This document shows, piece by piece, positions 1 through 27,074 of a stretch of DNA of 27,074 nucleotides (positions are counted from its first letter, which is position 1; each line of letters begins with the position of its first letter). This DNA is from Candidatus Bathyarchaeia archaeon (GTDB taxonomy: Archaea; Thermoproteota; Bathyarchaeia; Bathyarchaeales; Bathycorpusculaceae): the NCBI GenBank assembly GCA_038883855.1, contig JAVZLH010000015.1, positions 1 to 27,074 on the forward strand. Reading direction: 5' to 3'. Below the pieces are notes generated by a model that was given only the letters and a program-made list of their open reading frames with translations, searched no databases and was not told the DNA's origin. Position numbers and translations under genes: made by a program.

Positions 1-18
1 GGTTTCCATTTAAGTTAA

Positions 19-540
19 TTAATATTGTATTCCTTTTGTTGTAACCGTTTCCTTCGGATGCTTAACATCTACAATTTCGTTTACAAATTCTGCTCTTTCT
101 ATTAGTTCTTTGGGGGCGAATCTTCCAGTTAAAACAATATCTGTCTTCTTGGGAATCTTGTTTAGGAAATCTAAAACTTCGTTTACGTCTAAGAGCTTAC
201 AATGTAATGCCAAGTTGATTTCGTCTAAAACTAGGAGGTGCGGCTTCTTTTCTTTAACAATTTTTTCAGCAAATTTTAACGCCTTCTGCGCCAGTTTCTT
301 GTCTTCTTCGCCTAAATTGCTTAGCCCATGCCACCCTTTGCGGCCAAACTGGTAAATTTCATAGTATGGCGCAAGCATCTTTCGAATCTTATATTCGCCT
401 GTGTTCTTCCACCATTTTAAAAACTGGATTATAACAACTCGTCTTCTATGCCCGATGGAACGTAAAGCCAAACCCAAAGCGTTTGTAGTTTTCCCCGCTC
501 CAGTTCCCGTGTAAAGGTAAATATAACCCATCATCGCCAT
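19..540 (-). CDS. cobO: Cob(I)yrinic acid a,c-diamide adenosyltransferase (CobO/BtuR/CobA family)
   Basis: N-terminal YTGTGAGKTTNALGLALRSIGH P-loop, QFLK, LVLDEI, VLTGR and C-terminal KHP...KGIQY motifs. Confidence 0.9.
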   Translation of the reverse strand: MAMMGYIYLYTGTGAGKTTNALGLALRSIGHRRRVVIIQFLKWWKNTGEYKIRKMLAPYYEIYQFGRKGWHGLSNLGEEDKKLAQKALKFAEKIVKEKKPHLLVLDEINLALHCKLLDVNEVLDFLNKIPKKTDIVLTGRFAPKELIERAEFVNEIVDVKHPKETVTTKGIQY

Positions 541-667
541 CTCTGTTCTGTTAAAACATCTTATAATTCTTTCAATTATAAACCTTAAAGCAGATGATGT
601 AGAAAACCGTGAAGACAGATATTTTTATCAGAAAACACCTATTTTGTTATAGAACGAGGTGTTTTGA

Positions 668-1114
668 GTGAGAACGCAGGAAACTGGGCGAGTGTTTTCC
701 ATAGTAGGTGGAGCGTTGCTTTTTGTCGGTTTAATCTTTAGCTTAATTGTTCTTTCGGCTTTAATAGGGCCAGTTTGGCGGATCCCACCTTTTCTAAGCC
801 TTATAATCATCCTAGGAGTTTTATTGGACATGGTTTGCGGCATCATATTAATACTTGTTAAAGACGCAGTCATTTTACTAGTAGCTGGGATAATCGGGCT
901 TTTATCCTCAATAATTTTTATTGGTGGGATAATCGGCGCAATTGGTGGAATACTGGGAATCATAGGAGGTGCCTTATGCTTGTCTGCTCCATCTGCAAAA
1001 ACTCCGACCATCGCGCAGACACCAAACGCTTTTCTAAAAAAGTGTCCTAACTGCGGCAAAGAAATTCCCATAGCCTCTGAGGAATGCCCAGAGTGCGGAG
1101 CTAAACAAGGCTAA
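668..1114 (+). CDS. Small multi-pass membrane protein with C-terminal double-CxxC zinc ribbon
   Basis: 3-4 hydrophobic Gly-rich segments (GGIIGAIGGILGIIGG), then CPNCG...CPECG; GTG start. Confidence 0.72.
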   Translation: MRTQETGRVFSIVGGALLFVGLIFSLIVLSALIGPVWRIPPFLSLIIILGVLLDMVCGIILILVKDAVILLVAGIIGLLSSIIFIGGIIGAIGGILGIIGGALCLSAPSAKTPTIAQTPNAFLKKCPNCGKEIPIASEECPECGAKQG

Positions 1115-1201
1115 TGATTCTATGCGGACAACGTAATTGCCTATTTTTCAGATTAAAAAATAAATACTTTACTGCATCTATGTTCTTTGAGGAAATAATC
1201 G

Positions 1202-1612
1202 ATGAAGTATGAATATGAGGAGCTGTTGAAAAGGGCGCGTTCTCAGATTCCTGAAATTGCTTCAAAGCGCGAGCGCTTAGAATTGCCCAGGCTGCAACAT
1301 TCCACCATTGGAATGCGCACCATAATCTACAACCTTAACGATGTGGCTGATGTTTTAAACCGGGATTTACAGCATATTTTGAAGTTTTTAACTCGTGAAA
1401 TGGCTACGGCGGCGACAGTGCATGAGTCAAGAGTTATTTTCCAAGGAAAATTTTCGCGAGAAACCTTTGAAAGATTAATCCAAAGGTACATCGAAAGTTT
1501 TGTGATGTGCCCCGTTTGTAAGCGCCCAGACACAAAAATCGTGAAAGAAAAACGCTTATCGTTCATTGTCTGCGAGGCATGTGGCGCAAAATCCTCGGTC
1601 AAGCAACTATGA
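1202..1612 (+). CDS. eif2b: Translation initiation factor aIF2 subunit beta
   Basis: YEELLKRA N-terminus, LNRD..HILKFL, and YI..FVMCPVCKRPDT...CEACGA C4 zinc ribbon. Confidence 0.97.
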   Translation: MKYEYEELLKRARSQIPEIASKRERLELPRLQHSTIGMRTIIYNLNDVADVLNRDLQHILKFLTREMATAATVHESRVIFQGKFSRETFERLIQRYIESFVMCPVCKRPDTKIVKEKRLSFIVCEACGAKSSVKQL

Positions 1613-1624
1613 GAGCGTCCTTAA

Positions 1625-1921
1625 TTGCAAGTGTATATGAAGCTCAGAAAAATCGGCGGAAACGTGCTTTTAGCTATCTGCGACTGTGAAATACTTGGGA
1701 AAACGCTACATGAAGGAAAAATAACTTTTCATGTTAAAGAGGAATTTTATAAAGGCGCGAAGGTAGACGTCGAGGAGGCAATTGACATGATAGAAAACTC
1801 TAACATAGTTAACATGGTTGGGAGAAACGTCGTGAATAAAGCAATCGAAAGAGGATATGTGCACCCAGAAGCTGTGCTAACCATCGAAGGAATACCGCAC
1901 GCCCAAATCATAAAATTGTAG
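1625..1921 (+). CDS. DUF424 family protein
   Basis: LLAICDCEILGK, FYKG, NMVG, AI..GYV and I.GIPHAQ motifs; typical neighbour of aIF2b; TTG start. Confidence 0.88.
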   Translation: MQVYMKLRKIGGNVLLAICDCEILGKTLHEGKITFHVKEEFYKGAKVDVEEAIDMIENSNIVNMVGRNVVNKAIERGYVHPEAVLTIEGIPHAQIIKL

Positions 1922-1949
1922 CTGCTTGATATTTTGCAACATTATTGGG

Positions 1950-2135
1950 CTAGTTCTGTTTGGGCCTTTTTTCTATAATTAGCTTTTCTCTTTCAATTCT
2001 CACCGTTACATCTTCACCTATCTTGAATGGGAAGCTCGTATCTGAAGAAACCTCTTTGGGTATGTAAATGAAAATTTTTCTATATTTTTTGCCTCTGTCG
2101 ACGACTTTACCTTTCCCTTCTCCAGTCATAGGCAC
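1950..2135 (-). CDS. Small AbrB/MazE-like swapped-hairpin DNA-binding protein
   Basis: IFIYIPKEV..D..FPFKIGEDVTVRIEREKLIIEK matches the AbrB-fold pattern; GAGGT overlapping the GTG and just upstream of an in-frame ATG. Confidence 0.65.
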   Translation of the reverse strand: MPMTGEGKGKVVDRGKKYRKIFIYIPKEVSSDTSFPFKIGEDVTVRIEREKLIIEKRPKQN

Positions 2136-2218
2136 CTCTGCGCCCTAACATCATAAGCTTATTTCTTAATTTCAAATTTCACATTTTTGATATAAAAGTT
2201 TTAAGACAGCCACGCCAT

Positions 2219-3070
2219 TCATAGAGTCGTTTTTACAACAAATTCGCAGTATGGGTCGCCTTTCGCTATGCACCTGGTTTCCGTTACTTCCACATCTTTC
2301 CCAAAGAAACGGGTGAATATTCCAGCAATGGCGCCGCGGTAGAATTGGCTGTAGGGTCTCCCATTGTTTTCACCTAGTTCACACTCAAAATTGTCGTAAA
2401 TGCGGAATTTGGCAATGCCCTTTTTAACATCGACTTTCACTTTGTCAACTATTCCCCAGCCGAGCGTCATGTTAACCGCCTTAGCTACCTCAATTAAATC
2501 CTCAAGCCTTTCCGACTTGGCAATTTTTACGTACTCGTCGTATATTTCAAAGCCTATGGAAAAGCCTTGATAGTAGAGCATAGCTTCTCCTGCTGAGCCA
2601 AATTTTTTCCTAATACCGTCAAGTAAAGCTTCATAAACGGATTTTCTGAATATTATAACCCTTTCGCCTTCAAGCGTGATAGGAAAGAAGCAGCTGTCGT
2701 AAATAATTTTGTTTGAAGGATTTATGAGTTGAGCTTTTTTCACATATTTTTGGCTTTTAAGAATTTTCATAGCCTTTTCTGGTGATGTTTTTGATTGTGA
2801 AAAATCAAGGAAGGCTATTGCAGTTACTGTGGGCTTGTCTACACTTTCCATAGAACATTGGATGTATCTAATTGTGATGTCCAGATTTTCAGCTAATTCG
2901 GATAATTTTCGGAGTGCACCATTTCCTATCGTTGACTCAATGGCAACCCCATAAATTCTTCTGTTTCCACCGCAAACCATTATTCTGCAAATGTTAAGCG
3001 GCTTGAAAATTCCTTTAAGTTTTTGCTGTACGCCTCCTTTTATTAGTTGGTAGGCGCACAAATTGACCAC
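2219..3070 (-). CDS. ACT-like domain + V4R (4-vinyl reductase) small-ligand-binding protein
   Basis: N-terminal GALRKLSEL...ITIRYI ACT-like region; C-terminal LGWG, NFECE, RGAIAGIF, ETRCIAKGDPYCEF V4R motifs. Start position uncertain. Confidence 0.8.
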   Translation of the reverse strand: MVNLCAYQLIKGGVQQKLKGIFKPLNICRIMVCGGNRRIYGVAIESTIGNGALRKLSELAENLDITIRYIQCSMESVDKPTVTAIAFLDFSQSKTSPEKAMKILKSQKYVKKAQLINPSNKIIYDSCFFPITLEGERVIIFRKSVYEALLDGIRKKFGSAGEAMLYYQGFSIGFEIYDEYVKIAKSERLEDLIEVAKAVNMTLGWGIVDKVKVDVKKGIAKFRIYDNFECELGENNGRPYSQFYRGAIAGIFTRFFGKDVEVTETRCIAKGDPYCEFVVKTTL

Positions 3071-3153
3071 CTTGAGTAGTTACTTTGGTGTTCTAGCACA
3101 TAAACTTTGTTAACCAGGAATTAAGAGTTGGAACTTTCAGTTTCAAATAAGCA

Positions 3154-4560
3154 TTACGAGCTTTCGCTTTTAACTATTGCCTTAGTCCAGTTTCCATATT
3201 TTATCCAGAGAATGGCAACAACTCCTCCAATAACATTGCTTAAAGAAATGGCTAACCAAACTCCAAGAGAACCCATTCCAAAAGTTAGGGTCAAAAAATA
3301 GCCTAAAATTATTCTTATTCCCCAAAGTCTCAGTATTCCAACAGCTGTTGGAAAGCGCGTGTGTCCAGACCCTCTTCCAGTGGACATAGCAACCATATAT
3401 AGCCCAAAGAACGGAAGTGTCGGCAGCAAAATTAAGAGGAGTACGTCAGATTCATTTAATATTTTCGGGTCATCCGCAAAGATGTCGGCGATATTCCTCC
3501 TAAATGGATAGACTGTGCAAGCTACTATCATCATAAGAGCAAATATTAAAATGGCTGACTTGTAAGCGACCTCTCTAGCCCTTTCTGTTTTTCCTGCCCC
3601 TAAACTTTGCCCCACCATTATGGCTGGTGCTCCACCTAACCCCCAAAGTGCGGTATCTACAATGTCCAAAACCACAAACCCTATGGAGAACGCTGCGGCT
3701 ACTACTACGCCCAGCATATTGACGAGCCTGAGTTGTGTAAGAAAGGCAAAACCGTTCAGTAAGCCAAACATCAATATTGGTAAGCCTATATTAAGAACTA
3801 GCCGTGCCCACTCTGCATCTATCTCTTTGGTAAACCCCATTCTAAGCTCGGGATAATTCCTTCTAAGTATATAGGTTAAGGCGCTTATCGAAATGATTTT
3901 CCCGATAATGTCGGTGATAGCAGCACCTATAACCCCCAACCTAGGAAAAGGCCCTATGCCCAACACAAAGAATGGATCTAACGCTACATTAATTCCAACA
4001 GATATTGCATTAAATATTGCGGGTCTTTTTGTGTCTCCAACACTTTGTAGGATTGTTGTGTATGTGAGAACTATGTAAGTGAAGAAGACATCAAACGCCA
4101 TTATGCCAGAGTATCTCATGACATCTTCAAATACTTCAGCGGGAGTGTACATTAACCATGTAAAAATTAGGTCTCTAGATGCGTAGAGTAAAAGGCTTAA
4201 TGTGATTCCTGCTAAAAAGGACACGGTAAAGAAGCGTGAGGCTTCTAAACTGGCTTTCTTGTAGGCTTTACCTCCAACATACTGAGAAACTATACTTAAG
4301 CAAGCGGCTGTTAGCGCCATTACGAGTGCTTGAAAGAGCATTAAAACCGGCCACATTTGCCTAGGAACAGCCACTGCAATTTCGCTATATTGGCTAATCC
4401 AGTAGGTATCAGCTACGTTATAGGTTACAACTACGAGCTGATTTACAAGCGGGGGAGCCCCTAACCAAACAAGTGTGCGGATGATTGGTCCGTTAACAAT
4501 TTTATCTCTGTACTTGCCTATTTCGCGTAGTTCCGGTGACGTTTCAAGCTCGTCAGACAT
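3154..4560 (-). CDS. MATE family efflux transporter
   Basis: About 12 TMs; YNVADTYW, GDTKRP, NVALDPFFVLG, LGVIGAAIT and GQSLGAG motifs. Confidence 0.95.
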   Translation of the reverse strand: MSDELETSPELREIGKYRDKIVNGPIIRTLVWLGAPPLVNQLVVVTYNVADTYWISQYSEIAVAVPRQMWPVLMLFQALVMALTAACLSIVSQYVGGKAYKKASLEASRFFTVSFLAGITLSLLLYASRDLIFTWLMYTPAEVFEDVMRYSGIMAFDVFFTYIVLTYTTILQSVGDTKRPAIFNAISVGINVALDPFFVLGIGPFPRLGVIGAAITDIIGKIISISALTYILRRNYPELRMGFTKEIDAEWARLVLNIGLPILMFGLLNGFAFLTQLRLVNMLGVVVAAAFSIGFVVLDIVDTALWGLGGAPAIMVGQSLGAGKTERAREVAYKSAILIFALMMIVACTVYPFRRNIADIFADDPKILNESDVLLLILLPTLPFFGLYMVAMSTGRGSGHTRFPTAVGILRLWGIRIILGYFLTLTFGMGSLGVWLAISLSNVIGGVVAILWIKYGNWTKAIVKSESS

Positions 4561-4786
4561 CGCTTTTTTGAGCTTTGAGCAATCTTAAAAGCTTTAGTGT
4601 GAGTTTTAATTTGTTTTAATGTTACTCGTTCTCCTGCCTTATAAAACTAGGAAAAGTTCAGTATGCTGGCTGCACACCTTCTATTGTCTCTTTGGTAGGT
4701 TTTAATCTTGGTTGTTTAATCGTGGAAAATAAACATGCTTTTAAGGGAGATCAGCTATCTTTTAAAGGAAGCTTTGAGGTGCTTGA

Positions 4787-5092
4787 TTGGGTAAGAAGAA
4801 GGTCATAACTGAAGAAGAGTTAAGTGAGATGGTGCTTCCATCCGAAAACGACGTGTTAGGAATAGCTGTTAAACTGCTTGGTTTTGACCGTGTTCTCGTT
4901 AAGTGCCAAGACGGTCATGAACGTTTGTGTCGCATTCGCGGCAAGATGAAGCGAAGGGTGTGGATAAGGGAAGGTGACGTTGTTCTGGTTTCTCCATGGG
5001 ATTTTCAATCTGATAGCCGCGGCGACTTGATTTGGCGTTACACTCACTCGCAGGCTGAGTGGCTTAGAAAAAAAGGGTATTTGACAATTTAG
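4787..5092 (+). CDS. eif1A: Translation initiation factor aIF1A
   Basis: LLG..RV.VKC.DG.ERLCRIRGKMKRRVWIREGDVVLVSPWDFQ; GAGGT RBS before a TTG start. Confidence 0.97.
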   Translation: MGKKKVITEEELSEMVLPSENDVLGIAVKLLGFDRVLVKCQDGHERLCRIRGKMKRRVWIREGDVVLVSPWDFQSDSRGDLIWRYTHSQAEWLRKKGYLTI

Positions 5093-5107
5093 TTGCGTGG
5101 TAGTTAA

Positions 5108-5905
5108 TTGTCTTTTCGCGAGCATGTTAGGAAAAAACTCCTCAAAGAAGAGAAAGAATATGAAACTGAACAGTTGATGAAGGAAAAACGCAGCGAAGAA
5201 TACGAAGTTCTAGAAGAAGTTTTTGACCGTTCAACGCTTATGGTTATTTATGATTTTATGAATAAGGGCACAATAAGTGAAATTCACGGTGTTGTTAAAG
5301 CTGGAAAAGAATCTCGGGTTTACTGGGGCAAAGATAAAGACGGAAATGAACTGGCAATCAAGATTTACCTAACAGTTTCAGCCGAATTCCGCAAAGGCAT
5401 GTTAAAATACATAGAAGGCGACCCACGGTTTAAAGGCGTTAGACGAGACACGCGCTCATTAATTTTCGCGTGGGCTCAAAAAGAATACAAAAATCTGGAA
5501 CAGGCGATGGCGGCAAAGGTTAGGGTTCCAAAGCCAATAGCCGTGAAAAACAACGTGCTTATAATGCAGTTTATAGGGAAAAACGGTGTTTGCGCTCCCT
5601 CATTGAAAGATAAACCGCCGAAAAATCCGCAGCGCGTCTACAAAACGCTTTTGAGCTATTTGCAGAGGCTTTATCGCAAGGCTGAGCTTGTCCACGGAGA
5701 CATAAGCGAATACAACGTGATGATTTGGAAGGGGCTTCCAGTGCTTTTTGACATGTCGCAAGCTGTTCCGCTATCGCATCCGATGGCTACTTTCCTACTT
5801 TACAGGGATTTAAACAACTTAAACAAGTTTTTTAGTAGGCTCGGTGTTCAAGTTCCTTCAGTAGAGGAATGTTACAGGTTGGTTACTGGCTATGGCGAGA
5901 CCTAG
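5108..5905 (+). CDS. rio1: Rio1 atypical Ser/Thr kinase
   Basis: AGKESRVY, AIKIY, YIEGDPRF, WAQKEYKNL, LVHGDISEYN and FDMSQAV motifs; downstream of aIF1A. Confidence 0.96.
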   Translation: MSFREHVRKKLLKEEKEYETEQLMKEKRSEEYEVLEEVFDRSTLMVIYDFMNKGTISEIHGVVKAGKESRVYWGKDKDGNELAIKIYLTVSAEFRKGMLKYIEGDPRFKGVRRDTRSLIFAWAQKEYKNLEQAMAAKVRVPKPIAVKNNVLIMQFIGKNGVCAPSLKDKPPKNPQRVYKTLLSYLQRLYRKAELVHGDISEYNVMIWKGLPVLFDMSQAVPLSHPMATFLLYRDLNNLNKFFSRLGVQVPSVEECYRLVTGYGET

Positions 5906-6473
5906 CGCATTTCTGAAAATTCCGAAAGAAAGAATCGGCGTCTTAATCGGTCCAGAAGGCGCTGTGAAAAAGAGCATTGAAGAAAAGCTTAAAGTTGAGC
6001 TCCAAATCGACAGCGCCACAGGCGACGTTGCTGTTACGTTGACGGAAAAGGCTGAAGACCCTTCCATGCTTTTCAAAGCCAAAGATGTTGTAACAGCCAT
6101 TGGGAGAGGTTTCTCGCCTGAACATGCCTTCCGCTTAATTCGAGACGAAAATGCCCTTTTGGATGTCGTAGATTTGAGGGATTTCTGTGGAAGATCAGAA
6201 TCAGACATTAAACGCATTAAGGGACGAATAATAGGGATGGATGGAAAAACCCGCCGAATAATTGAAGAGTTAACAGACACTAACGTTGCCGTTTATGGAC
6301 ATACAGTTAGCATAATAGGCGATGTGGAGCAAACGCAAATAGCAAGGGAAGCAATACAAATGCTGATTCGAGGAAGCCAACACAGCACAGTTTACAGATT
6401 CCTTCACAGAAAACGCAGTGAGCTTAAGAAGAGAATGCTAGAATTGTGGGAAAAGCCACCAGAAGAAAGATGA
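5892..6473 (+). CDS. dim2: KH-domain pre-rRNA processing protein (Dim2/Pno1)
   Basis: RIGVLIGPEG, AIGRGFSPE, KGRIIG.DGKTRRIIE and G..HSTVY motifs; conserved aIF1A-Rio1-Dim2 order. Confidence 0.93.
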   Translation: MARPSAFLKIPKERIGVLIGPEGAVKKSIEEKLKVELQIDSATGDVAVTLTEKAEDPSMLFKAKDVVTAIGRGFSPEHAFRLIRDENALLDVVDLRDFCGRSESDIKRIKGRIIGMDGKTRRIIEELTDTNVAVYGHTVSIIGDVEQTQIAREAIQMLIRGSQHSTVYRFLHRKRSELKKRMLELWEKPPEER

Positions 6474-6476
6474 GAG

Positions 6477-6550
6477 AGGCGGGCTCTTCGCACTCAAGAT
6501 CCCAATCATTATGAGTTCAGCGGGGCCAGAGTCGTCATTGCCCACCGCCT
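6477..6550 (-). ncRNA. Candidate box C/D guide sRNA
   Basis: GC-rich intergenic island. Minus strand reads AGGCGGTGGGC-A-ATGACGA(C box)-CTCTGGCCCCG-CTGA(D')-ACTCATA-ATGATT(C')-GGGATCTTGAGT-GCGAAGA(degenerate D)-GCCCGCCT. Terminal stem present; TTTTTAT about 25 nt upstream. Confidence 0.65.
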
Positions 6551-6589
6551 AGAAATAAAGTTTCAGACTAAGATAAAAATGTATAGGAA

Positions 6590-7597
6590 TTGGGCGTTTG
6601 CGTGTTGAAAGGCGTGTTAAAGCATATGCGTGTTGTTCCGTTGGCTGCTGAAAGTTTCGGCGTTAGGTCTATGTGCACTTATGTTGAAACTTCGGATGTT
6701 AAAATTCTTTTGGATGCTGGGGTTTCGCTTTGTCCAAACCGTTTTGGTTTGCCTCCGCATCCAAGAGAGTTTAAAGCTATAATGGAGTGTAGGCAAAGGA
6801 TTGCCGAGGCTGCTGAAAAAGCTGAAATCGTGACTTTAAGCCACTACCATTTTGACCATCACACGCCTTCTTATGAGGATTGGCTTTGCAACTGGACTGA
6901 GGCGGATGAGACTGCAAGGCAAATTTACGATGGTAAATTGGTTTTGCTAAAGAATCCGAAAGAAAAAATTAACTTTAGTCAGAGGCGCCGAGGATGGGTT
7001 TTCCAAAAAACAGGCGGAAAATACGCAAAAAGAATCGAGATTGCGGATGGAAAAACCTTTCTTTATGGAGATACGCGGATTAGGTTTTCAGAGCCAGTAT
7101 ATCATGGACCAGAAAACTCAAACTTAGGGTGGGTTTTAATGGCGGCGGTTGAGTGCCAGAATGAGAAGTTTATGTTTGCGCCAGATGTTCAAGGCCCAAT
7201 GGCGCCGCGCACGATGGAAATCATTGTTGAAGAGAAGCCTCAGTTGCTGATGATTGGTGGACCACCCTTGTATTTGGAAAAGTTTAGGGTTGACTCGGAA
7301 CAAATTGAGGTTGGGCTTAGAAACCTTGAAAAAATTGTTGAGGTTGTGCCATGCATGGTTTTGGAGCATCACATTTTGAGGGATGAAAACTGGCGTGAAA
7401 AGGCTAAACGTGTTTTTGAGAAAGCGCGGGTTGTTGGGCATAGGGTTTTGACGGCCGCCGAATACAGGGGTGAAAAGAACGCTTTCTTAGAGGCTGAACG
7501 GAAGAGACTTTTTGTTAAGGAGCCGCCGTCACGGGAGTTTGAAAGGTGGATGCGTGAGAGCATAAAGGCGAAGAAGATGGTTAAGCCGCCAATTTAG
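6590..7597 (+). CDS. Metallo-beta-lactamase fold hydrolase (UPF0282-like)
   Basis: AAESFGVRSM, LDAGVSL, SHYHFDH, HG, DVQGP, GGPP and EHHILRD motifs. True start may be downstream (e.g. ATG 6626). Confidence 0.85.
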   Translation: MGVCVLKGVLKHMRVVPLAAESFGVRSMCTYVETSDVKILLDAGVSLCPNRFGLPPHPREFKAIMECRQRIAEAAEKAEIVTLSHYHFDHHTPSYEDWLCNWTEADETARQIYDGKLVLLKNPKEKINFSQRRRGWVFQKTGGKYAKRIEIADGKTFLYGDTRIRFSEPVYHGPENSNLGWVLMAAVECQNEKFMFAPDVQGPMAPRTMEIIVEEKPQLLMIGGPPLYLEKFRVDSEQIEVGLRNLEKIVEVVPCMVLEHHILRDENWREKAKRVFEKARVVGHRVLTAAEYRGEKNAFLEAERKRLFVKEPPSREFERWMRESIKAKKMVKPPI

Positions 7598-8250
7598 AAG
7601 TATAGGGAGTGGAAGAGTTTGGGTTTTTTCCCGTTTTCTTTTCTGTAAAAAAGGACGAATCTGTTGATTGCCATCTCCATTATTGTCAACAGCTCCTCGA
7701 CTGGCACGTTTGCATCTTTTATTTCTTCTCCTATAAGCATTGTTGCGCCTGAGGGTATTCCTTCCTCTCCCTGCCAATAAGCCGCCCTTATCCTCACGCC
7801 GTTAAATGGAGTTGCTTCGAAGCTCCATGTGGCGTTTGAATGCTCAACCATAATGCCGCCAATCTTTTTAACAGCAGCCGCAACCTCTTCAAGCGTTGCT
7901 CCGTCCATTTCCGTTGCCAGAAAGGTAGCTATCCGCTTCTCGTATAGTTTCGCTGTTTGTCCGCCTGGCAACTGTGTCAAACTGATCAAACCGCCTTTAT
8001 GATTGGCTGATTTGCCTATGGGGACTCTTTCAAGGGCGTTAAGCAAATAAACAAGCAGTCTCGAAGAGTCTTCCTCCCTATTTAACGGGTCTTCCACACG
8101 CGCTTCCACATCACCGTCTGCTGCAACCAATTTGTAATTTATTCCAAGAACAAAAGCCTCTAACCCTTTTGGATTATTTGCTTGCGCTGTCTTATTAATT
8201 ATGGAGACAAGCCTAGCTTTAACATCTTGTCTAAGCTGCATATAAATCAT
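7594..8250 (-). CDS. DUF3786-like protein
   Basis: LLVYLL...LISLTQLPGG...Y and P...V.I.AAYWQGEEGIPSGATML resemble DUF3786. Start probably ATG 8250 or 8241 rather than 8268. Confidence 0.6.
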   Translation of the reverse strand: MIYMQLRQDVKARLVSIINKTAQANNPKGLEAFVLGINYKLVAADGDVEARVEDPLNREEDSSRLLVYLLNALERVPIGKSANHKGGLISLTQLPGGQTAKLYEKRIATFLATEMDGATLEEVAAAVKKIGGIMVEHSNATWSFEATPFNGVRIRAAYWQGEEGIPSGATMLIGEEIKDANVPVEELLTIMEMAINRFVLFYRKENGKKPKLFHSLYF

Positions 8251-8349
8251 CCAAAAATTGTTTGGCAAAAATACTTTTCCATTTCTGGCACACTACACTT
8301 AAAACTCCAAAACACACTCCTAAAGCCTCTAGGGTTAGGATACTGTATA

Positions 8350-8441
8350 TGGGGCCGAGGCCGGGATTTGAACCCGGGCGCCGGGCTTTCCATCGATTTC
8401 GTCCACAGGCCCGTAGGCTTCCAGGCTACCTCACCTCGGCC
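8350..8441 (-). tRNA. tRNA-His(GUG) with 15-nt intron, encoded G-1 and encoded CCA
   Basis: G-GCCGAGG acceptor pairs with CCTCGGC-C-CCA; anticodon stem CGGGC/GCCCG with loop CT-GTG-G^A; T arm CCGGG-TTCAAAT-CCCGG. Confidence 0.96.
8388..8402 (-). other. tRNA intron at canonical position 37/38 (bulge-helix-bulge)
   Basis: Intron ACGAAATCGATGGAA. CUGU(32-35) pairs with intron AUGG, flanked by 3-nt bulges GG^A and AA^A. Confidence 0.9.
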
Positions 8442-8568
8442 ACCTTTTAGGTGGATGCTTGCCCTATTTGTTGTCAATTTTCCTTTTTTCTCTTTCGGAA
8501 AAATTGTCTATTGGGCTTGGAAAGTCTTAATTCCTTTTTGTTAAATTCAATATTGAATATAGGCGGAA

Positions 8569-9759
8569 GTGTGTTTGCAGCGGTGGTCAGGTAATAGTAA
8601 GTTGGCTCTTTTGGGTGCGGCACACTCGCTTAATCACTCGCTATTTGTTATTGCTCCTACTTTGTTGACTGTAATTATGAGTGATTTGGGTGTTTCTAAG
8701 TTTGTTATTGGCATCATAGCTACTGTTGCGTCTTTTCTTTATGGCGCTGGTGCTTTGGTTGGCGGTCCTCTGGGCGATAGAATCGGCGAGGTTAAAACAA
8801 TAACGATATGTCTGACTTTCTCCGGTTTATCCACGTTACTCATGATTGCTGCAGGAACTACAGGTCAAATTGGCATTTATGCCTTGGCGTTAATTTTAAT
8901 GGCTTTTTGGGCTAGCCTTTACCATCCAACGGCAAACTCGCTAATTTCGAAAACTTTTAAGGGTACGGTTGCTGAAGCGATGGGCTTGCATGGTGTGGGA
9001 GGAACATTAGGCGTTGTTTTAACCCCCACTATAGCATGGTTTATAGGCTCAGTTTTTGGGTGGCCGTGGGCTTTTGTTGTTTTTGGAGCGCTGTGTATAT
9101 TGATTGCTTTGGAGTTTAGAAGGAAAGTGAGTTCTGAGCAAACTCGAAGTGCAGATAAGAACGTTGGGAGTATAATTGACGCGTTAAAAATTCGTGAGTT
9201 ATGGGTGCTCTTGATTTTTAATGTGGTGATAGGGCTTTTCATGAAGGGTATTGAGTTGTTTTTCCCCACATACCTTAAAGAAAACAGAGAGATAGACCCG
9301 ATGTGGGCTTCTGTTGCCTACACCATGGTTTTGGCTGCTGGTGTGCTTGGACAGTGGATTGGGGGAAAAGCTGCAGATAAGCTTGGTCCGAAGAAAGTTT
9401 TGATAGCTACATCAACTGGAGTGTGTATAGGTTTGTTTTCTCTTTTGCTTTTACCAGTTTACGTTGTTGGAATATTACTTTTCATTGTTTTTTATGGCGT
9501 TTCATTTCATGCGCATCAACCAGCATTAAACTCTTTAACAGGGTTTGTTTCACCTCCGAATCAGCGTGGCGCAGTTTATGGCATTTACTTCTTTACATCT
9601 TTTGGGGTAGGTTCGCTTTCGCAGTTTGTGGCAGGTTATGTGGCTGATGTTTACGGTTTAGATGTTGCCTTCTATTTGCTTACAGCGTTTGCTTTTGTTG
9701 CCCTAATATTATCTTTAAAACTTCCGGAAAGAGAAGGTGAACAATTCAAGATGGCATGA
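8569..9759 (+). CDS. MFS transporter
   Basis: About 12 TMs; GPLGDRIG and GKAADKLG motif-A repeats; YHP motif. Confidence 0.93.
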   Translation: MCLQRWSGNSKLALLGAAHSLNHSLFVIAPTLLTVIMSDLGVSKFVIGIIATVASFLYGAGALVGGPLGDRIGEVKTITICLTFSGLSTLLMIAAGTTGQIGIYALALILMAFWASLYHPTANSLISKTFKGTVAEAMGLHGVGGTLGVVLTPTIAWFIGSVFGWPWAFVVFGALCILIALEFRRKVSSEQTRSADKNVGSIIDALKIRELWVLLIFNVVIGLFMKGIELFFPTYLKENREIDPMWASVAYTMVLAAGVLGQWIGGKAADKLGPKKVLIATSTGVCIGLFSLLLLPVYVVGILLFIVFYGVSFHAHQPALNSLTGFVSPPNQRGAVYGIYFFTSFGVGSLSQFVAGYVADVYGLDVAFYLLTAFAFVALILSLKLPEREGEQFKMA

Positions 9760-11701
9760 AAAGGGCTAGAAGTCTGTAGGCCAATCCACCTAAGAGAAGC
9801 GCAAACGCTATATCTATAATAGATATTGCTAATGCTTTTTTCCACCCAAACTCCCGTATGCAAGCAGCTATTGTTGCGATGCATGGAATATAGAGCATTA
9901 TAACTAAAGAAAAGACAATCATTTGCACAGCACTTAAGGATTCTATATTTATGAGTTCTGAAAGCAAAATTAGCGATAATTCTTTGCGTAAAACTCCGAA
10001 TATTAGTGGAATGCCCGTCTCAATTGGAAGCCCAAGCCAGCCGCTTATGATTGGACTTGTGCCATTTGCAATATAAGTTATTAAACCGAGTATGTCAAGT
10101 GCTGCTATTGTGATGCTTCCAGCCACTATTATTGGAAAAGCCATGAAAACGAAATCTCTTGTCCTACTCCAAGTCTTCAGCAAAACACTTTTTGCAGATG
10201 GCTTTTTGTACGGTGGGATCTCCATGATTAAGCCCACTGGTTCTCCAGGTAAGACTTTGAACGCCACTCTGCCTAAAAAGAAAACTATGAGTAAATTAAA
10301 AGCGTAAAGAGCCAGCGCAGCATGTAATCCCACAAACCTGCCAACCAAGCCGAGAATGACAACTGTTCTAGCGGCGCATGGAATCAAGATGACGACGAAT
10401 GCTGCGAGAAAGCGTTCCCGTTCTGTTTCCATGATTCTACAACCGATGCATGCTGGAACACTGCAACCGTAGCCTAAAATTAAGGGTATGAACGCTTTCC
10501 CATGTAATCCTATTTTATGCATTAAGTTATCCATCAAAAATGCAGCGCGTGGAAGATAACCGCTATCTTCAAGAAGCGCTAGCAATATGTAAAATGGCAC
10601 AATGTATGGCAAAGCGATTGTTATTCCTGCAACTATGCCGAATAAAACTCCTCTGACAATTAGGGCGACAGTAATTTCAGGAAGTAAAGAAGTCAAGCCG
10701 CTTTCAACGTACGCAATAAAAATGTTAAAAACGTAATCTAGACCTGCGGAAATGAAGTTTCCACCGATAAAAATTAAAGTAAACATTGATGCTAAAACAA
10801 TAGCTAAAAACGTGTACCCCAAAATTTTATGAGTAGTTAAAGCGTCAAGTTTCTGCTCTAAACTTATTTTTGGAGGAGCCTCAATTATCGTTGATGCTTT
10901 GGCTATTTTATTTGCAAGACTGTATCTCTCAGACGCGATTACAACTGGTGAAGGTTCTCCATGAATCTCCTCAAGTTCTTTAGCCATTTTCTCCGCGTAT
11001 CTTAGGATTTCTTCTCCGTTCTCATAGTTTTTTAGGTTACTAGAAACTTCTGCGTCCCTTTCCAAAAGTTTAATTGCAATCCACCTTGCAGGGTAAACTG
11101 TGCTGAGTTCTTTAAGTTTAGATTTGATAAGTTTCTCGATTATTTGGACTCTTTTTTCAATTTCTTTTCCATATCTAACCTTTAATGGCTTAAGTTCAAT
11201 CTCCCCATTTATCACAGCAATGACCGTTGAAAGAAGTTCGTTTACTCCGCTTCCTGTAATTGCCACTGTAGGAACAACAGGTAACCCCAAAATTTCAGAA
11301 AGTTTCTTTACATCGATTTTTATACCCTTTTTTGCTGCGAAGTCAACTTGGTTTAAATCGATTATTATTGGAGCTTCAAGCTCTAAAAGCTGAAGTGTGA
11401 AGTATAGATTGCGTTCCAGCGCCGAAGCGTCTACGACGTTAACGATTATGTCGGGTTTCTCAACAGCGATATAATTACGTGAAACGATCTCCTCCATGGA
11501 GAACGTAGACAACGAGTATATTCCAGGCAAATCAATTACGCGAATTTTGTAACCTTTAAAGTGTAGCGTTCCCTCAGCCCTTTCCACAGTTTTCCCAGGC
11601 CAGTTTCCAACAATTTGGTTTAAGCCTGTAAGCTGGTTAAATATGGCGCTTTTTCCAACGTTTGCGTTTCCAGCCAATGCAATTCGTAACTGTTTAGCCA
11701 T
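9746..11701 (-). CDS. feoB: Ferrous iron transporter FeoB
   Basis: GNANVGKS, GNWPGKTVE, DLPGIYSL, LEDSGYLPR, GYGCSVPA and YIPCIAT motifs. Confidence 0.97.
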   Translation of the reverse strand: MAKQLRIALAGNANVGKSAIFNQLTGLNQIVGNWPGKTVERAEGTLHFKGYKIRVIDLPGIYSLSTFSMEEIVSRNYIAVEKPDIIVNVVDASALERNLYFTLQLLELEAPIIIDLNQVDFAAKKGIKIDVKKLSEILGLPVVPTVAITGSGVNELLSTVIAVINGEIELKPLKVRYGKEIEKRVQIIEKLIKSKLKELSTVYPARWIAIKLLERDAEVSSNLKNYENGEEILRYAEKMAKELEEIHGEPSPVVIASERYSLANKIAKASTIIEAPPKISLEQKLDALTTHKILGYTFLAIVLASMFTLIFIGGNFISAGLDYVFNIFIAYVESGLTSLLPEITVALIVRGVLFGIVAGITIALPYIVPFYILLALLEDSGYLPRAAFLMDNLMHKIGLHGKAFIPLILGYGCSVPACIGCRIMETERERFLAAFVVILIPCAARTVVILGLVGRFVGLHAALALYAFNLLIVFFLGRVAFKVLPGEPVGLIMEIPPYKKPSAKSVLLKTWSRTRDFVFMAFPIIVAGSITIAALDILGLITYIANGTSPIISGWLGLPIETGIPLIFGVLRKELSLILLSELINIESLSAVQMIVFSLVIMLYIPCIATIAACIREFGWKKALAISIIDIAFALLLGGLAYRLLALFMPS

Positions 11702-12003
11702 TAGAGGGCATCCTTTAATGGTTTTACAAAAACTTTTGAAGCTACGCCGTGACCGAGAGCAAGAGTTACACCTCTAACCTCAATTTCTACCGGTCCGCTG
11801 AAAAGTCCTTTCCTCAACACCTTTACTTCTACGCCTGGTGTTAATCCCATTTCTGCTAGTCTGCGTAGTAGTCCAAATCCGCCGACAGCATGTGAGACTA
11901 TGCCTTTTTCGCCTTCGTTTAGATTTATGATGGAGACTGCTTCATTTCTGTTTTCGATTTTAGTTTCTGGCTTTTTTCCTCTGTGCCTAAATTGCATGTG
12001 CAT
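11701..12003 (-). CDS. feoA: Ferrous iron transport protein FeoA
   Basis: RRLAEMGLTPGVEVKV...GPVEIEVRG..LALG SH3-like pattern; GGGAGAG before ATG 12003; stop overlaps the feoB start. Confidence 0.93.
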   Translation of the reverse strand: MHMQFRHRGKKPETKIENRNEAVSIINLNEGEKGIVSHAVGGFGLLRRLAEMGLTPGVEVKVLRKGLFSGPVEIEVRGVTLALGHGVASKVFVKPLKDAL

Positions 12004-12676
12004 CTCTCCCTGGGATTTTGACCCAAATGTTTGCGGCATCCTCGTAACTTAAGGTACATTCTTTACCAGAAACGCATATAACAAGTTTTGAGCGCAGACG
12101 CTTCACAATGTAGATTGGTGCGTCAGGCTTTATTCCTTTGCTTGCTAACAGAACAAGTTTCTCTCTTTTTTCGTTTGTTATTTTTGATATTCTGCCAGTT
12201 TCGCCAAGAGGCATTTGTGTCAGTAGCTGACATTTTTCCTCCTCTAACACGCCTTCCTCTGATGGTATGGGATTTCCATGCGGGCAAAACTTCGGATTTT
12301 CCAAACGCTTTTCCAAAAGTTGTATCACTTCCTTTGTTAGGGCATGTTCAAGCCTACATGCGCTTTCGTGGACATCACACCAGTCGGCGTTTAAAATATC
12401 TGTTAAAAGTTTCTCGGCAAGTCTATGCCTCCTAACGATGTCTAAGGCGAGTTTTTCACCTTTTGCGGTGAGCCTAACACCTCTGTAAGGCTTGTGTTCA
12501 ACCAAACCATGTTTTTCCAGATGTGTAATTGTGTTCGTAATGGAACCATGTGCAACTTTTAGTTCGTCTGCTAACTCCTTTGTTTTAGCGATGCCGCTGC
12601 GTTTCTGGAGCTTGTATATTGCTTCAATATACTCTTCTGCCTCGTAAGATACTTCCGCTGTCAAAGGAAACACCAA
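11987..12676 (-). CDS. DtxR/IdeR family metal-dependent repressor with C-terminal FeoA domain
   Basis: EEYIEAIYKL wHTH, RRHRLAE, ACRLEH (DtxR-like Cys/Glu/His metal ligands) and CPHGNPIP. Start may be TTG 12664. Confidence 0.93.
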   Translation of the reverse strand: MVFPLTAEVSYEAEEYIEAIYKLQKRSGIAKTKELADELKVAHGSITNTITHLEKHGLVEHKPYRGVRLTAKGEKLALDIVRRHRLAEKLLTDILNADWCDVHESACRLEHALTKEVIQLLEKRLENPKFCPHGNPIPSEEGVLEEEKCQLLTQMPLGETGRISKITNEKREKLVLLASKGIKPDAPIYIVKRLRSKLVICVSGKECTLSYEDAANIWVKIPGRDAHAI

Positions 12677-12696
12677 ATGACGAGAACTCGTAATTT
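12675..12696. promoter_or_regulatory. Imperfect palindrome at the predicted start of the dtxR-feoAB transcript (candidate operator)
   Basis: AAATGACGAG-AA-CTCGTAATTT (9/10 arm match), just downstream of a minus-strand TTTATAAG box at about 12711-12718. Confidence 0.45.
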
Positions 12697-12881
12697 AATA
12701 AATAAAACGCCTTATAAACTTTTTGCCTTAACGAAATAAAACGAAATTTATAAATACACAAACTTACAAGCTCTTCGCCTCCATAATCTACCAACGCTTA
12801 CGCGACGAAACCTCGTCCAAAACATAAATGCTCCATGGAGTTCTGGGCAGTCCACTATGCTTTTAGGCAATAAGTCATCAA

Positions 12882-12933
12882 TTTGCAAATTTTTACGTAT
12901 GCGAATTCAATGCGAATAGAAAAAATTTGCAAA
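12882..12933. repeat. 13-bp perfect inverted repeat enclosing tandem ATGCGAAT
   Basis: TTTGCAAATTTTT (12882-12894) and AAAAATTTGCAAA (12921-12933); ATGCGAAT at 12899 and 12910. Confidence 0.6.
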
Positions 12934-13355
12934 AACATGAAAAATAAAAGGCAAAGGAGAAAATAAGCATGTAGTTTTTTAGCTCTTTTGTTTAAAACTT
13001 ATATGCTTCAAGCTTTACGATCAACGAACTAGATTCATATCCTACGATTTGGCATATCCAATTCAAGCATTTGTCAGGAGAAGCGTCAACACGCAGTGAG
13101 ACAAGCAATGTGGAAATATATCTACTGAGATTTTCAACTGCTTGTCTATAGTGAAAGTCGCTCTGTTGGGTTAAATTCTAACTAATGTTATTACTACTTA
13201 ACATAAGTCTGTTGATTGTTCAATTAGGGAGCTAATATACTAAGTTTATGTGCGTTTCAAAAGCGAACTGGCATGCGGTAGTGCTAAACTTAGATTAAGG
13301 AAAATATGTTGCAAATTATGAGGTCTATTTGAAACGGCAAGTTTTTGCGTCTTTC

Positions 13356-13769
13356 TCACTCGCCTATCACCTGGATTGTTATGGTTCTTCTTCTTGGATG
13401 TACATCTGTCTCAACAAAGAGCAGGGACTGCCATGTCCCAAATTCTATTCGCCCGTCAATTACTGGCAATGTTTTGTCTGGTGGTAGAAGCACAGACCTC
13501 AGATGAGCGTGGGCGTTAGATGGATGCATGTAAATACCGTCTCTAGGAACAAGCTTTTCCAACAAAGCCTTAACGTCATTCAATAAGCCGTATTCGCTTT
13601 CTGTTAGTATTAAAATGCCAGTTGCATGCGGAGCGAAAACATGGACTATGCCGTTTTTTATTCCAGATTTTGAAACCACTTCCTGAACTTTGTCGGTTAA
13701 GTCTACAAATTCAATTTCGCCCTTTGTGGAAAAGCTATAGGTTGCATTGTAAACTTTAAAGTCTGGCAA
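13356..13769 (-). CDS. yjbQ: YjbQ/UPF0047 family protein
   Basis: DLTDKV, PHATG, NAHAHLRS, GTWQSLLFVETD and RRR motifs; GAGGTGA RBS before TTG. Confidence 0.93.
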   Translation of the reverse strand: MPDFKVYNATYSFSTKGEIEFVDLTDKVQEVVSKSGIKNGIVHVFAPHATGILILTESEYGLLNDVKALLEKLVPRDGIYMHPSNAHAHLRSVLLPPDKTLPVIDGRIEFGTWQSLLFVETDVHPRRRTITIQVIGE

Positions 13770-13840
13770 GCCTTTTCACCTCCCTCGTTATTTCAGCATT
13801 TTTGTAATTATGTAGTCGCTGTCTTTGAAAAACCTTTTTT

Positions 13841-14181
13841 GATTTCGCCCAACCTCGGCAAACCCATTGTCTTATAGAGGTTTATGGCGTCTTCTTCTAT
13901 TTCAGTTCATATACCTCTTCACTATTTCAGAGTTAGCCACTCCAAGTCCATCAACATCGGCGGCTACAGAAAACTTCGCCTTTTTCTTGGAGGCTAAGAA
14001 TCTGAAAGCCATTCCACTTCCTCTTCCTTAGAAACTTTCTCAGCTTTAATGATGTTCGCGCTTTCACCAACAGGCGAATTGATAAAATCCAGCAAATCGT
14101 CTAAGTCCCCCGCTTGAGAGTTCTCAAAACCACTTGCGGCAATTCTTGACAACAAACTCCACGATAGCATTGGGGCCACAT
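13841..14181 (-). pseudogene. Decayed GNAT N-acetyltransferase relic (frameshifts, stops, internal deletion)
   Basis: Pieces in shifting frames: IVEFVVKNCRK / VVLRTLKRG / DLDDLLDFINS...EKVSKEEEVEWLS* / EKGEVF / VAADVDG.GVANSEI / AINLYKTMG / FAEVGR. The central acetyl-CoA motif A is missing. Boundaries approximate. Confidence 0.7.
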
Positions 14182-14212
14182 AACCTTTTTCAAAAGGGCT
14201 GAAACTGGTGAG

Positions 14213-14275
14213 TTTTGTTGATGCTTTTGTATACGGAGTCCGCATAATTCCCTCCGGTGAATTCTGGTGACACAT
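14213..14275 (+). repeat. Left copy of 63-bp inverted repeat (partner 17564-17626)
   Basis: ttttgttgatgcttttgtatacggagtccgcataattccctccggtgaattctggtgacacat; 60/63 identical to the reverse complement of the right copy, first 42 bp identical. Confidence 0.95.
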
Positions 14276-14457
14276 TAAGAAATATGTAATACCAACTTTA
14301 CTGGAATCACCAAAAAGTGAATTTTTGACGTCAAAAGTTTGAAAATGTGAGCCACCTAGCCTATAAGAAGCAAGACAAGTTTGCTTACCCATGCAAAATA
14401 AGCCAGCAAAAAGCCCATTTCCAATTCGCAAAAGTCCCGTGGTGAAAACCTAAAATC

Positions 14458-14646
14458 CTAGTTGTTAGGGTTTCTTCTTGTTTTCCAGCGCTCATAAACG
14501 ATCACGCTTAATGGGATAAGGAAGCCGAGAAACAAAAACAGAGCCACCGCCGACTGACCCATTGCAACAAACTCAAGGATGAGGAAAATCCAGCATGCTG
14601 CAGTCAATAATAGGATTGCCTTCGCGAAACGGCCTATGAATCCCAT
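14458..14646 (-). CDS. Small two-TM membrane protein, unknown function
   Basis: 62 aa with ATG start, two hydrophobic helices and a basic C-terminal tail. Confidence 0.6.
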   Translation of the reverse strand: MGFIGRFAKAILLLTAACWIFLILEFVAMGQSAVALFLFLGFLIPLSVIVYERWKTRRNPNN

Positions 14647-15192
14647 TAGGTGTAACCAATAGAATGAACTGTAAACAGTGTATTAAAAGTTGCGATACAC
14701 AGCTATTAATTACGGCTTCAACTTGTGTAAACAATCTAGCCACCGCAAAAGTCTAAGTCAGTCACACCACGAAATTTTTCGAAGTATTTACGAATTATGT
14801 TGGTTTTTGTTTGGCATGGAGATTTTCGACAGTTTCCTTTATGAAGCCACGGTTAACTCCATGCTTGCTGTTTGATGGCTGATTTAAAAAGGCTGAAAAG
14901 AGCCTCTTTTGAATTTCTCGGCTTAAAAATAGCTTTTTGTTTTTATGCTTGCTGATGAAACTTTTCACGGTTTCCGGGCTATTGGCATACGATGGAAAAC
15001 AACCAAATAAAATGCCTTTAGTTGTAAAAGAGAGGATTAAATTGGTTTCTATTTTTATTTGAGTTTTTCGAAAGAATATCGCTAATAGGGCGTGATTGGT
15101 TGCTGTTGCTGGTATTTTTATTTTTTTCATATATCCATTTTGAAATAACGTCTTTAATTGTTCACTGTGGTTGTTTTGGTAGAGAGGTAAAG

Positions 15193-17445
15193 GTGCCACA
15201 CTTGACCACCGACCATTTTGGAGAAGGCGTCGAAGTATTCGAGAGAAGCGTAAATGGACGAAAGGTCAGGGTTAAGTGGGACTGGGGCAAGTTCAAAAGC
15301 ACAGAGGGTTTCCCGGTTGACGATAACTTGATAAACTGGGTTATAGGACAGGAACAAGCCTTAAAAGAATGTTTCCTCTGCTTAGACGAGTGGGTTCACA
15401 AACTCAAATGGCTTGAAAAAACTAAATGGTATGAAAGCTGGAGCCACCTAGACAAGCCTAAGCCTTCGGCAAAAACAGTCATAAGCCCTGGACCATACCT
15501 CTTGCTTTTGGGAGACCCTGGAACAGGCAAGTCTCTTATTGGGAGGGCTCTTGCAGAAAAGCTTACGCAGGTTTACAAGGAAAATGGCATAAAGCTTTTT
15601 GATGTTTTATGCTGGAAGAATTCAGCGTTGCCAAGCCAGCCTAAAATCTCAATTCATAAAGCTGGAGAAGGAAAGAAAATCCTGCAAATAGAGCAGCTTA
15701 AAGAACTTAAGAGGAAGTTTGTGACCAAAGTAGGGCTTAAGGCGCTGCAAATCTTCCTAATTTTGATGGGTCTGCTTCTTATGTACTTAGGCTTCTATTT
15801 CATGTATCAAGCGTGGCAGATATGGAACGCCAATCCAACGTATTTTGGAGAACCACTCCAAGAATACTACAACAATAACTTTGTAGATTATATTATAGGA
15901 AAGTTTGTTGGCTTAGTCCCAATAACCTTCATTCCAGGCGGGAGCCTAATTTTCTTCGGAGTCTTCATATGGTGGTTCTCGAGGCTCGGCGGACTAGGCA
16001 ATTTGAAGGGCATTGGGGGGGCTCAACAAACGGATGTTCCGAAACTTTTGGTTGATAACAGTTCTGAGCGTTCGCCTTTTGTAGACGCCACTGGGCATAG
16101 AAGCGCTCAACTTTTTGGTTCAATAGCATGGGACCCTTATCAGACTGGTGGTTTGGGCACTCCTGAGCATCAGCGGGTTACCGCTGGAGATGTCCACATT
16201 GCGTCTCTTGGCATTCTATATATTGATGAGATAAAGAACCTTGACCAAGAAGAAGCAATAACGTTGCTAACGGTTCTTGAGGAAGGACAACTGCCCATAA
16301 CTTTGCGAGGACGCTGGCATGGAGGAGACACTGCTGCAATGGCTGTTTCAACAGAACCCGTTCCAGCCATAACCTTTCTGGTCGGTGCTGGAAACTTTGA
16401 CAGCATAAGCCAAATCCACCCAGCCTTGATGGACCGCATTTACGGATATGGCAAAGTTGTGAGAATGAATAATGACATGCCTAACACTTTGGAGAACAGG
16501 CGAAAGTATGTGCAGTTCATAGCGCAGGAGGTTAAACGCTTTAACCTTATCCACTTCAGTATGGAGGCGTGTCAAGAAATAGTGGAGGAGGGAAGACGGA
16601 GAAGCAACAAAAGAGACGCTTTAACAACGAGGTTTAGACCCCTAATTTCCATTATAAAGACGGCTGCAACCCTTGCCATGAACGAGGGATGCAAGGTTGT
16701 TGAGAGGCGTCATGTTAAAGAAGCCATCGAACATCACTGCAAGACTATTCAGAGGCAAATTCTTGAGCATGAAATGAACGAGAGGGGGAAGCTGCTTGAA
16801 ATCAAGCCGGAAGGAGCCAAACTTGGACAGATTCACGGCTTAGCGGTTGTTAGAGACCCGTACAGCGGCGAGATGACTGGAAGCGTCTTATGCGTTAGAG
16901 CCTATATGGCTAAGAAAAACGAACTTCCAAGAAACTATCCCTTTAAGGGCTATTACAAAGTGACTGGTGTAGCCAAGGGGCAAAGCTTCATCGCAGACAG
17001 CATAGCCAAAGTTAGAAGCGTAATACTGCAAAAATACGGGATTGACATAGCCCAAGACTATTTGACGCATATTGACTTCGCCCAGTCCTATGGAGTTGAC
17101 GGCCCATCGGCGGGCGTAACAATGGCCATTCTATTATGCTCGCTGATTGAGGGAAAACTCATAAGGCAGGATGTTGCTGTAACCGGCGAAATAAACCTAG
17201 GCGTAGGAAACTCCATACAAGTGACTGCTGTAGGCGGGGTTTACGAGAAAATTAAGGCTGCGGAAGCTTGGGGCTTTAAAAAAGTTGTTATTCCTCAAAA
17301 GAATTATGAGCATTCTATAGATGTCAGAGATTACAAGATTGAGGTTGTTCCAGCAGCGACATTAGATGATTATTTGAAGGAGTGCCTTGTTGAGAGGCCA
17401 GCCATTAAAGTTTGGACCCAAGCGTTTAAACGCAGGAAATCTTAG
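15193..17445 (+). CDS. lonB: Membrane-anchored ATP-dependent Lon protease (LonB architecture)
   Basis: VIGQEQA, Walker A GDPGTGKS, two-TM insertion, PFVDATG, LFG....DPYQTGGLGTPEHQRV, Walker B LYIDEI, HPALMDRI.GYG, catalytic DGPSAG and GGVYEK. GAGGT RBS before GTG 15193; the ORF-track start at 15100 is likely too long. Confidence 0.95.
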   Translation: MPHLTTDHFGEGVEVFERSVNGRKVRVKWDWGKFKSTEGFPVDDNLINWVIGQEQALKECFLCLDEWVHKLKWLEKTKWYESWSHLDKPKPSAKTVISPGPYLLLLGDPGTGKSLIGRALAEKLTQVYKENGIKLFDVLCWKNSALPSQPKISIHKAGEGKKILQIEQLKELKRKFVTKVGLKALQIFLILMGLLLMYLGFYFMYQAWQIWNANPTYFGEPLQEYYNNNFVDYIIGKFVGLVPITFIPGGSLIFFGVFIWWFSRLGGLGNLKGIGGAQQTDVPKLLVDNSSERSPFVDATGHRSAQLFGSIAWDPYQTGGLGTPEHQRVTAGDVHIASLGILYIDEIKNLDQEEAITLLTVLEEGQLPITLRGRWHGGDTAAMAVSTEPVPAITFLVGAGNFDSISQIHPALMDRIYGYGKVVRMNNDMPNTLENRRKYVQFIAQEVKRFNLIHFSMEACQEIVEEGRRRSNKRDALTTRFRPLISIIKTAATLAMNEGCKVVERRHVKEAIEHHCKTIQRQILEHEMNERGKLLEIKPEGAKLGQIHGLAVVRDPYSGEMTGSVLCVRAYMAKKNELPRNYPFKGYYKVTGVAKGQSFIADSIAKVRSVILQKYGIDIAQDYLTHIDFAQSYGVDGPSAGVTMAILLCSLIEGKLIRQDVAVTGEINLGVGNSIQVTAVGGVYEKIKAAEAWGFKKVVIPQKNYEHSIDVRDYKIEVVPAATLDDYLKECLVERPAIKVWTQAFKRRKS

Positions 17446-17563
17446 ACAAAGGCTTCTTCACACCTTTCTTCCTCTAGGCTAAACGTTTAACATTTTCGTT
17501 TTTTCTAGCGTAAATCAACCAAGTTTAGTGGGTTGGGTAATTTCGGTATTACTAAGCAAAGTT

Positions 17564-17626
17564 ATGTTTCACCAAAATTCACCAGAGGGAATTATGCGGA
17601 CTCCGTATACAAAAGCATCAACAAAA
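17564..17626 (-). repeat. Right copy of 63-bp inverted repeat (partner 14213-14275)
   Basis: atgtttcaccaaaattcaccagagggaattatgcggactccgtatacaaaagcatcaacaaaa; 3 mismatches to the left copy. Confidence 0.95.
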
Positions 17627-17717
17627 ACCCTAAATCTGCTGCAAAACTGGAAAGGGGAGAAAGTTATTATGCATTCCACTTCCTACATACTGTGTTTACC
17701 GGTGGAGTGCAAGGATT

Positions 17718-18155
17718 ATGGTTAGAGAAGTTGACAAAGATGAAATTCGCCGATGGCGCAAAAGAGGGTTCTACAGCGAAAACGTACTTGTCAAACTTCT
17801 CGGGAAATACGGTTACAAAGCGGTGCGCGTCCCCGTTAGCAACCCAAGCCTAAACCCGCTTCCAGACGTAATAGCAAGAAAAGAAGCACACATCTACGCT
17901 TTTGAAGTTAAAAACGCCAGTTACTACGCTTATTTTCCTAAACAACAAATGGAGAAACTCTTCAGGTTTCTAGAGGAACTTATCCCCTTGGACAAGGAGT
18001 ATAAGCACGCTGTCCTCGCGGCTCACCTAGGCAAGAGATGGATTTTCAAAGAAATTTCCTGGAAGGAATGGGAAAAGGGCAGTCTTCCTGAAAAGGCAAG
18101 AATTCTAAAAAGGGATAGAGGAAACTTCAACCCGCAACAAAGGGGTCTAACTTAG
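17718..18155 (+). CDS. Holliday junction resolvase-like PD-(D/E)xK nuclease (Hjc/Hje family)
   Basis: RKRGFYSENVLVKLL...GY..VR, PDVIA, AFEVK and QMEKL..F match the Hjc pattern. Confidence 0.78.
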   Translation: MVREVDKDEIRRWRKRGFYSENVLVKLLGKYGYKAVRVPVSNPSLNPLPDVIARKEAHIYAFEVKNASYYAYFPKQQMEKLFRFLEELIPLDKEYKHAVLAAHLGKRWIFKEISWKEWEKGSLPEKARILKRDRGNFNPQQRGLT

Positions 18156-18843
18156 ATGAAGGGTACGAATTTTGCAGTTCTTGCTTCCAGTTTACGCAAA
18201 GAATATGAAGTTGGAGACATAAAGATCGAAGCACTAAAAAACGTGAATCTTGAAATCAAAAATGGCGAGTTTGCGGCCGTAAGCGGTCCTTCTGGTTCTG
18301 GAAAAACGTCGCTCTTAAATATTATCGGAGGAATTGACAAGCCCACAAGCGGTAAAATCTTCGTTTTCGGAGAAGATTTGGGCGTCAAAGATGAGGATTT
18401 TTTGGCAGAGTTCAGATGCAAAAAGTCGGGTTCGTCTTCCAATCCTACAATCTCATCTCCACGTTAACGGTTGCGGAAAACATAGCCTTCCCAATGGAGT
18501 GGACGCGGAAGTCGGAGGAACAAATAACAAAGCGGGTTGAGGAACTGCTGGAACTTGTAGGTTTACAGCACAGAGCAAATCATTTTCCATCGCAGCTCAG
18601 CGGCGGCGAACAGCAACATGTGGCCTTTGCAAGGGCGCTGGCAAACGACCCCATCTACTTTTAGCTGATGAACCAACGGGAAACCTTGATGCAAAAATAA
18701 GTCAGAAGATTGTTGAAATACTCATTAAGTTAAAAGACGTTGGAAAAACAGTTATTGTTGCAACTCATGATGCTCAGATAATTCAGTTGGCGAATAAAAA
18801 GTTGCTTTTGGAAGATGGTAGGCTGGTTAGCCTAAATGAGTGA
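18156..18843 (+). pseudogene. ABC exporter ATP-binding subunit (LolD/MacB type) with two frameshifts
   Basis: GPSGSGKT; shift at the A5 run 18420-18424 into VGFVFQSYNL...LSGGEQQH; second shift at about 18655 into LADEPTGNLD...VATHD...LEDGRL; stop TGA 18841-18843. Confidence 0.88.
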
Positions 18844-20688
18844 AACCTTTTTCCAGTAAACGATTTGCTGCGGAGGAAATTGCAGACAAGCCTCGCCATA
18901 ATCAGCTTAACATTATGTGTAGCATCAAGCACTTTTCTATTTTTTTGGAGAAAAACTGGGGTTCGGAATTTTCACGAGAACAGAAAACATATTGACGGCG
19001 AGTTTTTCAAAAATTTTCTTACAATTCATGTACTTCATAGGAGCCTTAATTTTCATTGTTGGAGTTGTAATTGTTTCCTTTACGGCTTTTGTCATGATGT
19101 CTCAACGAACCAGAGATATTGGTTTAATGAAGGCAGCTGGATGCCCCAACAACCTCATTTTCGGCTATTTCCTAACCGAACTCTTAATAATGGCTTTTCT
19201 CAGCTGCCTCTTCGGCGTGCTCCTTGGAGTTTTAGCTGATTTTGCTTCAGCAAGCTTGCTGGGCAATTTTGGAACGCAAGTGCCCCAAACATTAGTTGAT
19301 GTTTGGCTTCTTGTTCAGGTCTTCCTGCTGTTTTTTGTTCTTGCAATGATTTTCGGCTTGAAACCAGTTCTTGACGCAACAAAAATCGAGCCGGCCAAAA
19401 CCATCTCGCCAACACAATATTTCGGGTTAACGAAAGCTCCAGAGTTTAAGGCGATTAAAAAGAGTTTGGTGGTTAAGATTGCCTCGAGAAGTTTGTTTCG
19501 CCGCAAGTCGGCAACAATTCGAATAGTTCTTTGCCTAACCGTGGTTTTCATTTTAGCAACGATTACTATCACAGGCGGAATAATCGCCGACCAAACCACG
19601 AAGAACTGGGTTGAAAAGGCTGTTGGCAGAGACACGTTGCTCATTGGACATCGTGAAGTATGCAGCCAGTACAAGCTTCTTTTATCAAAATTTTATGAAA
19701 ACAAGGCGGTTCCGCAGTTTACTTACACTGATGAAAAGTATTTGATGCCCTAAACTCTTCTAAACAAGCTAAGCCTAATGCATGAAAACATAACCATCGA
19801 ACAAAGGCTAATTTTGCAAGCGCACGTTAAAGAAGTTCAAGGCTACATCCTTAGCGAAACGACTGGCGGAACCAGAGAGGTTAGTGATAACCGAGAAGGC
19901 GAATCAATAATAGTCGGCGTTGAACCAGAAAGGGTCTTAAACGAATGGTTTTATGAAGGAAAATTTCTAGGAAACAATGGGGCTTATGAAGCGTTCATTG
20001 GGGACTCTCTAGCTGAAAAATGTTTGAATTACCGCTATACCAGAAAATAATGCTTTTTAACACAAGCCTAAAAATAGTCGGCGTCTGTCTAGACCCGATA
20101 AACAACGGAAATATAACATATATTCCTCTAAAAACCTTACAGACCATAACTGGAATCCCTAAACCAAATCTCCTCATGGCAAAAATAACATCAGCTAACC
20201 GCACAGAAGTTCTGAACAATTTATTAGAGATTGTGAAAGACGCAAACTCCGACTTTGAAGTTGCCGAACTCAACGAAATATTAAACGAAAATTTGGGTTT
20301 TTTGGGCTTTATTTGGTATGCAATAATGTTTCTGCCTATATTCTCTCTGACATCAGCGGCTCTATGTTTGACAGGCTACGTGATGCTAACCATCACTGAA
20401 CAGAAACAGGAATTTGGAATTTTGAGGGTTTTGGGAGCTAAACAAAAAACCGTTTTAAGCATAGTCGCCCTGCAAAGCCTAATAGTTTTGCTTTCAAGCT
20501 ACGCCGTTGGAATAGAACTGGGCGTAATCATAACTTTGCTAATTCTGATTCCAGAGCCTGTGGTCACAAGCTTCACTATCATACAGATAACAGGATGGCT
20601 CTTAAGCGCATTGACCATCATCTTCACCTTCAGCCTTTACCCAAGCATAAGATTCATGAAAAAGCCGTTGAGGGAATTAATCTCCTAA
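18836..20688 (+). pseudogene. ABC exporter permease (FtsX/MacB type, two permease repeats), disrupted
   Basis: ATG 18836 overlaps the ATPase end; frameshifts at about 18850, 18945 (T7) and 20018 (A5); in-frame TAA 19751-19753. Motifs RTRDIGLMKAAG and QEFGILRVLGA. Confidence 0.85.
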
Positions 20689-20750
20689 AATTGAAGCGAA
20701 AAATTAAAAAATTTAATTTCATTTTTGAAGGATGCTCAAGGTGACGTTTC

Positions 20751-21020
20751 ATGGCTCAGCAAGTTCAAGGAGTAATAATCAACTATCGAGTTGGACCTAA
20801 AACTCAGAAATCTAAGGAATGCATAATCCATTTTCCACATGTGAACTCTGCTTCTGAAGCGAGCAAGCTCATTGGGAGAAAAGTGGCTTGGCAATGTGGA
20901 AAAAACAAGATTATCGGAAAAATTGTGGATTTACATGGCAAAAAAGGCTTGGTTAGGGCAAGATTTAGGAAGGGGGTTCCCGGTCAAGCTTTGGGAAAAC
21001 CTGTGGAGTTAGTTGGCTAA
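20751..21020 (+). CDS. rpl35ae: 50S ribosomal protein L35Ae (eL33)
   Basis: NYRVG.KTQ, LIGRKV, GKIV..HGKKG.VRARF..G.PGQALG; GGTGA RBS. Confidence 0.95.
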   Translation: MAQQVQGVIINYRVGPKTQKSKECIIHFPHVNSASEASKLIGRKVAWQCGKNKIIGKIVDLHGKKGLVRARFRKGVPGQALGKPVELVG

Positions 21021-21702
21021 ACTGTTTTATGAAGTGTTTAAGGGAGTCTATCTGGGCTGGAAGTTGACTTAGGAAATCTTGAAATTGAAGGATTGGAACC
21101 ACTGGTACGTCATCGCAAAACTTGAATCTGCTTGGGACAAGAGTCAATACTGCTGGAACAAACTTAACAATATTCCACGAGGCGCATTCTATTTTAACAG
21201 AAGGATTTGGAAGAAACTCAAATAGAGCCTTTGTTCTCTCCACTTGCTCTTCAACTATTCGCTTCAATGTAGAGGGGTGCATTCCTCGGCTCCAGTGTTT
21301 ACAGTCTAGGCATAGGGCTATGGGCTTTCTGCACGCAACTACATCTATTTCCCACTTCCGTCCTGCATTCTTAAACCGCAGATTCTTCGCAACAGAATAA
21401 GCGTTGTGTGACAAAGCCGTGGCAACTATATCCTCGAATTCTTGCCATGAAAGGAAACTGCTTACATGTTCAAGGTCAGCGCCTAAACTTATGGTTTTAA
21501 CAGCTAATTTTAAACGTTGCATGCTGTTCGCTTCTATTATGCCTCTATTAAGATTAATCAAACCATCAGTTTGTAATTTTTTAAGCAATTTTTCAGAATA
21601 CTGCGAGGGACATATCTGCAATTTTTTGATTGTTTCCTGTGAAAAAGGTCCGTTTTTTGTCATTTTCAAGATTGCAATAAGCAGATTTGTTTCAACATTC
21701 AT
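20965..21702 (-). CDS. wHTH + Mrr/NERD-like PD-(D/E)xK endonuclease domain protein
   Basis: LSWQEFE..VA..L...Y, WEIDVVA and LDCKHW motifs; 56-bp convergent overlap with rpl35ae. Confidence 0.75.
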   Translation of the reverse strand: MNVETNLLIAILKMTKNGPFSQETIKKLQICPSQYSEKLLKKLQTDGLINLNRGIIEANSMQRLKLAVKTISLGADLEHVSSFLSWQEFEDIVATALSHNAYSVAKNLRFKNAGRKWEIDVVACRKPIALCLDCKHWSRGMHPSTLKRIVEEQVERTKALFEFLPNPSVKIECASWNIVKFVPAVLTLVPSRFKFCDDVPVVPILQFQDFLSQLPAQIDSLKHFIKQFSQLTPQVFPKLDREPPS

Positions 21703-21809
21703 TCATAAAACACCTTTTTGTGACAGGAAAAATGTTAAAAATAAAACTTAATAATGGATTACTTAAAAGGTTTATTGTGAAGAAGTTTCCAGCAAAGAAT
21801 TCTCTTTTG

Positions 21810-22205
21810 TTAATCGTGGGGTTGACATGTTGCACATTTGCCTTCGCGTTCTTTTAATGTTGGAAGGTCTTTCGAGTGTAGGTCGCAAATCATTCCTTCA
21901 GACCTAATAGCCATGCAAATTTCGCAAAGTTCCTCCATAACTTTTTCTGTGGGCACGTCTGCTCTTGCAATATTTTCGGCAAGCTTCGAAATCATTTCCA
22001 TTGTTTTTTCGGAACGCGTTAGCTGGTTAACGGCGAATGAACCGCGCTCTCCTTTAATATATTGGGTTATTGCAGCGGGCGTTAACTCCATTTTTTCGGA
22101 AACATCGATTTTGCGCATTCCATGCTTTTCCACCAGCTCTTTCATGACGAGCGCTCTTATTGCAGGAAGTAGATATTTAACGACAACCACACATGGAGGC
22201 TTCAA
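21810..22205 (-). CDS. Cys-rich HTH transcriptional regulator (COG2522-like)
   Basis: PC.....LLPAIRA...KELVEKHGM....VS..M.LTPAAITQY.KG.RG HTH; CEIC, IC.LH and C..C in the C-terminal half. Confidence 0.85.
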   Translation of the reverse strand: MKPPCVVVVKYLLPAIRALVMKELVEKHGMRKIDVSEKMELTPAAITQYIKGERGSFAVNQLTRSEKTMEMISKLAENIARADVPTEKVMEELCEICMAIRSEGMICDLHSKDLPTLKEREGKCATCQPHD

Positions 22206-22238
22206 CTATATTCCTCTAGATATTTCTTAGCGTAGAGC

Positions 22239-22283
22239 TTATATATTTGTTTAACGGCGTTAAATATGTTTAACGCCGTTAAA
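22239..22283. promoter_or_regulatory. TATA box followed by tandem palindromic operator pair
   Basis: TTATATAT (22239-22246), then TTTAACGGCGTTAAA (22250-22264), TATG, and TTTAACGCCGTTAAA (22269-22283). Confidence 0.8.
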
Positions 22284-22292
22284 GGAATCAAA

Positions 22293-24026
22293 ATGATCCA
22301 AACAGAAATAAAACTCGCCGACCTAGACGTGCTGCGACCACATGAAGAAGTCGACCGCGAACATCTGAAAGAACTCACACAAAAGATAGCCTCAGACAAA
22401 ATTCTGAAATTCGCAATAGTTGCAGACAAAAACACAAATGTGGTGCTTGACGGTGAACACCGTTTCAGCGCCTTGAAAAGTTTGGGATGCAAAAAGATTC
22501 CTGTGGTTTACGTGGATTATAACTCACCTGATATAGTGGTGCAAAGTTGGAGAGATAACCAGAAGGTAACGAAAAAAGATGTTATAGAAGCAGGTTTAAG
22601 CGGCAAACAGCTTCCGGCAAAAACAAGCAGACATATGGTGAAGGTGAACGGGGATTTGGCGCACATTTTTGTGCTTGAAAAAAGAGTTGACATTCCAATT
22701 GAAGTGTTAAAAAGTGAACCTCAACTGGTAGACATAAAAAGCGTTAAGCCAGCGATGCAAGAAGATTTTAAGGAAGTCTTACAGCTTTACTCTAAAATCC
22801 TGGACTCCAATATTGTTGAGAATCCGCTAATAATAGACAAGGGAACGCACATTTTATTGGATGGTTATGAAACTTATTATGCACTTAAACTTCTATCCGC
22901 GAACAAAGTGCCAGTCTTCACAGTTGACATCTCAAAAGTGGAAATAAGATCACTGCAAAACGGTCTCAGTACAATTACAAAGGAAAAGGTAATAGAAGCT
23001 GGGCTTAATGGACCAAAACTTCCTCCAAAAAGCTTTAAGGTGTTGAATGAGCCTATTCAAATAAGTGTCTCTCTAAAGGATCTGCTTGCACAAAAAGATG
23101 AGCGCAAAAATAACTTAAAAGTTTACAACAGCACGTTAGAACTGCTTTTTGAAGGGTGGCCAACCCCACTGGTAAAGTTAAATTCGGTTTCAAATGATAA
23201 ACTGAGCGTTTGGGCTAAGCTGGAAGGATACAACCCATTCAGCAACAGCGTTAAGGATAGGATTGGCTTTTCCATGATTATGGAAGCAAAAGAAAGGGGA
23301 AACCTGAAGGAAATATTGTATGAAGCTACTTCCACAAACACTGGAATAGCCCTAACATCCATAGCAAACATTTTGGGAGTGAAGACGAAACTCTACATAC
23401 CGAAAACAATACAAAAAGTAAGCGACATATACCTTGAGGTTTTAGGCGCCGAGGTTGTGAGGCTTCCAGTGGGCTTAACCGTAGAAGCCATTGGACAAGT
23501 GGAAAAAGAAGCGAAAAAGGACGGAGCTGCCCATTTAAACCAGTTTGAAAACGACGCAAACTTCAAAATACATTTGAAGCATACCGCAAGAGAAATTGAC
23601 GAGCAACTGGAAAGTTTAGATTTAAAGCCCTCATGCATAATAGGCGGTTTGGGAACATCAGGGCACATGAGCGCCATATCTTTCTATTTCAAGAACAAGT
23701 ACAAAAACAACATTAAAATAGTCGGGGTTCAACCAGCACCAAACGAGGTTATTCCAGGAATAAGAAGAGTAGAGACGGGGATGAAATGGTATCATTGGGT
23801 CCACTTCGACAAAATCATTAACGTTACACAGAGGGAAGCCATAGAAGGCGCCATTCAAATCGCGAGAAAAGAGGGCATTCTAGTTGGGTTAAGCGCTGGT
23901 GCAGTTTTCAGCGCGTTCAACAAAATCAAGGAAGAAGAGGGAGTCTGCGTGCTAGTTTTTCCAGACACTGGTTACAAGTATGCAGAACAGTTTGAAAACT
24001 ACTTTGCAAATGCAGCAGAAAAGTAA
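22293..24026 (+). CDS. Fusion: SerK/SbnI-like ParB-fold serine kinase + degenerate second ParB/SerK repeat + PLP-dependent O-phosphoserine sulfhydrylase (CysO/CysK family)
   Basis: Domain 1: PHE, LDGEHR, VDY...SW, LPAKTSRH. Domain 2 repeats LDG...ITKEKVIEAGL.GP.LPPK without PHE/HR. Domain 3: PTPLV, KLEGYNPFSNSVKDR, NQF.NDANF..H..TAREI, LGTSGHMSA, IPGIRRVETGM. ATG 22293 is preferred because ATG 22266 lies inside the operator. Confidence 0.88.
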   Translation: MIQTEIKLADLDVLRPHEEVDREHLKELTQKIASDKILKFAIVADKNTNVVLDGEHRFSALKSLGCKKIPVVYVDYNSPDIVVQSWRDNQKVTKKDVIEAGLSGKQLPAKTSRHMVKVNGDLAHIFVLEKRVDIPIEVLKSEPQLVDIKSVKPAMQEDFKEVLQLYSKILDSNIVENPLIIDKGTHILLDGYETYYALKLLSANKVPVFTVDISKVEIRSLQNGLSTITKEKVIEAGLNGPKLPPKSFKVLNEPIQISVSLKDLLAQKDERKNNLKVYNSTLELLFEGWPTPLVKLNSVSNDKLSVWAKLEGYNPFSNSVKDRIGFSMIMEAKERGNLKEILYEATSTNTGIALTSIANILGVKTKLYIPKTIQKVSDIYLEVLGAEVVRLPVGLTVEAIGQVEKEAKKDGAAHLNQFENDANFKIHLKHTAREIDEQLESLDLKPSCIIGGLGTSGHMSAISFYFKNKYKNNIKIVGVQPAPNEVIPGIRRVETGMKWYHWVHFDKIINVTQREAIEGAIQIARKEGILVGLSAGAVFSAFNKIKEEEGVCVLVFPDTGYKYAEQFENYFANAAEK

Positions 24027-24220
24027 GCATTGACGCTCCTGAAACCAAAAGAAAACTCTTCTTTACTGAAATTTAATGCCCCATTGCCCACTTTCGCTTG
24101 CCTAAAGGCTTACTTTAAAAAAGAAGGATTAAGGCAATTTAAGACCTTAACGTTTAGTCCTTAGATATTTTTTGATAAGATATTTTCGAGCCTCTTTTTC
24201 AAAAGCTTCTGTCCAACCAT

Positions 24221-25000
24221 CTATAAATTGCTCATCAGGGGTATTCCATGCGCTGTTAATAAGTGTTCAACAATCTCGCCAACATTGTAGGTTTTGATGT
24301 TCCTATGAGCTTCTCCCCCGCAATTACAGAGAAAAACCTTGCGACTTTTATCATAAATTGCATGACAATGTAATACGTCTCTTTCCCAATCTGCAGGGAA
24401 ATCAATCAGGTGAATATGCGCTCCTATGCCGCAACCTGTTCTGACGAAAGTTTTTAATTCCAAGATATATGGTTCAACTTTTAAGGTCTCGCAAGCTTTT
24501 TCTACCATTTCTCTGGATTTATCAATAACAACAATCACACAAGGATTTTCGGAGTACTCTGATATAAGTTGCGATATATAGTCATGCAAATCTTTAGAAC
24601 CTAACTCCTTTTTTATCTGAGATTCGATAACTACATCGCTTTTTATATATGAATATAATGTATCCGCAACTATTTTTTGATTTTTAGCGTCTCCGATATT
24701 ATTAATGAATCTGGTTACTTGCTCAACAATATGCCCGTATAAATCATGGGTTGACAACTCGATCTCCACAATCCAAAATATGTTATTTAAGAAATCAATT
24801 AAATAACCGTCTGGTTCTGACGTAATCTCACTTTCCGATGACATCCTGCTGTCTAAATCAGAGTATATTGAGCCTTCTCCGAAGATTTCTTTTGAATGTT
24901 CTTTTACGATTTCTTCGAGTTCTTTTTCACTTTCATAATCCATTAATTCGTATTTTGTGCCATTAACCAGAATAATACTTGCCCTATCATTTTTTCCCAT
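24221..25000 (-). CDS. AT-rich hypothetical protein with PD-(D/E)xK-like nuclease domain and possible C-terminal zinc finger
   Basis: ESEKELE.....H...IFG, PDGYLID, WIVEIEL..H....HI..Q motifs; C-terminal CNCG...HLLTAH. Confidence 0.65.
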   Translation of the reverse strand: MGKNDRASIILVNGTKYELMDYESEKELEEIVKEHSKEIFGEGSIYSDLDSRMSSESEITSEPDGYLIDFLNNIFWIVEIELSTHDLYGHIVEQVTRFINNIGDAKNQKIVADTLYSYIKSDVVIESQIKKELGSKDLHDYISQLISEYSENPCVIVVIDKSREMVEKACETLKVEPYILELKTFVRTGCGIGAHIHLIDFPADWERDVLHCHAIYDKSRKVFLCNCGGEAHRNIKTYNVGEIVEHLLTAHGIPLMSNL

Positions 25001-25289
25001 GCTATCACAAAAAGGCTATATCATGTGTTTTCAATAATAAAATTTCTGTACATAATACGCAATTGAGTGCATTCTCCTTTTGAAAGACTTTGCACTTTTC
25101 CGAATTGTGGTTGACGCTTTGAGTTCAGGATTTTAAAAACTCCACCTCTCTTTCCCATCTACTTATCATCTTCCTTTCTAGCGAATAGCTGCGCTTTAAG
25201 CACTGAAATTTAATAGCCGTCAGCAAACCAATTGTGAAAACCTATAATTAGAGCGATTCTGTAAAACTGAAACCTAAAGAGGAAAATGC

Positions 25290-26585
25290 ATGTTTGAGAA
25301 ATACATTTCGAAAACTCCAAAGTCAAAAGCTCTCTACGAACGCGCAAAAAAGGTTCTCCCAGCTGGAGTCTCTTATGGATTGAGATATTTTGAGCCTTAC
25401 CCATTCTACACGGCTAGGGCTAAGGGCAGTAAACTTTTTGACGTAGATGAAAACGAATACGTGGACTTCTGGCTTGGACATACAGCCCTCATACTGGGGC
25501 ATAGCCCACCCGCAGTTGTTGAGGCTGCTAAGAGGCAATTGGAAAGGGGCACCCACTATGGAACAGCCCACGAACTCGAAATCGAACTAGCTGAGCAAGT
25601 TGCAAAAATGGTTCCAAACGCCGAAATGATTCGCTTCACCAATTCTGGCACAGAAGCAAACATGTACGCCACGCGATTAGCCCGCGCATACACGGGAAGA
25701 AACAAAGTCGCCAAGTTTGAAGGCGGGTGGCACGGAGGCTATGATGCACTCCACGTAAGCGTAAAACACCCCTTCAACATTCCAGAATCCGCTGGCTTAA
25801 CACGCGGAGCACTCCAAGACACCATAGTTTTACCGTTCAACAACCTCGATGGAGTTAAGGCAAAACTGAAAGGCGAAGAGGTTGCAGCCATCTTCATAGA
25901 ACCAGTTTTGGGCTCAGGCGGGGCTGTTCCAGCTGAAAAGGAATTTTTGAAAGGACTTAGGGAATTCTGCGACTAAAAAGAAATTCTTCTAATATTTGAT
26001 GAAGTTATAACTGGCTTCAGATTGGCTCCCGGGGGAGCTCAACAATATTATGGTGTAAAATCGGACATAACAGTTTTAGGAAAAATATTGGGCGGAGGCT
26101 TTCCCATAGGCGCCTTTTGCGGACGCAAAGAAATAATGGAGCGGTTAGATACTACTGTTTACAAGAGGCCCCATTACTCTTTTCACGGTGGAACCTTCGC
26201 TGCAAACCCAATAACGATGACCGCTGGGTTAGCAACACTTAAGATTCTGGAAGATGGGCAGCAGATAAATCAATTGAATAAGCTCGGAGATAAAATAAGA
26301 GAACAAATCAGGGAGATTTTTGAAGCTGCTGGTTTGGATGCGCAGGTTACGGGCGCAAGTTCCCTGTTTAGCGTGCATTTTACAAGGGAAGAAGTGAAGG
26401 ATGCGTATTCCGCGTTTACGGCTGACAGAGAAAAACTTGTAGATTACCATTTAACGCTTATTGAAAATGGAGTTTTCTTCTTGCCAACTCACGCTGGAGC
26501 CTTAAGCGTCGCTCATTCTAAGGCTGACATAGAAAAACTGTTTTTGGAAACAGAAAAATACGCTAAGAAATGCAAAACAGCCTAA
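25290..26585 (+). pseudogene. hemL: Glutamate-1-semialdehyde 2,1-aminomutase-like class III aminotransferase, split by one in-frame TAA (25974-25976)
   Basis: ILGHS, RFTNSGTEA, KFEGGWHG, EPV, then C-D-*-K-E-ILLIFDEVITGFR continuing in frame to LGKILGGGFPIGA and GTFAANP. Confidence 0.85.
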
Positions 26586-27074
26586 GGCCGGAGTCTCCCA
26601 AATTCATTTTTCAGAATTTGTTCCGCCCTTTTAAGATCCATGGGCGTGTTTACGTTAAAGAACGTCATAAGCTTAGGGTCTATTTGCTGCAGCACAAGCG
26701 TGGAAACATAACGCACTCCGCGAAGCTTCTCGATCATTGAAAGCATGTTCAGTTTTCCCTCGCTTAAAGCGCTTTTTGCAGCCTTAAGCGCGGTTTCTGT
26801 GCAATAAACAGCCGGTAAAGGTTCTATGTAGCTGTTTGGCCAACGTGGGATAACTGCACTTTTATTTTTGCATAGTTCAAGCAAAAGTGAGATGACCTCT
26901 TTGGAAATGAAGGGTGTGTCGCATGGAAGAAGAAACGAATACTTTGCGCGGGTATTTTCAAAACCTGTTAGTGCTCCCACAAGGGGGCTCTGCACAGGGC
27001 TTACATCAACCAAAACCCGCACATCCGAACCCACAATTTTCAAGTAGTTTTCTGCTTGAGTCTTTGAACTGACA
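26582..27074 (-). CDS. mobA: Molybdenum cofactor guanylyltransferase (5' end outside the window)
   Basis: SPLVGALTG, LPCDTPFI, IEPL.AVY and FFNVNTP.DL motifs; frame open to the window edge. Confidence 0.88.
   Translation of the reverse strand, partial: VSSKTQAENYLKIVGSDVRVLVDVSPVQSPLVGALTGFENTRAKYSFLLPCDTPFISKEVISLLLELCKNKSAVIPRWPNSYIEPLPAVYCTETALKAAKSALSEGKLNMLSMIEKLRGVRYVSTLVLQQIDPKLMTFFNVNTPMDLKRAEQILKNEFGRLRP

Follow-up and report, generated by a model that had tools for sequence, protein, structure and literature searches.

The lonB locus and its inverted repeat

The window (the whole stretch of 27,074 nucleotides that was analysed) carries a long inverted repeat whose arms enclose a small ORF for a hydrophobic protein and lonB, which encodes the archaeal membrane-bound Lon protease (Table 1). 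An earlier sequence-only reading had named a small membrane gene and lonB as the content of this segment, and the ORF, hydropathy and Pfam data bear this out. The true lonB start is probably located further downstream than that of the longest ORF; relatives align from residues 1 to 57 onward in 79 of 80 loci. Counterparts of the 62-aa ORF were seen in same-genus genomes only (61–77% identity in L023/L022), and no family-wide conserved ORF was found at its position. The ‘long AT-rich spacer’ of the earlier reading does not stand out in AT content when the sequence is read in 1-kb steps: GC content is 0.407 at 14001–15000 versus 0.35–0.47 in the rest of the window. A conserved element upstream of lonB occurs in 54 lonB loci as well as in the window, approximately 290 to 630 nucleotides before the LonB match in loci with full flanks, and no covariation was found in it. 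Because this element resides inside the repeat-bounded segment, lonB retains it in either orientation.

A UPF0047 gene and the relic of a GNAT acetyltransferase gene lie outside the left arm, and hjc lies outside the right arm. The relic and the resolvase had both been recognized from the sequence, the latter at about 90 base pairs from the repeat, and both identifications hold: only fragments of the window (14107–14003, 13988–13917 and 13865–13791) match the intact 182-aa GNAT of L028 and L038.

Table 1. Features of the lonB locus, with positions in the window
Feature	Position	Strand	Basis or remark
UPF0047 (YjbQ-like) gene, left outside neighbor	13356–13769	−	Pfam 9.7e-33
GNAT acetyltransferase relic	13791–14107	−	tblastn
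Left arm of inverted repeat	14213–14275	+	Reads inward, toward lonB; 60/63 match to right arm
Left long-form element	14213–14363	+	Outer half of conserved ~290-nt unit
m1 core GTTGATGCTTTTGTATAC, left copy	14217–14234	+	0 mismatches
Gene-conversion tract (minimal)	14237–14270	+	Right-arm-type variable segment now in left arm
62-aa hydrophobic ORF	14458–14646	−	Hydropathy
Decayed inner m1 copy of unit (approximate place)	14464–14492	−	Alignment with G010 unit and L028/L038
Conserved element upstream of lonB, TCGAAG-N6-CGAA ... GCATGGAGATTTTCG ... TCCATG	14779–14863	+	Within repeat-bounded segment
lonB, archaeal membrane-bound Lon protease	15100–17445	+	Pfam Lon_C 8.5e-20, LonB_AAA-LID 2e-10; longest ORF given
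Right long-form element	17475–17626	−	Box order as in left; ends 30 nt from lonB stop codon
Right arm of inverted repeat	17564–17626	−	Reads inward, toward lonB 3′ end
m1 core, right copy	17605–17622	−	0 mismatches
hjc (Holliday junction resolvase), right outside neighbor	17718–18155	+	Pfam 4.4e-13; 91 nt from right arm

The arms are identical at 60 of 63 positions in inverted orientation and share a 42-nucleotide exact core, as evident by both a repeat search (arm length 63 nucleotides, 95% complementary, 3288 nucleotides between arms) and pairwise alignment. In the alignment, identity starts abruptly at the outer edge and all three mismatches fall in the inner third. First-order Markov resamples of the window (n = 30) give exact inverted matches of at most 14 to 18 nucleotides, versus the 42 observed. 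Further in, the block GTAATACC is found at 14286–14293 (+) in the left arm and at 17545–17552 (−) in the right arm, and beyond it a TAGCCTA box is present at 14357–14363 (+) and 17475–17481 (−), so that arm homology is patchy over approximately 150 nucleotides per arm. No direct repeat or target-site duplication is present outside the arms, whose outer flanks (...CTGGTGAG and ACCCTAAA...) have none in common, and scanning of 40 window ORFs gave zero matches to transposase or recombinase families. The sequence-only reading had described the repeat in these same terms: its length, identity and core, its sharp outer edge and inward decay, a further block at 14286 and 17552, and the absence of a target-site duplication and of a transposase or recombinase gene.

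A protein-coding repeat, with the arms as paralogous gene ends, was considered and rejected. No reading frame through the repeat is kept between copies, the inward frame stays open over some 30 codons only, start-like triplets occur in differing frames from copy to copy, GTAATACC is likewise read in differing frames, and ORFs over the arms have zero Pfam matches.

A conserved non-coding element of Bathyarchaeia

As judged by sequence comparison, each arm forms the outer end of a longer non-coding element, approximately 150 to 165 nucleotides in length, that is conserved in Bathyarchaeia. The first part of this long-form element is a near-invariant 18-mer, GTTGATGCTTYTGTATAC, which we term m1. 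Among 201 distinct m1 copies, the information content per position is high only over these 18 nucleotides and is weaker at −15 to −1 and at +18/+19. In the left copy, m1 is followed by a variable segment, CCGGTGAA/CTGGTGA, GTAATACC, CACCA boxes, an A-rich stretch and TAGCCTA. The left arm of the window aligns to the outer half of a ~290-nucleotide unit that is present with one conserved box order at 54 loci. The inner m1 copy of this unit has decayed in the genus of the window: it is no longer recognizable, and the best 18-mer match in 14281–15100 is 13/18 and lies away from the expected place.

Of the 41 genomes from the family and order, with the own genome counted, 36 have a match to the m1 part of the arm at E ≤ 1, as do 27 of the 30 high-quality genomes. 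The number of m1 copies per genome ranges from two to eight. With at most two mismatches there are eight copies in G004 and G040, six in G024 and G042, five in G041, four in G044, three in G010 and G023, and two in G015 and G021, compared with zero to two per genome for the reversed pattern used as a control. These copies are almost always grouped around the lonB/Hjc/UPF0047 neighborhood, with 8/8 within 14 kb in G004, 6/6 within 12 kb in G024, and 4/5 within 69 kb in G041. In the own genome, a search for further copies, as the earlier reading had proposed, yields nothing beyond the two arms, and the m1 part recurs in related genomes.

A convergent m1 pair within 4.2 kb is present at 66 of 80 lonB loci. 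Seven of the remaining loci have a single copy or another arrangement and seven have no m1, and most of these 14 are truncated. Across the family, the pairs adopt two layouts, in which the copies either lie ~270 nucleotides apart upstream of lonB, as in the unit, or flank lonB on both sides, as in the window. At 77 of 79 scorable lonB loci, lonB resides in an unchanged neighborhood, and the locus is occupied likewise in G001, G002 and G010.

Exchange between facing m1 copies

The near-identity of the arms is absent from the two same-genus genomes. In these sister genomes, G001 and G002, left and right arms are alike only over ~25 nucleotides and in the TGGTGA.ACAT and GTAATACC boxes, and the variable segment of the left arm is unrelated to that of the right arm (L023/L022; also L038/L028). 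The left arm of the window, in comparison, carries the variable segment of 35 nucleotides of the right-arm type and then returns to left-arm-type sequence. This mosaic is the mark of a recent gene conversion, a non-crossover recombination, in which a tract of 34 to 65 nucleotides was copied from the right arm to the left arm, a direction that is based on the two sister genomes only. Such a conversion explains the 60/63 identity and the sharp outer edge. The same comparison shows an arm pair that is older than this species and whose elements had already diverged. The scar of a duplication-inversion proposed by the earlier reading is therefore not needed.

Larger exchanges are recorded by gene order. 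When scored against the UPF0047...Hjc frame, lonB points one way in 62 loci and the window, and the other way in 15 loci. Its orientation changed at least three times on the LonB tree, with two of these changes forced by starred or strong branches. So small a number of changes was reached in none of 500 shuffles of the labels, which means that loci of like orientation group strongly on the tree. For the sisters L048 and L072 (100* support), flank homology switches exactly within m1 plus ~12 nucleotides. The 235-nucleotide interior of the unit is forward in 50 of 54 cases, reversed in L075, L079 and L104, and ambiguous in L077; the reversed units include one clade. The orientation in the window, G001 and G002 is identical, which demonstrates that the reference orientation is real. 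Comparison of orientation and neighbors among relatives, also proposed by the earlier reading, reveals a neighborhood that is kept and two orientations that follow phylogeny. Together, these data show that crossovers between inverted m1 copies have inverted the lonB segment and the unit interior several times in the family.

One Logan contig (run X2, 641 nucleotides, depth 7) joins 14696–14213 to 17627–17783, which is an inversion-type junction and would also suit a polymorphic or active inversion. This contig is unable to separate the two orientations, because Logan contigs are built from 31-mers and the arms have 42 exact nucleotides in common.

We consider it fairly probable that the arms are two facing copies of a conserved Bathyarchaeia element that have been homogenized by conversion and are prone to inversion over evolution, rather than the ends of a mobile cassette. 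Facing m1 copies would recombine with one another, such that a non-crossover outcome would yield conversion and a crossover would yield inversion of the enclosed DNA. These exchanges would represent ordinary recombination between short conserved inverted repeats, rare and then fixed, with no programmed switch. The lonB gene presumably works either way round due to its own conserved upstream element within the segment. Counting against homologous recombination, the inversion of a 235-nucleotide interior between repeats of ~20 to 25 nucleotides would be more usual for a site-specific process.

Possible roles of m1 and comparison with known systems

From its placement and its lack of a reading frame and of an RNA fold, m1 is most likely a protein-binding DNA site. 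A more specific assignment, which we regard as plausible but tentative, is an operator or upstream activating site common to the outward-facing GNAT-UPF0047 and hjc-ABC operons and to other operons of the neighborhood. Copies of m1 reside 30 to 115 nucleotides upstream of start codons in either orientation, and a divergent gene start is present within 150 nucleotides of 53 of 73 long-form copies (median 78 nucleotides). The intact GNAT gene of L028/L038 begins 63 nucleotides outside m1, and hjc begins 91 nucleotides from the right arm. A TATA-like GCTTATCTTTTA comes after each of the three m1 copies displayed upstream of Nnr. In the unit, however, inner copies lie ~330 to 480 nucleotides from any ORF start (ORFs of at least 100 aa), and so some copies cannot be promoter-proximal sites.

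Identity at 18 of 18 positions across an order exceeds the strictness of most transcription-factor sites, which counts against a site of this type, as does the loss of m1 upstream of Nnr-Tsr3 in the genus of the window, where the genes themselves are retained.

It is unlikely, in our judgment, that m1 is instead the site of a dedicated recombinase, with the convergent pairs (the 270-nucleotide unit and the 3.4-kb lonB segment) being invertible and the extra copies forming a shufflon-like array. Such a system would fit the strictness of m1, which matches that of recombinase sites, and the convergent pairs, which are kept even where one copy is lost and another substitutes. It would also fit inversions at two scales with endpoints in m1, m1-bounded blocks that vary in order and orientation between genera, and a unit of inverton-like size (~20- to 25-nucleotide repeats around 235 nucleotides, between divergent genes). 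A tyrosine integrase lies between m1 copies in G019 (L112), the X2 contig carries an inverted junction, and in vitro the purified Xer of Sulfolobus can invert a DNA segment bounded by inverted dif sites (PMC3020120). However, orientation tracks phylogeny, and the X2 contig has the limitation noted above. No recombinase is present among the 40 window ORFs scanned, and in the own genome, at 85% completeness, the best PF00589 match (E = 9e-5) falls short of the cut-off. Moreover, m1 as read from its sequence lacks the internal dyad symmetry of dif or hix sites, and many copies are single and upstream of genes. Therefore, of the inversion switch suggested by the sequence-only reading, the propensity to invert is retained, with m1 copies as repeated endpoints, but the switch is not, as orientation is stable within clades and the window ORFs scanned include no recombinase. 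If a programmed system were present, it would constitute an inverton or shufflon of archaea, placed in the chromosome half away from the origin, and the 63-nucleotide identity and X2 junction would be traces of ongoing exchange.

Quite unlikely is the possibility that a small RNA gene or conserved 5′ leader is present twice, once in each arm, with both copies transcribed toward lonB, with the left in sense upstream of the gene and the right in antisense into its 3′ end. Long-form copies are indeed discrete and oriented and have a length of ~150 to 165 nucleotides, m1 is often preceded by purine-rich sequence and GTG or ATG, and short single copies lie in sense orientation 30 to 110 nucleotides upstream of the start codons for Nnr, LysE and NERD. 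Some long-form copies point at a convergent gene 3′ end, where no protein gene could be served. Against this reading, no Rfam family matches: nothing in the window reaches the gathering score, and a search at E ≤ 1 over L001, L002, L025 and L026 returns tRNA only. RNAalifold analysis of 83 long-form copies reveals a trivial 4-base-pair helix on the + strand, none on the − strand, and no covariation on either. Likewise, TATA-like enrichment at a fixed distance upstream of m1 is absent (201 copies), and m1 is near gene starts on either side irrespective of direction.

We judge it very unlikely that m1 copies are replication terminus elements, acting as polar fork barriers (Ter/Tus- or RTP-like) or organizing the terminus, with a facing pair as a minimal fork trap at which stalling would drive the conversions and inversions. 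The arguments for this reading are that m1 is oriented, non-palindromic and in facing pairs, and that copies lie opposite Cdc6 genes. On the closed G041 chromosome (2,172,046 nucleotides), the best Cdc6 at 2,100.8 kb gives an antipode at 1,014.8 kb, and m1 occurs without mismatch four times, at 1,020.6, 1,020.9, 1,030.4 and 1,089.6 kb. The single-contig G040 genome (2,152,572 nucleotides) has Cdc6 at 113.6 kb, an antipode at 1,189.8 kb and four copies at 1,171.3–1,207.7 kb, but further copies at 301, 394, 400 and 1,903 kb. In G010, Cdc6 and m1 are ~780 kb apart in a genome of ~1.6 Mb, whereas G015 is a misfit (Cdc6 at 562 kb versus m1 at 460 kb on an 869-kb contig). These antipode positions are not independent observations, because synteny is common to these genomes, and each genome has a second Cdc6 gene. 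Sampled GC skew in G041 gives a best half-genome split at 2,101/1,015 kb, but this skew is weak (p = 0.043 when the split is fixed a priori, p = 0.31 when rotation is allowed; p = 0.36 in G040). Within clusters, m1 orientations are mixed or alternating rather than forming two opposed single-polarity groups. Bacterial replication fork traps are reviewed in PMC4999828 and PMC10331603, and PMC3020120 describes replication in Sulfolobus as ending by fork collision without a trap.

A role as an archaeal ORB or origin was rejected, as m1 is without the ORB consensus (a TCCA.TGGAAA dyad plus G-string) and is not adjacent to orc1/cdc6. The Cdc6-m1 cluster distance ranges from 100 kb to more than 1 Mb in G010, G040, G041 and G015. 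In the own genome the two are on separate contigs, and a canonical origin with three ORB-like boxes (26439, 26615 and 26859) lies beside cdc6 on contig C1, as the terminus reading would also expect.

That the 3.4-kb segment is a mobilized cassette, a composite element or non-autonomous transposon whose terminal inverted repeats would be the arms, is close to refuted: the 60/63 terminal repeats have a sharp outer edge and m1 matches lie close to contig ends in several fragmented assemblies, but there is no target-site duplication, no transposase in the window and only two copies in the own genome, the enclosed lonB is a housekeeping gene of single copy whose neighborhood is conserved, sister genomes have the identical arrangement with arms alike over ~25 nucleotides only, and a search of 2.9 million viral contigs gave two exact m1 matches, which by a rough estimate is what chance would give. 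The earlier suggestion of a ‘non-autonomous element or dispersed repeat family’ therefore fails for the mobile element, and is right as to the repeat family since m1 is a conserved multi-copy motif.

The favored reading, facing copies of a conserved element that exchange sequence, makes of a seemingly isolated inverted repeat an element that is defined and can be tested: an 18-nucleotide motif conserved across an order, restricted to one chromosomal neighborhood, in facing pairs beside lonB, and a recurrent endpoint of inversion and conversion. To our knowledge, Bathyarchaeia are uncultured and their cis-acting DNA signals are almost wholly uncharted. Any factor that binds m1, be it regulator, recombinase or fork barrier, would add a new DNA-protein system to those of archaea, and m1 provides a direct handle for pull-down or DAP-seq. 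For MAGs there is also a caution, in that near-perfect inverted repeats can stem from local conversion of old diverged elements and not necessarily from mobile DNA or mis-assembly.

Among known systems, MITEs and other non-autonomous transposons have the terminal inverted repeats and sharp outer boundary seen here, but the lonB segment differs in its housekeeping cargo of 3.4 kb and its synteny across genera. The unit resembles archaeal origins, in which ORB elements surround an A/T-rich unwinding element, in having two inverted boxes, an A-rich stretch of ~235 nucleotides and divergent genes, but m1 is unlike the ORB consensus. Fork traps such as E. coli Ter/Tus and B. subtilis TerI/TerII (an inverted repeat by rtp) also use oriented, non-palindromic sites of ~20 nucleotides, with several copies opposite the origin and the innermost pair inverted and close together. 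The m1 system differs from these in its orientation pattern, weak skew support and lack of a Tus or RTP candidate, and we know of no archaeal fork trap. Invertons and switches (fimS/FimBE, hix/Hin, the R64 shufflon sfx/Rci) likewise have short conserved inverted repeats that bound a few hundred nucleotides or a few kb, both orientations among relatives, and several sites per locus. Surveys of such systems are given in PMC9881135 and PMC11602134. However, they differ from the m1 system, which has no adjacent recombinase, has orientations that are stable within clades, and in which inversion does not visibly uncouple a promoter from lonB. Exchanges between rRNA operons, IS copies or REP-type intergenic repeats in bacteria differ as to the repeat, since m1 belongs to no gene or mobile element, is conserved over only 18 to 25 nucleotides (63 after conversion) and is restricted to a single neighborhood. 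These exchanges nonetheless proceed as proposed for m1: pre-existing inverted repeats are homogenized by non-crossover events and inverted by crossovers, and the events are rare and fixed in lineages.

An inverted repeat around lonB

A repeat search of the window recovers two arms of 63 nt each that are 95% complementary and lie 3288 nt apart (see table). Their exact core spans 42 nt, compared with 14-18 nt in 30 resampled windows. The inverted repeat is therefore non-random, and it was correctly described in the sequence-only reading. Also in agreement with that reading, the arm alignment has an abrupt onset of identity at its outer edge and decays inward. Its three mismatches all fall in the inner third, and the patchy homology beyond them includes two later boxes.

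Features of the lonB region in the window
Feature	Position	Strand	Location	Remarks
Left arm	14213-14275	+
Right arm	17564-17626	-
GTAATACC box	14286-14293 and 17545-17552		both arms	inward patchy homology
TAGCCTA box	14357-14363 and 17475-17481		both arms	inward patchy homology
Hydrophobic ORF	14458-14646	-	between arms	62 aa
Conserved element	14779-14863	+	upstream of lonB	TCGAAG-N6-CGAA ... GCATGGAGATTTTCG ... TCCATG
lonB	15100-17445		between arms	Pfam Lon_C, LonB_AAA-LID
UPF0047	13356-13769	-	outside arms
GNAT relic	14107-14003, 13988-13917, 13865-13791		outside arms	only fragments match the intact 182-aa GNAT of loci L028 and L038
hjc	start 91 nt right of right arm		outside arms

The small hydrophobic gene and lonB are indeed enclosed by the arms, but the intervening spacer, earlier called AT-rich, has a GC content of 0.407 and is no AT-richer than the remainder of the window. 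The gene relic expected on the left and the Hjc-like resolvase expected about 90 bp to the right are both present. As anticipated, there is no target duplication at the arms and no match to transposase or recombinase families among the 40 window ORFs scanned. Searches of the window for tRNAs and Rfam families likewise return none.

Several genes in the window are broken, either by genome decay or by sequence errors in the metagenome-assembled genome (MAG). An ABC ATPase that is a single 237-aa ORF in locus L025 is here divided between two reading frames (18156-18467 and 18416-18664), an FtsX permease is in pieces (18865-20688), a class-III aminotransferase (25290-26585) is split at 25976/26022, and the GNAT gene is down to fragments (13791-14107). 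The window also encodes a 586-aa protein (22266-24026, +) in which a ParB_N-like domain (4.5e-7) is fused with a PALP domain, typical of PLP-dependent enzymes (1.2e-47).

The m1 motif family and its arrangement

Relatives were compared across 62 genomes and 80 lonB loci, whose hosts are Bathyarchaeia according to record titles. A 121-nt query spanning the left arm finds matches in 36 of 41 same-family and same-order genomes (E<=1), almost always confined to the outer 25-30 nt of the arm. The part common to these matches is the 18-mer GTTGATGCTTYTGTATAC, hereafter m1. Among 201 distinct copies, high information content is limited to the 18 m1 positions, with weaker signal just 5′ (TTTT/GTG/A-rich) and just 3′ (GG), and no TATA-like signal occurs at a fixed distance. 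Genomes carry 2 to 8 copies at no more than two mismatches, versus 0-2 for a reversed-pattern control. The copy count that had been suggested for the arms gives only two, namely the arms themselves, in the genome to which the window belongs (24 contigs totalling 1.11 Mb, 85% complete). Copies tend to cluster: all 8 in genome G004 fall within 14 kb, all 6 in G024 within 12 kb, and 4 of the 5 in G041, a closed genome, within 69 kb.

The window is the entire contig C15, which breaks inside a MobA-like gene (26582-27074). MobA-like and ParA-like genes adjoin an m1 copy in G004 and G012, and so the assembly may break near the site of a further m1 copy in relatives.

About four in ten m1 copies (86/205), including both arms of the window, belong to a long form in which m1 is followed by a variable segment of 20-35 nt, CTGGAGA/CTGGTGA boxes, ACAT-AAAA, GTAATACC, two CACCA boxes, an A-rich stretch and TAGCCTAC. 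Within each of the same-genus sister genomes, G001 and G002, the two arms are alike only over ~25 nt around m1 and in the later boxes, and their variable segments are unrelated. The right arm of the window resembles the right arms of both sisters. Its left arm carries a right-arm-type segment and then, from ACAT onward, sequence like the sisters' left arms. The 63-nt identity is thus a local product of gene conversion, for which the simplest account would be a tract of 34-65 nt copied from the right arm into the left one in the lineage of the window. Such conversion would explain why homology fades inward and why it stops sharply at the outer edge, beyond which the flanks had no homology to begin with.

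Upstream of lonB, 54 of the 80 loci carry a ~290-nt unit with a single box order, which has a long-form m1 at one end and a short m1 in inverted orientation at the other. Convergent m1 copies no more than 4.2 kb apart are present at 66 of the 80 loci, and the other 14 are mostly truncated. With lonB placed on the plus strand, the commonest of three arrangements is UPF0047(-) m+ m- LonB Hjc(+). The window, G001, G002 and loci L034, L035, L041 and L089 have UPF0047(-) m+ LonB m- Hjc(+), and the third arrangement is Hjc(-) m+ m- LonB m- UPF0047(+). Alignment with the unit of genome G010 matches its outer half to the window's left arm and reveals that the inner m1 copy has decayed in the window's genus. 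Therefore, the facing pair has been kept across lonB rather than in front of it. In some lineages lonB has also left the neighbourhood, as evident from G018 (L026, C14), where the m1 copies persist but lonB is absent between Hjc and UPF0047, and from G040 (L114/L115), where lonB lies ~0.8 Mb from the main m1 cluster.

The conserved element upstream of lonB occurs at 54 lonB loci in addition to the window, and its nucleotide-level conservation shows no codon periodicity. The 5-bp stem does not vary and hence offers no covariation by which to judge structure. This element may act as promoter or leader for lonB. Loci L059 and L091 have an additional m1 copy just upstream of it. We rejected the idea that a small conserved protein is encoded in the stretch from the unit to lonB, because an all-against-all blastp of 613 ORFs of at least 40 aa gave overlapping-frame or antisense artefacts, and the sole other cluster is due to this same nucleotide-level element.

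Inversions around lonB

Relative to the frame formed by UPF0047 and Hjc, lonB has one orientation in 62 loci and the window and the opposite one in 15, and two loci are unclassifiable. A quick IQ-TREE phylogeny of LonB (80 rows) requires three changes of orientation, two of which are forced by starred branches. Between the sisters L048 and L072 (support 100*), homology tracks lonB as far as m1 and then changes flank. The counterpart of L072's Hjc flank is on the opposite side of lonB in L048, and the switch falls within m1 plus ~12 nt. On a smaller scale, the unit's 235-nt interior reads forward in 50 of 54 loci, reversed in L075, L079 and L104 (in two separate parts of the LonB tree) and ambiguous in L077. 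Together, these observations indicate that inverted m1 copies have served as recombination endpoints at two size scales.

The arms are an inversion-prone member of a repeat family, and these two elements of the earlier interpretation are upheld. The segment is not a mobile cassette. A switch is not borne out, and lonB orientation follows phylogeny. Both orientations do exist among relatives, but gene order and orientation are identical in the window, G001 and G002, which rules out mis-assembly of the window.

Flipping at present was examined in four hot-spring metagenome runs, all as Logan contigs, which are assembled from 31-mers. One contig from run X2 (641 nt, depth 7) proceeds from 14696 back to 14213 and then through 17627-17783, which is the junction expected from inversion. 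However, words shorter than 43 nt cannot tie unique flank to the inner arm variants, and this contig is best treated as a lead that may reflect a path through the 42-nt exact repeat instead of an inversion. The reference junctions are unbridged by the contigs listed for X1 and X2, although these gaps carry no weight either way. Contigs from X1 start or end at 14225/14226, and X2 has no cover over 17475-17625. Given such holes, the opposite-strand contig of X2 may be the sole path remaining through the exact repeat. Both runs also contain loose ends from related strains, such as a G002-type left arm at 14236.

Possible roles of m1

We tentatively favour m1 as a putative protein-binding DNA site acting on flanking promoters, because its copies are intergenic and lie near gene starts. 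A divergent start codon is found within 150 nt of 53 of 73 long-form copies (median 78 nt); the GNAT start is 63 nt from m1 in L028 and L038, and hjc starts 91 nt from the window's right arm. Single short copies in the sense direction precede Nnr-Tsr3, LysE-Macro, NERD and further genes by 30-110 nt, with a TATA-like box after m1 in all three Nnr-upstream copies shown, and other copies are antisense upstream of GDH, ABC, AsnC-type and MobA-like genes. The inverted repeat of the window would then represent one type of control element serving two outward-facing operons that flank lonB. Counting against a regulatory site are the unusual invariance of the motif, the distance of inner unit copies from genes, and the loss of the Nnr copy in the window's genus.

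A site for a dedicated recombinase, as in an inverton or shufflon, would account for facing pairs being obligatory and for the 235-nt interiors that are flipped, but seems unlikely given that no recombinase is found in the window or, above the Pfam cut-off, in its genome. Relatives have 7-12 PF00589 matches each, several of them 6-40 kb from m1 clusters, versus none above cut-off in the window's genome. At locus L112 (G019:C6, 3081-6310), a tyrosine integrase gene (Phage_integr_3/Phage_integrase) sits between two same-strand m1 copies, and a third copy 1.4 kb beyond adjoins KH/RIO genes.

Even less probable is a function at the chromosome terminus. Relative to the antipode of the best Cdc6 gene, the m1 clusters lie within 0.3-3.4% (G041) and 0.9% (G040) of genome length, and G010 fits approximately, but the cluster in G015 is not opposite Cdc6 and site polarities are mixed. 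GC skew of G041 and G040, sampled at 40 x 20 kb each, gives no clear terminus signal either way, and gene-strand bias in G041 has no clear pattern.

Other candidates were rejected. A small leader ORF (M-x-FVDAFVY...W*) fails because the reading frame differs between m1 copies, and m1 as coding sequence was likewise dismissed. The UGAUG-like start of m1 prompted a search by eye for a C/D-box sRNA, which revealed no D or C' boxes; m1 matches no known RNA family in Rfam, and neither strand has a conserved fold. A viral source is not indicated by two exact matches in IMG/VR, where a rough estimate predicts a few by chance. A canonical origin (ORB) was discarded because Cdc6 genes are far from m1 clusters and three ORB-like boxes instead lie beside cdc6 on contig C1 of the same genome. 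These boxes (~26,430-26,880) comprise TTTCCAGTGGAAATTCGGGGGT plus two variants with 4 mismatches. They face both ways around A/T-rich spacers and immediately precede the single Cdc6_C gene that was detected (C1:25139-25420, -), and this region is probably the canonical replication origin.

Searches with 15-mers of m1 in both orientations, and otherwise of titles and abstracts, found no description of the family among the papers searched, which offers a well-defined experimental target. Within the window, UPF0047 has a DtxR-FeoA-FeoB cluster (9746-12676) immediately to its left. The TTAGCCTA box (14357-14363 and 17475-17481, and the unit centre in 54 loci) is conserved and may resemble the centre of the DtxR/IdeR 'iron box'.
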